Notes under the pieces: model-generated
Database searches by the model: none
What the model was told of the DNA's origin: nothing
What the model saw: the letters and a program-made list of their open reading frames with translations, nothing else
Assembly (NCBI GenBank): GCA_965203555.1
Contig: CBDBCY010000004.1
Location: 544,001-608,000 of the forward strand
DNA: 64,000 bases
Direction: 5' to 3'
Origin: Acidimicrobiia bacterium
GTDB taxonomy: Bacteria; Actinomycetota; Acidimicrobiia; Spongiisociales; ZC4RG35
Position numbers and translations under genes: made by a program
Shown: positions 1-64,000 of the stretch, one piece after another
Numbering within the stretch: position 1 is the stretch's first letter
How the letters are laid out: each line of letters opens with the position of its first letter

Positions 1-90
1 CGCCGGCCCGCTCTGTATGTGGGCCTGCTACTGCTGTTCGTGATGGGACTGGGTATTCGGGGAATCTCCACCTTCGGGGGGTCGTTTTGA
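1..90 (+). CDS. 3' end of a membrane protein (partial, runs off window)
   Basis: Frame 1 reads RRPALYVGLLLLFVMGLGIRGISTFGGSF* with TGA at 88-90; hydrophobic helix. Confidence 0.5.
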   Translation, partial: RRPALYVGLLLLFVMGLGIRGISTFGGSF

Positions 91-103
91 GTGAGGTGAT
101 GAC

Positions 104-928
104 TTGACCATGTTTTTGGAAGGCAAGAGACTGCTGATAACGGGGATACTCACCTCCGATTCGATCGCTTGGCATGTGGCGCGCCTCGCCCAAGAGCAGG
201 GAGCGGACATAGTGGCGACCGGTTTCGGAAGAGGAATCAGGATCACCCAACGTTCGGTCCGACGTCTCCCGAAGCCCTGCCCGGTATATGAACTCGACAT
301 CAACCAACCCACCCATCTGGAAGCCATCGCCGCCGATTTGCAGGACAGGTGGGACGGGTTGGACGGGGCGCTTCATGCCATCGCCTTCGCTCCCGCAGAT
401 GCCCTGGGAGGCAACTTCCTGACCGCTCCCGCCGAAAGCGCCGGAATTGCCTTCCAGACCTCGGCCTTCTCCTACAAGGCCCTGGCGGTGGGCCTACTAC
501 CTCTCTTCCAGGCCGCCGGAGGAGGATCGCTGGTCACCCTGGACTTCGACAATTCCCAGGCTTGGCCCGCCTACGACTGGATGGGGGTGGCCAAAGCAGC
601 CTTGGAAGCCGTCACCCGCTATCTGGCCCGGGACCTGGGACCCCACGGGATTCGGGTCAACGCGGTCTCCGCCGGCCCCCTCGGCACGGTGGCCGCCAAG
701 TCGATTCCCGGGTTTTCGCTCTTCCAGGAGGTGTGGAACGACCGGGCCCCGCTCCGTTGGGATGCAAAAGACCCCGATGCGGTTGCCCGGATGGTGTGCC
801 TGCTGCTTTCTGACTGGACCCCGATGACCACCGGGGAGATAGTCCACGTTGACGGCGGGTTCCATGCGGTGGCGGTGGGCGCCGGGAAGCCGTCGAGCGA
901 TCCTGGGGCGGTCGAGGAAAACGAGTGA
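104..928 (+). CDS. fabI: Enoyl-ACP reductase (FabI/InhA type)
   Basis: GKRLLITG..SIAW N-terminus, HAIAFAP, YDWMGVAKAALE, AGPL, GEIVHVDGG; ATG at 110 is the likely start. Confidence 0.95.
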   Translation: MTMFLEGKRLLITGILTSDSIAWHVARLAQEQGADIVATGFGRGIRITQRSVRRLPKPCPVYELDINQPTHLEAIAADLQDRWDGLDGALHAIAFAPADALGGNFLTAPAESAGIAFQTSAFSYKALAVGLLPLFQAAGGGSLVTLDFDNSQAWPAYDWMGVAKAALEAVTRYLARDLGPHGIRVNAVSAGPLGTVAAKSIPGFSLFQEVWNDRAPLRWDAKDPDAVARMVCLLLSDWTPMTTGEIVHVDGGFHAVAVGAGKPSSDPGAVEENE

Positions 929-1689
929 GAGCCGCGCCTCTGCGGGCGCTGGCCGACGGGGCCCTGATGGCCCGATTCTTCGGTACTTCCACCCCCAAGG
1001 TCCTGGCCCTCCACGGTTGGGGAAGGGACAGCGCCGATTTCACCAACGTCCTGGACGGTATTTCGGCGATAGCCCCCGATCTACCGGGTTTCGGTTATTC
1101 ACCTCCCCCCGGCGAGGTGTGGGGAGCGGCCGAATATGCCGACCAGTTGGTGCAACTGCTGCCGGAAATGGACCCCCCGGTGGTGGTGGTGGGGCACTCC
1201 TTCGGCGGACGGGTGGCGGTCTGCCTGGCTACCCGGTGTCCCGGCATGATATCCGGACTGGTTCTCGCGGGGGCCCCGCTGATAAGAGTTCATCAAGCGG
1301 CTCGTCCCCAACTCTCCTATCGCCTGATCCGTTGGGGCCATCGGTGGGGCCTGGTCTCCGATGAGCGCATGGAGTCCATCCGACGCCGGCGCGGATCAAG
1401 CGACTACCGGGCAGCCCGGGGAGTGATGCGTAACGTGCTGGTCAAGGTGGTGCATGAGTCCTACGAAGAGCAACTCGACGGCCTGTCCGTTCCGGTTGAC
1501 CTTATCTGGGGAGCGGACGACCGGGAAGTGCCGGTGGAAAGAGCGCGACTCGCGCAGCGCCGCCTCAGGGAAAGCGGCTGCGAAGTACGCCTGCGGACAC
1601 TCAATGGTGCAGGGCACGATCTGCCCCTTGCCAGACCGGAAGTACTCCGGGAAGCCATCCAACTGATGCTGGGAGGCGCCGGCCGGTGA
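925..1689 (+). CDS. Alpha/beta fold hydrolase
   Basis: LHGWG oxyanion motif, DLPGFG, GHSFGG nucleophile elbow, WGADD acid, GHD catalytic His. Confidence 0.9.
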   Translation: MRAAPLRALADGALMARFFGTSTPKVLALHGWGRDSADFTNVLDGISAIAPDLPGFGYSPPPGEVWGAAEYADQLVQLLPEMDPPVVVVGHSFGGRVAVCLATRCPGMISGLVLAGAPLIRVHQAARPQLSYRLIRWGHRWGLVSDERMESIRRRRGSSDYRAARGVMRNVLVKVVHESYEEQLDGLSVPVDLIWGADDREVPVERARLAQRRLRESGCEVRLRTLNGAGHDLPLARPEVLREAIQLMLGGAGR

Positions 1690-3206
1690 CGCTGTGGGGA
1701 TGGCTGGTGATTCTTGCCTGTGGAACGGCCGCAGTTCCGGCCGGTGTCCGGTGGCTGAGGATCGCTCAACGGGAACACTATCTGCCGCCGGCAGTAAGCC
1801 GGTTCTCTGTGAGGTGGTGGACCGCGGGCTACCTCAACCGCGGACTTGCCGCCGGGGCGATCATCGCGGCCGCCGGGGAATGGCGGTGGGCGGGCATCGG
1901 GTTGGTCACCGCGGTTGTCGAAGGCTGCGGGCCGGTGGGATTGGGATTGAGAGGAGTGACCGGTTCCCTGGTTTGGACCAGGCGCCTGGTCCGCGTAGCC
2001 GTGACCACCGCCGTGGTTACGGGCGGGGCGTTTGGTGCGGCGATAGCCATCGGCCGGGCCGGTGTGGCGGCAGCCGCTCTGGTTGCCATGCCGGCCGTGG
2101 TGGATGCGGCCCTGGCCGTCAACCGTCCCTTGGAAAGGGCCATGAACGAAAAGTGGGTTAGAGAGGCCGCTCGCCGGTTGCGTGAGGTAGCGCCGAGGGT
2201 AGTGGCAATCACCGGATCGTACGGGAAGACCTCCACCAAGCTCTACCTGGCTCATCTGCTGGCCGGAAGCAAACGGGTGATGGCGAGTCCCGCCAGCTTC
2301 AACAACCGGATGGGGCTGGCCAGGGCTATCAACGAGCGGCTGACTCCAGGAACAGAGATATTCGTGGCGGAGATGGGGACCTATGGACCTGGTGAGATCG
2401 CCGAACTGTGCAGGTGGATACCCCCCGAGGTGGCGGTGATCACCGCCATCGGACCCGTCCACCTGGAACGGATGCGTACCGAAGATCGCATCCTGGCCTG
2501 CAAGAGCGAGATACTCACCGCGGGCGCCACCGCGGTGTTGGGAGTGGATCATCCCGGACTCTCCGGGCTGGCTGAGAGCGAGGCCCGGAGCGGCCGGCGG
2601 GTGATAACGTGCTCGGGCCGGGAAGCGGACGGCCAGGTGTCGGTGAATCCGCACAGCGGAGAAGTGCGTGTGCAGGGGAGGTTGATAGGAAAAATCGACC
2701 TCAGATTCCATCATCCCCTGAACGTGGGCGCTGCGCTGGGAGCAGTCCTGGCGCTGGGTGTAGACCCCAGCGAGGTGGCCGACCTTCTGGGAACTCTCCC
2801 CTCCCCGGAGCACCGGTTGGCAACCATGGTCAACGAGCGGGGGGTGATAGTAATCGATGACACGTTCAACGCCAATCCGGCCGGCGCCCGAGCCGCCCTG
2901 CGCCGATTGACGGAGCACTCGTCGCCAGGAGGCAGGCGGGTGGTGGTAACCCCCGGATTGGTGGAGATGGGACCGCGCCGCCGGATCGAGAACCGGGAGT
3001 TGGGTAAGGCAGCCAGCGAGGTGGCCACCCATCTGCTGGTGGTGGGACGAACCAACCGACGGTATCTGTTGGCGGGTGCCACGGAAGGGAAGGCTTCGGT
3101 GTTAGTGTTGGAGAATCGACAGCAAGCGGTTCGCTGGGCGCGGGCCAACCTCGACCGGGGCGACACGATCCTCTATGAAAACGACCTCCCCGACCACTAT
3201 CCATAA
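1686..3206 (+). CDS. murF: MurF-family Mur ligase with N-terminal membrane segments
   Basis: ITGSYGKTSTK P-loop, SFNNRMG, AEMG, DDTFNANP, C-terminal YENDLPDHY; hydrophobic first ~140 aa. Confidence 0.85.
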   Translation: MTLWGWLVILACGTAAVPAGVRWLRIAQREHYLPPAVSRFSVRWWTAGYLNRGLAAGAIIAAAGEWRWAGIGLVTAVVEGCGPVGLGLRGVTGSLVWTRRLVRVAVTTAVVTGGAFGAAIAIGRAGVAAAALVAMPAVVDAALAVNRPLERAMNEKWVREAARRLREVAPRVVAITGSYGKTSTKLYLAHLLAGSKRVMASPASFNNRMGLARAINERLTPGTEIFVAEMGTYGPGEIAELCRWIPPEVAVITAIGPVHLERMRTEDRILACKSEILTAGATAVLGVDHPGLSGLAESEARSGRRVITCSGREADGQVSVNPHSGEVRVQGRLIGKIDLRFHHPLNVGAALGAVLALGVDPSEVADLLGTLPSPEHRLATMVNERGVIVIDDTFNANPAGARAALRRLTEHSSPGGRRVVVTPGLVEMGPRRRIENRELGKAASEVATHLLVVGRTNRRYLLAGATEGKASVLVLENRQQAVRWARANLDRGDTILYENDLPDHYP

Positions 3207-3233
3207 TCTGCCTCCTGCAATGGAGAGCGGGGC

Positions 3234-4304
3234 ATGACCAGGATTGCCACGGTCTTTGGAGGCCCTTCTCCCGAACACGACGTCAGCGTCTCCACCGGAC
3301 TCCAGGCTCTTCGCGTACTTCCGGAATCGGACTCTCTCTACTGGTCCATAACGGGAGATTGGTATCTGACCCAGCCCAACCTGGAACTCTCCGACTTCGC
3401 AGACGGAGTTCCAAAAAGGTCGCGACGGCTGGATCTGCTGGTTGGTCCCTCCGGGGGATACCGAGTCGGCCGAAAGCAACTCAAGTACGACGTGCTGGTC
3501 AACTGCTTCCACGGAGGACCGGGTGAAGACGGGACCGTTCAGGGGATCTGGGACATGGCAGGTCTTCGCTACACCGGACCGGGCACGGCCGCCTCAAGTC
3601 TGGGAATGGACAAACTGATCTTTTCGGCGGCCGTCCGTACGGCAGGAATGTCCACGGTGGAAAGACACCTGATTACCACTCGGTTTACCCCCAGCTTCGA
3701 TCCACCTTACATAGTCAAGCCCCGCAGCGGGGGTTCTTCCATCGGGATAGCCGTGGTGGACGACTACCAGACCGCCCTTGCCCTTTCCCGCTCCTCTCCC
3801 CATCTGGTCGACGGAGCAGTAATCGAGCCTTATCTGGACGGAGCAAGAGACCTCCAGGTTGCAGTGCGCCGCCATCCCGATTTGGAACTGTCTGCTATCG
3901 AAGAACCCACGCGATCTGACAGCCGGGGGATCCTGACCTACCGTGAAAAATATCTGGCGTGGGCGAATTCCCAGGCTGTGGCCCGCCAGCTTCCCGCCGA
4001 GGTCGAAAGCCGACTGGAAGCCCAAATCCGAGAAGAGGCCGTGGCTGTGGCGGAACTGGTGGGAATCAGGGGAATCTCCCGGGTCGACTTCCTGGCTCAC
4101 GATGGGAACCTCCACGTCAACGAGATCAACACCCTCCCCGGCAGCCTGGCGGCGTACCTGTGGATAGACCCCCCTCGAACCAGGGAACGTCTGCTGCGAG
4201 ACATGGTCTCGGAAGCCCTTGCCAACCCACGGATCTTCAACACCGCCGGCGCGGACGGGACAGCCTTGCGGGGCGGCGGAATGATCGCCGCCAAACTCGC
4301 ATAG
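3234..4304 (+). CDS. ddl: D-alanine--D-alanine ligase
   Basis: FGGPSPEHDVS, HGGPGEDG, MDK, KPRSGGSSIG, YREKY, RVDF, NEINTLPGS. Confidence 0.92.
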   Translation: MTRIATVFGGPSPEHDVSVSTGLQALRVLPESDSLYWSITGDWYLTQPNLELSDFADGVPKRSRRLDLLVGPSGGYRVGRKQLKYDVLVNCFHGGPGEDGTVQGIWDMAGLRYTGPGTAASSLGMDKLIFSAAVRTAGMSTVERHLITTRFTPSFDPPYIVKPRSGGSSIGIAVVDDYQTALALSRSSPHLVDGAVIEPYLDGARDLQVAVRRHPDLELSAIEEPTRSDSRGILTYREKYLAWANSQAVARQLPAEVESRLEAQIREEAVAVAELVGIRGISRVDFLAHDGNLHVNEINTLPGSLAAYLWIDPPRTRERLLRDMVSEALANPRIFNTAGADGTALRGGGMIAAKLA

Positions 4305-4400
4305 ACGACGCCTGTAAGAGTATCTTCGCTTCCATAAGAAAAGGCGACCCCGGAGAGTTCGAGGTCGCCTTTATACCTGGATCTTGCTGGAGCTTGTTGA

Positions 4401-5807
4401 TCAGTCCTCGTCGCCGAACTCTTCGGGAACCAGCAGGAACTCGGGATAGGACTCGATACCCAGTTCTCCGGCGTCTTGGCCCAGCCTCTCAATGTCAGGC
4501 TCGACCCTCAGACCCATGGTCATGTCCAGGATCTTCCAGACGATGAACGAGGCGATGAACACGAACAACCCCACCGCCACGATGCCCAGGAGTTGGACTC
4601 CAAACGGGGCGCCTCCGGTAATGCCGACCACCAGGGTTCCCCAGATGCCGCACATCAAGTGAGCGGGAATCGCGCCAACCACATCATCGACCTTCCAGAC
4701 CTCCAAGAACTTGATCCCGGCAACCACGATCAATCCGCCCACCGCGCCGATGAGGATCGACCAGTAGTGGTCAACCAGGTCCGGCCCGGCGGTTATGGCC
4801 ACCAGCCCGGCTATGGCGCCGTTCAAGCCCGCGAAGAGATCGATCCGTCCCAGCAGAGGCCGCGATACGAACAACGCCATCACCACCCCGGCGGCCGCCG
4901 CCAGGTTGGTATTGACCAGGACATTGCTCATCGCCACCGCGTCCAGCGCACTTCCGAGAGCCAACTGGGAACCACCGTTGAATCCGAACCAGCCCAGCCA
5001 GAGTACGAAGACGCCCAGAGTCACCATCAGGACATTCGAGGGAGGCGTGGCCTTGATGCTTCCATCTTTGCGGAACTTGCCAAGACGCGGGCCGATTAAC
5101 AGTACGCCGGCCAAAGCCGCCCATCCACCGGTGCCGTGGACGATGGTAGAACCGGCAAAATCGCTGAACCCCATCTCGGCGAGCCAACCGCCGCCCCAGG
5201 TCCAGGCGCCGACGATTGGATAGATAACGGCTGTCAGGACCAACACGAAGACGAAGAAGGTCCACATCTTGATCCGCTCCGCGATGGCGCCGGACACAAT
5301 GGATGCCGCCGTGGCCACGAACACCATCTGGAAGAACCAGTCCGACATGACTGCGTACCCGTTTGAGACCACGTCCGCCAGGACATCCGTCGCACCATCC
5401 AGTAGTGCGACCTCACTGGCCGACGACGAGTAGAACAGTTGGAAGGACCCGATAACGTTCCCCACATCTACGTACATAAGGTTGTAGCCGATTGCGAAAT
5501 AAGCCAGACCGGCAATCGAATAGATGCCGATGTTCTTGAGACAGATCATGGAAGAGTTCTTGCTGCGTACGGCCCCAGCCTCAAGCATGGTGAATCCGGC
5601 GGCCATCCACATCACCAGCGCACCCCAGATGAGGAAGGCAAAGGTGTTGAACACAAACTGTGACTCTCCAGTTATCGCCAACTCCTGCGCTTTGGCCAGA
5701 CCGGGCCTCAGGAGAACGAACCCGAATACCAGAAGGGCAATCACACCTGCGACCAGGTATGGCCTTCTCTTCTCAAGTCCCAAAGATTTGCTGTGAGCAA
5801 GGTTCAT
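4401..5807 (-). CDS. amtB: Ammonium transporter (Amt family)
   Basis: WFFQMVF, DFAGSTIVH, WLGWFGFNGGS, DDVVGAIPAH; start at ATG 5807 after AGGAGG. Confidence 0.95.
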   Translation of the reverse strand: MNLAHSKSLGLEKRRPYLVAGVIALLVFGFVLLRPGLAKAQELAITGESQFVFNTFAFLIWGALVMWMAAGFTMLEAGAVRSKNSSMICLKNIGIYSIAGLAYFAIGYNLMYVDVGNVIGSFQLFYSSSASEVALLDGATDVLADVVSNGYAVMSDWFFQMVFVATAASIVSGAIAERIKMWTFFVFVLVLTAVIYPIVGAWTWGGGWLAEMGFSDFAGSTIVHGTGGWAALAGVLLIGPRLGKFRKDGSIKATPPSNVLMVTLGVFVLWLGWFGFNGGSQLALGSALDAVAMSNVLVNTNLAAAAGVVMALFVSRPLLGRIDLFAGLNGAIAGLVAITAGPDLVDHYWSILIGAVGGLIVVAGIKFLEVWKVDDVVGAIPAHLMCGIWGTLVVGITGGAPFGVQLLGIVAVGLFVFIASFIVWKILDMTMGLRVEPDIERLGQDAGELGIESYPEFLLVPEEFGDED

Positions 5808-6031
5808 CGAAAGTCCTCCTGGTCGCCGATTCAGCCCCTGTGGTTCCATTACCCTGGTTGGGCCCGCTTTCGGCAATTCAGGCTACCAGATAGGACAGTT
5901 CAAGCCGGGTAAACAATAGGGCTTTGATAGTAATCCTTAGTTTTCATTTCCCATTGGGAGCAGGAGTGGCGGATCTTCCATTGGCCGAAAATGCGAGGAT
6001 CCACGGTCCCTTCGGGATTAGAGTGGTGACA

Positions 6032-6856
6032 ATGGGTCGATTAGCTAACTCCATTGCTCTGGCCAAGGCGTCCTGGCAGGTTCTCAAGGCCGATAAGGAA
6101 CTGTTGCTTCTGCCGATCATCTCGATGGCCGCCACCGCCATAGCCCTTGCTTTGTTCTTCATTCCGATCATGATCGGGGGTTTCGACGGCACGAGCTTCT
6201 TGCTTTTGGTGGCGATGTACTTCGTCCTCGCCTACATCACGATCTTCTTCAACGCTGCTCTGGTCAGCGCCGCCCACGAACGTCTGCAAGGAGGAGACCC
6301 CACCGTGGGCAGCGCGTTGAGAGGCGCCGCGCAGCGCGCAGGACGGATACTGCCCTGGGCCCTCATCTCGGCGGTGGTGTCGGCGATTCTGAAGGCCATT
6401 GAGGAACGTGCAGGGTTTTTGGGCAGCATCGTGATCAGTATGGTGGGCATGGCATGGAGCGTGGTCACATTCTTGGTGTTACCCATCATCGTGATCGAGG
6501 GAAAGGGCGCCGTGGAGGCGATCAAAAGCTCGGTCAGCCTATTTCGTAGAACCTGGGGCGAGAATCTTGGTGCACAGGTAGGCCTGGGCCTGGTCGGCTT
6601 TCTGGCTTCTCTCCCCGGTGCGGCGTTGATAGTTCTGGGAGTGGTCTCCGGTGGCGGAGCAGCAACCGCGGCGGCGATCGGCCTCGGCGCCTTGTGGATG
6701 CTGGTGGTGATCGTTGTCATGTCAGCGCTATCGGGAATTTTCCAGACGGCTCTCTACCACTTCGCCGTCGACCGCCAAGCTCCCCAGGGGTACTTCGACA
6801 ACCGGATCATGAGCGAGGCGTTCCGTACCAAGCGTGGTCGTCGATTCGGAATGTAA
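6032..6856 (+). CDS. Multi-pass membrane protein (DUF6159-like)
   Basis: MGRLANSIALAKASWQVLKADKELL start, FFNAALV, RRTWGE, IFQTALY; several TM helices. Confidence 0.75.
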   Translation: MGRLANSIALAKASWQVLKADKELLLLPIISMAATAIALALFFIPIMIGGFDGTSFLLLVAMYFVLAYITIFFNAALVSAAHERLQGGDPTVGSALRGAAQRAGRILPWALISAVVSAILKAIEERAGFLGSIVISMVGMAWSVVTFLVLPIIVIEGKGAVEAIKSSVSLFRRTWGENLGAQVGLGLVGFLASLPGAALIVLGVVSGGGAATAAAIGLGALWMLVVIVVMSALSGIFQTALYHFAVDRQAPQGYFDNRIMSEAFRTKRGRRFGM

Positions 6857-6877
6857 GTCCGGAAGATTCCAACCTTT

Positions 6878-7465
6878 TCATCTCCGGGGAGATCGGTAAT
6901 CCGTCCCGGTTGTGATTAGCCTCCACCGCCGCTCGGTGGCCTTGCTGATTCCCACCCTCGGCGTGCTTCTCCATTCCGGAGTCGCCACACCGGAGTCCTC
7001 AAGCCATACCTCCGAACTCTCCCACAACACCAGCCCGTCATGGCGACCTGTCAAACCAAGCGCCTGGGTCAGCTTGCCGGGTCCGTCACACAGATGATCT
7101 TCCCGGCCCCGGCGGGCGATCATGGTTTGCAATCCCCGCTCCGGCACACCACCCCGCAGCAGCACCGCCTGGCCTTCGCCTTCCGGTCCGGTGACCACAT
7201 TGGCGCACCAGTGGACTCCATACGACCGGTACACGTAGAGGGCGCCAGCCCGCGAGAACATGGTGCGGTTTCTACGCCTGGGTCCCACAAATGCGTGACT
7301 GGCGGGATCGTCGGCCCCGCCGTACGCCTCCACCTCGCAGATCAGCACCGAGGTTGTCACCTCCTCGATCCTGGTAACCAGCCTCTTGCCCAAAAGCCTC
7401 TCTGCTACTCCGAGCACCGTTCCGGTGAAATCATCAGTGACCAGACAGCGGGACCCCTTTCCCAT
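6878..7465 (-). CDS. mpg: DNA-3-methyladenine glycosylase (MPG/AAG type)
   Basis: EVEAYGG.DDPASH, YVYRSYGVHWC.NVV, GPGKLTQAL, PRVGIS. Confidence 0.93.
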   Translation of the reverse strand: MGKGSRCLVTDDFTGTVLGVAERLLGKRLVTRIEEVTTSVLICEVEAYGGADDPASHAFVGPRRRNRTMFSRAGALYVYRSYGVHWCANVVTGPEGEGQAVLLRGGVPERGLQTMIARRGREDHLCDGPGKLTQALGLTGRHDGLVLWESSEVWLEDSGVATPEWRSTPRVGISKATERRWRLITTGTDYRSPRR

Positions 7466-7551
7466 CGAAGTTCAGGCGTTCCTGGATTGCGCACCGGCCT
7501 TGCAATCCCTGTTACGCCAGGAGCAGACTGCAATGTCCCCCGGTCGATCCT

Positions 7552-8466
7552 TCACTCTCGGGGAATCCACGGCGTCTGGGACAAAAGGTCCAGGAGCAAC
7601 GCCGCGAACGAATGCAAACGGTTTTCGGCTTGGTCGAACACCACAGAGCGGGGCGACTCCAACACCTCGGCGGTCACCTCCTCGCCCCGATGGGCAGGCA
7701 GACAATGCATGAACACCCCGTCGGGGTCGGCCCGTTCCATCAACTCGGAGTCAACGGTGTAATCCGCAAAGGCGGCCAAGCGATGCTGAGCCTCTTCCTC
7801 CTGGCCCATGGAAGTCCATACATCGGTGTAGACCGCGTGAGCCCCTTCCACCGCCGGGACGGGATGATCGAAAATCGAGACCCTGCCCCACTGGCGGGCC
7901 CGTGCCACCACACTCGAATCGGGCCTGTAGCCGGGGGGACACCCGACCCGCACCTCCATCCCCACCATGGTTCCGGCCAGCATCAGAGAGTGGCAGACGT
8001 TGTTTCCATCCCCCACATAGGCGAGTCTGGCGCCGCGCAGAGGACGCCTCTCGGCAATGGTCATCAGATCGGCCACCGCCTGACAGGGGTGTTCCCAATC
8101 CGACAGCAGGTTGATCACTGGCGCATTCATGAATCTTGACATCTCTTCCAGCAGAGAATGCTCAAAGACCCGCATCCCCATAGCGTCGAGATAGCGGTCG
8201 AGCACCCGGGCGACGTCCGACACCTCTTCCCTCTGGCCCACCCCCGAGACATCCTGGCGTATGACTATGGGGTGGGCGCCCAAGAGAGCCGTGGCGGCGG
8301 TGGATGACACCCAGGTCCTCAAGGAAGGCTTCTGAAAGAACATACCCACCGTTTTTCCCGACAGTGCCCGGCGGTACCGCCCGGGGTTTCGCTTGAAGTC
8401 CAAGGCGGTTTCCACTAGACGGGCCAATCCCTCGGGTCCCCGATCCGCTACCGAGAGAAAACTCAC
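7552..8466 (-). CDS. argF: Ornithine carbamoyltransferase
   Basis: SLRT, HPCQ, GDGNNV, DVWTSMG, HCLPAHRG, DQAENRLH. Confidence 0.93.
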   Translation of the reverse strand: MSFLSVADRGPEGLARLVETALDFKRNPGRYRRALSGKTVGMFFQKPSLRTWVSSTAATALLGAHPIVIRQDVSGVGQREEVSDVARVLDRYLDAMGMRVFEHSLLEEMSRFMNAPVINLLSDWEHPCQAVADLMTIAERRPLRGARLAYVGDGNNVCHSLMLAGTMVGMEVRVGCPPGYRPDSSVVARARQWGRVSIFDHPVPAVEGAHAVYTDVWTSMGQEEEAQHRLAAFADYTVDSELMERADPDGVFMHCLPAHRGEEVTAEVLESPRSVVFDQAENRLHSFAALLLDLLSQTPWIPRE

Positions 8467-10868
8467 AACTCCCCCCGGAGTTCGGCGCCCAATTGCCGGG
8501 CGGCATCGGCCATGGAACGTAGAGCCTCTCCGGTCTCTTCACCTGAGAGGGTGCGATCCGGCGCCCTGAGCGTATAGTTGATCGCCAGACTCTTCCTTCC
8601 CTCCGCCAGAGGCGCCCCCCTGAATTCATCGAACACCCGGGCGGACTCCAGCAGAACGCCGGCCGCCTGTCCGGTGGCCGCCAGCAGGTCGTCGGCGCCC
8701 AACTCCTCGGGGGTTTCGAAAGCCAAGTCAAATGTGTAGGGTGGGAAAACGCTCGGCGCCCGGAATTGCCAATGATCCCGCTCGGTCACCAGCGGATCGA
8801 GTTCCACCTCCATCGCAATCACCCTTCCGGAAAGTTCCGCCCTTCTGACCACCGCGGGATGGACTTCTCCCATTGTCCCCACCGTCTTACCGTCCAGCAT
8901 CAAGCGAGCGGCGCGGGCGGGATGCCACCCCGCCGTCTCGGTGGGCGCCAGCCGCCACTCCCCCAGATCCAGGTGGTTGGACAAGGCTCTCCAAACCGCT
9001 GAAACCGTGAAGAAGTCCACCGACCGTTGAGCGAGACCCAATCCCGTTCCCCCCAGGCGCCCGGTAGCCAGGACTCCGATTCGCTCGGGCTGATCCGGTA
9101 CCTTGGGCAGCGTGGGATGGGGACGGTCCAAGAACACCCTGCCCAACTCGAAGATGGCTACGTCTTCCAACCCATGTGAATAGTTGTATTTCGCCACCCG
9201 CAGGAGTCCCGGCAGCAGAGTGGTTCGCAATATGGACTCCTCCTCCCGGAGAGGGTTCTTGAGCCGAATGTCGGCGGCTCGCTCGTCGTCGCTTTCCCAT
9301 CCCCAGATCTCGATCTCCGCAGCTCGCATGAAACTCAGGGAGACCGACTCGGAGAACCCCAAACCACACAGGGCCTGACGAAGAGTCCGCGTGCGACGCT
9401 GGATCACCGAGCGTCCCCCTCCCGGACCGCGGGGCACCCGCTCGGGGAAGTTGTCATATCCCCACAAACGCGCCAATTCCTCCACCAAATCGATTGGTCT
9501 GGTCAGGTCGGGTCGGAAGGTGGGGACTGTGACCGAGACTGGATCCTCCCCTTCCACAGCCAGGTGAAGCCGGGAGAGAAGATCCACTACCCGGGGGGTG
9601 TCGAACCCCGGTCCCAGGATGCGCTCCGCCTCTTTCATCTCAAGGCTGATCGTGACCGACTCGAGCTTGTCCTCTCGGGCAACAACGTCCGTCACCTGTC
9701 TTACGGCCTGCCCCCCGGTCAACTGCGTGACCAACTCTGCCGCCCGGGCCGCGGCCTGCGGGGGCAAAGCCGGATCCACCCCCCGTTCGAACCGGGCAGA
9801 AGCCTCGGTGCGCAGGGCATGGCGCTTGGACATGTGCAGTACCGTCGGAGGATCCCAGGCAGCGGCTTCGATCAGCACCGAGGTGGTCCGATCGGTGACC
9901 TCCGAAGAGCCGCCCCCCATGGTGCCTGCCAGAGCGGAGGCCCGCTCCCGGTCGGCCACCACCAGATCCGAAGCGTTCAATGCCCGCTCCACCCCGTCCA
10001 GGGTGGTGAGCCTCTCCCCGGGCCTGGCCCTTCTCACCACAATCCCCGCCCCGCCCAGTTCATCCAGATCGAAGGCGTGTATGGGCTGGCCCAGTTCCAG
10101 GAGCACATAGTTGGTGATGTCCACCACATTCGAGATAGGCCGTTGTCCCGAGGCCCGCAGCCGGGTCTGCATCCAGAACGGGGATGGCGATACCTTGCAA
10201 CCCTGTACCTCTCGGGCCGTGAACCGGTAGCAGCCACTGGGGTCCTCAATGGTGATCCCGATCCGGGGAGCGGCTTCGACCTGGGGAAAGTCAGGTTCCG
10301 GCACACGAAACCCGATTTGATGGTAGGCGGACAACTCCCGGGCCACTCCCACGTACGACATCACATCGGGCCGGTTGGGAGTGATACTCAGGTCGAGCAC
10401 GGTGTCGGTAAGGGAAACGAAGCCTGCCAGATCATCCCCGACCGGGACATCGGCGTCGAAAACCAGGATGCCTTCCGCGTCCTCGCCCAACCCGAGTTCC
10501 CTCTCCGAGCAAATCATCCCATTGGAAACCACCCCGCGGATAGACCGTCGGCCGATCTGCATCCCTCCGCTCAGCGTGGATCCGGGAAGGGCCAGCGCCA
10601 CGGTGGCGCCTGCTTCGAAATTCCACGCTCCGCACACCACTGTCATCGGCTCGTCTCCGGTGGTCACGCGACAAACTCTGATCCGGTCGGCCCGAGGGTG
10701 CGGCGCAACCTCCAGTACCCGGGCAGTCACCACCCCGTCGAATTGCGGAGTAAGCGACTCGACCTCCTCAACTTCATGACCCAAAGACTCCAACACCGCA
10801 GCCACCGCACCCGATTCCCAGGTCGGAAGGTCGATGTAGTCAGCCAGCCAGTTGAAGGAGACTCTCAT
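8463..10868 (-). CDS. pheT: Phenylalanine--tRNA ligase beta subunit
   Basis: MRVSFNWL start (ATG 10868 overlapping pheS stop), HPRADR, TPNRPD, RFERGVD, DLVEELARLWGY, C-terminal FDX-ACB domain. Confidence 0.96.
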   Translation of the reverse strand: MRVSFNWLADYIDLPTWESGAVAAVLESLGHEVEEVESLTPQFDGVVTARVLEVAPHPRADRIRVCRVTTGDEPMTVVCGAWNFEAGATVALALPGSTLSGGMQIGRRSIRGVVSNGMICSERELGLGEDAEGILVFDADVPVGDDLAGFVSLTDTVLDLSITPNRPDVMSYVGVARELSAYHQIGFRVPEPDFPQVEAAPRIGITIEDPSGCYRFTAREVQGCKVSPSPFWMQTRLRASGQRPISNVVDITNYVLLELGQPIHAFDLDELGGAGIVVRRARPGERLTTLDGVERALNASDLVVADRERASALAGTMGGGSSEVTDRTTSVLIEAAAWDPPTVLHMSKRHALRTEASARFERGVDPALPPQAAARAAELVTQLTGGQAVRQVTDVVAREDKLESVTISLEMKEAERILGPGFDTPRVVDLLSRLHLAVEGEDPVSVTVPTFRPDLTRPIDLVEELARLWGYDNFPERVPRGPGGGRSVIQRRTRTLRQALCGLGFSESVSLSFMRAAEIEIWGWESDDERAADIRLKNPLREEESILRTTLLPGLLRVAKYNYSHGLEDVAIFELGRVFLDRPHPTLPKVPDQPERIGVLATGRLGGTGLGLAQRSVDFFTVSAVWRALSNHLDLGEWRLAPTETAGWHPARAARLMLDGKTVGTMGEVHPAVVRRAELSGRVIAMEVELDPLVTERDHWQFRAPSVFPPYTFDLAFETPEELGADDLLAATGQAAGVLLESARVFDEFRGAPLAEGRKSLAINYTLRAPDRTLSGEETGEALRSMADAARQLGAELRGEL

Positions 10869-11902
10869 CGGAACTGGGAGAGCACTCGGAGATCGTTGTC
10901 GAAGAAGTGGCGCAGCGGCGAGACACCGTGGCGCACCTGGGCAATCCGCTCCACTCCCATCCCGAACGCGAAACCGCTCACCTTGGATGGGTCGTACCCC
11001 ACCCACTCGAAGACATTGGGATCAACCATGCCGCACCCCAACAACTCGATCCATCCCACCCCTCCGCAGACCCGGCAGTCTCCTCCCCCTTCGCAGGCAA
11101 AACAGGAAGCATGCATCTCGGCCGACGGTTCGGTGAATGGAAAGAAATTGGGAAGCATGCGGATACGACGGTCTGCTCCGAAGAACTTCCTGGCAAAGTA
11201 AGCGAGCGTCCCTCGCAAATCGGAGAAAGTCAGGTTCTCGTCAACCGCCAGACCCTCTATTTGGTGGAAAACCGGCGAGTGGGTGGCGTCGGGGGTGTCT
11301 GCTCTGAACACCTTGCCCGGCACCACCACATAAACCGGAGGATCATGGTTCTCCATATACCGGGCCTGCATGGGGGACGTGTGGGTACGCAGCAGGATCT
11401 CATCGGCGGGATCTCCCCAGTCGAGGTAGAGAGTATCTGACTCCAACCGGCTGGGATGAGTGGGAGGAGTGTTGAGAGCGTCGAAATTGTAGATTCCCGA
11501 CTCTGCCTCCGGACCCCCTACCACCTGATACCCCAGTCCTATGAAGATGTCGCACACTTCTTCGATGGTGGAAGTGATCAGATGGGTGTACCCCTCCGGA
11601 TATCGGAGGGCCGGGAGGGTGACGTCCACCCGGTCGGCAGCCAACATCAAGCGTTCGCCATCAGCCTCAAGAGAATCCCGGCGTGTCGCTATCAGATCGG
11701 TGAAGGTGCGCCGCGCTTTTTGGATCGCTCTTCCCAGCCGGGGGCGCTCGTCGGGCGGCAGTTTGCCAATCCGTCTCTGCAGTCCCGCGATCACTGACCG
11801 TCTGCCCAACAGGTCGCTGCGGACCGCGTCGAGTTCCTCCAGGCTGGTCGCCCCCTCCACCAGGCCGGGGGCTTGTTCCATCAGAGCGGCAAGGTTTTCC
11901 AT
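10865..11902 (-). CDS. pheS: Phenylalanine--tRNA ligase alpha subunit
   Basis: LRTHTSP, FHQIEG, FPFTEPS, GFAFGMGVER. Confidence 0.97.
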   Translation of the reverse strand: MENLAALMEQAPGLVEGATSLEELDAVRSDLLGRRSVIAGLQRRIGKLPPDERPRLGRAIQKARRTFTDLIATRRDSLEADGERLMLAADRVDVTLPALRYPEGYTHLITSTIEEVCDIFIGLGYQVVGGPEAESGIYNFDALNTPPTHPSRLESDTLYLDWGDPADEILLRTHTSPMQARYMENHDPPVYVVVPGKVFRADTPDATHSPVFHQIEGLAVDENLTFSDLRGTLAYFARKFFGADRRIRMLPNFFPFTEPSAEMHASCFACEGGGDCRVCGGVGWIELLGCGMVDPNVFEWVGYDPSKVSGFAFGMGVERIAQVRHGVSPLRHFFDNDLRVLSQFR

Positions 11903-11907
11903 TCCGG

Positions 11908-12696
11908 CTATAGGAGTTTAGAAAGCTCGGCGGCCTGATCAGTACAACCCTGCTTCCGCCCTTCTCGCAGGCGGGAGAGATGGTAGCAGATTATGGCCCC
12001 GGCCGCCGCCGCGTTCAGACTCTCCACCCTGCCCGACATCGGAATTGAGCACCCCAGGTCGGCTCGATCGGCATAGTCGGAGTGGATTCCGTGAGTTTCG
12101 TCGCCGATGACCAGCCACCATGCCCGATCAAAATCGAGCCGGTCCTCTATCTCGGCGAGGGGAAGACCACCCCGGGGAACGGCCGCCACCACCATCGCCT
12201 CAAGCGGGGGCTCGGCGGCCTGGCCGATGGCTGCCCGGAAGTGACCGCCGGCGCCGGCCCGCAGCACTTTGGGCGCCCACGGATCGACCGACGCACCCCC
12301 GGTCGCCACATCCCATCCGAAGGCCGAGGCAGTGCGGATCAATGTGCCGCAGTTGCCGGGTTCGGACACCAGCAGCAAGACTACGTCTCTGCATTCCAGG
12401 TTGCTTTTGGGAATGGTCAACACTCCTACCGGACCACGCGGGTTCCGGGTGCCGGCAATCCGTGACAGGGCTTCTTCGCTAACCGCAGTGACCGGTACCC
12501 CTCGCGGTTCGCAAAGCCTTCGGGTGTGCCGGTCGGAGGGTACGGCCAGCACCTCGGTTATCTCTTGCCCGGTCGCCAGCGCCTCCGCCAGCAGATGCGG
12601 TCCTTCGATCAGCGTCCTCCCGGTTCTCCTCCGTTCACGGGACCGGTGCAGCCGGGCCAGTTCGGCAATCCGGGGATGGCGCCGAGAGCGGATCAA
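11908..12696 (-). CDS. TrmH/SpoU-family RNA methyltransferase
   Basis: [36 protein letters not shown]; TTG start overlaps rplT stop; usual position between rplT and pheS. Confidence 0.9.
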
Positions 12697-13043
12697 GCCT
12701 CTCTGGCGATCTTCACCAACTGGGAAAAGGCATCCGGATCGTGGACCGCCAGGTCGGCCAGGACCTTCCGGTTGACCTCCACTCCAGCCGAGTTGAGACC
12801 TGCCACAAACCGCGAATAGCTCATCCCGTTCTGGCGGGCGGCAGCATTTATGCGAGTGATCCACAATCGCCGGAAGTCGCCCTTACGAGCTCGACGGTGA
12901 CTGTACGAGTCCACCATTGCATGCATTACCTGTTCGTTGGCGGCTCGGAAGGTACGACTGCGGGCACCTCGGTAACCCTTGGCCCGCGCAACCACCCTGC
13001 GGCGGGAACGACGAGCGGAAGGGACGTTCTTTGCTCTTGCCAT
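12693..13043 (-). CDS. rplT: 50S ribosomal protein L20
   Basis: [27 protein letters not shown]. Confidence 0.98.
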
Positions 13044-13055
13044 TATTGCCGCCTC

Positions 13056-13250
13056 CTAATTCCGAATCATCCGACGTACGATCCTCTCATCGCCGGACGC
13101 CAGTCCATCGGTACCGTTCAATCGCCGGAACCGGTTCTTGCCTTTGGCCAAGCGGTAGTGGCCTCGCCCAGCCTTGCGTCGCATCAATTTCCCCGACCCG
13201 GTCTTCTTTATACGTTTTGCGAGACCTCTATGGCTCTTCTGTTTAGGCAT
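13056..13250 (-). CDS. rpmI: 50S ribosomal protein L35
   Basis: MPKQKSHRGLAKR..TGSGK; between infC and rplT. Confidence 0.96.
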   Translation of the reverse strand: MPKQKSHRGLAKRIKKTGSGKLMRRKAGRGHYRLAKGKNRFRRLNGTDGLASGDERIVRRMIRN

Positions 13251-13288
13251 CGGGTCCTCCTGGATTTGATGTTGTCGTCAGAGGAGAT

Positions 13289-13843
13289 TCATCTCCTCTG
13301 CCTGTGTCGTTGCTTATTCCTGCCCCTACCCGACCCATGACTCAGCGGGGCCAGCATCATGGTCATATTGCGTCCCTCCATTTTGGGCGCCTGCTCCATG
13401 ACCCCGTCCTGGCTGACGGCGTCGGCCAAGCGGGCCAACAGCTTCTGACCGTATTCCGGCCTCTCCCGCTCCCTGCCGCGAAAGCGAACCGTCAACTTCA
13501 CCTTGTCGCCTCCCGACAGGAATGCGACGACCTTGCGAGTCTGCATCTCGAAGTCATGGTCTTCGATGCGGGGCCTGAGCCGCAATTCCTTGATCACTGT
13601 CCGCGACTGGCTCTTGCGCGCAGCCCTTTCCTTGATGGAACGTTCGTACTTGAAGCGTCCGTAATCCATGAGGCGGCAGACGGGCGGATCGGCCATGGGG
13701 GCAACCTCCACCAGATCCAGGTCCAACTGTTCCGCCAGCCACATGGCCTCCTCCCGCTTCTTGACCCCGATCTGTGCCCCGTCCGGCGCCACCAAGCGAA
13801 CCACAGCCGCTTTTATTCCATCATTCACTCGAAGTTCTGCGAT
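13289..13843 (-). CDS. infC: Translation initiation factor IF-3 (probable ATC start)
   Basis: LDLVEVAP, PPVCRLMDYG, KELRLRP, FRGRE; AGGAGG lies 7 nt before an in-frame ATC at 13843-13841. Confidence 0.95.
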   Translation of the reverse strand: MAELRVNDGIKAAVVRLVAPDGAQIGVKKREEAMWLAEQLDLDLVEVAPMADPPVCRLMDYGRFKYERSIKERAARKSQSRTVIKELRLRPRIEDHDFEMQTRKVVAFLSGGDKVKLTVRFRGRERERPEYGQKLLARLADAVSQDGVMEQAPKMEGRNMTMMLAPLSHGSGRGRNKQRHRQRR

Positions 13844-13860
13844 AGTGTCTCCTCCTGTTT

Positions 13861-13971
13861 CAAGAGCCTGCGCCAAGCAAAAGAATCCGCTCCCAAGAAC
13901 CACGGCTCACCTGGCGGCGGCCGGGTGGGAAGCAAAACAGCCTCCGCTTCGTATAGCAAGCCGACAGTATA
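13861..13971 (-). promoter_or_regulatory. infC operon promoter and L20-leader-like 5' UTR
   Basis: TATACT -10 at 13971-13966, then AAGCGGAGGC..GCTTCCCACC, similar to L20 leader 5' ends. Confidence 0.5.
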
Positions 13972-13996
13972 ACCCGGCCCGGAAGATTGTCCAAGC

Positions 13997-14701
13997 TCAC
14001 CTTATCTCGGACCGGAGAGCCTCCACCACGGCCCGGGCGGCCTGGGCGCCGGCATTTGCCTCGGGTCTGCTACGGGCCACCGCCTGTTCCCACTCCGAAA
14101 CCGCCAGAACAGCGTTCCCAACCGGAACGCCCGTGTCGATCTGCAGCTGGATCAGGCCCTGGACCGCTCCGTCAACTACGGAGTGGAAGTGGTGAGTCTC
14201 CCCTTGCATGACCACCGCAGTGGCCACCACGCCCTGACACCCGGCCTGGATCAATCGGCTGGCCCCCCAGGGAAGTTCCCATGCTCCTGCGACGTCCAAG
14301 CGGACAATATTCTCTGGTTTAATCCCCATTTCCACCAGCGTCTCACGGGCGCCGTCACCCAGCCGGTCTGCCACCGGGGCGCTGCCCACTTTATCAAAAC
14401 GGGCCATAACCAACCCCACCTTCGGCTCCCTCCGCGCCCAGGGCAACACGATCAGCCATGCCAGTCCAATCACAGAACTGATGAATACGCCGATCCCCGC
14501 CATACCGAACACCAGAAAGAAACTCCATGCCAGATCGTCTCTTACCCACAGCAAGCCCGCCAGCACCAGCACCGAGATACCCAGCCAGATGACAGTGATG
14601 GATATTGCCACCCTTCTATAGATCTCAAAGTTGGGCGACCTGCGGTATCCGAACCCGATGTTGGCCAGACGTCGGTAGAGATCAGTACTTCCCGGAAACA
14701 C
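13997..14701 (-). CDS. ribH: Lumazine synthase with a two-TM N-terminal extension
   Basis: KVGLVMARF, GAWELP, QGETHHF, TGVPVGNAVL, EQAVARS; preceded in frame by two hydrophobic helices. Confidence 0.85.
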   Translation of the reverse strand: MFPGSTDLYRRLANIGFGYRRSPNFEIYRRVAISITVIWLGISVLVLAGLLWVRDDLAWSFFLVFGMAGIGVFISSVIGLAWLIVLPWARREPKVGLVMARFDKVGSAPVADRLGDGARETLVEMGIKPENIVRLDVAGAWELPWGASRLIQAGCQGVVATAVVMQGETHHFHSVVDGAVQGLIQLQIDTGVPVGNAVLAVSEWEQAVARSRPEANAGAQAARAVVEALRSEIR

Positions 14702-14737
14702 AGGACAAAATTCTAGCCGCGATGCCTGTCGGCAGAT

Positions 14738-15514
14738 TCAGAGCCTGCGCCACGTATCCAAAAAATCGCGCACCCCTTCGGCGTGATCCGAACTTGCCGT
14801 CAACTCTCTCCAAATCCGCTCCGTGTCCTGATTGTCGCCTGTCTGGCCTTTAGCCACCATTCTCATCATCTCTTTCATCGACCGCAGGGACGTCTGAGAC
14901 ATGCTGCACACCAGTGCCAAAAGACCGTCGAGCTTCGATTGGAAGGACTGTGGCTCATACAACGCCGACAGGAGCCCGATCCGCAGCGCCCGCTCGGCGT
15001 TGAATACCTCTCCGGTGAACAGCAGCCACTTTGCGTGGGTCTCGCCGACCGCCGCCACCAGAGAGCGCAACGCTGCATACGGGAAGGCCAGCCCAACCCG
15101 GGCGGGGGGAAGACTGAAGCGAGCGGTTTGATCGGCCACCCGTAGGTCGCAGACCATGGAGATCGCCGCCCCGCCCCCCATGCAGACGCCCCGGATGGCA
15201 GCCACCGTAGGTTTTTTCATATCGGCCACCGCCGATATTCCGGCCGTTACCGTCTCACCGTTCTCCACGCCGCTCTCGCCCTGGGACAGGCGCTCCGCCC
15301 ACTCCGCCACATCAGCGCCCGCGCAGAACACGGCGGAATCGGCGCCCCTGATCACCATCACCTTGGTACGGTCGTCCAAGTCGGCTTCCCGGGCCAGATC
15401 GGCCAGTATCGACCACATCTCATCGCTGAAGGCGTTGCGTCTCCGCGGCCGATCAATTATCAGGTGGGCGACTTCGTCTCGGCGCTGCAGGTATAGGGAT
15501 CTTGACTTGCCCAC
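14738..15514 (-). CDS. Enoyl-CoA hydratase/isomerase family protein
   Basis: RRNAF, FCAGAD, CMGGG, CDLR, crotonase fold pattern. Confidence 0.9.
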   Translation of the reverse strand: MGKSRSLYLQRRDEVAHLIIDRPRRRNAFSDEMWSILADLAREADLDDRTKVMVIRGADSAVFCAGADVAEWAERLSQGESGVENGETVTAGISAVADMKKPTVAAIRGVCMGGGAAISMVCDLRVADQTARFSLPPARVGLAFPYAALRSLVAAVGETHAKWLLFTGEVFNAERALRIGLLSALYEPQSFQSKLDGLLALVCSMSQTSLRSMKEMMRMVAKGQTGDNQDTERIWRELTASSDHAEGVRDFLDTWRRL

Positions 15515-15524
15515 CGAAGCGAGA

Positions 15525-16100
15525 CTACTTGCGGGGCACGCGGCCCAGTAGATAAAACTCGGGATTGGGCATCATGTGGCCCAGATGGGCCAGTCTGTTG
15601 GACATGGCAAAGAAAGCGGTGATCGCCCCGATTTCCCAGATTTCGTCGTCGGTGAAGCCCTGCTCGTAGAGAGGCTGGTAGTCGCGGTCCTCGATCTCTT
15701 CGGGAGTGCGGGCCAGTTTTACCGCGAAACGGAGCATGGCGCTCTGTCGGTCCGAAACGGGGGCCGTTCGCCAGTTGGCGGCGACTTGATCGGAGATGAG
15801 CGGGTCACCCGATCGGATGCGAAGAATCGCCCCGTGGGCCACTATGCAATAAGGACATTCGTTGGCTGCGCTGGTGGCAACCACAATCATCTCCCGCTCA
15901 ACCTTCGACAACCCCTCCTCCCCCTCCATCAGAGCGTCGTGATAGGCGAAGAAGGCTCTTGCCTCCTCCGGTCGATGGCCCAGAGCCAACATTACATTGG
16001 GAGTGAATCCCAGTTTGGAATGGACAAATTCGGCCCTTTCCCGCAGATCGTCCGGCAGCTCGGATATGTCGGCCATCGGGAAACGGGAATTATCAGGCAT
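15525..16100 (-). CDS. AhpD/CMD-like peroxidase-related protein
   Basis: EREMIVVATSAANECPYCIVAHGA, FFAMSNR. Confidence 0.88.
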   Translation of the reverse strand: MPDNSRFPMADISELPDDLRERAEFVHSKLGFTPNVMLALGHRPEEARAFFAYHDALMEGEEGLSKVEREMIVVATSAANECPYCIVAHGAILRIRSGDPLISDQVAANWRTAPVSDRQSAMLRFAVKLARTPEEIEDRDYQPLYEQGFTDDEIWEIGAITAFFAMSNRLAHLGHMMPNPEFYLLGRVPRK

Positions 16101-16200
16101 AACCGCCTTCTAGCTGGGTTGAGAATGGATCAGCCGGGTTTCATTTCGCCGACGCGTCGCATCTATTCTACGCTCCTAAGCAACCCTGAGGGAGACTAAA

Positions 16201-17643
16201 ATGTCCACACCAGCCGAAGTATCGGCCCTCGCTCAAGAATACGAGTTTGTTGATCTTCGTTTCCCGGACCTGCCGGGGAAGATGCATCACTTCACCATGC
16301 CGTCCAGCTACCTGACCGAAGAGTCCTTCGAGGAGGGCTTCGGATTCGATGGTTCGTCCATCCGTGGCTTCCAGACCATCGAGGAGTCGGATATGCTGCT
16401 CATTCCCGATCCCTCCGTCGCCTTCGAGGATCCTTTCTTCGTGCGCAGCACCCTGGTTGTGAACTGCTTCATCAAGGATCCGATCACCGGAGACTGGTAC
16501 CACAAAGATCCGCGGCGCGTGGCAAGGAACGCCGAGGAGTACCTGCTCTCCACCGGCATCGCCGACACCTCCTATTGGGGTCCCGAAGCCGAGTTTTTCA
16601 TCTTTGACTCCGCCCGGTTCTCCCAGGTCGGTCATCACAGCAACATGTCCTTCTACGAGGTGGACTCCGTGGAAGCCGCATGGAACTCGGCGCAGCAATG
16701 GAACTCGGCGCAGCAGGAAGACGTAGGCAACCTGGGACACAAGATGCGCCACAAGGAAGGCTACTTCCCGGTACCTCCCAACGACACCCAGCAGGACATC
16801 CGTTCAGAGATGGTCGCCCAGATGCTCAAAGTGGGAATTCCCATCGAGATACATCACCATGAAGTGGGAACCGCCGGCCAGGCCGAGATCGACATTCGGT
16901 ATGCGCCTCTGCTTCTGCAAGCCGATCGTTTGATGATCTACAAGTACATCTGCAAGAACGTGGCCAAGCAGGCGGGCAAGACCGTCACTTTCATGCCCAA
17001 GCCCATCTTCTCGGACAACGGTTCGGGGATGCATACCCACCAAAGCCTCTGGAAAGACGGCGTACCGCTATTTTATGAAGAGGGTACCTACGCCAACCTC
17101 TCCGACATGGCCCGCTGGTACGCGGGCGGTTTGATCGCCCACGCTCCGGCCATTCTCGCCTTTGCGGCGCCCGGAACCAACTCCTACCGTAGATTGGTGC
17201 CCGGTTTCGAAGCTCCGGTCAACCTGGTGTACAGCCAGCGCAATCGCTCCGCTGCGATCCGGATTCCCACCTACTCGGAAGCGCCCTCCGCCAAACGGCT
17301 CGAGTTCCGCTGCCCTGATCCGTCCTGCAACCCCTACTACGCCTTCGCCGCCATGCTGATGGCGGGGCTGGACGGGGTTCGCAATCAGATCGAGCCGGGC
17401 GATCCGGTCGATGTGGACCTGTACGAACTGAGCTCCGAGGAAGCTGCCGGACTGAAGACAGTTCCCGGAACCCTGGACGAGGCATTGGACGCCTTGCAAG
17501 CCGACCACGCTTTCCTGACCGAAGGCAACGTATTCTCCCAGGACCTGATCGATACCTGGATCTCCTACAAGCGGGAGAACGAGGCCAGCTTGGTGAGGCG
17601 CCATCCGACCCCGGTGGAGTACGAGCTCTACTACGACATTTAA
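16201..17643 (+). CDS. glnA: Glutamine synthetase type I (GSI-beta)
   Basis: [47 protein letters not shown] adenylylation site. Confidence 0.98.
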
Positions 17644-17660
17644 CCGTCACCCTGTCTGCA

Positions 17661-17704
17661 GAAAAGGACGCATCTCCCCTCGGGAGAGCGTCCTTTTCCT
17701 TTTT
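17661..17704 (+). terminator. Intrinsic (probably bidirectional) terminator after glnA
   Basis: GAAAAGGACGC...GCGTCCTTTTC stem followed by a T run; tRNA-Arg converges. Confidence 0.8.
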
Positions 17705-17766
17705 CGGGACCTCTGTTGCCGGTTCAGAGGTGGAAGAACGCGGCTAGTTAGAAGTCGCAACAAGAG

Positions 17767-17838
17767 CGCCCTCGGCAGGACTCGAACCTGCGCACCCGGT
17801 TCCGGAGACCGGCGCTCTATCCCCTGAGCTACGAGGGC
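17767..17838 (-). tRNA. tRNA-Arg(CCG)
   Basis: GCCCTCG..AGCTCAG..CCGGT-CTCCGGA-ACCGG..GGTTCGAGTCC..CGAGGGCG; CCA not encoded. Confidence 0.95.
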
Positions 17839-17905
17839 ATGGCTGTCCCCCCAAGGCTAGCCCCACCGACAAATAGCGGAATCAGAAAAAATACCTCCCT
17901 TTTGC

Positions 17906-17986
17906 TTGACAAAACGTTAGATTGCCCCTAGCCTTAATGGCTTGTGAGACCCAGCAACAGAGACATGCTTGTGAAAGTGTTCACAA
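17906..17986 (+). promoter_or_regulatory. whiB promoter with a downstream Rex/CRP-type palindrome
   Basis: TTGACA (17906)-17 nt-TAGCCT (17929); TTGTGAA-AGTG-TTCACAA at 17969-17986. Confidence 0.7.
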
Positions 17987-18008
17987 TCGTAAGCTTGGAG
18001 ATGACCTC

Positions 18009-18290
18009 TTGAACACGACCATAACCATCACCGATTGGAGGGAGTCGGCCGCTTGCCTTGACTCCGATCCCACCCTGTTTTTTCCGGTGGGCAGCACCGG
18101 ACCTGCCGTTGAGCAAATCGCAATGGCAACTTCCATCTGCACCAGCTGCCACGTAATAGAAGACTGCCTGCAATACGCCTTGGAGACGAACCAAGAATCG
18201 GGCGTGTGGGGCGGCTATTCGGAAGATGCTCGTCGCAGACTGCGGAAGCGCTGGCTAGCCAAACGGCGCCGCCAACACCTGGCCCGTTAA
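18009..18290 (+). CDS. whiB1: WhiB-family Fe-S transcription factor (WhiB1/WblE-like)
   Basis: DWRESAAC..DP.LFFPVG, CxxC, CLQYALET, GVWGG; TTG start after GGAG. Confidence 0.88.
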   Translation: MNTTITITDWRESAACLDSDPTLFFPVGSTGPAVEQIAMATSICTSCHVIEDCLQYALETNQESGVWGGYSEDARRRLRKRWLAKRRRQHLAR

Positions 18291-18517
18291 CCCCCCGGGG
18301 TGAATCCAACCCCCGATCGACTGCCGGGGCTGTCGAATTCGACAAACGCCAGCATCTGTCTCGGGATGCCGATTTGGGTGCCGTCGGAATCTTCAATCCA
18401 CAGGATCGGGCGACCCTTTTCGAACACTTCCTCAATCGCTGAACGCACCTTCGCCGTGTCCTGACTTTCGATCTCCACCACTCGGCTGGTGTGGGCGACT
18501 CCGATTTTGATCTTCAC
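18287..18517 (-). CDS. DUF3107-family protein
   Basis: VKIKIGVAHTSRVVEIE...LAFVEF..RSGVGF, the typical actinobacterial pattern. Confidence 0.75.
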   Translation of the reverse strand: MKIKIGVAHTSRVVEIESQDTAKVRSAIEEVFEKGRPILWIEDSDGTQIGIPRQMLAFVEFDSPGSRSGVGFTPGG

Positions 18518-18641
18518 TTCCGTAATACTTCCCGTTCCTGGCGCTCGCCCGATGCTACCAGTCAAAAAGGCTGTATCGGTCGCGAAGAATTCCGGCCACC
18601 TCCACTGGCAGGTCCGAGCCGGCCGAGTTCACACTGAGGGA

Positions 18642-19457
18642 ATGAAACAAGATATCCACTCCGCCGCACCTGCTCTGGTCATACTGTCCTTCTCCGCCGC
18701 CTCCACTTTCGGTCTTCACCAACTGGGAGATGTGCCCTGGCTCTCTGTCGAATGGTCGAATCTCAGCCAATGGCTCGACGGCACCCCGCCGACCGAGGCT
18801 CTTATCTCCGCCTTCCGGCTGGTTGGCCTGGGGTGCGGATGGTGGATCCTTGTTTCCACCTGTTTCTACCTGCTTGCTCGATTGCGCAGGGCAACGGCTG
18901 CAATGCGCATGGCAACTCTCATCACACCGCCGTTCATTCGCAGCCTGAGCGCCCGGGTAGCTGTGGGCGCCGTGACGGTCACGACCCTGGGAAGCACCCT
19001 CCCGGCCGTTGCCTCCACCGACCACCCTCCGATGACCGGTCAATTCGATTCCCATCCGGTTCCGCTGGGGGTATCGCACCCCCCTCCGGTCGTTACGCAC
19101 CAGGCACCCGAACCCCGCCGCTTCCGATTTCCTCTCCCGTGGTTGAATCCGGTCGAGACCGCCGACCAGCCCATCGAGGCACCGGACATCGCGGAGGGCA
19201 GGATACCTTTTCCCATCCCGTACCATCCCTCCCGCATCGCACCTGCCGACAGCTACCGGATCGTGGCGGGAGACAACCTGTGGAGCATCGCCCGGCGGGT
19301 GCTGTCCCAAGCGATGGATCATCACCCCACCACCGAACAAATCACCTCCTATTGGGTGGATCTGATCGAGGCCAATCGGGAGAACATTTCGTCCGAAGAC
19401 CCCGACCTCATCTATCCCGGCGAGCGAATCCTGCTCCCCGACATTCGCAAAGTCTGA
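18642..19457 (+). CDS. Membrane-anchored LysM-domain protein
   Basis: N-terminal TM segments, Pro-rich linker, C-terminal YRIVAGDNLWSIA...DPDLIYPGERILLP. Confidence 0.85.
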   Translation: MKQDIHSAAPALVILSFSAASTFGLHQLGDVPWLSVEWSNLSQWLDGTPPTEALISAFRLVGLGCGWWILVSTCFYLLARLRRATAAMRMATLITPPFIRSLSARVAVGAVTVTTLGSTLPAVASTDHPPMTGQFDSHPVPLGVSHPPPVVTHQAPEPRRFRFPLPWLNPVETADQPIEAPDIAEGRIPFPIPYHPSRIAPADSYRIVAGDNLWSIARRVLSQAMDHHPTTEQITSYWVDLIEANRENISSEDPDLIYPGERILLPDIRKV

Positions 19458-19847
19458 CGGAACATCCCACTCCGCTTCCAGCGCCACCCCATGCCGTTGG
19501 ATGATAACTTCGATACCTCGACTAATGGACCGTCGACCCGACCAGTCCTTCAGGCACGAAACAACGCTACTAAATCGCGAAAAAACACTTCAGATTCTGG
19601 GCTCAGTGCCCACCCCCACCACCACCGCCATTTGGTCAAGACACGCTTCGGCCAGTCTCGAGGTGGGACCTTTCTGCAATATTTGTCCCGTGGTCGGCCC
19701 GATTGACGTCCTATCGGGCCGATTCGGTGGATCTTCTGTCTCTCGCATCAATATGCAGTACGGGCGGGACGTAATTCAAATACGGACCAGGGCTTTTCTT
19801 ACCAGGTTCATCGTTCGGGAGTAGGCGGGCGACCAGGACGGACGCCT

Positions 19848-20252
19848 CTAGCCGGGAAGGAAACTCATCCTGATTTTTCTCACCGGATTATCCCGATTGG
19901 GGTCAACCAGGAGCACTGATTGCCATACGCCCAGCGCCGGGCGCCCCTCCAGGACCGGAAGCACCAGGCTGGGAGAGACCAAAGCCGGCATCACATGATC
20001 CCCTCCGTGACCCGGGGAGCCATGCCGGTGACGCCAATCCCCCCTGCGGGGCAGGATCCTCTCCAGAACCGTCATCAGGTCTCGATCGCTTCCCGCCCCG
20101 ACTTCGATCACCGCCAGGCCGCAGGTGGAATGGGGTGTGAAAACCGACAACAATCCGTCGCCGCGGGAGCGGCAGAACTCCAAAACCTGCGATGTCAGAT
20201 CGACTACCGCCGGTCGCCCACCGGTGCGGACTTCTAATACCCGTGTGTCCAT
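19848..20252 (-). CDS. YjbQ/UPF0047-family protein
   Basis: PHSTCG, HRHGSPGHG.DH, LGVWQS. Confidence 0.88.
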   Translation of the reverse strand: MDTRVLEVRTGGRPAVVDLTSQVLEFCRSRGDGLLSVFTPHSTCGLAVIEVGAGSDRDLMTVLERILPRRGDWRHRHGSPGHGGDHVMPALVSPSLVLPVLEGRPALGVWQSVLLVDPNRDNPVRKIRMSFLPG

Positions 20253-20259
20253 AACTGTT

Positions 20260-21231
20260 TCAGAAGTTCTCACCCAAGAATATCTTGCTGACCGAATCAT
20301 CGGTGAATATGGCCTGCACCGACTTGGCCACTATCGAGGCAATGGACAGCACTTTCAGATTCCCGGCCATGGTGGCTTCCTCGGGGACCGGGAGGGTATT
20401 GGTCACCACCACCTCATCTATTCCCGCCGCGGTGATGCGTTCCATCGCCCTGCTGGACAGGACCCCGTGCGTTGCGGCAATGCGTACCGACTTGGCGCCC
20501 ATCCGGCGGATCAGTTCCGCAGCGTTGCCCACAGTTCCCCCGGTGTCGATTATGTCGTCCACGATCACGGCGTGGCGATTCTCCACCACCCCGGTAACCG
20601 CCAGCGCCTCGGAGATGTTGTGGCGATGGACGTCCCGTCGCTTGTAGACCAAAGCCACGTCGGCGTCCAACTGCCGAGCATATTTCTCAGCCCTTTTACC
20701 ACCGCCGGCGTCGGGAGAAACGATGGTCACGTCCTCGCTGATCACCGTCGACAGATATTCGCTGATGATGGGTATGGCCGTGAGGTGATCGAAGGGCTTG
20801 GTGATGAACCCCTGCAACTGCCCGGTGTGAAGATCCACCGAAACCAGCCGGTCGGCGCCCGCCGACATGAAGAGGTCGCCGACCAACCTGGCGGTGATGG
20901 GCTCGCGGGGCAGCACCTTCTTGTCCTGCCGGCAGTACCCGTAGTAAGGCATCACCGCTGTGATCGAATGGGCGGAGGCGCGGCGCAGCGCGTCGATGAT
21001 GATCAGTTGCTCCATGATGGCGTCGTTGATGGGAGGTGAGTGGCTCTGGAAGACGAAGCAGTCCGTGCCTCTCACGCTCTCATTGGACCGTGCGTACACC
21101 TCCCCGCTGGAAAAGGTGGATCTGCGCAACCGTCCCAGTGACACTCCGAGCAGGTCCGCCACCTCCTGCGCGAGTTCCAGATTGTGGCTACCGGAGAAGA
21201 TCCGCATCTGCTTGAAGTGCGCTATGTCCAT
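20260..21231 (-). CDS. prs: Ribose-phosphate pyrophosphokinase
   Basis: PYYGYCRQDKK, DLH, VSPDAGG, VDDIIDTGGT, ATHG. Confidence 0.97.
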   Translation of the reverse strand: MDIAHFKQMRIFSGSHNLELAQEVADLLGVSLGRLRRSTFSSGEVYARSNESVRGTDCFVFQSHSPPINDAIMEQLIIIDALRRASAHSITAVMPYYGYCRQDKKVLPREPITARLVGDLFMSAGADRLVSVDLHTGQLQGFITKPFDHLTAIPIISEYLSTVISEDVTIVSPDAGGGKRAEKYARQLDADVALVYKRRDVHRHNISEALAVTGVVENRHAVIVDDIIDTGGTVGNAAELIRRMGAKSVRIAATHGVLSSRAMERITAAGIDEVVVTNTLPVPEEATMAGNLKVLSIASIVAKSVQAIFTDDSVSKIFLGENF

Positions 21232-21244
21232 TCAGGTTTCTCCA

Positions 21245-22687
21245 CTAGCCACCGCTCGCCGAATCGGAATCCTCAGACGAAGTTTGCCCTGCGTTTTCCT
21301 GACGGTAGCGCGCCGCTCGCCTCGCCGCATAACCGGGGAGAGTCTTCTGCGGGGACCGTTCAACCGCCAGCGCTCCCGGCTCCACCGGTCGGGTGATGGT
21401 GGAGCCGGCCCCCGTCCATCCCTCCTCCCCGACTTCCACCGGCGCCACCAGCACCGTGTTCGAGCCGATCTGAGCCCCGGGGCCGATGACGGTACGGTGC
21501 TTTCGGTAACCGTCGTAGTTGGCGGTGATAGTCCCCGCCCCGATGTTGGCGCGCTCACCGACGTCGGTGTCCCCCACATAGGAGAGATGGGGCGCCTTGG
21601 CGCCTTCTCCCAGGCGGCTGTTCTTGATTTCGACGAAAGAGCCCGCCTTGGCCTCCCGCTCTATCCGGGTGCCGGGACGCAGTGACGCATAGGGCCCGAC
21701 CCGGACGTCCGCGCCTATCACTGACTCACGCACCACCGAATACCAAACCCGGGAACCGGATCCGATGGTGCTGTCGCGGACATAACTGTCGGGTCCCACA
21801 ACTGCCCCATCCCCCACTTTCACCTTTCCTTCCAGGTGAACGCCCGCGTGCAACTTCACCCCGGGGGCGAGTCTCACATCCGCATCGACATATGTCCTCT
21901 CCGGATCGGCCATCCACACCCCGGCCAGCATGTGACGTTGAAGTATCCGGCGTCTCATCCAGGTCGCCACCTCCGCCAACTGCGCCTGATCGTTCACCCC
22001 CAGCGCCTCGTGGAAAGGAATGGGCATGGCGGTCACCAACAGTCCGTCAGCCACCATCAAACCGATCACATCGGGCAGGTAGTACTCACCCTGCCGGTTG
22101 CCGACCCCGATCCGCCCCAGCGCATCCCGTAACGGTCCGGCCTCGAAGACATAGAGACTGGTGTTGACCTCCCTTAATCTTCTTTGATCGGGGGTGGCGT
22201 CGACATGCTCCACCACTCCTTCAACCTGCCCTTCCGAATCGCGCAACACCCTTCCATAGCCGGTGGGATCATCCACTTCGGCGGTGAGCATGACCGCTGC
22301 TGCTCCCCGGCTGCAGCGCCTCTCGATAGCCCCGGTGATCGACTCCGCAGTGAGGAGAGGCACGTCCCCGGGTAGCACCGCCACCGCCGCGCCGTCCGGA
22401 AGGTCACCCAGCGCCTCCATCCCCAAGGAGGCCGCCTGCCCGGTCCCCCGCCGCTGCGGTTGGTGGCAGGTTTCGACCCCGGATGGCAGGATGGATCTCA
22501 CTCGGCGCGCGCCCGCTCCGACCACCACCATCATCCGCTCGGGGCGGGTGGCGGCGGCTGCTTCCACGATCCAGGACAGGATCGGCCGGCCTGCCACCGG
22601 ATGAAGCACTTTGGGGATGTCAGAACGCATACGAACGCCCTCACCGGCCGCCATGATTATCGCCGCATGGCTCATTGTCTTCTCCAA
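21245..22687 (-). CDS. glmU: Bifunctional GlmU
   Basis: AAGEGVRMRS.IPKVLH, GYGRV, hexapeptide repeats, HLSYVGD, NYDG. Confidence 0.97.
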   Translation of the reverse strand: MEKTMSHAAIIMAAGEGVRMRSDIPKVLHPVAGRPILSWIVEAAAATRPERMMVVVGAGARRVRSILPSGVETCHQPQRRGTGQAASLGMEALGDLPDGAAVAVLPGDVPLLTAESITGAIERRCSRGAAAVMLTAEVDDPTGYGRVLRDSEGQVEGVVEHVDATPDQRRLREVNTSLYVFEAGPLRDALGRIGVGNRQGEYYLPDVIGLMVADGLLVTAMPIPFHEALGVNDQAQLAEVATWMRRRILQRHMLAGVWMADPERTYVDADVRLAPGVKLHAGVHLEGKVKVGDGAVVGPDSYVRDSTIGSGSRVWYSVVRESVIGADVRVGPYASLRPGTRIEREAKAGSFVEIKNSRLGEGAKAPHLSYVGDTDVGERANIGAGTITANYDGYRKHRTVIGPGAQIGSNTVLVAPVEVGEEGWTGAGSTITRPVEPGALAVERSPQKTLPGYAARRAARYRQENAGQTSSEDSDSASGG

Positions 22688-22711
22688 GTCATGTCATCGC
22701 AGACGCGGCCC

Positions 22712-22786
22712 TGGCTGGGGGGATAGGACTTGAACCCATACCGGCGGGACCAAAACCCGCTGTGCTGCCGGTTACACCACCCCCCA
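22712..22786 (-). tRNA. tRNA-Gln(TTG)
   Basis: TGGGGGG..GCGGG-TTTTGGT-CCCGC..GGTTCAAGTCC..CCCCCCAGCCA; usual position upstream of glmU. Confidence 0.95.
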
Positions 22787-22816
22787 TCGGGAAAGAAGGG
22801 CACATCGCCCCCTAGG

Positions 22817-23671
22817 TTACCTGCTCGTCTCCGTGGGACCGCCGGAAAACAGGTCCGCCCCCACCGTTGTCGCGAACAGGTTCTCCACCTGCTCCGAAGC
22901 CGATCTTGCCTCCTCTTCATCCATGAAATATCCGAACAGTGAGGGTCCGCTGCCCGACATGGCCACCGGTCTCCCCCACTCTCGTGAAAGCAGATGCATC
23001 GCATCACCCAGTTCGGGACGCGCCCGGAGAGCGGCAGGTTGCAGATCGTTGCGAAAAGGCATCGAGCGGCGCAACGGCGGAGGCAGAGCCGCCGAAGGAA
23101 ACTCCGATCCCCGCGGTCCCTCCAGATGGTCCCACATTCGATAGACGTCAGCAGTGAGCAGGGGAAAGTCGGGTACGGCCACTGCCAGGGCAAAGCCTGA
23201 CAGGGAGGAAAAGGGAGAGACTCTTTCCCCGAAGCCCTCCACCCACAGGCTTCCCCCCCGAAGCGCCGCCGGCACATCGGACCCGATGTCCGGGGCCACC
23301 CGCCGAAGAACCCGTGGATCAAGGTCGAGCATCCTTCCCAACGCCGCCAGCATCGTCGCCGCATCGGCGCTGCCTCCTCCCAGGCCGGCCGCCACCGGGA
23401 CCCGCTTGTCGAGATGGACCCGGAGGGGAGGGCGGGCGATGTCGGTGCCCGTTTCCAATGCCTCCACCGCCATCCACACCAGGTTCTCACGGCCGGCGGG
23501 AAGTTCGGCGCCCTCGATCTCCAAATGGTCATCCTCTCCCTGCGTGACAGTCAGCCGATCGCCCCAGTACAGGGTCTGCGTCAGGGACCGGATCGGATGG
23601 AGCCCCCCAGCCGCTATGGACCCCACCATCAGGGTGAGATTCACCTTGGCGGGCGCCAGCCAGGCGGTCAT
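22817..23671 (-). CDS. ispE: 4-diphosphocytidyl-2-C-methyl-D-erythritol kinase
   Basis: APAKVNL, PVAAGLGGGSADAA, GSDVP, MSGSGP. Confidence 0.95.
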   Translation of the reverse strand: MTAWLAPAKVNLTLMVGSIAAGGLHPIRSLTQTLYWGDRLTVTQGEDDHLEIEGAELPAGRENLVWMAVEALETGTDIARPPLRVHLDKRVPVAAGLGGGSADAATMLAALGRMLDLDPRVLRRVAPDIGSDVPAALRGGSLWVEGFGERVSPFSSLSGFALAVAVPDFPLLTADVYRMWDHLEGPRGSEFPSAALPPPLRRSMPFRNDLQPAALRARPELGDAMHLLSREWGRPVAMSGSGPSLFGYFMDEEEARSASEQVENLFATTVGADLFSGGPTETSR

Positions 23672-24501
23672 TTGCCCGACCCCCAAACTCGCGCCGCGCC
23701 GGCCAATCGCAGGAAGGCGCCCGGAGAAAGCGTCTCGGGTCGGTCCTGCGGAGAAATCCCCGCCGCGGCCAGCACCTGTTCGGGAGCGGCCAGGTGCGAC
23801 CCCAAGGAGCGCCGCAGCATCTTGCGCCGCTTGCCGAAAGCAGCCGACGCCAGGGACACGGCCAGACCGGCATCGGGATGGGGATCGGTCCTCCGCAATT
23901 GCACCACCGAGGAGAAGACCTCGGGGCGCGGAAAGAACACCTGGGGAGGAACGTCGAAGGCCCGCCGCATTCGGGTGTACAGCCCGGCTATCACCGAAGG
24001 AAGACCGTATTCCCGGCTTCCGGGACCAGCCAGGAGACGTAGCACCACCTCCCGCTGCAGCATCACCGTGTAACCGACGACGGCGGGAACGTGTTGGATC
24101 ATCTCCAGCACCAACGGAGTGCCGACCCCATAGGGAAGATTGGAGACCATCACCCACTCCCCTCCCCGAAGAGTCCGGTTCCAATCGACTTTCATGGCGT
24201 CTTCCATCCGGATCACAACCCGGTCGCCGACGGCCGCCACCGTCTCCGCCAGAACAGGAGCAAGGCGGCGGTCGATCTCGTAAGCCAGCACCGAGGCGCC
24301 GGTCTCCGCCAGGGCGGCAGTCAGGTTTCCCACCCCCGCTCCCACTTCCAGCACCCGGTCGGTGGGACCCACTCTCGCGGTTTTCACCATCTTGTTCACC
24401 AGGTTGACATCGGTAAGAAAGTGCTGGCCCAGCCTGCGGGAAGGACTGATCCCATGACGGGTCAGCAGATCGGACAAGCCCGAAGGGGTAATGGCGGTCA
24501 A
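23668..24501 (-). CDS. rsmA: 16S rRNA dimethyltransferase KsgA
   Basis: LGQHFL, LEVGAGVG, NLPY, MLQREV, FFPRP. Confidence 0.93.
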   Translation of the reverse strand: MTAITPSGLSDLLTRHGISPSRRLGQHFLTDVNLVNKMVKTARVGPTDRVLEVGAGVGNLTAALAETGASVLAYEIDRRLAPVLAETVAAVGDRVVIRMEDAMKVDWNRTLRGGEWVMVSNLPYGVGTPLVLEMIQHVPAVVGYTVMLQREVVLRLLAGPGSREYGLPSVIAGLYTRMRRAFDVPPQVFFPRPEVFSSVVQLRRTDPHPDAGLAVSLASAAFGKRRKMLRRSLGSHLAAPEQVLAAAGISPQDRPETLSPGAFLRLAGAARVWGSGK

Positions 24502-25280
24502 CTTTCTCCACCTTCTCGGTAGCCGAAGGTCCGCCGGGCGTTGGCGGTGGTGATCCGGGCCACTTCGGTCGAGTCCATGCCCCACACCTTGCCCAGGGCC
24601 CGGCCCACCAGCGCCACCCAGGCCGGCTCGTTGGGCTTTCCCCGATGGGGAGGAGGGGTCAGATAGGGGGTGTCGGTCTCCACCAGGGCGCGGGAGGGTG
24701 GTACGATCGCCGCCGCTCTTCTCACCGTGTCGCCGTTGGGAAACGCAACCGGCCCGGCAAAGGAAAACCGCACCCCCAATCCCAAGAACCGGCGGGTCCA
24801 TCTGGGACCACCCGTCCAGCAGTGCATCACCGTAAAATGACCGGCCGCGGTCTGCTCCAACAGCCGGTAGACATCCGCAAACGCATCCCGGCAGTGGACG
24901 ACCAGCGGCTTGCGCAGTTCGGCAGCCAACTCGATCTGGGAACGAAAAGACTCCAATTGGTGATGTCGAGAAGAGAGATTGCGGTAGAAGTCCAGTCCCG
25001 TCTCCCCCACCGCCGCCGCCTGCCGAGCCGCTTCGGCAATACCATTCCCCTGCTGCGGCCAGCGGTCCGCCACATGGGGATGTAATCCGGCCGCAGCCAG
25101 CACCCGTCCCCGATGCCGGTCGGCCAGGAGGAGAGCCGCCCGTGACGACTCCAGGTCCACCCCGGGCGCCACCACCCAATCAACCGCGGTAGCCCGGTCG
25201 AGCAGTTGCTCCGGAGGCCGTCCATCCAACTGCAGATGGCAATGGGTGTCCACCCAGCGCGCATCGGTAGAGGAACCCAC
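24498..25280 (-). CDS. tatD: TatD-family hydrolase
   Basis: DTHCH, GLHP, GETGLD, HCR, HCW, ETDTP. Confidence 0.93.
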   Translation of the reverse strand: MGSSTDARWVDTHCHLQLDGRPPEQLLDRATAVDWVVAPGVDLESSRAALLLADRHRGRVLAAAGLHPHVADRWPQQGNGIAEAARQAAAVGETGLDFYRNLSSRHHQLESFRSQIELAAELRKPLVVHCRDAFADVYRLLEQTAAGHFTVMHCWTGGPRWTRRFLGLGVRFSFAGPVAFPNGDTVRRAAAIVPPSRALVETDTPYLTPPPHRGKPNEPAWVALVGRALGKVWGMDSTEVARITTANARRTFGYREGGES

Positions 25281-25301
25281 CGCCTTTACCGTATCCTGCA
25301 G

Positions 25302-26138
25302 CTACCCATGCGCCAACCGGTACAGGTCCCGGCGAGGGACATCGAGCAGTCTGGACACTTCTCGCACGGCCGCAGAAGTGGGCAGGCCGGCGGTGACCAG
25401 GCGCTCGACCGCTTCGGTGGCTCTCGCCATCCGCACCGAGATCCGATCCTCGGCCCGAGGATCGGCGCCACCCACTACCAGGGTGAACTCGCCCTGTGGG
25501 GAACGGGCGTCCCACTCCCGGCAGGCTTGCGAGATTGTGCCGCGCCAGATTTCCTCGTGGAGTTTGGTGAGTTCCCGGACCACCGTGATCGGACGCTTTC
25601 CCATCCCCGCCGCGGCCAGATCGTCCAGGTCGTCCAGTAGACGATGGGGAGAAGAGAACAGCACCACTGTCTCCACGGACCGGGACAGCACTTCGACACG
25701 CCGCGCCCGCTTCTCGCCGGAGCGCGGTAGAAAGCCCTCGAACGCAAACCGGCCGGCCGCCAGTCCCGAAACGGCCACCGCGGCGGTCACCGCGCTCGGC
25801 CCGGGAACGATGGTTACCGCCGCCCCTTCCGCAACGGCGGCTCTCACCGCCGGCAATCCCGGATCGGAGATGCTCGGAGTCCCCGCGTCGGTCACCAACG
25901 CCACGGTCTCTCCCGACGCCAGCCGGCCCGCCAGTTCGGCGGTGCGGGAGTCTTCATTTCCGGCGAAAAAGGACCGCAGTCGGCGGGGCGTCACTCCCAG
26001 GGCTTCGAACAGCCTCCCCGACCGGCGGGTGTCCTCCGCGTACACGCAGTCGGCGGCGGAAATCGCTTCCGCCAACCGGGGCGGAGCATCGGCCAGATTG
26101 CCGATCGGGGTCCCGCACAGAATCAGCAGACCGGCCAC
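25302..26138 (-). CDS. rsmI: 16S rRNA C1402 2'-O-methyltransferase
   Basis: TPIGNL, AEDTR, DAGTPSISDPG, PGPSA, RELTKLHEE. Confidence 0.95.
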   Translation of the reverse strand: MAGLLILCGTPIGNLADAPPRLAEAISAADCVYAEDTRRSGRLFEALGVTPRRLRSFFAGNEDSRTAELAGRLASGETVALVTDAGTPSISDPGLPAVRAAVAEGAAVTIVPGPSAVTAAVAVSGLAAGRFAFEGFLPRSGEKRARRVEVLSRSVETVVLFSSPHRLLDDLDDLAAAGMGKRPITVVRELTKLHEEIWRGTISQACREWDARSPQGEFTLVVGGADPRAEDRISVRMARATEAVERLVTAGLPTSAAVREVSRLLDVPRRDLYRLAHG

Positions 26139-26458
26139 GGCTCAAGGCCGTCCTTCCAGGCAAGAACCCAGCCCGCCTGGGGCGGAACCCGGCCATGACG
26201 CAGCTCCAACACGGCTTCCGCATCCGCGAAGACCGCCATCCCGCCCGGTCCCAGACTGCGCACCCCCACCACTCGCAGCGCGCCGTCCAGCCCCACTGCC
26301 CACAACTTGGCAACGATGAACATCCCGTGCACGGAACGCCCGGGTATCAGCACGCCCCACCGCCGGGGAACCCCGTGTATCCCCACCAGCCGCTTCCAGA
26401 AGCTGTCAGCCACGGTCACCGGACCCGACCTCCACTCCCCACAATGCAATTCCGCCAC
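26123..26458 (-). CDS. DUF192-like protein
   Basis: ADSFWKRLVG, SVHGMF, AVLEL pattern. Confidence 0.6.
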   Translation of the reverse strand: MAELHCGEWRSGPVTVADSFWKRLVGIHGVPRRWGVLIPGRSVHGMFIVAKLWAVGLDGALRVVGVRSLGPGGMAVFADAEAVLELRHGRVPPQAGWVLAWKDGLEPWPVC

Positions 26459-26461
26459 TTC

Positions 26462-27979
26462 TCAAGGAAGATAAGGGGCAGCCACCGATGGACACACCTG
26501 CGGGTCCGAACAGGCCACCATCACCAGTCCGGCGGGGATGGGAGCGACCAACACGTAGTCCTCTTTCGAGGCCCGAAAACCCAGATCATCCAGTGACCGC
26601 AACTCTCCCACCTTCATTCCCGCCACCGCGTAGTCAGCCAGCAGCCGGGCCAACTCCTCCGTCTCGGCCGGACTGTCCCCGGCGTGCTCCCAAACCAGAA
26701 CCACCTCCCCCTGCCGGTCATATCCGACCAGGCTGCGCCCCCCGCCCCACCCGGTGGCGGCGTCCACCGCAGCATCGGGACCCAGCACCTGCTCGAACAT
26801 GATCAGTATGTCCAAAAAACCCCAGGTGTAGTTGTAGATCTCTTCGTATCCCTGGGGAAGCACCCCGCTCGGTCTCTCCATCTCGATCGGCTCAGTGGAA
26901 GGCGATGGGGCGCCCGCGTAGATCTCCTCGGTGGAGGCAGGGGGATCCAGGTACAAATCGTCCACCGCTTTCCAGCCCCCTTCTCTCCATCGGTTCAACA
27001 CGTATTCGAATCCCTTTTCATAGGGAAAGCGGAGAGCCAATTCCATGAACAGCGGGATGTCCATGTCGGGCGGTTCGAAGTCGGCAAACTCCGCCATGAG
27101 ACGATTTCGCTCCGAGACGTCGAGATTGTTCACGTACACGAACTCGGACAGGGTGGCGTCTCCTTCCACCAGGGCGACCAATCCGGAGGCGGGATCGTAG
27201 AGTTGGGCGTCCACCAACTCCTCCACTCTCGGACCGAAGTCAAAGTGCTGATCGGTCAGGGCATGCACCAATTCATGGACCAGCGTCAAGGTCTCCATTG
27301 CCGTGAACTCTTGGCCGGAGGCGGGAATCACCAGTTCCTTGTCCTCGCTGGAATAGTACCCGGCCACGCTCTGCCCGTACAGTTCTCCGTACAGAGCAGC
27401 CAGATCATCGTCGGGCGCCAATAGGCCCAACAGCTTGAACAGGGCCTCGTCCACCTCGATGTCCTCCAATTCGGACTCCACCTCCATACGGACCCGCTCC
27501 TCGAAGTCCTCGGGGGAGAGGACGACGATGGAGGGCAGGTCTTCGAACTCCAGACCCCTTATCCCTTCGGTGGTCTCCACAGCCTCCCAGATCTGAGCGG
27601 AGATCCCAGGCCCCAAGCCCTCGATAACGGGTGTCCGGGAGGCCGGCGCCGGCTGCGTGGTGGTGGTGTCGGGGACGGTAGCAGGGGAAATGGTGGTTGT
27701 GGTCGACTCCGCCGCCGTGGTGGAGGGCGCAGCCGCGGTGGTAACCGCCCCGGTGGTGGGGGTCGCGGCCGCCGTGGTGGTGGTCGCGGCTGCGGTGCTC
27801 AAAGGCGCCACTGAGGTGGTGACCGTCGATCTCTCGGTACCGGCGCCGGCCCCGGAATCGGCGCCGGGACCGCATGCGGCCAGCACCAGCACCGCCGCCA
27901 GTACCGCCGCGACGTTCACCCCAGGCCGGATTTTACCGTTGGGTCGAAAGAAGTCCTGTCCGGTCATCCTTGGCGCCAC
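26462..27979 (-). CDS. Lipoprotein with HExxH zinc-metalloprotease-like domain
   Basis: LAAC lipobox, Thr/Ala-rich stalk, RGLEF, GYY, VHELVHALTDQHF, EGDA, FPY, STEE, GWGG. Confidence 0.8.
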   Translation of the reverse strand: MAPRMTGQDFFRPNGKIRPGVNVAAVLAAVLVLAACGPGADSGAGAGTERSTVTTSVAPLSTAAATTTTAAATPTTGAVTTAAAPSTTAAESTTTTISPATVPDTTTTQPAPASRTPVIEGLGPGISAQIWEAVETTEGIRGLEFEDLPSIVVLSPEDFEERVRMEVESELEDIEVDEALFKLLGLLAPDDDLAALYGELYGQSVAGYYSSEDKELVIPASGQEFTAMETLTLVHELVHALTDQHFDFGPRVEELVDAQLYDPASGLVALVEGDATLSEFVYVNNLDVSERNRLMAEFADFEPPDMDIPLFMELALRFPYEKGFEYVLNRWREGGWKAVDDLYLDPPASTEEIYAGAPSPSTEPIEMERPSGVLPQGYEEIYNYTWGFLDILIMFEQVLGPDAAVDAATGWGGGRSLVGYDRQGEVVLVWEHAGDSPAETEELARLLADYAVAGMKVGELRSLDDLGFRASKEDYVLVAPIPAGLVMVACSDPQVCPSVAAPYLP

Positions 27980-28098
27980 TCCCGCACGGGTCGCGCCGAT
28001 ATGACTCGCCCCGGAGTGACGGATTTCAACAGCAGCATCTCCAAAAGCCTATCCACGGTGGAGTGCAATGCGACAGGTATACAGCGGCAGCAACCGGG

Positions 28099-29463
28099 TC
28101 AGCCACCTCGGGAAGAGCGCAGTTCACGGCCTGTCATCACGTCGGTGGCGGCTATGAACGTCAACAGTTCCCCCTCTCCGCCAAGCCATGCGTAGTCATC
28201 GTCGTAATACTCGATTCCCCCTTCTCGCGATCGGCGCTCCCCCACAGCCATCTGCTTGGGGATGAATTCCTCCAGTGCGACCCGCAACTCTTCGGTGTCC
28301 TCGCTCGTGTCTCCCACGTAGTCCACCACCAGGGCGACATCCGGGCCGTTTGTGAAGATCAGGTAACGATCGCCGCCCCATCCCCAAGCGGCCGGGAAGG
28401 CCGTCTCGGGACCGAGCGCCGAAGAAAGCAGGGTTTCCCATCCCCACTGTCCCCAAATAGCGTCGGACACCTCCCGATATCCCTGCGGAGACGCCACTCT
28501 CGGTTTGGGAAGCAGAACCGGATCCGATTCCCCCGCCCCCAGTGACAGGATGTGCTCAGTCGAAATGGGAGGCGCCCGGTGAGTATCGTTGATCAGGTCC
28601 CATCCGCCCAACTGGAACAACCTCTGCAAATAGTCGAGGGTCGGACCGGCGGCGAACCTTGCGCTTCGCTGAATGAACGAAGGCGCCGACCTCACCGCTG
28701 CGGACAGTCTCCAAGCCTCTTCGGCAACTTCCTGTTGGGCCGCTTCGGTCAATCCCTCCAAGAAGAGCAACTCCACCAGATTCGAGTCGGCCTCCGCCAT
28801 GGCGCCCAGGACGGTTAGGGAATCGCTCGGGCCGGCGCCGGCCAACCGCTCCAGGCGCGTCCAAACGTCCATGTTCAGATCCACCAACGCCTTGGCGATC
28901 TCACCGACCAGTGTCATCTCCTCAAGGGGCGTCGGCGCCTCCAAAGTGGATACCAGCCACAGCTTTTGACTGGCCGCATCGTAGAAGGCGGGCGTGGGAC
29001 GGGACCTGAAGTCGGCGAGAATACCGACCCAATCACTCTCGGCGTCGATCAGGCCCAGCAGACGCAGCAAAGCCTCATCCAACTCGTACAGGCCGGCATC
29101 GTCCTCCACCCGGGAGCGTAGACGCCGCCTCAACTCCTGGGAGGTGATCGCCTCGATCGGCAGCGGATCCGCAAAGGAGAGGCCGCGCAGCATCTGGGTC
29201 TCCTCCACCAACTCCACCAACCTGTCCCGGAAAGTCTCTGGAACAAAGAGCAAGTCCTCCACCGGCGGTGGCGAGGTGGTAGTTGTGGTGGAAATGGTGG
29301 TGGTCGTCTCCGCACTTGCACTGGTGGAGGTCACCTCGCCGGTCGCTTCCACTGCCACCGACGACGGAGGTGACTGAGTCGCCTCATCACCGCAGGAGGC
29401 GAGCAACAGGCTCAATAAGGATAAGGCAACCATCGCCCACTTGACGAGAACGGCTCGTTTCAC
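28099..29463 (-). CDS. Paralogous lipoprotein with degenerate zinc motif
   Basis: LASC lipobox, Thr-rich stalk, RGLSF, STEH, GWGGD; VGEIAKAL replaces VHELVHAL. Confidence 0.75.
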   Translation of the reverse strand: MKRAVLVKWAMVALSLLSLLLASCGDEATQSPPSSVAVEATGEVTSTSASAETTTTISTTTTTSPPPVEDLLFVPETFRDRLVELVEETQMLRGLSFADPLPIEAITSQELRRRLRSRVEDDAGLYELDEALLRLLGLIDAESDWVGILADFRSRPTPAFYDAASQKLWLVSTLEAPTPLEEMTLVGEIAKALVDLNMDVWTRLERLAGAGPSDSLTVLGAMAEADSNLVELLFLEGLTEAAQQEVAEEAWRLSAAVRSAPSFIQRSARFAAGPTLDYLQRLFQLGGWDLINDTHRAPPISTEHILSLGAGESDPVLLPKPRVASPQGYREVSDAIWGQWGWETLLSSALGPETAFPAAWGWGGDRYLIFTNGPDVALVVDYVGDTSEDTEELRVALEEFIPKQMAVGERRSREGGIEYYDDDYAWLGGEGELLTFIAATDVMTGRELRSSRGG

Positions 29464-29632
29464 TTTGTCGGAGGCTACATCATATGGGGCTGTGAAGTTG
29501 GTTACCGTTCCGATGCCTCCCATCGTGTCGCGCCTCCCGGTGCCATCCGCTCCGATCTGCGGAGATAAACGGCGAGCCGGCGAACCCGATTTGCGGCTAG
29601 TCTTATCCCGGTCAGTGATGGCAACCCCACCC

Positions 29633-29723
29633 GGAGGGATCGCATAGTCCGGCCTAGTGCGCGGCACTCGAAATGCCGTAGAGGGTTACCACCCTCTCGT
29701 GGGTTCGAATCCCACTCCCTCCG
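29633..29723 (+). tRNA. tRNA-Ser(CGA)
   Basis: GGAGGGA acceptor, CGGCA-CTCGAAA-TGCCG, long variable arm, GTGGG-TTCGAAT-CCCAC. Confidence 0.95.
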
Positions 29724-29752
29724 CCCGCACAAAACAGCCCGTCGGCGCCCAT

Positions 29753-29837
29753 GGAGGGATGACCGAGCGGCCTAAGGTGACAGTCTTGAAAACTGTTGGG
29801 CATCCGTGCCTCGTGGGTTCGAATCCCACTCCCTCCG
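29753..29837 (+). tRNA. tRNA-Ser(TGA)
   Basis: GGAGGGA acceptor, ACAGT-CTTGAAA-ACTGT, long variable arm; 3' end identical to the neighbouring tRNA-Ser. Confidence 0.95.
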
Positions 29838-29844
29838 CTCTGGC

Positions 29845-30018
29845 TATTTGGCAGTTTTTGCAAATTTGTTGACCATTTAGCCGTCTGCAGGCCGGTTTTG
29901 CCGGACTTTGGAGTTGCAGGCGTTTCGGATCGCTCTGAGGGGGTGTTTTGACCTAGCCTAGCCGATGGCCGTGTAGGGGGTTGGCGAGTGTGAGGGTTTG
30001 CCGTTTCGGGCGCGCTGA
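29845..30018 (+). repeat. Diverged direct repeat, copy A (next to tRNA-Ser 3' end)
   Basis: Aligns by eye with 32720-32883; both copies contain AAATTTGTTG, GTTGCAG and GGGTGTTTTG and end GTTTCGGGCGCGCTGA. Confidence 0.75.
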
Positions 30019-30339
30019 ATCTGACCGCGTGTCTGCTGTCAGTGAAGAGGTCGGGGCGTCTTAGCGGGGCGGCGCTCGGGGTTTGCTTTCCCCGCGGGTG
30101 GGGGTGCTGACCGGTTCGGTTACGGGCGGCTGCTTGTCGTCCTCTTCCAGTGGCTGTGCGCGAAAGGCGTAGCCTTTGGCTCCTCACATGTTGTGAGCCA
30201 CCGCTTGGGCCATGACTTCTTCTAACTTAGGGAGAGGCCACTTCCCGCTGCCCTTACCTGTTCGCTGACTCGCAGACCCGCCACTAGGGGAAAAGCCTTT
30301 GGTATTTCCGTTCGTATCTCTGAGAGTGGTACACAACCC

Positions 30340-30382
30340 ATCGCCTACGACCACTGACCACCCCTTGGAACTAACCGTATAG
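30340..30382 (+). mobile_element. Isolated right end of an IS982-family element
   Basis: ATCGCCTACGACCACTGA (IAYDH*) followed by CCCCTTGGAACTA, matching the end of the element at 31055-32093. Confidence 0.7.
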
Positions 30383-30403
30383 GTGGGACATCACAATAGA
30401 TCA

Positions 30404-30425
30404 TGACTTATAGTATAATAAGTCA
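30404..30425 (+). promoter_or_regulatory. Inverted repeat overlapping a TATAAT -10 element
   Basis: TGACTTAT-AGTATA-ATAAGTCA, upstream of the secreted protein gene. Confidence 0.5.
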
Positions 30426-30539
30426 CGTATAGATCATAAGCTTTTGTGTACACTTGTCCTGTGTCCGGCTGCTTCCAGGGCTAACCGATCAGCGGACAGC
30501 AGTAGGTATCAGCCCCGCCCCCGAAAGGATGTCTCCGCG

Positions 30540-31058
30540 ATGATTAGAAAACACAACCCCGCCGCCGGAATCGTCGGCGTCCTGACCCTCTGCCTGCTGG
30601 TAGGCCTGACCGGCCCCGCCGCCGCCTCGGAGCCCCCCCCCCCCGCAGAGTCGGAGCCGGTCTGCGTGAGCAGCCGCTGGGATACGCGCCTGCAGGCCCG
30701 CGTCAACGCGTACTCTGACGGCTCTGTCAGAGTGGAGGCGGAACCCTGCCGTATCGCCGCCCCCCGGTCAGAGTCAGAGCCGCAACCCGGCCCGCAACCC
30801 GCGCCGCAGGCCGAACCGCAGTCAGAGCCCGTACCCGTACCCGTGGAGGTGGAGCCGCCGGAACCCGAACCCGAACCCGAATCGCAGCCGCAGGTCAGAG
30901 AGCGCAGGGAGTGCTGTCGGACTTTCCCCGCCCGCTTTGTGGACGGGAAGTACTGGCTGGACACCGACAACGACGGGGTGCCGGAACTGCATACTACTTC
31001 CGGCTATCCGAGATGGGACCCCGCGTACGAGCAGTGCTGCGTATCGCTCTGTGACTAG
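30540..31058 (+). CDS. Secreted Pro/Glu-rich, Cys-containing hypothetical protein
   Basis: Signal peptide ending PAAA-S, EPEP repeats, CC pairs, DTDNDG motif; stop codon coincides with the IS end. Confidence 0.6.
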   Translation: MIRKHNPAAGIVGVLTLCLLVGLTGPAAASEPPPPAESEPVCVSSRWDTRLQARVNAYSDGSVRVEAEPCRIAAPRSESEPQPGPQPAPQAEPQSEPVPVPVEVEPPEPEPEPESQPQVRERRECCRTFPARFVDGKYWLDTDNDGVPELHTTSGYPRWDPAYEQCCVSLCD

Positions 31059-32093
31059 ATGAGTAGTTCCAAGGGGTGGGGGGTGGAAATCCGCTGTTGA
31101 CGGGTTGGGGATGTCCAGAATCCGGGGGTGAAACTATTACCGATCCCGGAGGACTGGTATGAACCCGGACCTGGACACCCTTGTCACCTCACTATACGTC
31201 ACTGTTGACGATTTACTAATCGAAAACCCGCATTGGGCTCCCCAGCGCCCGGTGGTGAATATCCCCCCGAAACTGTCCGACGCCGAGTTGATCACTCTGG
31301 CGGTAATCGGGGCACTGCTGCGAATCGAGTCCGAGGCCCGGTTCATCCGCCTGCGCCAAAACGCATCTGCGACCCTGGTTTCCCTATATTCCCACCCGGT
31401 CAGCCTACAACAAGCGACTGCGCCGCAGCATCCGGACGATGCAAAACGTAATGGGCTGTTTGTCCCGGGCCACCCACTCCTGGCACGACGACCTGTGGAT
31501 ACTGGACTCCACCCCGGTCGAATGCGGCCGCAGCCGCCAAACCCAACAACGCTCCGACCCGACAAGGCTGGGCCGAAACGCGGCTACTGCGCCTCCCACT
31601 CGCGATACTTTTGGGGTCTTCCTCTCCACCTGGTAGCCACCCCGTCGGGTCTGCCCATAGCCTGGGCACTCGCTCCCGCCAAAGCAGACCAACCGCGAGA
31701 TCGCCTTGGACATGCTGTCCCGAAGCGGCCTCGCACGGGCAGGGCAGACCATCATCGCCGACAAAGGCTACCGACGGAAAAGTTTCGAGAACATTCTCAA
31801 CCAGGTAGGCATCACCCTTATCCGGCCTGCCACCAAAACAGAAAAGCCCCGGCCCGGACAACGGTACCCTGCGCCCCTTCCGCCAGATCATAGAGTCAAT
31901 CAACAACACCCTCAAGACCCAGCTTTGTCTCGAACGGCACGGAGAACGCACCAAACCCGGGGGCATAGCACGCATCCTGCAACGCCTCCTCGCCTTGGTT
32001 GCCGCCATCTGGCACAACGAAACCACTCAACGTCCAAGACCAACCCGCTCCCTTATCGCATACGACCACTAACCCTTGGAACTACCCATCTAG
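31055..32093 (+). mobile_element. IS982-family insertion sequence with frameshifted transposase
   Basis: Terminal inverted repeats CTAGATGAGTAGTTCCAAGGG / CCCTTGGAACTACCCATCTAG; split transposase with KLSDAELITL, LDSTPV, GYCASHSRYFWG, IADKGY, RQIIES, IAYDH*. Confidence 0.88.
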
Positions 32094-32393
32094 TTCTTCG
32101 GGTAGGCGGGAAAGGATGTTCTCTCTTTCTGAAGCGCTCATCTGGGCCAAGAGCCTCGCGGAAACATGTGCGGGCAGATGAAGGATGTCGTCAATCCGGC
32201 CTTCTGGGGAGAGATTGAAGAACATACCATCCGCCAGAGAGGTCACCCATGCGATCTCCTCGGGAGTGAGTGGGCGGCTGTCTATGTTCTCAAAATCCTC
32301 GCTCGGATCTTCGCAGCGAGCAATGATCTCAGCGTCCTCGCGGAGGGCGGCGATCTCAGCATCTGTCATTCTTGCCAGCATTTCGCCAGCCAT
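32082..32393 (-). CDS. Acidic hypothetical protein, probably truncated by the IS
   Basis: ATG after GAAGGG; the ORF terminates inside the IS right inverted repeat. Confidence 0.45.
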   Translation of the reverse strand: MAGEMLARMTDAEIAALREDAEIIARCEDPSEDFENIDSRPLTPEEIAWVTSLADGMFFNLSPEGRIDDILHLPAHVSARLLAQMSASERENILSRLPEELDG

Positions 32394-32719
32394 TTCCCTT
32401 CAGAACATCTTCGCCCATACTTCACAGCATAAACGGATGCTCAAGTGGGCGGGTCTCGATATCGCAAAACATGGGCGGATGGTGCTGGTCGTGGATGCAT
32501 GGGGCAGGGCAACCTTGTCGGGGGGAATCCCTCAGGCTCGCCCGGGCCTTATGCAAGGGGGCTGTCCTGGCAACACAACCAGACACACGGCCTCAAGTGG
32601 GTGCCCACTTATGGTATTTCAACCGTGGCGACCCCCCCCCCCGATTAAATCGTGGTGCCCCCACGCGACCCGCTGCTTAGCCCCAGGTCAGAGGTGGTCG
32701 CCAACAAGCCGCCTTGGCA

Positions 32720-32883
32720 ATTTGGCCACTTTTTCAAAATTTGTTGGCCAGTTAGCGGGCCAGTTTTGTCCGGGTTTTGGCGTTGCAGACGTTTCAAGCC
32801 ACTCCGACAGGGTGTTTTGGTCCAGCCGACCACTTCTGTTGGGGGTGGCGAGGTGTGAGGGTTCGCTGTTTCGGGCGCGCTGA
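32720..32883 (+). repeat. Diverged direct repeat, copy B
   Basis: Same conserved blocks as 29845-30018. Confidence 0.75.
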
Positions 32884-33118
32884 GGCGGCTCTTCTGATTT
32901 TAGGTTTATTTCCGGTACTTCCACCAGAGGCAAGACCTCTATGGGTTCTTTGAGTACCGATTCAACATCGTAGACGTGATGCCGCCCCTGAGCGCCGACT
33001 GGGTTATGTCAGGCTGATATATTGCAAATGGCGGTATAGGTCGGGTCGCCCGAAATTGCAATTCAGCCCAAGACTCGTCCGTACTGACAAGCTCAAAGGA
33101 GCACCGCAGTGGCCCCGG

Positions 33119-34210
33119 TCACTTCAGAACGGCGCGCTCCCACAGGCGCCAGGCATTCTCGATTCGACCTTGGCGGACTCCGTACAACTTGCTGACCGAT
33201 GCCAGAACCCCGTCGCATGAGTTCGGGATGATGGTGACCAGGTCTCCTATGCGAGGCTGTGCTGATCCTGGCGGGAGTTCTACCACTGCGTGCTCCGTGT
33301 AGAGACGGGTCACTTGAGCCTGCGGATGCTCCAGAATGTGCCCGTAGGTGGACCGGGCGGGATTCTCATTATTGGAAAGGATCCGCCATCCGACGTCGAG
33401 GACCATGCGGGCGGTGTTCGGTCGACTGACCACCGTGCTGACCACCCGCAGCGCACAGTCCTCATAGGTCACCAGTCCGAAGTCGACTTTGGTGGTGTCG
33501 TAGAACGAGTAATTGCCGGGTCGAGCCTCGGTGACGGTGCTCGGTGGGCAATCCGGCCAGGCGCGCATGGCGAACACCGTTCCGCCGACGCTCACCGAAG
33601 GGACATCCACTCCAGCGCGGGCGAGTTGGGACACGGCTTCTGCCAGAAGAGCTTCGCTTCGGTCGATGTCGGGACATTTCGGATTGCCACCCAAGTAAGC
33701 GGCAAGCCCGCCGAACTCCAGGTACGGCGCTCGGGCTACCTTGATGGCGAGTGCGGCAACCAGGCCAGGATCGGTGAACCCGGTGCGGGCGCCGCCGATG
33801 TCACACTCCACGTACACGCAGGCCTTGCTGCCAGAACCGCTCGCAATCCCCGACAGCGCATCGATGCCTTCGTTCGAGTCCGCGGTAATCGCCACGGCAG
33901 CTCGGGCCTGAAGCTCCATGAGGCGGCCCAGTTTCCTGCCGTCCACCAGCGAGTTGGTAAGCATGATGTCCTCAAAACCTGCCGCCACCATGGTCTCCAC
34001 TTCCTGAAGGGTCTGGCAGGCGATTCCCACTGCGCCCGCCGTGGCCTGCAGGCGGCCGAGTTCGGGGATGCGGTGTACCTTGATGTGCGGGCGAAGGGCG
34101 ATCCGGCTCTCCTTCAGCTTGCGGTGCAGGGCGACTGTGTTGGCCTCGACTGCATCGAGCATCACCATGGCGTACGGCGTTGTGAGGGTGTCGAGGGTCG
34201 GACCAGAGAT
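33119..34210 (-). CDS. PLP-dependent fold-type III enzyme (D-threonine aldolase / D-serine dehydratase-like); start uncertain
   Basis: TLTTP, LRPHIKVH (PLP Lys), RTG, RPGNYSFYD, STVVSRP, EH, IPN. Confidence 0.85.
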   Translation of the reverse strand: MSGPTLDTLTTPYAMVMLDAVEANTVALHRKLKESRIALRPHIKVHRIPELGRLQATAGAVGIACQTLQEVETMVAAGFEDIMLTNSLVDGRKLGRLMELQARAAVAITADSNEGIDALSGIASGSGSKACVYVECDIGGARTGFTDPGLVAALAIKVARAPYLEFGGLAAYLGGNPKCPDIDRSEALLAEAVSQLARAGVDVPSVSVGGTVFAMRAWPDCPPSTVTEARPGNYSFYDTTKVDFGLVTYEDCALRVVSTVVSRPNTARMVLDVGWRILSNNENPARSTYGHILEHPQAQVTRLYTEHAVVELPPGSAQPRIGDLVTIIPNSCDGVLASVSKLYGVRQGRIENAWRLWERAVLK

Positions 34211-34218
34211 ACGGGCCT

Positions 34219-34695
34219 CTATCCAGTCTCGTGGGGGTGGTGATGGCCGTTCTGAGGGTCGCAGTCCTCGCAGAACCCCAGGAATGCGAAGTGGTGAGGA
34301 TTGGTTTGGAATCCGTACTTGCTCCGGAGGAAATCGCAAAAGGGAGCAAACTCGTCGTGGGGTATCTCGATGGTCTTGCCGCAGCTTTCACACACCAGGT
34401 GCTCGTGGTCGTGGCTCAACGTGATGTGCCACCTTCCGGACTGACCGTTTCTCAGCGGAATGTGGTGTACCAACCCGATTTCGGACAGATCGTCGAGGAT
34501 GCGATAAACGGTGGATGCTTCTATCCGGCCGGCGCTCTCCAGGACGTGGTCGATGATCATGCGGGCGCTGACAAAGGGCTCATCACTGGCTACCAGGGCG
34601 CGAACCACCGCTCTGCGGGGGAGAGTCAAGCGCAATCCGGCCTCCCGGATTCTCTTGATCACCAAGTCTTCAGTCAAAACCTCTTCATTGCCCAT
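34219..34695 (-). CDS. Fur-family metalloregulator
   Basis: GLRLT..R, STVYRIL, HDHEHLVCESCG, GFCEDC, His-rich tail. Confidence 0.92.
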   Translation of the reverse strand: MGNEEVLTEDLVIKRIREAGLRLTLPRRAVVRALVASDEPFVSARMIIDHVLESAGRIEASTVYRILDDLSEIGLVHHIPLRNGQSGRWHITLSHDHEHLVCESCGKTIEIPHDEFAPFCDFLRSKYGFQTNPHHFAFLGFCEDCDPQNGHHHPHETG

Positions 34696-34852
34696 TGCGC
34701 TTGGCGCATTATAGCAAATGCATATTGCGCCTATTGCAATTTACTGTTATCAGAAAGGTTCTCTGACTTTCTCTCAGCATTGGCAGACCACCGTCGCCCC
34801 GACAATTGGGCTCTGTCCGAGGATCAGTGGGTCTCCGCCTGCGCCCACCCAT

Positions 34853-35968
34853 CTATCGGCGAAAACGCGCCGGATGGACCATCGCCGGATTCACCCCGGC
34901 TTCCATCAGTTCGTCGGGTAACCCGGCACCCGTGACCTGGCTCGCCAGTAGAGCCCCGTATGCGGGGGATGTCCGGATGCCGGTTCCCCCTTGGCCGACC
35001 AGCCAAAAGAAGCCCGGCGCCGTCGGATCCTCGCCGACCACCAACTCCCGGTCCGCAGCGAAAGTGCGCAGACCCGTCCATTCGGAGTTGACCGAGCGTA
35101 TCCCCAGAGTGGTTGCCCGGTTGATCGATTCGACGGCGCGGGCCACGTCTTCGGGTCGTGGCCTCGTGTCCATGGGCGCAGACAACACCTCTTCGGCACA
35201 GGAACAGAGCAGTTGGCGCCCGTCGGGTTTGAAGTAAAAGCGCCGGTCGGCGTCCACCACCATCGGCCAGTGGGCGTACTCGGACCGACCGGTGACCATG
35301 AATACGGTGCGGCGAAACGGCTTGAGGCCGATCGGCGCCACTCCTGCCATCGCTGCCACATGATCTCCCCACGCTCCCGCCGCGTTGATGAGCACCCGGC
35401 ACTCCATACGAACCCCTCCCGCCGTGACAGTCCAACCGCCCGGTGTGCGATCGACAGCGGTGACCGCCGCTGCGGTCCGCGCCTCCACGTCGTGCCGGCG
35501 TGCGATCCGGACAAAGGCCTGGTGGAGGCCCGCCACGTTGAGATCCCGGGCCGTCGGCTCGTAAAGACCTCCCGCCACCCGCTCCGGCCTCATCGCCGGA
35601 ACCATATCCGTCACTTCCCTGCCCGAGAGAAGCTGCAAACCGGTAACCGAGGGATCCGTTCCTCCTCCGACCGTCTCCAGACGGGGCATCTGGCCCTCGT
35701 CCGCCACCCGCATCAACCCTCGATCGGTCAGCAGTGGCGCGTCTGTCGAGCCCGGAGGGGGGTTCTCCAGAAAGCGTCGGCTAGCCCGGGCCAGCGACCG
35801 GGGACCGGGGTCCGGGTAGTGGATACGAAACATCGCCGCCGAGCGTCCGGTGGCGTGATAGCTCAGCACCGACTCCATCTCCAGCAGGACCACCGACCCG
35901 TAAGGACCCAGGTGTGCTGCGGCCGAGACACCGGCGATCCCCCCGCCGATCACAACGAAGTCGATCAC
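34853..35968 (-). CDS. FAD-dependent D-amino-acid dehydrogenase/oxidase family protein (DauA-like)
   Basis: IGGGIAG, HATGRSAA, INAAGAWGD, WTGLRTF, GQGGTGI.TSPA. Confidence 0.9.
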   Translation of the reverse strand: MIDFVVIGGGIAGVSAAAHLGPYGSVVLLEMESVLSYHATGRSAAMFRIHYPDPGPRSLARASRRFLENPPPGSTDAPLLTDRGLMRVADEGQMPRLETVGGGTDPSVTGLQLLSGREVTDMVPAMRPERVAGGLYEPTARDLNVAGLHQAFVRIARRHDVEARTAAAVTAVDRTPGGWTVTAGGVRMECRVLINAAGAWGDHVAAMAGVAPIGLKPFRRTVFMVTGRSEYAHWPMVVDADRRFYFKPDGRQLLCSCAEEVLSAPMDTRPRPEDVARAVESINRATTLGIRSVNSEWTGLRTFAADRELVVGEDPTAPGFFWLVGQGGTGIRTSPAYGALLASQVTGAGLPDELMEAGVNPAMVHPARFRR

Positions 35969-36059
35969 CGGCCACTCTCCCGGGTAATGCCTTCGGTGAG
36001 CCGCTCCGCACTGCGAGATAATGATGGACCCCTCTGCGTCGGGGGGTCGGCCAGGTAGA

Positions 36060-37388
36060 TCACCGGGCCGCCAGTGTCCCCGACGCGATCGCGGCGGTGG
36101 CTCGAAGGAAAGAGTCGACTTCGGCCGCAGTGGTGTAATGACAGGTCGACACCCGTATGACCGGACCACAGCCGAGCGCCTCCAGGACCCGCCCCGAATA
36201 CACGTCCAGGTTCCGAGCCCTCACCGCGATGCCGGCTTGTTGGTACATCTCTGCGGCGGTGTTCGCGTCAACCGCGTCAAAGCTGAGAATCATTATGCAG
36301 ATTCGGTTCCCGATGCCGTCCGAACTTCCGTGGGTGCGCACTCCGGTAATGTGCGCCAGCCCCGGCGTGGCGTCCGTGCCGTGCCGGAACCGATCGAGGA
36401 GGAAGACATCATGCCGGGCGGTAGCCTGCATGGCGATCAGGACTGCTTGGCGGCGCTCGGCCGGATCACCCAACTGCTTACCCAGCCACTCCAGGTAGTC
36501 AACCACCTTGTCCCAGGCTGCATAGGTGGCGTCCTCCATGGAGCCCAACTTCCAGGCATGGGCCGGCGCTGCCTCGAATTTCCAGTGCGGCAGGGTCGCA
36601 AGCCGGTCCGACAGGACACCGAACCCGATGCCTTTGATCCCGAACACTTTGTATGGCGCGAATACGTAGGCGTCGACGCCCAACTGCAGGACATCCACCG
36701 GACGGTGAGCCGCGTACTGGACACCATCGACGATTGTGACCGCGTCGGGGTTCCGGGCCCGCGCACCGGCGGCGATCTCCGCCACATCCACCACCGCCCC
36801 CGTGTCATTGGAGGCGTGGGTGACCACCACCACATCGGTCCGCTCGTCGACCAGAGTCAGCACACTGTCGGCTGATACTCTGCCCGTGTCGGGGTCCAGC
36901 CGGGCTACGCGAACCTGCTTTTGGAACTGACGGCCAAAGAATTGCGCCGCATCGAATGCCGCTGGATGATCCAGTTCAGTGGTGACGATGTTGTCGCCCT
37001 CACCCCCGGCCGTGGCGGCGCCGACGGCGCGGAAGATGGCATGCACCGCGCTCATCGCCGGCATGACCACCCGGTCCCCGGCGTTGAGAAAGTCACGGAC
37101 CGACGCGATGCCGCTCTCTATCGAGGCGCCGGCCCGCAATGATCCCGGGCTGGGACGCCCAATGGCGTCAGGCCATCGGCTCCTCCGCGCCAGGGCGCCA
37201 ACTGCCTCCTTCAGACGCAGAGAACCTGCCGCCGAGTCCAGAAACACACGGCGACCTGACAGAGGATCCCGGTCTGCGTAGTGAAACCGGTCCCGTATCT
37301 GCGCCAGGATCTGCGGATCGAATGGCTTCGGTCTTGTCACTGGACCTCCGGTTTCAGCACGATTGGCGATTGGCGTCGCAGTGTTCAT
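36060..37388 (-). CDS. Class V PLP aminotransferase / cysteine-desulfurase-like protein
   Basis: FLDSAAG, LDH, HASN.TG, DGVQYAAH, APYK (PLP Lys), IRVS..HY. Confidence 0.88.
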   Translation of the reverse strand: MNTATPIANRAETGGPVTRPKPFDPQILAQIRDRFHYADRDPLSGRRVFLDSAAGSLRLKEAVGALARRSRWPDAIGRPSPGSLRAGASIESGIASVRDFLNAGDRVVMPAMSAVHAIFRAVGAATAGGEGDNIVTTELDHPAAFDAAQFFGRQFQKQVRVARLDPDTGRVSADSVLTLVDERTDVVVVTHASNDTGAVVDVAEIAAGARARNPDAVTIVDGVQYAAHRPVDVLQLGVDAYVFAPYKVFGIKGIGFGVLSDRLATLPHWKFEAAPAHAWKLGSMEDATYAAWDKVVDYLEWLGKQLGDPAERRQAVLIAMQATARHDVFLLDRFRHGTDATPGLAHITGVRTHGSSDGIGNRICIMILSFDAVDANTAAEMYQQAGIAVRARNLDVYSGRVLEALGCGPVIRVSTCHYTTAAEVDSFLRATAAIASGTLAAR

Positions 37389-37589
37389 CCTCCCGGCCTG
37401 CGGTGGGCCACGACGCCGACCTTTACCGACAGCAGCGATGGGAATCCCTTCGCGAGCATAAGGTGGAGCGACAGGTCCCGGAAACATCGAATAAAATCAG
37501 CCCGAAAGCCTAAACAACACTACTTGCAACTGTAACCTGACAGAAACAAAGTGACATGCAACAGCAGTCACACGCAAAACGGAGGAAAA

Positions 37590-38894
37590 GTGGAAGAGCA
37601 GGAATCAGACCACCGACACGATGGCGCCACCCACTCTCATTCTGATGGCCACGATCACGATCACCCCCACGGCCACAGCGACAGCCACCCCGACGATCAC
37701 GGACAGCCCCACGATCACGGCCACCCCCACAGTGACGATCACGGCCACTCCCATGGCCACGATCACGGCCACCCCCACGATCAGGGTTCGTTCTGGTCAG
37801 GGCTGAAGCACGGACTGAGCGAGTTGTTCGGGACCCACTCCCATGATCATGCCGATTCAATAGACACCGCACTGGAAAGCAGCCGTCGCGGGATCAGGGC
37901 ATTGGTTATCTCCTTCACCGGGTTGATGGTGACCGCCTTGATCCAGTCAGTGCTCGTCTTGGTTACCGGCTCGGTGTCGCTGATCGCCGACACCATTCAC
38001 AATTTCTCAGACGCGCTCACCGCCGTGCCGCTCTTCATCGCCTTCCGGATGGGGAGGAGAGCCGCGACCCGTCGCTACACCTACGGGTACCGCCGTGCTG
38101 AGGACATTGCCGGTCTGTTCATCGTGCTGATGATCCTCACATCGGCGATCGTGGCGATCTGGGAGTCGGTTGACCGGCTCTTCAATCCACGAGAACTCGA
38201 ACACCTCGGCATTCTGTTCGGGGCAGGAGTAATCGGTTTCCTCGGCAACGAACTTGTAGCCATATATCGCATTCGCGTCGGCAGGCAGATCGGCTCGGCG
38301 GCTCTGGTCGCCGACGGTCGCCACGCCCGCGCCGACGGATTCACATCGCTGGCGGTGGCGGCCAGCGCGGTGGGCGTCTGGATGGGATTCGAGCGCGCCG
38401 ACCCGATCGCCGGCATCATCGTCGGCATCATCATCCTTCGGATCCTGTGGTCGGCAGCACGCGACATTTACTGGCGGCTCATGGACGCGGTCGACCCGAA
38501 GCATGTCGAGGAGATCGAGAATGTCGCAATCAAGATCGACGGCGTGCTAACCGTAAACAACTGCCAGGTGAGGTGGATGGGCCATCGTCTCCGCGCTGAT
38601 ATCTCGATCGGCGTCGACTCAAGGCTCTCGGTGGGAGAGGGACACTCCGTTGGGGATGGTGTGCAGCAGACTCTCCAACGTCAAGTGCGGTTCTTGGATG
38701 AAGCGTTCGTTCACGTCGAGGCCATTGACCTGGTCAAATTCAGAGAGTCCGCTCGATTCGATGAGAAAATCGACTCTTCCATCGCAAACGCAGTCTCCCA
38801 ACCATCCACAACCACCAGATCACCGACCGAGGACAACCCGATGGACGACCTCGCTGTGGAGAGCACCCACAACAAGACGTTTGATCCTGACTAA
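37590..38894 (+). CDS. Cation diffusion facilitator with long His-rich N-terminus
   Basis: GTG after GGAGG; (HxH)n tract, SLIADTIHNFSD, YGY.RAED, ADGRHARAD, C-terminal dimerisation domain. Confidence 0.93.
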   Translation: MEEQESDHRHDGATHSHSDGHDHDHPHGHSDSHPDDHGQPHDHGHPHSDDHGHSHGHDHGHPHDQGSFWSGLKHGLSELFGTHSHDHADSIDTALESSRRGIRALVISFTGLMVTALIQSVLVLVTGSVSLIADTIHNFSDALTAVPLFIAFRMGRRAATRRYTYGYRRAEDIAGLFIVLMILTSAIVAIWESVDRLFNPRELEHLGILFGAGVIGFLGNELVAIYRIRVGRQIGSAALVADGRHARADGFTSLAVAASAVGVWMGFERADPIAGIIVGIIILRILWSAARDIYWRLMDAVDPKHVEEIENVAIKIDGVLTVNNCQVRWMGHRLRADISIGVDSRLSVGEGHSVGDGVQQTLQRQVRFLDEAFVHVEAIDLVKFRESARFDEKIDSSIANAVSQPSTTTRSPTEDNPMDDLAVESTHNKTFDPD

Positions 38895-38905
38895 GGAGGA
38901 TCACT

Positions 38906-40651
38906 ATGAACCTAAGGAACAAGAAGCCCCAATGGGCGCGCTGGCTGGCTTACATCGCCGTCTTCGCCCTGATCGCCGCGGCATGTGGCGACGACGAACC
39001 AGCGCCGACGGCGGCGCCAACCACCACCGAAGCGGAAGCCCCCGCCACCACCGAAGCGGAAGCCCCCGCCACCACGGCTCCCATGGAGGAGGCCGAGGAA
39101 CTGCGGGCGGTACCGACGCTACGGATTATCACGAAGACGGCCGCTGAGGGACCACCCCGATACGAACAGGCCCGATTGATTGCCGAGTCGTGGACCGCCG
39201 GAGGCATTCCGGCCGAGATCGAGCCGGTCGAAAGCTCGGAACTGGGACGGCGTGGCTTCACGGTCAAGGACTTTGATGTCTACATCATCATCTACGACCC
39301 GACCACCGACCGCCTGGATCCGGAAAACTTCCTGGCCCGGTTTACCACCGGCAAGGCGGTTATAGACGGATCCAACCTCTCCGGCTACATCAACCCCGCC
39401 TATGACGAGCTTTACCAGGCTCAGGTCAATGCCACCAGCTTCGAGGAGCGGCTTGTCGCGGTGCACGAGATGCAGCAACTCCTCTTCGATCATCAGCCGG
39501 TGGCGCCCTTCATACACATCGTGATCGGTGGGGCCTACAACAGCGCCGACTGGACGAACTTCGTCAAGTCGGTGGGCACACCCGTCTATCACTTCTGGAA
39601 CGCGATCAGCCTGACTCCGGTCGGCGATCCCGAGCCGCTGGTTATCGGCGTAACGTCCGGGGCGCAGACGCTCAACCCGGTGGTTGCGGCCACATCGGAG
39701 GCGGCCGTCACCATCGCTCACATGTACGACCCGCTGCTCCGCATCGGGCCTGGCGGTGACCTGGTCAACTGGGCGGCTTCGGACTATTCGATCGAAGGAT
39801 CCACTGTGAGCGTGACGTTGCGGGACGGCATGACGTTCCATGACGGCGAACCGGTGACCGGAGAAGACGTGGCCTTCACCTTCAACTACCTGGTCGAGAA
39901 GGAATCCCCCCTGTACGGAGGACGCCTGGGGCCGGTCGAGTCGGTGACGGCCGACGGCAACAACGTGGAGATCACCCTGTCAGCGCCCAATGCAGCCTTC
40001 GCCACCACGGCGCTGGCGCAGGTCCCGATCCTTCCCGAGCACGTCTGGTCGGCCATCGATGACCCGTCGGCGTTTGCCAATGACGAGCCGATCGGTTCCG
40101 GTCCGTTCAAGTTCGAATCGAGAGCACTCGGTGAGGACCTGCGGTTGGCCGCACATACCGATCACTTCAGCCCGCCGGCCGCACCCGGCCTGGTTTGGGT
40201 CGTGTTCGGAAGCCTGGACGGATTGCTGGCCGCAATCGAGACCCAGGAGATCGACGTTCTCGGCGACTTCGTCAGCTTGACCCAGCTTTCCCTGCTGGAA
40301 GGCGTCGAGGGAGTTTCTATCGAGTCGAACACCGGCCACGGTGTGAACGCCCTGCACTACAACATGCGGCGCGAGCCCTTCTGTGACCTGCATATGCGGA
40401 TCGCGCTGTCGCACCTGGTTCCCACCGAGGACATGATCGACATCGTTTACGAGGGCGTGGCGGCGGTCTCCAGGGGAATCATCGCTCCTCCGTTGTGGGC
40501 CAATCCCGACGTGGGACCCGTCCCCTACGACCCCGACGCGGCTCGCTCCCACCTGGAAGCTGCCGGGTATGTGTTCGGTGACGACGGCACCCTCTACTAT
40601 CCACCGTCAGACGCCGACAATCGAGACATGAGCTTCTGCGCATCGTCATAG
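38906..40651 (+). CDS. ABC substrate-binding lipoprotein, family 5 (circularly permuted)
   Basis: AAAC lipobox; TLNP, LRDGMTFHDGEPVTGEDV, PIGSGPFK, YDPDAAR; the NLSGY.NP block sits N-terminal. Confidence 0.9.
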   Translation: MNLRNKKPQWARWLAYIAVFALIAAACGDDEPAPTAAPTTTEAEAPATTEAEAPATTAPMEEAEELRAVPTLRIITKTAAEGPPRYEQARLIAESWTAGGIPAEIEPVESSELGRRGFTVKDFDVYIIIYDPTTDRLDPENFLARFTTGKAVIDGSNLSGYINPAYDELYQAQVNATSFEERLVAVHEMQQLLFDHQPVAPFIHIVIGGAYNSADWTNFVKSVGTPVYHFWNAISLTPVGDPEPLVIGVTSGAQTLNPVVAATSEAAVTIAHMYDPLLRIGPGGDLVNWAASDYSIEGSTVSVTLRDGMTFHDGEPVTGEDVAFTFNYLVEKESPLYGGRLGPVESVTADGNNVEITLSAPNAAFATTALAQVPILPEHVWSAIDDPSAFANDEPIGSGPFKFESRALGEDLRLAAHTDHFSPPAAPGLVWVVFGSLDGLLAAIETQEIDVLGDFVSLTQLSLLEGVEGVSIESNTGHGVNALHYNMRREPFCDLHMRIALSHLVPTEDMIDIVYEGVAAVSRGIIAPPLWANPDVGPVPYDPDAARSHLEAAGYVFGDDGTLYYPPSDADNRDMSFCASS

Positions 40652-40671
40652 GCGTCGTCTGAATAGCATCT

Positions 40672-40707
40672 GGGGTAGGCAGCCACCCGGCTGCCTACCC
40701 CGTTTTT
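40672..40707 (+). terminator. 13-bp hairpin after the binding-protein gene (attenuator or mRNA stabiliser)
   Basis: GGGGTAGGCAGCC-ACCC-GGCTGCCTACCCC-GTTTTT. Confidence 0.75.
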
Positions 40708-40734
40708 ATTCGATAGGAATCAAGAGGGATTTAG

Positions 40735-41703
40735 GTGACCCAGTACCTGGCCAAGCGGCTCGGCGTCATGGTTTTCACCCTGTGGATTGTGGTAACCGTG
40801 ACGTTCTTCCTGTTCCGGGCTGTGCCCGGCGATCCCAGTTTGGTATTGATCGGACCAGAGATCGAAGCCAGCGCCGCCGACTCGATAAGGGAGTCTTTCG
40901 GACTCGACCGATCCCTGGGAGTGCAGTACTGGTCGTACCTGACCAATGCAGTCCAGGGGGACCTGGGCATGTCCTTCCGCTACCGGGTGCCGGTGTCGAC
41001 GGTGCTGGCCGAGAAACTGGCAAACACGGCCGTGCTGGTGCTGCCCGCCATGCTGATCGCCTTCGCGCTCGGCGCCCTGCTGGGCTCGTACACGGCGGTG
41101 CGCCCCCACTCACGCATGGACCGCCTCATCACCCAGTTCTTCCTGTCCGTGAAGTCGGCGCCGTCGTTCTGGCTCGCCACCATGGCGCTGGTCACGTTCA
41201 GCCTGTGGCTGGGACTCACGCCATCGGGCGGCATGACCACCCCGGGCGCCCCCCGAATCGAGGGTTTGGAGCGTTTCTTCACCGCCGACGTGCTGTCCCA
41301 CCTGATACTGCCGTTGGTGATCCTGGCGGCAATCTTCACTGTGGAGCCTCTGCTGACCATGAGAACCTCGATGGCCGAGATACTCAACGACGACTTCGTG
41401 GAGTTCGGACACGCCAAAGGATTCTCCCGATCCCGGATCACCCTTCACGCCGCCCGGAACTCCTTGTTGCCCATGGTCAGCTTGGTTCCGTCGATCGCCG
41501 GTCATCTCATAGCCGGGTCGGTGATCATCGAGATCGTCTTCTCCTGGCCGGGAATGGGCCGTGAGATAGTTGACGCGGTGAACCGCTTCGACTATCCGAT
41601 GATGCAGGGGACCTTCATGGCCATCGCGGCGCTTGCCATCGTGGTCAATGCCTTTGCAGACATCCTGTACACCTATCTCGACCCGAGAGTTCGTCTGACA
41701 TGA
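40735..41703 (+). CDS. ABC permease (OppB/DppB type)
   Basis: PGDP, GLDRSL.VQY, GDLG.S, AKG, EIVFSWPGMG, DPRVR. Confidence 0.93.
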   Translation: MTQYLAKRLGVMVFTLWIVVTVTFFLFRAVPGDPSLVLIGPEIEASAADSIRESFGLDRSLGVQYWSYLTNAVQGDLGMSFRYRVPVSTVLAEKLANTAVLVLPAMLIAFALGALLGSYTAVRPHSRMDRLITQFFLSVKSAPSFWLATMALVTFSLWLGLTPSGGMTTPGAPRIEGLERFFTADVLSHLILPLVILAAIFTVEPLLTMRTSMAEILNDDFVEFGHAKGFSRSRITLHAARNSLLPMVSLVPSIAGHLIAGSVIIEIVFSWPGMGREIVDAVNRFDYPMMQGTFMAIAALAIVVNAFADILYTYLDPRVRLT

Positions 41704-43517
41704 CCAAGCACCGGTCCGACCCTGCCGCCAATGCCGAGGGCGCCCCATCCGCTCGCGTCGTAAGGCCTCCCGGCCCGATCCGAAGGGCCCTGCGAGAGAA
41801 CAACGTGCGAGTTGGCCTGATCATCTTCAGCTTGATCGTGCTGGTGGCCATCTTTGCCCCGATGATCGCCCCCTACGATCCGCAGGAGCGACTCCGCACC
41901 GCCGACGGCGAACTGGCCAGGCTGTTGCCGCCCCAGAAGGACTACTGGATGGGCACCACCAACTTCGGACGCGACATCCTCAGCCAGTTGATAGTCGGAA
42001 CGCGGCGGACCCTGTCGGTGGGCGCCATCGCAGCTTTCGTGGCGGTATTCATCGGCGCCAACGTGGGACTGATCGCCGGTTTTCGCGGTGGTCGGGTCGA
42101 CAACCTGCTGATGCGCACCACCGACGCCGCCTACGCCCTGCCCTTCCTGCCGTTCGCCATTGTCCTGGTGGGAATCGTGGGGCGGACCGACCTAATCTTG
42201 ATATCGGTGATCGGACTCTTGTTCTGGCGCACCACTGCTCGTGTGATTCGATCCCAGGTGCTCACCACCAAGGAGCGCACCTTCGTCAAGGCCGCCATTG
42301 CAGGTGGGGCCTCTCCCCGCCGGGTTCTATATGCCCACATAGCGCCAAACGTTCTGGCGCTGGCCCTCGTCTACGGCATGTTATTGATCGCCGAGGCGGT
42401 GATGGCAGAAGCGTCCCTTAGCTTCCTCGGGTTCGCCCCGCCGGATTCGCTCTCCTGGGGCACCATCATGTTCGATGCCTTCACGTCTCAGAGAATGAGG
42501 CAGGCGTGGTGGTGGCCGATGTTTCCCGGGCTGGCGCTCATGGTTTTCATGTATTCGGTGTACAGCGTCGGTCGAGGATTCCAGCGTGCGCTCAGGCAAA
42601 TGGACGTTCCCAACATCGGCGTCTCTGCCCGCCGGGCGCGCCGCTCTCGGAAACCGAGCGGCTCACCGCGGGTTGACGGCAGCCCGCCGGGTTCACTGGT
42701 CGCCGTGGAAAACCTGGTGGTTACCTACCAGCCCCGCTCTCTGGAGGAGCAACAGGTCCAAGCGGTAAAGGGCATCTCTTTCCGGCTCGACAGGGGCGAG
42801 ATGCTCGGCATTGTGGGCGAGAGCGGATCCGGGAAGACTACCGCCGTTCGAGCCCTCCTCCGGTTGCCGCCCCCAACCGCTGAAGTCGGCGGCAGGATAT
42901 GGTTTGAAGGCCGCGACCTGAACGGAATCGCAGACAGTGAGCTCCGCTCTTTGCGATGGGAGCATCTCGCCTTCATTCCGCAGTCGGCGATGAACTCACT
43001 CAACCCCGTGCAACGGGTCGAGAACCAGATAATCGAGGCGATCCGGGTCCACCGCGATGTGACCCGCGCCCAGGCAGGGGAGATGTGCGCAACCGCGCTG
43101 CAGCAGGTGGGGATCAACCCGGCGCGCGGCAGGCTCTACCCGCATCAGTACAGCGGCGGCATGAGACAACGGGCCCTGATCGCCATGGCCAAGGTTCTGG
43201 AACCCACCCTACTGGTGGCGGACGAGCCCACCACCGGGCTCGATGTCGTGGTGCAGGACCAGATCATGGCTGACCTTGAACGGGTGCGGGAGGAACTCGG
43301 GACGGCCATCATCATCGTGAGCCATGACCTCGCCCTCGTTTCGGAGACCTGCTCCAGCTTGATAGTCATGAAGGACGGCGAGGTCGTCGAAGCCGGGCCC
43401 ACCGATGCAGTGGTGTCGGACCCACAGGATTCGTACACCAGGATGCTGCTTCACAGCGCCCACGGATCGGTGGCGGCGCAGTCTGCAACGCCGGGCGGGA
43501 GCGCCCCGGGTGGCTAG
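41700..43517 (+). CDS. Fused ABC permease (OppC) and ATPase (OppD)
   Basis: MGTTNFGRD, FLGF..P.SWG, then GESGSGKT, YSGGMRQR, VADEPTT. Confidence 0.92.
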   Translation: MTKHRSDPAANAEGAPSARVVRPPGPIRRALRENNVRVGLIIFSLIVLVAIFAPMIAPYDPQERLRTADGELARLLPPQKDYWMGTTNFGRDILSQLIVGTRRTLSVGAIAAFVAVFIGANVGLIAGFRGGRVDNLLMRTTDAAYALPFLPFAIVLVGIVGRTDLILISVIGLLFWRTTARVIRSQVLTTKERTFVKAAIAGGASPRRVLYAHIAPNVLALALVYGMLLIAEAVMAEASLSFLGFAPPDSLSWGTIMFDAFTSQRMRQAWWWPMFPGLALMVFMYSVYSVGRGFQRALRQMDVPNIGVSARRARRSRKPSGSPRVDGSPPGSLVAVENLVVTYQPRSLEEQQVQAVKGISFRLDRGEMLGIVGESGSGKTTAVRALLRLPPPTAEVGGRIWFEGRDLNGIADSELRSLRWEHLAFIPQSAMNSLNPVQRVENQIIEAIRVHRDVTRAQAGEMCATALQQVGINPARGRLYPHQYSGGMRQRALIAMAKVLEPTLLVADEPTTGLDVVVQDQIMADLERVREELGTAIIIVSHDLALVSETCSSLIVMKDGEVVEAGPTDAVVSDPQDSYTRMLLHSAHGSVAAQSATPGGSAPGG

Positions 43518-44514
43518 TTCACCGAGCGCCGCCATCGACGTGCGCGACGTCACAGTCGTGTACAGCGCCGCTCGCGGACTGGCCACCCTGCTCAAAAAAC
43601 ATCAGGTCCAGATCATTCAAGACATCAACCTGACGATCCGACCGGGCACCGTGTTCGGGGTGGCCGGCGAGAGCGGTTCAGGGAAGACCACCCTGGCGCG
43701 AGCGCTCACCGGGCTCGCGCCGGTCAGCAACGGATCGATCACCATCCATGGCAGGGAGGTGGCTGACCTCGACCAGACCGAATGGCGGCTGGTCCGGTCG
43801 GACGTGCAACTGATCTTCCAGGATCCATACGACTCCCTGAATCCGCGGTTCACCGTTTTCGACAGCGTGGCGGAGCCACTGCGGTCACAGGGAGTCAAGA
43901 ACAGACCGGAGGTGGAGCGTCGGGTCCGGGCCGCCCTGGCCGATGCCGAACTCGATCCGGACACCTTCAGCTACCGGATGCCTACCCAATTGTCGGGAGG
44001 TGAACGGCAGAGAGTGGCGATCGCTCGGGCCCTGGTGTTGGACCCGAACGTGATCATCGCTGACGAGCCGGTCTCGATGCTGGACGTATCTACCCGCGGG
44101 GAGATCCTCTCCCTGATACGTAAGGCGGCCCGAGACCGGGGGGTGGCCGTCCTGCTGGTCTCACATGATCTTTCGGTTCTGGAACGGGTGTGCGACAAGA
44201 TCGCAGTCATGTACCTGGGTCGTATCGTTGAGCAGGGGGCGGTAGCGGACGTCTTCGGCCAGCCTCGCCATCCCTATACCCGGGCGCTGATCTCCGCCAT
44301 CCCTTCGGTCGACCAGAGCCGCAAACGAACCCGCACCACCCTGCAGGGCGAGCCTCCCCAACCTTCCCAGCGTCCGGCGGGGTGCTCATTTCATCCCCGT
44401 TGTCCTCGCTGTGACGACTTCAAATGCCTAACCGAGACACCTCTACTTGAAGGGACGGAACAAATGTATGCCTGCTGGCACCCCATCGACATCGTTCGGA
44501 AGGACCCGGCATGA
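43510..44514 (+). CDS. ABC ATPase (OppF type)
   Basis: GESGSGKT, LSGGERQR, ADEPVS, HPYT, GCSFHPRC. Confidence 0.93.
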   Translation: MASSPSAAIDVRDVTVVYSAARGLATLLKKHQVQIIQDINLTIRPGTVFGVAGESGSGKTTLARALTGLAPVSNGSITIHGREVADLDQTEWRLVRSDVQLIFQDPYDSLNPRFTVFDSVAEPLRSQGVKNRPEVERRVRAALADAELDPDTFSYRMPTQLSGGERQRVAIARALVLDPNVIIADEPVSMLDVSTRGEILSLIRKAARDRGVAVLLVSHDLSVLERVCDKIAVMYLGRIVEQGAVADVFGQPRHPYTRALISAIPSVDQSRKRTRTTLQGEPPQPSQRPAGCSFHPRCPRCDDFKCLTETPLLEGTEQMYACWHPIDIVRKDPA

Positions 44515-45722
44515 CACTGATTTGCCTCAGGTGCAGTGCACCCGGCGCCGGCTACCACGGATGTCCGACCTGCGCCGCTCAAGGCGTCCACGTCAACCTG
44601 GCGCCTCCGGCAGCGGACCTTACCGGATACAACCTGGAGTACTACCGGGGAGGACTCTATGACTGGAGGGATACGCTCCCGATTTCCCCCGACATCCCGC
44701 CGGTGACGCTCGGAGAAGGGAACACTCCCAGCGTCTCGCTCCACACCGATCGGGGTTCCGGACCGTTGGCGGTCAAGAACGAAGCGGCCAACCCCACCTG
44801 GTCTCACAAAGACCGTGGGATGAGCGCCGCGCTGACCAAGGCGAGAGAACTCGACGCCACCACCGTGGTTATTGCCTCGAGCGGAAACGCCGGCGCGGCA
44901 GCCGCCGCCTATTCGGCCCGGGCCAGGCTGGAATGCATCGTGCTCACCACCGTTGGCATACCCCCGGTTATGGAAAGACTGCTGGCCGGGGTCGGCGCCA
45001 CCCTGATCGGGTACCGATCGACCGCCGAACGAAACCGCATGCTGTCAGCGGCCGTCACAGAGCTCGGCTGGTACCCAGCCGCCTTCACCGATGATCGGGT
45101 GGGGGGCAACCCCTACGGCAACGAGGGATTCAAGAGCATCGCCTACGAACTTGCCCGGGATCATGGTGACGAACTCCAAACCGTGGTCGTCCCGGTCTCC
45201 AAGGCCGACCTCATGTCGGGAATCGGGCGCGGTTTCCAGGAATTGCACGCCGCCGGCCTCATCGCCAGGATGCCTGCGCTGGTTGCCGCAGAAGCCGCCA
45301 CCGGCGCAGCTTTCACCACCGCCCTTTCCGATCCGGATCCCGACGCTCAAGAACGAACCCGGGTGGTGCGGCACGAGTCTGCGGCCTGGTCAATTGGGAA
45401 CACCTACGCATACTTCCAAGGCCTCGATGTGATGCGAACCTCGGCCGGTCACGCGGTGGCGGTCGATCAGGACAGATACCTGGCCGAGCGAGAACGGGTC
45501 GGCCGCCGGGACGGCCTGTTCGTGGAGATCTCGTCCGCCGTTGCCATTGCTGCAGCCCGCGACATTGCGCAGAGCGCTTCCGGCTTGACGGTCGCCGTCA
45601 GCACCTCCACCGGTATCAAGGACCCTGACCTGCCCGGGACGGAGTCCCCCTCGCTCACCGTGCTGGCGCCGACGGTCCGCCGACTGCACGACTGGGTAAC
45701 CGGCGCCCGGGGCAACCGGTAG
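44511..45722 (+). CDS. Threonine-synthase-like PLP fold-type II enzyme
   Basis: N-terminal CxxC..CxxC, TLGEGNTP, NPTWSHKDR, ASSGNAG, EGFKSIAYE. Confidence 0.88.
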   Translation: MTLICLRCSAPGAGYHGCPTCAAQGVHVNLAPPAADLTGYNLEYYRGGLYDWRDTLPISPDIPPVTLGEGNTPSVSLHTDRGSGPLAVKNEAANPTWSHKDRGMSAALTKARELDATTVVIASSGNAGAAAAAYSARARLECIVLTTVGIPPVMERLLAGVGATLIGYRSTAERNRMLSAAVTELGWYPAAFTDDRVGGNPYGNEGFKSIAYELARDHGDELQTVVVPVSKADLMSGIGRGFQELHAAGLIARMPALVAAEAATGAAFTTALSDPDPDAQERTRVVRHESAAWSIGNTYAYFQGLDVMRTSAGHAVAVDQDRYLAERERVGRRDGLFVEISSAVAIAAARDIAQSASGLTVAVSTSTGIKDPDLPGTESPSLTVLAPTVRRLHDWVTGARGNR

Positions 45723-45982
45723 GGATACTCCCACAACGACCGGGGGACCCCATCCGGTAACTGGAGAGGTCGAGACAGGCATCACCATTTTCCTGGTTCT
45801 CCGACGGACTGTCAACGCCCCGTTCGGGGTAAGGTGAGTATCGTGGCTTCCCACCCCAACGCCGTGGATCCGATCAATGCGAGGGGTGTATCCTGCTCGT
45901 CCGGTCCGGATCCTTCGACCACCTGGGGAAGCAAGTATCGCCGTTCCATGGAGCGGTCGCCGTCCCTACGGGGGCAGCCAAC

Positions 45983-46693
45983 GTGATCGACAAGCGGACG
46001 GTCGACCCTGGACAAGCCCTAGCCGGCGTCTGCGACGGTGACACCGTCATGATCGGCGGTTTCGGCGAGGCCGGCAGCCCGATCGAACTTATTCACGCCT
46101 TGATCGACCAGGGAGCCGCCGGACTGACCGTGATCAGCAACAACGCCGGCAACGGAGAAGTGGGGCTCGCCGCGCTCATCAAGGCCGGCCAGGTCGCCAG
46201 GATGATCTGCTCGTTTCCCCGCTCTTCCAATTCCACGGTATTCCAAAGTCTGTACCGCGCCGGACGAATCGAACTCGAACTTGTGCCCCAGGGCACCCTT
46301 GCCGAGCGGATCAGGGCAGGGGGCGCCGGCATCCCGGCTTTCTACACGCCGACAGCCGCTAAAACGGCCCTGGCGACAGGCAAAGAACAACGCGTGTTCA
46401 ATGGGACGCCATGCCTCCTCGAACATGCTCTGGTGGCCGACTGGAGCCTCATCAGAGCCCGCACCGCCGACTGGCACGGCAATCTGCTCTACAACAAGAC
46501 CGCCCGAAACTTCTCGCCGGTGATGGCCATGGCCGGGCAGACCACGGTTGTGCAGGCCGCCTCGGTGGTCGAACCGGGCACCATAGATCCCGAGACGGTC
46601 ATTACCCCCGGCATCTTCGTCGACCGCGTCGTCCATGTGGCGAACCCGCTCCACGAGTCGGAACTCGTGGCCAGCGGCGCCAGATACCCGTGA
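45983..46693 (+). CDS. pcaI: 3-oxoacid CoA-transferase subunit A
   Basis: MIGGFG, SNNAG, PQGTLAERIRAGGAGI, TPGIFVD. Confidence 0.88.
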   Translation: MIDKRTVDPGQALAGVCDGDTVMIGGFGEAGSPIELIHALIDQGAAGLTVISNNAGNGEVGLAALIKAGQVARMICSFPRSSNSTVFQSLYRAGRIELELVPQGTLAERIRAGGAGIPAFYTPTAAKTALATGKEQRVFNGTPCLLEHALVADWSLIRARTADWHGNLLYNKTARNFSPVMAMAGQTTVVQAASVVEPGTIDPETVITPGIFVDRVVHVANPLHESELVASGARYP

Positions 46694-47364
46694 ACACACC
46701 GTTGGTGGGTTTGACCAAGGAGCAGATCGCCCGGCGCGCCGCGCGGGACATAGCCGACGGCGCCTATGTCAACCTGGGGATCGGCATGCCGGAATTGATC
46801 GCCCGGTTCATCCCGCCCGACCGCCAGATCGTTCTGCACACCGAGAACGGACTCCTGGGAATGGGTCCCCCGCCACCGCCGGGACAGGGCGACCCCGAAC
46901 TCATCAACGCCGGCAAGAAGCAGATCACCACCCAACCGGGCGCCTCCTACTTTCACCAGGCCGACAGCTTCGCCATGATCCGGGGCGGTCACCTCGATCT
47001 GTCCGTGCTCGGAGCCCTGGAAGTAGCGGCCAACGGAGATCTGGCCAACTGGTCGACGGGCCGACCGGACGCCATCCCCGCCGTGGGAGGCGCAATGGAC
47101 CTGGTCTCCGGAGTAAAAGCCGTGTACGTGATAACCCACCACTGCACCCGGGAGGGAAAGCCAAAGCTAGTCGAACGCTGCTCGTACCCTCTGACCGGCG
47201 CCGGGATAGTCAACCGGATCTACACCGACCTGGCCGTCATCAACATCACATCCAACGGCTTCGAGGTCGTGGAGACACCACCGGGAGTCTCCCTCCATGA
47301 CGTGGCGATCCGAACCGATGCCCCTCTCCGAGACGCCCGTCCGGCAGGGACGCCCCGGGCCTAA
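46690..47364 (+). CDS. pcaJ: 3-oxoacid CoA-transferase subunit B
   Basis: YVNLGIGMP, TENG (catalytic Glu), IRGGH, VGGAMDL. Confidence 0.88.
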   Translation: MNTPLVGLTKEQIARRAARDIADGAYVNLGIGMPELIARFIPPDRQIVLHTENGLLGMGPPPPPGQGDPELINAGKKQITTQPGASYFHQADSFAMIRGGHLDLSVLGALEVAANGDLANWSTGRPDAIPAVGGAMDLVSGVKAVYVITHHCTREGKPKLVERCSYPLTGAGIVNRIYTDLAVINITSNGFEVVETPPGVSLHDVAIRTDAPLRDARPAGTPRA

Positions 47365-47478
47365 ACCGAGTCCTTGAACGGCGCTCTTGCGAGTTGGGAA
47401 CCGCCTACGACTCGGTGACGATGGCGATGGCGATGGCGATGGCGTTGATGATCGCGAAGGGGGCGCTCGGTCGGCCGG

Positions 47479-48117
47479 TCAGACGATGCGGCGGTTGCTT
47501 GCCCAGTGGGCGAGTTCGTATCTGTTTGACAGTTGCAGTTTGCGCAAGACTGCCGAGACGTGGGTTTCCACGGTCTTGACGCTGATGAACAGTCGCTTCG
47601 CTACCTGCTTGTAGGGATAGCCGCGGGCGATGAGCCGCAACACCTCCTTCTCCCTGGAGGTGAGCCGGTCGAGTTCCGGATCAGACGGCGGCGGGACATC
47701 CATCGCGAACGTGTCCAGCACGAAACCGGCCAGCATGGGAGAGAAGACCGCATCGCCCTCGTTCACCCGCCGTATGGCGTCGGCCAGTTCGTCGGGTCCG
47801 ATGGACTTGGTGACGTACCCCCTGGCGCCCGCCCGGATCATGGCGATCACGTCCTCGGCCGCGTCCGAGACGGACAGGGCCAGGAACTTGATGTCGGCGT
47901 GGGTCTCCCGGACGTTCTCCACCACCGCCAAACCTCCTCCTCCCGGCATGTGAACATCCACCAGAGCAACATCCGGAGGATCCCCGCGGAGTGCATCGAT
48001 GGCCTCATCGACGTCCTGGGCCGTGCCGATCATGTCTATGTCTTCCCGGCCTGCAAGTTCGGCTTTCACCCCGGAGAGAAACAACCGGTGATCATCGACT
48101 ACGAACACCTTGATCAT
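47479..48117 (-). CDS. NarL/LuxR-family response regulator
   Basis: VDDH, DVHMP, GARGYVTK, LTSREKEVL..SVKTVETH. Confidence 0.95.
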   Translation of the reverse strand: MIKVFVVDDHRLFLSGVKAELAGREDIDMIGTAQDVDEAIDALRGDPPDVALVDVHMPGGGGLAVVENVRETHADIKFLALSVSDAAEDVIAMIRAGARGYVTKSIGPDELADAIRRVNEGDAVFSPMLAGFVLDTFAMDVPPPSDPELDRLTSREKEVLRLIARGYPYKQVAKRLFISVKTVETHVSAVLRKLQLSNRYELAHWASNRRIV

Positions 48118-49301
48118 TGCGGTTCTCCCCCCAGTTGAAGATGCACTTCGGTCCCTTCACCGGGTGCTGAAACAACGACGGCCGTCCCGCCATGGGTCTG
48201 CATCCGGGCGACTATCGACTCGGCTATGCCCCGCCGGTCGGGGGCCACCTGACCGGTGTCGAAACCCCGGCCCAGGTCCGTGACCCAGACATCGGCGGAA
48301 GCGTCGGTCACCTCGGAGTAGACCGAGATCCGGTCGGCGCCAGAATGTCGGGCGGCGTTGGTAAGGGCCTCTCCCGCGGCCGCCACCATCGCTCGGACAT
48401 GATCATCCACCGGTTGGTCACCCACCGTCACCAATACCACCGGCACATCGTAGGTGTTCTCGATGCGGTCCGCCTCCCGCTGCAGTGCGCGGGACAGTAG
48501 CTCCTGGCCGTCAGCAGGAGAAGAGTCGTACAACCAGCGGCGCAGTTCTCGTTCCTGGACCCGAGCCAGCGTTGCCACCCGCCTGGGGTCGTCGGTCCGC
48601 TGGATCAGGGCCAGGGTCTGCAAAACCGAGTCGTGCAGGTGAGCGGCCATGTCGGCCCGCTCCTCCTCGCGAATCCGCTTGCTCCGTTCCGCGCCAAGGT
48701 CTGTAACCAACCTCCACACCCATGGTCCGAACAGCACGGCCATCCCCACTGTGGTCACCACCACGGCCAGCACCACCGTCTCAACCGCGGGGACGGCCGG
48801 CGTCAGGATGGATATTCCGACCACCAGCAGCAGTATGCCGATCACGGCGCGGCTGCGAAACCGGCCGCTGTCCGGATCGAAGATCGCCAGGATTGCGGAA
48901 CGGGGATCGATCTCGCGTCGGTCCATCAGGAAGGCCACGCCGACAATCAACGCTGCACCGGGCCACACCAGTTGATCGCTGCTCCAGATCCCGATGGAGC
49001 GAAGGATCAGCAGACCGCCCGCCAAAATCAGCAGGTACCCGGCTTTCCGTTGCTCGCTCTCTCGTCTCACGGGTTGGGGGTGGTGGGTACGGTCCAGAGC
49101 GATCGCCCACAGCGCCAGGTAGACGACCACCCCCAGGCCCCATATCAGGGTCAGAACCAGGAATCCGGCACGAACGTACAGGTCCACCACACCGAGGCGG
49201 TCGGCTATCCCGCCCGCCACGCCGGCGATGATCCGGTCCTCCTGCCGGCGGGATATCACGGCGCCGATGCGGTGCATGCCGGGGGGTCCTGTGGGCTCCA
49301 T
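48114..49301 (-). CDS. PspC-domain sensor histidine kinase
   Basis: DRIIAGVAGGIA PspC motif, TM helices, AHLHDSVLQ H-box, NAARHS, D.G.GF. Confidence 0.92.
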   Translation of the reverse strand: MEPTGPPGMHRIGAVISRRQEDRIIAGVAGGIADRLGVVDLYVRAGFLVLTLIWGLGVVVYLALWAIALDRTHHPQPVRRESEQRKAGYLLILAGGLLILRSIGIWSSDQLVWPGAALIVGVAFLMDRREIDPRSAILAIFDPDSGRFRSRAVIGILLLVVGISILTPAVPAVETVVLAVVVTTVGMAVLFGPWVWRLVTDLGAERSKRIREEERADMAAHLHDSVLQTLALIQRTDDPRRVATLARVQERELRRWLYDSSPADGQELLSRALQREADRIENTYDVPVVLVTVGDQPVDDHVRAMVAAAGEALTNAARHSGADRISVYSEVTDASADVWVTDLGRGFDTGQVAPDRRGIAESIVARMQTHGGTAVVVSAPGEGTEVHLQLGGEPQ

Positions 49302-49361
49302 GCCGTGTATTGTGTCACAACCGGGTCCGGTCAGCAACCCCAAAAACCCGAAAAAAACCTA

Positions 49362-49415
49362 AATCAGGGACCAATCAGGGTGATACCCCATACAAAACCA
49401 GGACGATACCCCATA
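49362..49415. promoter_or_regulatory. Repeated operator-like motifs in the divergent kinase/pspC promoter
   Basis: CAGGGTGATACCCCATA (49376) and CAGGACGATACCCCATA (49399); AATCAGGG occurs twice. Confidence 0.6.
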
Positions 49416-49449
49416 GACGGGGGAATTCCAGCGCCCCATATTTAAAGGC

Positions 49450-50967
49450 ATGAACAACAAAGCCACATCACTTTATCGGCCTCACCAGGGCCGCTGGCTG
49501 GCCGGGGTAGCGGCCGGTTTGAGTCTCCGCTTCGGGGCGCCCGTCGCGTTAGTCCGGGTCGCCTTCGTCCTGCTCTGCTTCGCCGGGGGGCTGGGCGCTC
49601 TCCTGTACCTGGCGGGCTGGCTGCTGATCCCGAGTGAGGGCGAGACCGATTCGATCGTGCAGGGATGGTTGGATACCGACCAGGCCCGACGGTGGGTCGG
49701 TGTAGTTCTCGTCGGGCTCGCCGTCATCATCCTGGGAAGTGCAACAGGGCTCATCAGGGGCGACCTGGCCTTCGCAGTGGTGCTGATCGGCATCGGGGTA
49801 ATGCTCTACCGCGGAGATCTCGGCCGTGGAGACCGCCGACCCGAGACACCGCAGGCGACCAACCGGGAGACATCCCCTGAAGGAGCGGCCGCGGCGGCGG
49901 CTGTTCCTCCGGCTCCGGCAGCGACACCCGCACCGCCCAAGGAGCGATCGTACCTCGGCAGGGTATGCGTGGGAATCGCCGTGATTGCGTTGGGCGTGAT
50001 GGGACTGTTCGATGAGGTCATTGTGGGTTTCCGTCCCGAGTTCCACCATTACGTGGCCTTGGCGGTCGGCGTGATCGGCGTCGGCGTGGTGGTAGGCGCC
50101 TGGTTCGGCCGACCCGCCGGTCTGGTTATTCTCGGCGTCTTCCTGTTACCGGTCCTGCTCCTCTCGCGGCTGGTGGCGGTGGGAGGAGTGGACCTTATGT
50201 CATTCGAGTTCACATCTGTCGGGAGTGTCCTGCACCGGCCGGGGTCGGTAGAGGAGATCCGGGAAGAGTACGAGTTGGAGGTGGGCGGGCTGACCATCGA
50301 TCTTCGGGATGTCGACTTCGCAGAACGGACGGTTTCGGTGGAGACACAGGTAGGGATCGGTTCGGTTCTGGTCCGACTCCCCGAGGACGTGGCCGCCGAA
50401 GTGAGTGGCCAGGTCGGCATGGGAACTCTGCAGGTGGGCGACCTGGACCGTGACGGAGTCGGGGTGGAGGCCGACGTTCGCATGGAAGGGTCGGCGGGCA
50501 CGCTGTTGCTCGACGCACATGTCGGCATAGGCGAAATCGAAGTGAGAGCCTGGCCGGTGGACGACCGCTCGCCCCTACCGGATCGCCGAGGAGGAAACTC
50601 TCGAAGAGGAATACCGGATGAGGAAGCTCTCGAAGAGGAATACCGGATCCGGGACGGGGCAGACCTTCAAGATGAGTACACGCTGGCTACCGGTTCCCTT
50701 CGGCTCGACCTCGGGAGGCTGGTCCTCGAAGATGCCCGGCGGGTTCCCATCAATGTGGGCCGTGGCGAGGTGTGGGTGACCGTTCCACCTGACGTAAGCC
50801 TGTGGATCGCCACCCAGGTGGACCGCGGGCGCCTCACAATGTTCGACGATGTATGGGAAGGGTCCAATCTGAAGTCAACGTATTCAACCCAAATCTCAGG
50901 CGCTCCCCGCCTTACGCTGGACATCCGTCTCGGTGAGGGGAGCCTGACCGTGGAGGAGGCACGATGA
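49450..50967 (+). CDS. PspC-domain membrane protein with tandem LiaF/DUF2154-like beta domains
   Basis: GRWLAGVAAGL PspC motif, YLAGWLLIP, two 'G.L.IDL...G.V.V.VP' repeats. Confidence 0.85.
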   Translation: MNNKATSLYRPHQGRWLAGVAAGLSLRFGAPVALVRVAFVLLCFAGGLGALLYLAGWLLIPSEGETDSIVQGWLDTDQARRWVGVVLVGLAVIILGSATGLIRGDLAFAVVLIGIGVMLYRGDLGRGDRRPETPQATNRETSPEGAAAAAAVPPAPAATPAPPKERSYLGRVCVGIAVIALGVMGLFDEVIVGFRPEFHHYVALAVGVIGVGVVVGAWFGRPAGLVILGVFLLPVLLLSRLVAVGGVDLMSFEFTSVGSVLHRPGSVEEIREEYELEVGGLTIDLRDVDFAERTVSVETQVGIGSVLVRLPEDVAAEVSGQVGMGTLQVGDLDRDGVGVEADVRMEGSAGTLLLDAHVGIGEIEVRAWPVDDRSPLPDRRGGNSRRGIPDEEALEEEYRIRDGADLQDEYTLATGSLRLDLGRLVLEDARRVPINVGRGEVWVTVPPDVSLWIATQVDRGRLTMFDDVWEGSNLKSTYSTQISGAPRLTLDIRLGEGSLTVEEAR

Positions 50968-51230
50968 AACGCCACCCGTTCAATATTTTTTCACTGATAT
51001 TCGGAATCGCACTGATCCTAACCGCCGCCTGGGCGGCCTGGATCGCCTTCCCCGCCCCGCGATGGTTCTACCACACCTCCGACTGGTTGCTCCCCGCGGC
51101 GGCGATCCTGGTCGGAGCGGCGCTCTTGAGTCCCCTGTTCACACCCACGAAGGGCGAGAAGACCTCTGGGAACGGGAGCGAAGGCGACGCTCCGGAGGAA
51201 ACTACCGACACGCCTCCGGGCCACCCGTAG
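50964..51230 (+). CDS. Small membrane protein (PspC partner)
   Basis: MKRHPFNIFSLIFG start, two TM helices, ATGA-coupled to pspC. Confidence 0.7.
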   Translation: MKRHPFNIFSLIFGIALILTAAWAAWIAFPAPRWFYHTSDWLLPAAAILVGAALLSPLFTPTKGEKTSGNGSEGDAPEETTDTPPGHP

Positions 51231-51353
51231 CCTCTGAGACGCATTTGACATGGCCGATGGCGCCGGCAACCCCAACCCGGTTCGGGGCTGGTAAATCACT
51301 CTGACCACAGAACCCAGTGCACCTATTTGGGGTTACCGAGGAAGCTCCACCGG

Positions 51354-51564
51354 GCGGGGATGCTCAAATCATGGCGGTGTTGCTGTTTCGTTCTGAAGCG
51401 CAGGTTTGAAGGCCGAAGACCCCGCACCGGCCGCTCGGACTGGAGGGATCTGCCGCCGGGAGTCTTCCATGATCCCGGTCGTCGAGCCGGTGGGACTCGA
51501 AATACCGTGGAGGGCCACGACCCTCCGGTGGGTTCGAATCCCATTCCCCCGCGTTGATCCTCCG
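51354..51564 (+). ncRNA. tRNA-Ser(CGA)-like structured element with aberrant 5' half (ncRNA or pseudo-tRNA)
   Basis: CTCGAAA anticodon loop, GGAGGG/CCCTCC variable arm, GTGGG-TTCGAAT-CCCAT T-arm; no canonical D-arm. Confidence 0.55.
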
Positions 51565-51722
51565 CTGAATCACCCATCCCCGAGACAGCGATTCGCCTGG
51601 TTGGGGAGACTCAAGAGGTCAGTTGACTTGGTTGCCCAAACTCTGCAGCAAGACGAAACCGAGATGATTCTCATTGTCAGGCCCTCCTTTTCCACAGGAA
51701 GAAGGGACACATGGCGGGCTGG

Positions 51723-51992
51723 TCAGGACGGACTCTCCAGCGACAGGTCCGCTTCGAGCAGGTCGAGCAGTTTGCTCAAGGTCCGCCCGCCCACAGTCAG
51801 GACCTGGTGAACGTTTTCCAGGCTTTGCCAGTGGCCGTCGATAAGGAAGTAGATGGTTCCGTCGAGGCGTTTGACCTGCGGTTCGGTCGCGTCGTACAGG
51901 CGGAGAGCCGTGGCAACGCAGTCGATTATCTCGGCGGCTCGGTACAACCGGCCCTGCAGGTTTCGGTACACGGCGAGGTCGGTATGGTGCAT
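51723..51992 (-). CDS. Hypothetical protein
   Basis: GAAAGGGAG SD before ATG 51992; 89 aa helical-looking ORF. Confidence 0.45.
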   Translation of the reverse strand: MHHTDLAVYRNLQGRLYRAAEIIDCVATALRLYDATEPQVKRLDGTIYFLIDGHWQSLENVHQVLTVGGRTLSKLLDLLEADLSLESPS

Positions 51993-52499
51993 TACTTTCT
52001 CCCTTTCTGGTCGTCTTTGCTGGTGCGGTGGATAAAGGGGAGTGCCAGCCCGACGGTGAACAGAAGACATGACCCGTTGGCTGCTTCGAAGGTGGTGCGG
52101 TTCATCACTGTCCTCACCAGGGTGATGATACAAAACGCTTCAGACGACTTGTGGGTTTTACTCCCATCGGATTTCTCCCTCGTTCCGGGATGTTGGAGTA
52201 TGGGTGCGCACTCACCAAGCCCCACCACTCCCCCATGCCCTCAAACCGCAATCGAAACTGTGACATCCCCTATATCACAGTTGGTCGCAAGACGCCCGTC
52301 AAGTCCTTTGGGAAAACACGGCTTACCACCGGGACGGGCTGCCTTGCGGACTTCAACGGTTAAAGTGAGCAGCGTTCGGGTTTTACCGGAAATCCGCCAG
52401 CCACAGCTTTTGAGATAGTCAAGACGCAACATGGCACGGCACCCTATGAATAGCGGTTGCGCCTATGTCGGCGGAGATCGAGTTGCTGCCTTTGCACTC

Positions 52500-52913
52500 T
52501 ATCGTGGATAATCGGACCGGCTCTCATCGACCGTTTTCGCCGCTGAGGTAGGCGATCCATGTCTCTGTGTTCCATGTCGGCACGCAAAGCACTACCCGCT
52601 CGCCTTCCCCGGGTGGGGTTAATCTCTGATCCCCGCATGCTGCAGCCAGGGAAGACATGCGACCATGGTGGCCCACTTGGTCGCCGTCGATCATGACGAT
52701 CAGATGCACCTCTTCGCGGCCTTTCGCGCGCAAGGCCCGCAACTCCTTTGGAAATCTGTTCCGTACAAGGCTCTCGGCTGACCCTTTACCTGGAGGCGAG
52801 GGCTGCCATCGAAGGTCCCGTTGGTTCAAACCAGTTCTCCTGAGAAAGCGCCTGATAAAGGCTCCGTGCCGGCGATCTTCGTAGAGAACGACGCCACGAA
52901 CTGTGTAGCTCAC
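52500..52913 (-). pseudogene. TOPRIM-like (DUF4276/RloB-like) partner of an AAA ATPase, C-terminal frameshift
   Basis: VLYED, PPGKGSAE, MIDGD, VPTWNTETW; an extra A shifts GETVDESRSDYPR out of frame. Confidence 0.6.
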
Positions 52914-53210
52914 GCCAACCAGCCTCGGGCCATCACTTCGGAGAGCTTGAGACCTTCGGTGGATATGACGGAAGTGAGTGGTCGGATCGTAGTGACCGAA
53001 GAGACTCTATTTGAATAATGCTCCGCTTTCAGGCCCCAGATTGCTATATGACGAGCCTGTAGGTAAAAGACTCTTCACCCACCTTGGCATCGAGTCGAAG
53101 GCCTGATGAGGCTGGGACTGCCACCGGGTGAGGGTGGAGAGATGAAAGGCCTCGGGGTCGGTGATCTTGATCTCGCCAGCCAGCAGTTTGCGTAGTCCGA
53201 ACATCACTGG
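52910..53210 (-). pseudogene. Remnant of an AAA/ABC-type ATPase (internal deletion)
   Basis: Fragments LRKLLAGE..STLTRWQ and C-terminal GLKLSEVMARGWLA*, whose stop overlaps the next start. Confidence 0.5.
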
Positions 53211-53330
53211 GCGCCTCGTTCCGATCTGGACGTCTGTCCTTAAAAGTCAAGGTCCGCGCGGCACGAGTGGAGTGGGACGATCCCAATATCCCGGAGGGCA
53301 AGGGGGTTCCGCGACCGGCGAGTCCGGTGG

Positions 53331-54521
53331 TCAGGCTCCCCTTGCCGCCCCGGCCACCTTTCTGATGTCTGTCTTGCTTGTGGCTCGTCGTGGCATCCAA
53401 CTAATCACCTTCTTGAATCCTTCGTTGAGCAAGAAGAAAGTCGTGAGAGAATAAAGAGCCACCATGAACGCCACTATCAACAGCCGGGCGGTATTGGTTT
53501 CCTGCACTGCCCGGTCGGCCAGGTATCCCAGTCCGGCGGAGAAACCCAGGAACTCGGCGACAATAGCCAGCGACCAACTCCCTCCCATGGAGAGCAGCAT
53601 GGCCGTGCGCAATTCCGGAATCGACCCCGGCACTATCACCTTGTAATAGGTGTGCAGCCGGGAGGCGCCCAGGGTACGGGCCCTTTCGATGTACAGGTCG
53701 GGCACGTTGGCTACCGCATTCATGGTGGCCACCACCAGGATCGTCCACACTCCGAAAGCTATATAGATGGTGATACCAAAGAAGGTGGAGCCCACGACAA
53801 GCTGTAACCAGGGAGCCGCCACGAGGAGGGGGATCATCCGCAGGAAGTTCATGGGCGCCCACGCGGTCTTGCGCACCCCCGGCCAGTAGGGAAGGGCCAG
53901 ACCGGTCAGGAGACCGAGCGTGACGCCGACCACCATGCCAGACAACAGCCTCAAAAGGGTCACACCGGAGTGATATGCGATTGCAAGGAACACGGCCGGC
54001 CAGGTCGCCTCCCCACCATAGATGGGAAGGGGCGCCAGTCCCTCAAGATTGAAGGTCGCGAACCCAAAGTCCAACATCCGCACGGTCCAGAACCTGGACA
54101 TTCCGAAGAAGGTGTCGCCGAACACGTAGTCCCATCCGGGAACCAGGGGATGCTCGAGAGTTCCCTGAGGCGCCACATAAGACGCCACCTGCCACGCCAC
54201 CAGCAACACCACCCAAGAGACGAAGAAGAGCGGGCTACGGCGCATGCCGGCCCAGAGCATCGGCGGCCCCGCCGCTATCCCCCGTCCCGTCCTGACCAGA
54301 CGGTCCCTGACCCGGGCGGTGCGGAACACAACCGGCCAGATCCAGAACAACACCAACCCGGAACCGATGTATGACCAGGTGACATTGATCACACCCTCAC
54401 CATGCGTCCAGGTAACGAAAGGAAGGCTCTCAGGCAACTGAAAAAGCAACCAGGTAATCAGGACAGTCCAGGTCAGCCATCCAATCCAATAAAGGCTTCG
54501 GAAGCGGGCAGGCTGATTCAA
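53331..54521 (-). CDS. ABC permease (NitT/TauT/SsuC type)
   Basis: TLLRLL.G, RMIP, ERARTLGAS EAA loop, IVAEFLG..GLGY. Confidence 0.82.
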   Translation of the reverse strand: MNQPARFRSLYWIGWLTWTVLITWLLFQLPESLPFVTWTHGEGVINVTWSYIGSGLVLFWIWPVVFRTARVRDRLVRTGRGIAAGPPMLWAGMRRSPLFFVSWVVLLVAWQVASYVAPQGTLEHPLVPGWDYVFGDTFFGMSRFWTVRMLDFGFATFNLEGLAPLPIYGGEATWPAVFLAIAYHSGVTLLRLLSGMVVGVTLGLLTGLALPYWPGVRKTAWAPMNFLRMIPLLVAAPWLQLVVGSTFFGITIYIAFGVWTILVVATMNAVANVPDLYIERARTLGASRLHTYYKVIVPGSIPELRTAMLLSMGGSWSLAIVAEFLGFSAGLGYLADRAVQETNTARLLIVAFMVALYSLTTFFLLNEGFKKVISWMPRRATSKTDIRKVAGAARGA

Positions 54522-54906
54522 CCCGTCGTCGCCTCCTCCCCGGTCATACCCGAAAGACTGCTGATCTCGTTCTGTTCGCCCTTGGGAAGCTTGTTAGCCG
54601 TGAGACCGAACTCGAGGTTTTCCCGGACACGGGAACACCGAAGCACAGTGTCCTGCTGGAAGACCGATGGCCTGATCACTGGCGGGCCCCATGTCGTCGT
54701 GGCACCTTCGACGCGTCGGCGTAAGGAGGCTGGAGGCCGACCAATACTCTCAACAGGGTGGTCTTGCCAGGCTCTCGCCTCCCCACCACGCACACTCACT
54801 CGCCCGGATCCACAAAAAGACCGACCACCTCGAGGACACGCACCAGATTCCCTGATCGGTGCTCGAACACAAACCACAGGTTCTTAAACCTCATAACAGC
54901 TGACAT
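54518..54906 (-). pseudogene. ABC ATPase (TauB/SsuB type) pseudogene
   Basis: MSAVMRFKNL..PGE*VCVVGRREPGKTTLL (in-frame TGA), frameshift to VFQQDTVL..RENLEFGL, rest deleted. Confidence 0.75.
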
Positions 54907-54919
54907 AGTTTTTCCTTGC

Positions 54920-55870
54920 TTACAAACTCAGTTGGCGACCGGCCTCGGACCATTTGGTGAAGACACGTATTACCAGTACCAGGATCCCGTCGACTGCCGC
55001 AGCCAGCACGGCGAAGAAGAGAATCAGGGAGACGACCGCGGTCGGACCCTCCGGGAGGCCCATCACGTAGCTCCACATCCGGATCAAAAACCCTCCTCCC
55101 ATCTGTGGTCCCAGCACCTCCACCAGCGTCCCCAAACCCCATGCTCCTCCCAAAGCGACCCGAAAACCTCCCGCGATCTCCGGAATCGTTCCCCGCAGAT
55201 AAACCCATCGGAAAATGGTGCGGCGGTCTCCCCCCAGGGTGAGGGCTGATTCAATGATTGCCACCGGTATATTTTCGGCCGCCCGGCGGCTGAAAAAGTA
55301 CATGAGAAGGGTGGTATAGAAGGCAACAACCCCAATAGTGGTCAACAGGGGATACTCGATCCCGAACCAGATCACGAAGAAAGGCGCCGCGATAAAGATT
55401 GGGGTAGTCCCAAAGAAACCTGCTACCGGTGTCACCACATCGGCGATCCACGGCAAGAGCAGGCTGCTCAGCCCAATCCCCAAGCCGATGAACGTCCCCA
55501 GCGCAACTGCGATCAGGATATTGCGGATGGTATGCACCAGGTGGAAAATGTACCCAAAACAGTGTTCGGGGAGAGCGGACATCCTACCCCTTTTGAACTC
55601 CAACTGAGCCGCCAGATCCGGACAGGCGTGAACAAACCGCTTCATCATCGGCTCACTGAAAAACAGGTTCTCCCAAAAGTGGGTGACTGCGTCGATCGGC
55701 TCCGGGATGAGAGAGAATAGAGGCGAGAACGGTGCGGCTAACAGCTGCCAGAGCAGCAGAAAGAGCAGTGTCCCCCCAACCAGATAGATGACGTAGGAAA
55801 CTTGGCGGCGGCGCCTGTTTCGGCGCGCCGCCGCTCTTACTTCAAGAACATCCGTGCCTGTCGTGGTCAC
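54920..55870 (-). CDS. ABC permease (NitT/TauT type), second subunit
   Basis: LLWQL, APFFVIWFG, ESALTLGG EAA loop, VVEV-type helix; GTG start after AGAGG. Confidence 0.8.
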   Translation of the reverse strand: MTTTGTDVLEVRAAARRNRRRRQVSYVIYLVGGTLLFLLLWQLLAAPFSPLFSLIPEPIDAVTHFWENLFFSEPMMKRFVHACPDLAAQLEFKRGRMSALPEHCFGYIFHLVHTIRNILIAVALGTFIGLGIGLSSLLLPWIADVVTPVAGFFGTTPIFIAAPFFVIWFGIEYPLLTTIGVVAFYTTLLMYFFSRRAAENIPVAIIESALTLGGDRRTIFRWVYLRGTIPEIAGGFRVALGGAWGLGTLVEVLGPQMGGGFLIRMWSYVMGLPEGPTAVVSLILFFAVLAAAVDGILVLVIRVFTKWSEAGRQLSL

Positions 55871-56159
55871 TGTACCTCTTCGTCGTCCTCGTGGTCTCTG
55901 GATTCGCCCACAGGACGAAGCGCGGAGCGCGCTCGGCGCCCTTCTATTTTGCCTACCGGACAAACGCTACCGGAAGCCTACCGGATAAGGGCAGCCGGCA
56001 ACCAGGTGAACCTCAGATTGTCATGAGGTGGGGGTTGCCACCGGGTGCGATCAACAGGGTGGCAGCGGTGTCGGTGCCAACTCCTCGGGCAGCGCGGAGC
56101 ATCGGGTTCGCCCGGCGCAGAGATGACAGATCTCGGTCAGATCCTCGATCTCTGCGGTG

Positions 56160-56541
56160 AGTGCTAGGCGGCGGGGCCAAGAACCTCAAGGTTGTTTGCT
56201 CTTGCGCGGCCTGTGCCTGCCGGTCCGCAACACGGATGCGCCACACGGTTAACGGTATAGCCGCCACACCAATAACCAACACCCCTACATGCCGAAGGGC
56301 CGCGGCATTGGTAACCAGACCACACGAACCCAGCCAGTCCCAGAAGATGACCGCCAAGCCCGCCCACCACTGCGCCAGCGACCGAAATAACAATCCATGC
56401 CCAACGCTGCAAAGGAGTAATGCCTCCCTTCAGGACAGATACTCCGCCTGACTCGCACCAGGCCACCAAATGCCATAGGCCCAGGTAACGCAACCAACGG
56501 TGAGCGGTAAGGTCAACTATTGGAGGGAATATCTGACCCAC
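56160..56541 (-). pseudogene. Fragment of a membrane-anchored protein N-terminus (type often preceding pentapeptide repeats)
   Basis: FWDWL...LRHVGVLVIG..AIPLTVWR.RVADRQA; frameshifted, and the sequence then loses coding character. Confidence 0.4.
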
Positions 56542-56607
56542 TGTCTTCCCAAGAGAACCAATTGTGGTTCTAGGTGCGGTGAATACCGCCTATATTCTCC
56601 TCAGATA

Positions 56608-57777
56608 ATGCGGCGTTTGTATCTTTATGATCGCCCGGGATGGCCAAACCTTCGGTGGGACTCCGCCCGGATAACCGAACAACTGGCCGCAGTGCGATAT
56701 GCACAGGGTCGGCTGGTTGGTCGGATGGGCGGTCTCGGTTTCGACCTCCAGCAGGAAGCGGTTCTTGAAACCCTGGTCCAAGATGTGCATAAGACCAGCG
56801 ACATCGAGGGGGAGCGTCTTGACCTTCGCCAGGTCCGTTCCTCGGTTGCCAGTCGTCTCGGTATGGACGTCGGCGGCTCGCGTCATGTGGAGGAGCGGGT
56901 GAAGGGCGTTGTTGCGATGATGATGGACGCCACCGCCAACTACGACCAGTCCCTGACCCCACTGCGGCTGTGGGGATGGCAGGCCGCGTTGTTTCCGTCC
57001 GGCCGCAGTGGCCTGGAACGGATCATCGTGGGCGCCTGGCGGGACGACCGCGCCGGACCCACGCAGGTCGTCTCCGGACCCATGGGTCGGGAACGGGTAC
57101 ATTACCACGCGCCTGCCGCCGATCGTCTCGAACACGAGATGGGGCTGTTCCTCGACTGGTTCAACACCGACACGAACACCGATTGGGCGGCCAAAGCCGG
57201 TGTGGCGCATCTGTGGTTCGTTACCATTCACCCCTTCGACGACGGCAACGGGCGTATCGCCAGGGCAATCGCCGACATGGCTCTGGCCCGCTCAGAGAAA
57301 AGTTCACAGCGGTACTACAGCATGTCATCACAAATCCGCACAGAACGCCGCGACTACTACCGCATCCTGGAAACCACCGAAACAGGAACCACAGACATCA
57401 CCGAGTGGATGCTCTGGTTCCTGGGCTGCCTGGGCCGGGCAATCGACACAGCAGAAACCACCCTGGACATGGTGCTCACCAAAGCAACCTTCTGGCGAAA
57501 CGTCCAGACCATCTCCCTCAACAGCCGCCAACGGCAGATACTGAGCCGTCTCCTGGACGGCTTCTACGGGAAACTCACCACCTCCAAATGGGCGAAACTG
57601 GCCAAATGCTCCCAGGACACAGCCCTCCGCGACATCACCGGCCTCATCAACCAAGGAATCCTGGTCCGTGGTCCCGCCGGCGGACGCAGCACCAGCTACG
57701 AACTGGAACCCGACAACCTCCGCGACAAGCCAACCCGTGACCAGCACGTCAGCCCCGGACGGTCGCTGAACCCCTGA
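56608..57777 (+). CDS. Fic-family protein (DUF4172 + Fic + wHTH)
   Basis: WPNLRWD, TSDIEGE, HPFDDGNGRIAR, KCSQDTALRDI. Confidence 0.93.
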   Translation: MRRLYLYDRPGWPNLRWDSARITEQLAAVRYAQGRLVGRMGGLGFDLQQEAVLETLVQDVHKTSDIEGERLDLRQVRSSVASRLGMDVGGSRHVEERVKGVVAMMMDATANYDQSLTPLRLWGWQAALFPSGRSGLERIIVGAWRDDRAGPTQVVSGPMGRERVHYHAPAADRLEHEMGLFLDWFNTDTNTDWAAKAGVAHLWFVTIHPFDDGNGRIARAIADMALARSEKSSQRYYSMSSQIRTERRDYYRILETTETGTTDITEWMLWFLGCLGRAIDTAETTLDMVLTKATFWRNVQTISLNSRQRQILSRLLDGFYGKLTTSKWAKLAKCSQDTALRDITGLINQGILVRGPAGGRSTSYELEPDNLRDKPTRDQHVSPGRSLNP

Positions 57778-57805
57778 CACAACACCAAAGAGCGAAAACA
57801 ACACC

Positions 57806-57854
57806 TGAACCGCTCCGAGCACACCCAAGTCTCCCGGGAAACCCCGGCGATTCA
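57806..57854. mobile_element. Collapsed IS3-family (IS6110-like) end pair
   Basis: TGAACCGCTCCG ... GTCTCCCGGGAAACCCCGGCGATTCA, with no internal ORF. Confidence 0.5.
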
Positions 57855-57889
57855 CTCCGATCCATCAGCGATCCCAACAGTTGCTGGTT

Positions 57890-58140
57890 TACGGGGAAGT
57901 GACGGCTGCGAGGAGCTGCTATTTGGCTTTCCGGCGTACAAGAGCGCTCGGGTTCGGTAGTTGGCGAAGCTCCGGAACCCGAACGCTGCTCGTTTGATCC
58001 GCTTGACGAGAATTGTTCAAAGCTTCGGTGGGTCCGTTCGTCACATTGGAACGGTGCCAGCATTCGTGATTTGGGTAGCCCAGCAAGCGATAGTACCCCC
58101 GAGACGGTTCACCTGTTGGAGGAAGCGATCGGTCCTGATG
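57890..58140 (-). mobile_element. ISL3-family transposase C-terminal fragment
   Basis: Frameshifted RLGGTI..W, TNGPTEALNN, KRIKRAAFGFRSFANYRTRALLYAGKP. Confidence 0.8.
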
Positions 58141-58239
58141 ATGATCGTCATCAGGCAAGGACAGTTGGACGCCCCCCGGGGCGCATCCACCACTACATCA
58201 TCCGGGACGTTCCATACGTGTGGGATTCTTGAACCGATC

Positions 58240-58317
58240 AGACCCGGGACCAACAGACCCGGCCCGGCCCGCTCCGTCACCGCATACGACCACTAACCCC
58301 TTGGAACTAATCATCTG
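58240..58317 (+). mobile_element. IS982-family right-end remnant
   Basis: RSVTAYDH* then CCCCTTGGAACTAATCATCT. Confidence 0.75.
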
Positions 58318-58474
58318 GAAACCGGCAGAAAAGTCGAGAACTCCCAAAGGCAGGCTCGCACTTCACCCTTTGTCCTAAGGATATGGCCTTCTACCTGGGA
58401 GAACAGTACGCTATGAATCCTCGGGAAACCGTCAGGAGCCTTAAGGAAGGTAAACAGGGAAAACCGGTGGTTTG

Positions 58475-58548
58475 TGGAGGTGACGGGATTTGAACCCGTG
58501 GCCCCTTCGTTGCGAACGAAGTGCTCTGCCTGGCTGAGCTACACCCCC
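58475..58548 (-). tRNA. tRNA-Ala(CGC)
   Basis: GGGGGTG/CACCTCC acceptor with G3:U70, CTTCG-TTCGCAA-CGAAG, GGTTCAAATCC. Confidence 0.95.
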
Positions 58549-58596
58549 GCGCCGGGAAGGCAGTTTACCAGCCCCTCCCTCTCCCATTTGGGGAGT

Positions 58597-59073
58597 TCAG
58601 CCCCCCGCCACCCGCCTGAGCGCCGGACGGGTTGCTTCGGAACGCTTGGCGGATGGGGTTCTGGTGGCGCCGCTGTCCCGCAGATGCATCGCCAGTCCGT
58701 AATAGATGATCAGCAAGGCGTCGCTGGCGGCATGAAACAGCCACCAGTTGATCGAACCGGTATACAGGGCAACTGCCGCCGACAGAACCGCCACGGCCAC
58801 CAGCACTGCTCTGACCCGGCGCCGACGGGTCGAAGCTCCCGACCGGTGCCCGCCAACAACCGGAACCGGCGCGCCGTAACCCCTTCGAGTGCCTGCCGCC
58901 GGAACCACGGTGATATCGGCGGCCGGCTTGGCGACAGACCTTGGATTGGGCGTCTTGGATCTCTTGCCGCGTACCTTCAGCGTTGAAGCATTGTGAGCGC
59001 CCGCCTTCTTAGGTATCAGAAACCATCCCCACACCACAACAATGACAAAAAGCGCGATAATCAGGGCCGCCAT
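58597..59073 (-). CDS. Membrane protein, GlpR/SepX-like by topology and position
   Basis: N-terminal TM ending WGWFLIP, disordered linker, RRRR followed by two TM helices; lies between moaC and tRNA-Ala(CGC). Confidence 0.6.
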   Translation of the reverse strand: MAALIIALFVIVVVWGWFLIPKKAGAHNASTLKVRGKRSKTPNPRSVAKPAADITVVPAAGTRRGYGAPVPVVGGHRSGASTRRRRVRAVLVAVAVLSAAVALYTGSINWWLFHAASDALLIIYYGLAMHLRDSGATRTPSAKRSEATRPALRRVAGG

Positions 59074-59221
59074 ACGGAATGCGAGTATACATCGCGGCGG
59101 GTTGGAGGGGGCTTTACCGAAAGGACACCCCAACCGTCAAAGTACGGACAAGAGGATCAGAGGATCCTTCCCGCCAAGCTCCACCGATTGGTTCAGGAAG
59201 GCCCTTGGGTCCCAGGAGGGT

Positions 59222-59698
59222 CTAGCGCTGCCACTCCCCCGACCTGCCGCCGCTTTTCTCCAACAGTTGGACCGGTCCGATCACCACACCCCGGTCGAGG
59301 CCCTTGATCATGTCGTAGAGGGCCAGCGCCGCCACCGAAACGGCCGCCATGGCTTCCATTTCCACCCCGGTGCGGGCCGTGGTTCGCACCTCGGCGGTTA
59401 TCACCATCCCGCCTTCACAGGGATCCAGGTTCACCTGGACCCCTGACAGGGGAAGGGGATGGCAGAGCGGGACGAGTTCGGCGGTCCGCTTGGCGGCCAT
59501 GATTCCGGCCAGCCTCACCACCGCCCCCACATCTCCTTTGGGAACGGTTCCCTCCACAATGGAGCGTTTCACCTCGGAACTGACCCCCACCCTGGCCTCC
59601 GCCACGGCCCGCCGCATCGTCTCGGGCTTGCCTCCCACCTCCACCATGTGCATCTCGCCCCGCTCATTCAGGTGCGAGACCGCCGCTTCCCTACTCAT
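59222..59698 (-). CDS. moaC: Cyclic pyranopterin monophosphate synthase
   Basis: SHL..GE.HMVEV, KGDV, LVPLCHP, TGVEMEA, YDMIK, KSGG. Confidence 0.95.
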   Translation of the reverse strand: MSREAAVSHLNERGEMHMVEVGGKPETMRRAVAEARVGVSSEVKRSIVEGTVPKGDVGAVVRLAGIMAAKRTAELVPLCHPLPLSGVQVNLDPCEGGMVITAEVRTTARTGVEMEAMAAVSVAALALYDMIKGLDRGVVIGPVQLLEKSGGRSGEWQR

Positions 59699-60944
59699 CG
59701 ACTTCCTCGTGCTCGCCGCGGGTTTCGGGAGATCGCAGCAGTTCGACATATACCGACTCTCCCTCTCCGATCACATCGACTCCCACTGGCACAACCGCCA
59801 TCCCATCCGCCGAAGCGGCGGCGGAGAGAACATTGGATGACTGGCCACCCGAGGAGCGGGCCACGATACGACCGTTCTCCAGGTTCACCACCACCCGAAC
59901 GAATACGGTCTTGGCCGGGTTGGTTCGGAGGGCATGTCCGGCCACCGCCGGCACCCGGGGCCGGTAGACCGCCCGCGACCCCATCATCTTCAGAAGCGAG
60001 GGGCGAACGAACTGCTCGTAGGCCACCAAGGCCGAGACGGGATTACCCGGCAGTCCGAACAGAGGAGTGCCGTTGATGTGCCCGAAGGCGAACGGCTTGG
60101 CGGGCTGCATCGCCACTTTCCACAACTCGATGTCCCCCAGGCTCGACAGGACCTGCTTCACCAGGTCGTACTCCCCCATGGAGACTCCCCCCGAGGTCAC
60201 CGTGACGTCCGCCCGGTCGGAGGCTTCCAGCAGGGCGGACCGCAGTGTATCCTCCTCGTCGGGGATGATCCCCATGTCTATGATCTCCACCCCCAACTCG
60301 GCCAGCAGGCCCTTCAACAGGGGTCGGTTGGAGTCCCGTATCCCGCCGGGGGGAAGGGTGGGACGACCCACCGGGAACAACTCGTCTCCGGTTGACAGCA
60401 CGGCTGCCCGCGCTCTTCTTCTCACCTTGGGGGCGGCTATCCCGATAGTGGCCAAAACCCCCAGGTGGACCGGGCCCAGCCGGGACCCGGCCGGCAACAC
60501 CAACTGTCCTTCCTCCAGATCGCCGCCGGCCGGTCTCACCGCGGTCCCCATTTCCACCGACGACATGATCCGAACCCGCCCGTCCGCAAGCGGCTGGGTG
60601 TCCTCCACCTTGACAACCGCTTCAGCGCCGGCCGGCATGGGCGCCCCGGTCATGATTTTGATGACTTGACCAGAGACGACCGGCCCGGAGGCAACCCGGC
60701 CTGCCGGCACGTCTTCGCTGATGATCAACTTCACCGGCGGGTGCGCCACATCCGCCACCCGCACCGCATAGCCGTCCATGGCGGAATTGGCGAAAGGCGG
60801 GACCGCATGTGGGGCCACCACGTCGGAAGCCAATGCCAGCCCCTGAGCCTGCTCCAGGGGCACCTCCATGGCAGGCAGGAGAGCCATTGCCGAGAGCACC
60901 TCCCGCCGGGCCTCCGTGAGTGGTTTCATCTCTTCGCCAGCCAT
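59691..60944 (-). CDS. moeA: Molybdopterin molybdotransferase MoeA / gephyrin-like Glp
   Basis: PPFANSAMDGYA, IMTGAPMP, STGDEL, DSN, SGGVSMG, LPGNPVS. Confidence 0.95.
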   Translation of the reverse strand: MAGEEMKPLTEARREVLSAMALLPAMEVPLEQAQGLALASDVVAPHAVPPFANSAMDGYAVRVADVAHPPVKLIISEDVPAGRVASGPVVSGQVIKIMTGAPMPAGAEAVVKVEDTQPLADGRVRIMSSVEMGTAVRPAGGDLEEGQLVLPAGSRLGPVHLGVLATIGIAAPKVRRRARAAVLSTGDELFPVGRPTLPPGGIRDSNRPLLKGLLAELGVEIIDMGIIPDEEDTLRSALLEASDRADVTVTSGGVSMGEYDLVKQVLSSLGDIELWKVAMQPAKPFAFGHINGTPLFGLPGNPVSALVAYEQFVRPSLLKMMGSRAVYRPRVPAVAGHALRTNPAKTVFVRVVVNLENGRIVARSSGGQSSNVLSAAASADGMAVVPVGVDVIGEGESVYVELLRSPETRGEHEEVDE

Positions 60945-60946
60945 GA

Positions 60947-61543
60947 TCACCCGGTGCCGGACCTTCTCTCCCTCCACGTGTCCAGGTTGGATCGATGGCG
61001 ATAGAGGATCACCACAACTATCACCACCAACCAAACCAGAGCCGGAAAACCCATACCCTGCCAGTAACTGATCGGCAGGTAAACGACCGCGGCAAGCGTG
61101 GAACCGGCCGCCGGGAATTTGGCGAGCCGGGCCACCACCACCCACAACACAGCCATCACCACCGTCACCAGCGGCAGGATGAACAGCATCGCTCCGAACA
61201 TGGTGGCCACGCCCTTGCCTCCCCGGAACCGATGGAACACCGGATAGCAGTGTCCGATGACCGCCGCCGCCCCGGCCAGCATGATCTCCCAGGAGTCCAC
61301 CGGATTGACCGCTTCCACCGCCAACCAGGCCAGATATGCGGCCACAAGTCCTTTCAGGATGTCTCCGACCAGCACCATGATCCCCGGGAACACCCCCACC
61401 ACCCGGAAAACGTTGGCGGCGCCGGGGTTGCCGCTGCCATGGGCGCGGATGTCGACGCCTCGCAGGCGGCACACGAAAATGGCAAAATCGATCGAGCCGA
61501 TCAGATAGGAGGCGACCACGGCCGCCACTACAGAAATATCCAT
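60947..61543 (-). CDS. plsY: Glycerol-3-phosphate acyltransferase
   Basis: YLIGSI, GSGNPGAAN, DILKG, GHCYP..FRGGKGVAT, HRSN. Confidence 0.95.
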   Translation of the reverse strand: MDISVVAAVVASYLIGSIDFAIFVCRLRGVDIRAHGSGNPGAANVFRVVGVFPGIMVLVGDILKGLVAAYLAWLAVEAVNPVDSWEIMLAGAAAVIGHCYPVFHRFRGGKGVATMFGAMLFILPLVTVVMAVLWVVVARLAKFPAAGSTLAAVVYLPISYWQGMGFPALVWLVVIVVVILYRHRSNLDTWRERRSGTG

Positions 61544-61628
61544 GATTGTTTACTAGTTTATGCTCCTCGCACGGTCGGAGGTATTCTGAGGTTCGGTTTC
61601 CCCGCGTCATCTAACCGAAACCCACGCT

Positions 61629-61940
61629 ATGCCCACCTACGAATACCTTTGTCGCCAGTGCGGTGACCGAATGGAGGTTTGGCAGTCTTTCAAAGACGAC
61701 CCGCTGAGTCTGCACGAGTCCTGCGGGGGGTCGCTGCGAAAGGTATTTCATGCCCGCGGGGTGGTCTTCAAAGGTCCGGGCTTCTATGTAACCGACTCCC
61801 GCAAGCCCAACCCGGCCAATCGAGGCGCCAACGGCCAGTCGTCCGAGTCATCCAGGGACGACGCGTCCGGAGACTCCAAGTCCAGCAATGAGAAGACAAA
61901 GGTGAGATCCTCGGAGAGGAAGAAGGCCTCGTCGGAGTAG
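61629..61940 (+). CDS. FmdB-family zinc-ribbon protein
   Basis: MPTYEYLC..C, FKGPGFY.TD, Ser-rich tail. Confidence 0.9.
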   Translation: MPTYEYLCRQCGDRMEVWQSFKDDPLSLHESCGGSLRKVFHARGVVFKGPGFYVTDSRKPNPANRGANGQSSESSRDDASGDSKSSNEKTKVRSSERKKASSE

Positions 61941-62048
61941 GGACAACCCCACCTCCCCGCGCCGAAGGCGGGAAATGTACCGGTGGGTCGCGAATCATTC
62001 CTGCCCCGGGGGGTGATGTCTCCGCCGGATCGCCAACCATCCTGTGGA

Positions 62049-62585
62049 ATGCTGTGGTTTACTCGCCGTTCCTACCTGAAATGGGCCGCGGCGGCGATGA
62101 TTGTCGGTGTCTCCTGGTGGATCCAACTGATGCCTGCGCCAACTACGCTGCACCCCTTCGCCGCAACTGACATCGAAGCGGGATCAGAGATCCACGACGA
62201 TCTGTTCGAGTTCCGCCGGGTACCGGTGGGGCTTCTGCCGCCCACGACCATCCAGGGGACTCTGACCGTAGCCATGGCTGCCGGAGAGCCCCTGCTTGCA
62301 TCCCTGGTCGCCGTGGATCGGGTCCCGGCGCCCGATGGCTGGTGGGCCGTGGAATTGGAGTCGCCCCCCGGTCTGACCCCAGGCAAACGGGTGATGCTGA
62401 TAGCCGGCGAGCAGGATCCGGGGTCACCGGGCCAGGCGATACCCGGCATCGTGATCAGCCCTGGCTTGGGGAGATACGAATCCGAGGATGCCACCCTGAT
62501 CGCCGTCCCGGGGCAGCATCTGTCCCGGGTCTCTTCCGCTTCTGCCTACGGCACTCTGACAGTGGCCGTGGCGCCGAACCGCTAG
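62049..62585 (+). CDS. SAF-domain (CpaB-like) membrane protein
   Basis: N-terminal TM, AATDIEAG, P.GLLP, AGEPL; usual position after FmdB. Confidence 0.65.
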   Translation: MLWFTRRSYLKWAAAAMIVGVSWWIQLMPAPTTLHPFAATDIEAGSEIHDDLFEFRRVPVGLLPPTTIQGTLTVAMAAGEPLLASLVAVDRVPAPDGWWAVELESPPGLTPGKRVMLIAGEQDPGSPGQAIPGIVISPGLGRYESEDATLIAVPGQHLSRVSSASAYGTLTVAVAPNR

Positions 62586-62596
62586 GGTGTCATCTC

Positions 62597-63370
62597 ATGG
62601 TCAACTCACTGGTATGGGGCATAATCCAGGGACTCACGGAGTTTCTTCCCGTCTCGTCCAGCGGCCACCTGGTTCTGGCCCCGGCCCTGCTGGCGGACAT
62701 GGGACTGCAGGTCGCCACCCCCACCCTGGCGGAAAGCGCCTTCCTGCATCTGGGCACCCTTGCGGCAGTGGTCTTCTACTACCGACAGGATCTGCGCAGG
62801 CTGCTCAGATTCAGGACCTGCAGAAACAGCCGCCACCTGTGGGGCCTGCTGGCGGTGGGCACCGCCCCCGCCGCTTTGGGCCTGGTGGTGGAAGACTGGG
62901 TGGAAACCGCCCAGGAAAACCCGGCGGCGGTCTCCGGCGCCCTGCTCTTCACCACCGCCGCCCTCCTTTGGGGTCAGTGGCTCGGGAAGCGGAACGGGCG
63001 CCTGGAGGAGGCCCGATGGAGTGACGGTCTGTGGGTGGGATTGGCGCAAACCCTGGCCTTCATGCCGGGAGTTTCTCGCTCGGCGGTGACCATCAGCACC
63101 GGGATGGCGCGAGGTCTCTCCCCCCGTCAGGCGACCCGGTATTCCTTCCTGCTGGCCGTTCCGGCCATCGCCGCCGCCGGCCTGCGATCTTTGACGCGGA
63201 TGGATCTGACGACCGAGACCCTGGGGCCGGCCGTGGTCGGTCTAGTGGCGGCGGCGGTAGTGGGGTATTTTGCAATAGTCGGTCTGCTGTCGGTGATCCG
63301 CCGCATCGGGTTGGCCCCGTTCGCGGCTTACACCGCCGCGGCAGCCGCGGTGGGGCTCTACGTACTCTGA
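62597..63370 (+). CDS. uppP: Undecaprenyl-diphosphate phosphatase
   Basis: QGLTEFLPVSSSGHL, HLGT, PGVSRS, SFLL. Confidence 0.95.
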   Translation: MVNSLVWGIIQGLTEFLPVSSSGHLVLAPALLADMGLQVATPTLAESAFLHLGTLAAVVFYYRQDLRRLLRFRTCRNSRHLWGLLAVGTAPAALGLVVEDWVETAQENPAAVSGALLFTTAALLWGQWLGKRNGRLEEARWSDGLWVGLAQTLAFMPGVSRSAVTISTGMARGLSPRQATRYSFLLAVPAIAAAGLRSLTRMDLTTETLGPAVVGLVAAAVVGYFAIVGLLSVIRRIGLAPFAAYTAAAAAVGLYVL

Positions 63371-63407
63371 GGACAGCGCCGAGATTCGGCCGGGCAAAAC
63401 CCGTTGT

Positions 63408-63839
63408 TCAATCGATCACATGCGGTTCGGAGGTGGACGTGACCGCCACGTCTATCCGGTCCGCGTCCGACGCCAGCCGCAGCAGGACCAGTGGCGTCGA
63501 TCCCCTCACTCGCACCGACACCGACCGGTGGTCGGGACTGACCACGATCTGGGCGGGTGCGTCCAGCAGAGACGCCTGGGGATGGCGGGAAACAAGGTTT
63601 CGCCCCAGGCGCTCGGCCCGGGCCGGATCGAGGCGGACCTGCCCGGTCCGTCGCCAATGTTCCTCGGAGATCCCCGAAGCCGCAGCCGTGGCTATCGCCT
63701 CCGCCAGCCCCGACAGGCGGGCATGCAGGGTCACCGCCGACCAAAGATCCAATCCCATTCCCCCCAGGACAAGAAGGCAGATCCCCAAACCCAGGAGCCA
63801 GATGGTGATGGAACCGTTTTGTCCCTTTGCACATGTCAT
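63408..63839 (-). CDS. TadG/TadE-like pilus pseudopilin
   Basis: G|SITIWLLGL prepilin-like N-terminus, GL.LD, A.AAA pattern. Confidence 0.7.
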   Translation of the reverse strand: MTCAKGQNGSITIWLLGLGICLLVLGGMGLDLWSAVTLHARLSGLAEAIATAAASGISEEHWRRTGQVRLDPARAERLGRNLVSRHPQASLLDAPAQIVVSPDHRSVSVRVRGSTPLVLLRLASDADRIDVAVTSTSEPHVID

Positions 63840-64000
63840 GGGGTGGAGCGATAAAGACCCACCATCTCGATTTGGGAGGCCCGGATCGTGATGCCTCCCA
63901 CCGCCCCGTAGGGAGTGACAAAGGCCGGCGCTCGGGTGACAATCACCACCTTCACCATTGTTCCCTTCACCGGAGGACCGCAACCGGACCGGGGCGGGGA
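63836..64000 (-). CDS. 3' end of a TadE-like protein (partial)
   Basis: ...VKVVIVTRAP...EMVGLYRSTP* with its stop overlapping the next ATG. Confidence 0.5.
   Translation of the reverse strand, partial: SPPRSGCGPPVKGTMVKVVIVTRAPAFVTPYGAVGGITIRASQIEMVGLYRSTP

Follow-up and report, generated by a model that had tools for sequence, protein, structure and literature searches.

We describe a lumazine synthase (RibH) that, on the evidence of comparative sequence analysis, carries a conserved membrane anchor, an architecture that is new within this known enzyme family. Lumazine synthase is an enzyme of vitamin B2 synthesis that occurs as a soluble pentamer, decamer or 60-mer capsid and is widely used as a nanoparticle scaffold. 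The protein described here, termed TM-RibH, is encoded within the window (the whole stretch of 64,000 nucleotides that was analysed) and belongs to a genus of uncultured marine Acidimicrobiia. The best explanation of the data, and in our judgement a probable one, is that TM-RibH is the sole lumazine synthase of the genus, a single chain whose N-terminal part forms a membrane hairpin of two helices and which is predicted to be active, pentameric and located on the cytoplasmic side of the membrane.

Layout of the gene and its product

The list of open reading frames and their translations contained a single frame of 234 aa with a GTG start at window positions 13997-14701 of the minus strand. Its product begins with a basic tail, followed by two hydrophobic helices, a 6-residue linker and the RibH domain (Table 1). 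A preliminary description of this DNA had reported a single frame in which two hydrophobic helices run straight into RibH, and this was borne out by a match to the Pfam family PF00885, by Kyte-Doolittle means over 19 residues (KD19) and by an AlphaFold2 (AF2) model. KD19 peaked at 2.49 around residues 36-46 and at 2.35 around residues 65-81 and did not exceed 1.1 in the enzyme domain. The AF2 model contained helices at residues 23-52 and 57-89, the second of which continues directly into strand 95-100.

Table 1. Positions in the window of the features of TM-RibH and of its putative promoter element.
Feature	Window positions	Strand	Observations
TM-RibH CDS	13997..14701	-	234 codons + stop at 13997-13999; full-length orthologues in 16/16 other genus genomes
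-10-like hexamer TAGAAT	14710..14715	-	8 nt upstream of GTG; inferred promoter of leaderless mRNA
Residues 1-30, basic N-terminal tail, predicted cytoplasmic	14612..14701	-	6 K+R vs 2 D+E
Residues 31-53, transmembrane helix 1 (TM1, predicted)	14543..14611	-	KD19 up to 2.49; AF2 helix 23-52
Residues 54-59 RDDLAW, short acidic loop, predicted extracellular	14525..14542	-	1 K+R vs 2 D+E
Residues 60-88, transmembrane helix 2 (TM2, predicted)	14438..14524	-	KD19 up to 2.35; AF2 helix 57-89
Residues 89-94 ARREPK, basic linker from TM2 to first core strand	14420..14437	-	AF2 coil = residues 90-94 only
Residues 95-234, RibH domain	14000..14419	-	PF00885 E 1.5e-33; pLDDT mostly >90; Foldseek target TM-scores 0.72-0.85
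Residues 105-108, clade-specific 4-residue insertion after ARF(D/N)K motif	14378..14389	-	gaps in 48/48 canonical RibH
Residues 217-220 AGAQ, Ala + Gln replace canonical Lys + Glu	14042..14053	-	compared with 48 canonical RibH

Within the tail, pLDDT was below 50 for residues 1-21, and a 19-residue deletion was found in one species (L018); the tail as a whole gave a pN/pS of 0.15. The RDD of the loop is kept in 15/17 orthologues and reads RDN in L009 and RGD in L018. A single face of TM2 carries the conserved positions G71, S, T or G at 75, and G79, with G71 and G79 present in all 17 orthologues.

Translation of the upstream codons

Codons 2-93 gave a pN/pS of 0.23 (120 pairs, pS 0.59), compared with 0.18 for the enzyme domain, and across the 17 species all indels are in-frame and no stops occur. 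The start codon is found at the same aligned position, as GTG in 14/17 orthologues and ATG in 3/17. It is preceded at a distance of 7-8 nt by a TANNNT hexamer in 17/17 orthologues, against a background rate of 0.0019 per position; the orthologues are kin, so that this and the other 17/17 counts overstate independence. No Shine-Dalgarno-like tetramer was found at positions -19 to -1 of the start in the orthologues examined (n = 17). The TANNNT box at 7-8 nt from the start and the lack of a Shine-Dalgarno sequence suggest that a leaderless mRNA is made from the conserved -10-like box. No conserved internal in-frame start was present among the 17 orthologues, codon 85 being ATG or GTG in 12/17 and codon 95 being GTG in 15/17. 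The clade is represented in the database by 30 proteins, all of 202-277 aa, so in each of them the start chosen by the gene caller lies within or upstream of TM1.

Since TM-RibH is full length and without stops in 17/17 genomes of the genus and is under purifying selection, neither chance nor faulty assembly accounts for the fusion. We conclude from these comparisons between orthologues that the architecture is real and is translated as a single polypeptide. Two outcomes had been named beforehand as refuting a membrane-tethered RibH. Translation from a start just before PWARREPK is ruled against by the purifying selection on codons 2-93, the conserved start with its TANNNT box and the lack of a conserved internal start. 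A transmembrane part encoded as a separate gene in relatives is ruled against as well, since it is fused to RibH in 17/17 genomes and residues 1-93 have no other match among 1.84 billion proteins. The predicted membrane-tethered RibH made as one protein, as first proposed, is thus supported.

Two other accounts of the 5′ part of the gene were weighed against translation of the full frame. In GC-rich genomes chance open frames are long, and the 37 canonical ribH genes of our phylum screen (see below) have upstream frames of 33-489 codons. The 93 upstream codons could accordingly be an untranslated frame that was annotated by mistake, the real protein being an ordinary soluble RibH. However, those chance frames peak at a KD19 of at most 1.15, compared with 2.49 in TM-RibH, and the selection on codons 2-93 at a pS of 0.59, the purely in-frame indels and lack of stops in 17 species, the conserved start codon and -10 box, and the failure of any internal start to be conserved all argue against an artefact, which we regard as extremely improbable. 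Alternatively, the gene could give two products, with internal initiation at the codon 95 GTG or nearby yielding a soluble catalytic RibH and the full-length membrane form having a separate or regulatory role. The GTG is preceded by a purine-rich stretch (codons 90-93, which here contain GGAGGGAG, ending 7 nt before codon 95), and codon 91 is invariably AGR or AAR; a minor soluble isoform is conceivable on these grounds. Yet the start is unavailable in 2/17 orthologues, where codon 95 is ATA (L003) or GTC (L006), the AGR/AAR pattern is equally expected from Lys/Arg exchange at a positive-inside anchor, and the codon-95 product would open directly at the first core strand. Two products therefore appear to us quite unlikely.

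The RibH domain and its active site

Residues 94-230 matched PF00885 (DMRL_synthase) with an E-value of 1.5e-33 and 116 bits (cut-off 26.7). The TIGR00114 model was passed narrowly (88 bits, cut-off 84.6), and scores against the RibH equivalog models NF000814 and NF009084 were far below their cut-offs. AF2 modelled residues 95-233 mostly with a pLDDT above 90 and in the flavodoxin-like alpha/beta fold of lumazine synthase; Foldseek comparison with solved lumazine synthases gave E-values of 3.5e-10 or weaker and target TM-scores of 0.72-0.85. The archaeal pentameric riboflavin synthase, a paralogue of RibH, was considered as an identity for the domain and rejected (TIGR01506, 21.5 bits, cut-off 100.55). 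A normal two-barrel ribE is present in the same genome.

The ARF and GETHHF motifs and the phosphate-binding Arg, listed as kept in the preliminary description, are all present. Residues 102, 171 and 210 align with F22, H89 and R128 of the solved structure 3MK3. H171 and R210 occur in 17/17 orthologues, and position 102 is occupied by an aromatic residue (F in 13/17, Y in 4/17). They are the counterparts of Phe22, His88 and Arg127 (B. subtilis numbering), the substrate-stacking aromatic, catalytic His and phosphate-binding Arg, which are named as important residues in the part of PMC12871164 available.

Two departures from the canonical sequence, an insertion after ARF and a change of NKG to NAG, had also been pointed out and were confirmed. 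The insertion comprises 4 residues, and 16-17 of 17 clade members have residues in its columns. Position 217 is Ala in 16/17 and Leu in 1/17 members of the clade and Lys in 48/48 canonical RibH, and position 220 is Gln in 17/17 members, where canonical RibH have Glu (45/48) or Asp (3/48). These positions correspond to Lys135 and Glu138 in B. subtilis numbering, the Glu being contributed by the neighbouring subunit. The conserved Lys is given as Lys135 in PMC4735121 and the Lys/Glu pair as Lys134/Glu137, in B. anthracis numbering, in PMC2935281 (both sources in excerpt). According to the same excerpt of PMC2935281, mutation of Lys/Glu in the B. subtilis enzyme affects binding and catalysis only weakly, so loss of the pair need not abolish activity. 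In addition, canonical RibH have 42 columns with a conservation of at least 85%, of which 14 differ in the clade (1 of the 14 is a clade gap); the changes near the substrate pocket include P138A, G162A and T200A. The loss of Lys/Glu, the changed columns and the insertion by the stacking aromatic point to a remodelled active site, and enzyme activity could be low or altered.

Such remodelling would also fit a repurposed RibH, in which the anchored domain is non-catalytic or marginal and has instead become a pentameric scaffold that binds a ligand, a sensor, or a membrane protein that binds lumazine or flavin, while lumazine forms spontaneously or via an unrecognised enzyme. The condensation to lumazine has been reported to run without enzyme under physiological conditions, which counts for repurposing, as do the loss of both the Lys217 and the Glu220 equivalents, the 14 changed columns, the unique insertion of 4 residues next to the aromatic that stacks on the substrate, the very long stem branch of the clade and the detachment of the gene from the rib operon (see below). 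Against it, the gene is the sole PF00885 gene in 17/17 genomes, all of which have ribBA, and its own genome also has ribD and ribE; the aromatic, His and Arg are retained in all 17; and the domain is under strong within-genus selection (pN/pS 0.18). Lys and Glu are moreover said to matter little in mutagenesis (PMC2935281, in excerpt). We hold repurposing to be unlikely and infer that TM-RibH is catalytically active as a lumazine synthase.

Distribution and pathway context

A second canonical ribH was searched for and none was found, every one of the 17 genomes of the genus having exactly 1 match to PF00885. Homologues with the TM-RibH architecture were found in 16/16 other genomes of the genus and as the 30 database proteins mentioned above. 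The genome that contains the window keeps ribD, ribE and ribBA, and ribBA is present in 17/17 genus genomes (84-93% identical; one copy is truncated at the end of its contig). TM-RibH is, among the genes so identified, the only candidate for the lumazine synthase step in the genus.

A profile search returned, among the best 120 of 7726 matches, the same 30 clade members and 90 proteins of 152-170 aa. In a sample of Actinomycetota, PF00885 was found in 272/301 genomes, and among the matches listed 44 PF00885 genes had open frames of at least 200 aa. Analysis of 37 of these 44 long frames (the 7 in unpublished genomes were left out) revealed a hydrophobic upstream stretch in 0/37, a small sample, with a maximal KD19 of at most 1.15. 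No example of a natural membrane-anchored RibH was found in the literature searched, consistent with the preliminary description, whose author knew of none.

Neither the window nor two rib-operon loci yielded an FMN riboswitch at the Rfam gathering score; the matches that reached this score there were 5 tRNAs only. The source habitats of the DNA runs with the organism carry sponge and coral labels; no RNA run was among those listed as containing the stretch.

Genomic neighbourhood and proposed origin of the fusion

The ribD-ribE-ribBA genes are located at ~99-102 kb of the contig and TM-ribH at ~558 kb, 456 kb apart, in agreement with the earlier remark that no other rib gene is adjacent. Sister genera have the order ribE-ribBA-ribH-infC with a normal soluble RibH. 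Adjacency of ribBA and ribH was seen in 3/3 sister-genus loci, and infC follows ribH at a distance of 214-304 bp in 5/5 sister genera. Within the genus the order is CMD-(ECH)-TMribH-infC in 11/11 loci. The ECH neighbour was considered as a functional partner and rejected: of the 11 loci of the genus just 4 have the gene, 1 has a fragment of it and 6 lack it. In the phylogenetic tree the clade joins the RibH of its own family (branch SH-aLRT 95), and its stem is 0.99 changes per site long. Identity to the sister genera is 40-44% for RibH, compared with 66-71% for RibBA and 65-68% for IF3.

The order ribE-ribBA-ribH-infC of the sister genera, with ribH of the genus beside infC and ribD-ribE-ribBA 456 kb off, suggests that the anchor was added where the operon broke. 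In the scenario that we propose, ribE-ribBA-ribH-infC would be the ancestral order, and the operon would have broken just upstream of ribH on the branch leading to the genus. Stranded beside infC, ribH would have gained a new 5′ end that supplied 93 new codons along with a promoter and a leaderless start. Fast change of the enzyme domain would have followed, giving the long stem branch, the loss of the Lys/Glu pair and the gain of the 4-residue insertion.

Searches for a source of the hairpin were negative. Residues 1-93 had no homologue outside the genus clade among 1.84 billion representative proteins. When compared by tblastn with 13 out-of-genus loci (ribBA-ribH-infC regions and CMD neighbourhoods) they gave chance matches only (E 7.3), and a Pfam search with E up to 10 returned only DUF2207_C at E 9.1. 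In the ESM Atlas no usable match was obtained with the whole protein, and the best score with residues 1-93 was 0.81, within the range of shuffled proteins. Remnants of the operon in the hairpin DNA were detected neither by tblastn of RibD, RibE and RibBA nor by blastn of sister-genus loci (best E 0.08-0.11).

Predicted topology, assembly and function

The tail has 6 Lys and Arg residues, the loop 1 and the region of the linker (residues 89-100) 3. Under the positive-inside rule the tail and the linker, both basic, should be cytoplasmic, so that the enzyme domain would be held on the cytoplasmic side, probably ~6 residues away from the membrane. In all forms of lumazine synthase the N- and C-termini point outwards, the five N-termini being on the outer surface of the pentamer, according to the part of PMC7369331 available. 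With five N-termini on one outer face, a pentamer with its ten helices in one bilayer is feasible and a closed 60-mer capsid is not; homology thus points to a pentamer as the likely quaternary state. The tethered enzyme would condense 5-amino-6-ribitylamino-uracil with 3,4-dihydroxy-2-butanone 4-phosphate, and the product, 6,7-dimethyl-8-ribityllumazine, would pass to soluble RibE.

A more elaborate function can be imagined for the same structure. A ten-helix bundle under the five-fold axis of the pentamer, its hairpins packed via the conserved G71/S75/G79 face of TM2, might act as a conduit or docking site from which lumazine or riboflavin is handed to an exporter or released. TM-RibH would then be a synthesis-export device that provisions, or signals to, a sponge or coral host. 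The conserved small-residue face, the pentamer geometry (PMC7369331, in excerpt) and the habitats recorded for the DNA runs are what suggested this function, which we consider highly unlikely.

Comparison with known lumazine synthases

RibH of M. tuberculosis (PDB 1W19 and related entries) comes from the same phylum and has the same type I fold, with a Foldseek target-normalised TM-score of 0.85 and a sequence match of E 3.5e-15 over TM-RibH residues 108-231. Both proteins have the catalytic aromatic, His and Arg. In contrast to TM-RibH, the M. tuberculosis enzyme is soluble, about 160 aa long and devoid of the 4-residue insertion, whereas TM-RibH has 93 extra N-terminal residues that form the membrane hairpin and is encoded away from ribBA. 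The M. tuberculosis enzyme keeps the conserved Lys: Lys138, which we take to follow its numbering, is called a key residue and corresponds to Lys135 (PMC4735121, in excerpt). The M. tuberculosis protein reportedly purifies as a pentamer (PMC13151069, as far as the source was available), the state proposed for TM-RibH.

The 60-mers of Salmonella (3MK3), B. subtilis (1RVV) and Aquifex (1HQK) share the fold of TM-RibH, of which the same reaction is expected, and of the solved structures 3MK3 matches its sequence best (E 2.4e-17, residues 91-229). The loop between the last two helices has the motif G(T/G)K(A/H)GN in capsid-type enzymes; in 3MK3 it reads AGTKAGNKG and is aligned with SRPEA-NAG of TM-RibH. 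Capsid-type 60-mer features were looked for in TM-RibH and rejected: both the free N-terminal arm (only residues 90-94 lie between TM2 and strand 95-100) and the capsid loop are absent. In a closed capsid, moreover, the N-termini point outward all round (PMC7369331, in excerpt), and 60 hairpins cannot share one bilayer.

The nearest group in the tree is formed by the canonical RibH of the sister genera (L019-L021, L042, L045), whose genes occupy the same place directly upstream of infC. Unlike TM-ribH they directly follow ribBA, and their products share just 40-47% identity with the domain of TM-RibH, keep NKG..E and are without the insertion; none of these loci matches TM-RibH residues 1-73. 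Additions to the N-terminus of lumazine synthase are tolerated without loss of assembly in engineered fusions on such scaffolds (PMC7369331, in excerpt). Those fusions are man-made, for vaccine nanoparticles, whereas TM-RibH is natural, under selection and the only RibH of its organism.

Implications

If TM-RibH is indeed a membrane-anchored lumazine synthase, an enzyme of this family can work while tethered to the bilayer, and its anchor would force an assembly other than the capsid. Its history would be that of a gene stranded after an operon break and rescued by a new 5′ end that brought an orphan hairpin together with a promoter and a leaderless start, after which the enzyme itself was quickly remodelled. 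Sponges and corals are apparently the hosts of the organism, and the cellular site of vitamin B2 intermediates could, speculatively, bear on host provisioning.

Lumazine synthase fused to a membrane hairpin

The TM-ribH ORF encodes a two-helix membrane hairpin joined to a lumazine synthase (RibH) domain. Residues 94–230 of its product match PF00885 (DMRL_synthase) in Pfam (E 1.5e-33, 116 bits). The NCBIfam equivalog TIGR00114 is passed narrowly (88 bits, cut-off 84.6); scores for two further RibH equivalog models fall far under their cut-offs. Residues 1–93 contain two strongly hydrophobic segments (Kyte-Doolittle 19-residue means of 2.49 and 2.35); in the enzyme part such means do not exceed about 1.1. 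An AlphaFold2 model (44 aligned sequences as input, mean pLDDT 83.7) consists of a low-confidence region (residues 1–21), helices 23–52 and 57–89, a five-residue coil (90–94) and a RibH fold, most of it at pLDDT above 90. Foldseek aligned the model to experimental lumazine synthase structures (TM-score normalised to the target, 0.72–0.85). By sequence, the top solved structures were 3MK3 of Salmonella (E 2.4e-17) and 1W19 of M. tuberculosis (E 3.5e-15). Every sequence detail reported in the preliminary description was found in the ORF, and the fusion is confirmed.

Features of the window and of related loci
Feature	Sequence	Position	Strand	Remark
trmH-like methyltransferase ORF	window	11908-12700	minus	between rplT and pheS
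Promoter-like site TGGACA-16 nt-TATACT	window	13966-13993	minus	10/12 matches; directly 3' of ribH stop, upstream of infC
TM-ribH ORF	window	13997-14701	minus	234 codons, GTG start
ECH (enoyl-CoA hydratase gene)	window	14738-15514	minus	variable within genus
glnA	window	16201-17643	plus	WNSAQQ twice consecutively in translation
ribD, ribE, fused ribBA	own contig	~99.0-101.9 kb		RibD_C domain in RibD; two Lum_binding barrels in RibE
infC match in locus L032	OZ253443.1	6882-7411		overlapping pieces 6882-7202 and 7199-7411
Weak second GTP_cyclohydro2 match (locus L026)	G000 contig 4	227850-228281		E 2.5e-12; in 442-aa open frame

The fusion is conserved and probably made as one protein

The genome holding the window (3.42 Mb, 4 contigs, 95% complete) has 16 further congeners in the collection. 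A stop-free TM-ribH frame was found in all 16, although these genomes are kin and counts over the 17 are not independent trials. The match covers residues 1–233 or 1–234 in 15 of them (76–91% identity) and residues 26–234 in the most distant (66%). The tally of genomes searched for TM-ribH took in unpublished G027 and G038, which no sequence-level statement uses. In the 17-gene alignment the start codon (GTG in 14, ATG in 3) occupies one common column, and no indel breaks the frame: one spans 2 codons, locus L004 has a 1-codon gap within the four-residue insertion (residues 105–108), and locus L018 has deletions in the tail. With L018 left out (120 pairs), pN/pS was 0.23 for codons 2–93 (tail 0.15, TM1 0.34, TM2 0.25) and 0.18 for the enzyme domain. 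Such low values at a synonymous divergence of about 0.5–0.6 argue that the N-terminal 93-codon part is translated and under constraint.

A TANNNT hexamer lies 7–8 nt 5' of the start codon in all 17 orthologues (background in the same upstream regions, 0.0019 per position), and the DNA farther upstream is without conservation. No Shine-Dalgarno-like tetramer was found at −19 to −1 in any of the 17. In Actinobacteria, leaderless mRNAs whose −10 box lies only a few bases 5' of the start codon are common; together, these features point to transcription and translation both starting at codon 1. No internal start codon is conserved among the orthologues: a start triplet stands at codon 85 in 12 (ATG or GTG), at codon 95 in 15 (GTG; L003 has ATA and L006 GTC) and at codon 99 in 13 (12 ATG, one GTG). 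The clade has 30 members in public protein sets (202–277 aa); gene callers place their starts differently, yet always within or upstream of TM1. The proposal of a membrane-tethered RibH made as one protein is thus supported by the constrained N-terminal part, the fusion in 17/17 genomes and the lack of a conserved internal start.

TM-RibH is the only RibH of the genus

Each of the 17 genomes of the genus has exactly one PF00885 match, always TM-ribH, so the second, canonical ribH considered in the preliminary description is not among them. In the window's own genome TM-ribH (contig 558 kb) lies about 456 kb from ribD, ribE and ribBA, and no RibH-like gene was found downstream of ribBA. The latter is present in 17/17 genomes (84–93% identity, one copy truncated at a contig end) and is distant from TM-ribH in the closed ones. 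No FMN riboswitch match attained its threshold, either in the window or across the rib operon. The L026 frame has a counterpart in 14 of the 17 genomes, including the window's own, with 35–37% identity to RibBA; it may be a divergent paralogue of cyclohydrolase II type.

Among 301 Actinomycetota genomes sampled, PF00885 is present in 272. This tally includes unpublished G255, G128, G088, G159, G265, G209, G289, G041, G184, G058 and G108, which no sequence-level statement uses. The 29 genomes without a match, each at least 90% complete, include 6 of 9 from family f14 of the same class and G087 (99% complete) from the window's own family; they are probably riboflavin auxotrophs. Open frames of at least 200 aa number at least 44 among the PF00885 matches listed (130 further matches lie outside the list). 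No hydrophobic upstream frame was seen in the 37 of these 44 examined, the other 7 belonging to unpublished genomes. No other extended RibH form occurred among the best 120 of 7726 profile-search matches. As the screen covered an Actinomycetota sample, such fusions may also occur in other phyla.

Origin of the fusion

Three sister genera of the family have the order ribE-ribBA-ribH, and in five ribH lies 214–304 bp upstream of infC. In all 11 named loci of the genus the order is glnA(−) | CMD-[ECH]-TM-ribH-infC-rpmI-rplT-(trmH-like)-pheS, with ECH intact in 4, absent in 6 and reduced to three short fragments in L032. Since ribH-infC adjacency is common to the sister genera and the genus, ribH stayed in place while the operon broke just upstream of it, ribD-ribE-ribBA now being elsewhere.

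Residues 1–93 gave no family or usable match in Pfam and the ESM Atlas, and the sole phmmer hit among 1.84 billion representative proteins was the clade's own representative. No remnants of the hairpin were found in sister-genus loci or in rib genes. The new 5' end has no detectable source.

The 17 TM forms cluster together (SH-aLRT 81) in a quick maximum-likelihood tree built from 66 RibH domains; their stem is 0.99 changes per site long, and no branch within the cluster exceeds 0.18. The cluster is placed with the five sister-genus RibH and a long-branch protein, P0047, behind a branch of support 95. The long stem and this grouping fit vertical inheritance with a phase of rapid change, not replacement by transfer. 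In line with this, identity to genomes G021, G022 and G018 is 40–44% for the RibH domain versus 66–71% for RibBA and 65–68% for IF3.

Several other features of the locus were recorded. The trmH-like ORF is 36–47% identical across genus loci, with no match in L033, and its flanking genes are 81–94% identical in the same loci; it is either fast-evolving or replaced. The promoter-like site suggests a separate promoter for infC. The split infC match in L032 points to a frameshift or a misassembly in that genome. The GlnA repeat looks like an 18-nt tandem duplication.

Topology, assembly and active site

The tail carries 6 K+R, the loop RDDLAW 1 K+R and 2 D+E, and residues 89–100 3 K+R. By the established positive-inside rule, both ends of the hairpin would be cytoplasmic, which would place the enzyme domain on the side of its substrates. 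In helix 2, G71 and G79 are present in 17/17 and position 75 is S, T or G, a small-residue face that suggests helix packing. The termini of all lumazine synthase forms are described as facing outwards, with five N-termini on each pentamer's outer surface (PMC7369331). With this arrangement a pentamer could seat five hairpins in one bilayer and a closed 60-mer could not, and TM-RibH is probably pentameric. The loop AGTKAGNKG of the capsid-forming Salmonella enzyme (3MK3) aligns with SRPEA-NAG of TM-RibH.

The clade was set against 48 canonical RibH, from which P0047 was excluded. In this canonical set 42 columns are conserved to at least 85%; the clade retains 28 of them and departs from the other 14, one of which is a gap in the clade. 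The aromatic that stacks on the substrate is preserved as F in 13 members and as Y in 4, and His171 and Arg210 are kept in 17/17. The Lys217 position is Ala in 16 and Leu in one (canonical K 48/48), and the Glu220 position is Gln in 17/17 (canonical E 45, D 3). P138A, G162A and T200A are further changes at conserved columns, and four added residues (105–108) are gaps in all 48. Phe22, His88 and Arg127 are named as conserved residues important for catalysis (PMC12871164), and Lys135 is added to the key residues elsewhere (PMC4735121). In the B. subtilis enzyme, mutating such residues, Lys and Glu included, is stated to have "only a weak influence" (PMC2935281). The loss of Lys and Glu, notable as it is, therefore does not show loss of function.

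Significance

Near-identical DNA is present in sequencing runs from 3 studies (6 runs in all), labelled as sponge metagenome, coral metagenome or a coded organism; one of these runs may be the source sample. Titles and abstract openings in the literature revealed no natural membrane-bound RibH, the papers retrieved dealing with engineered vaccine constructs or with ordinary RibH; this agrees with the preliminary description, which knew of no described example. The protein most likely performs ordinary lumazine synthesis while held at the cytoplasmic membrane face. The anchor may be a mere tolerated by-product of the rescue of a stranded gene, or it may help to localise or export flavin intermediates.
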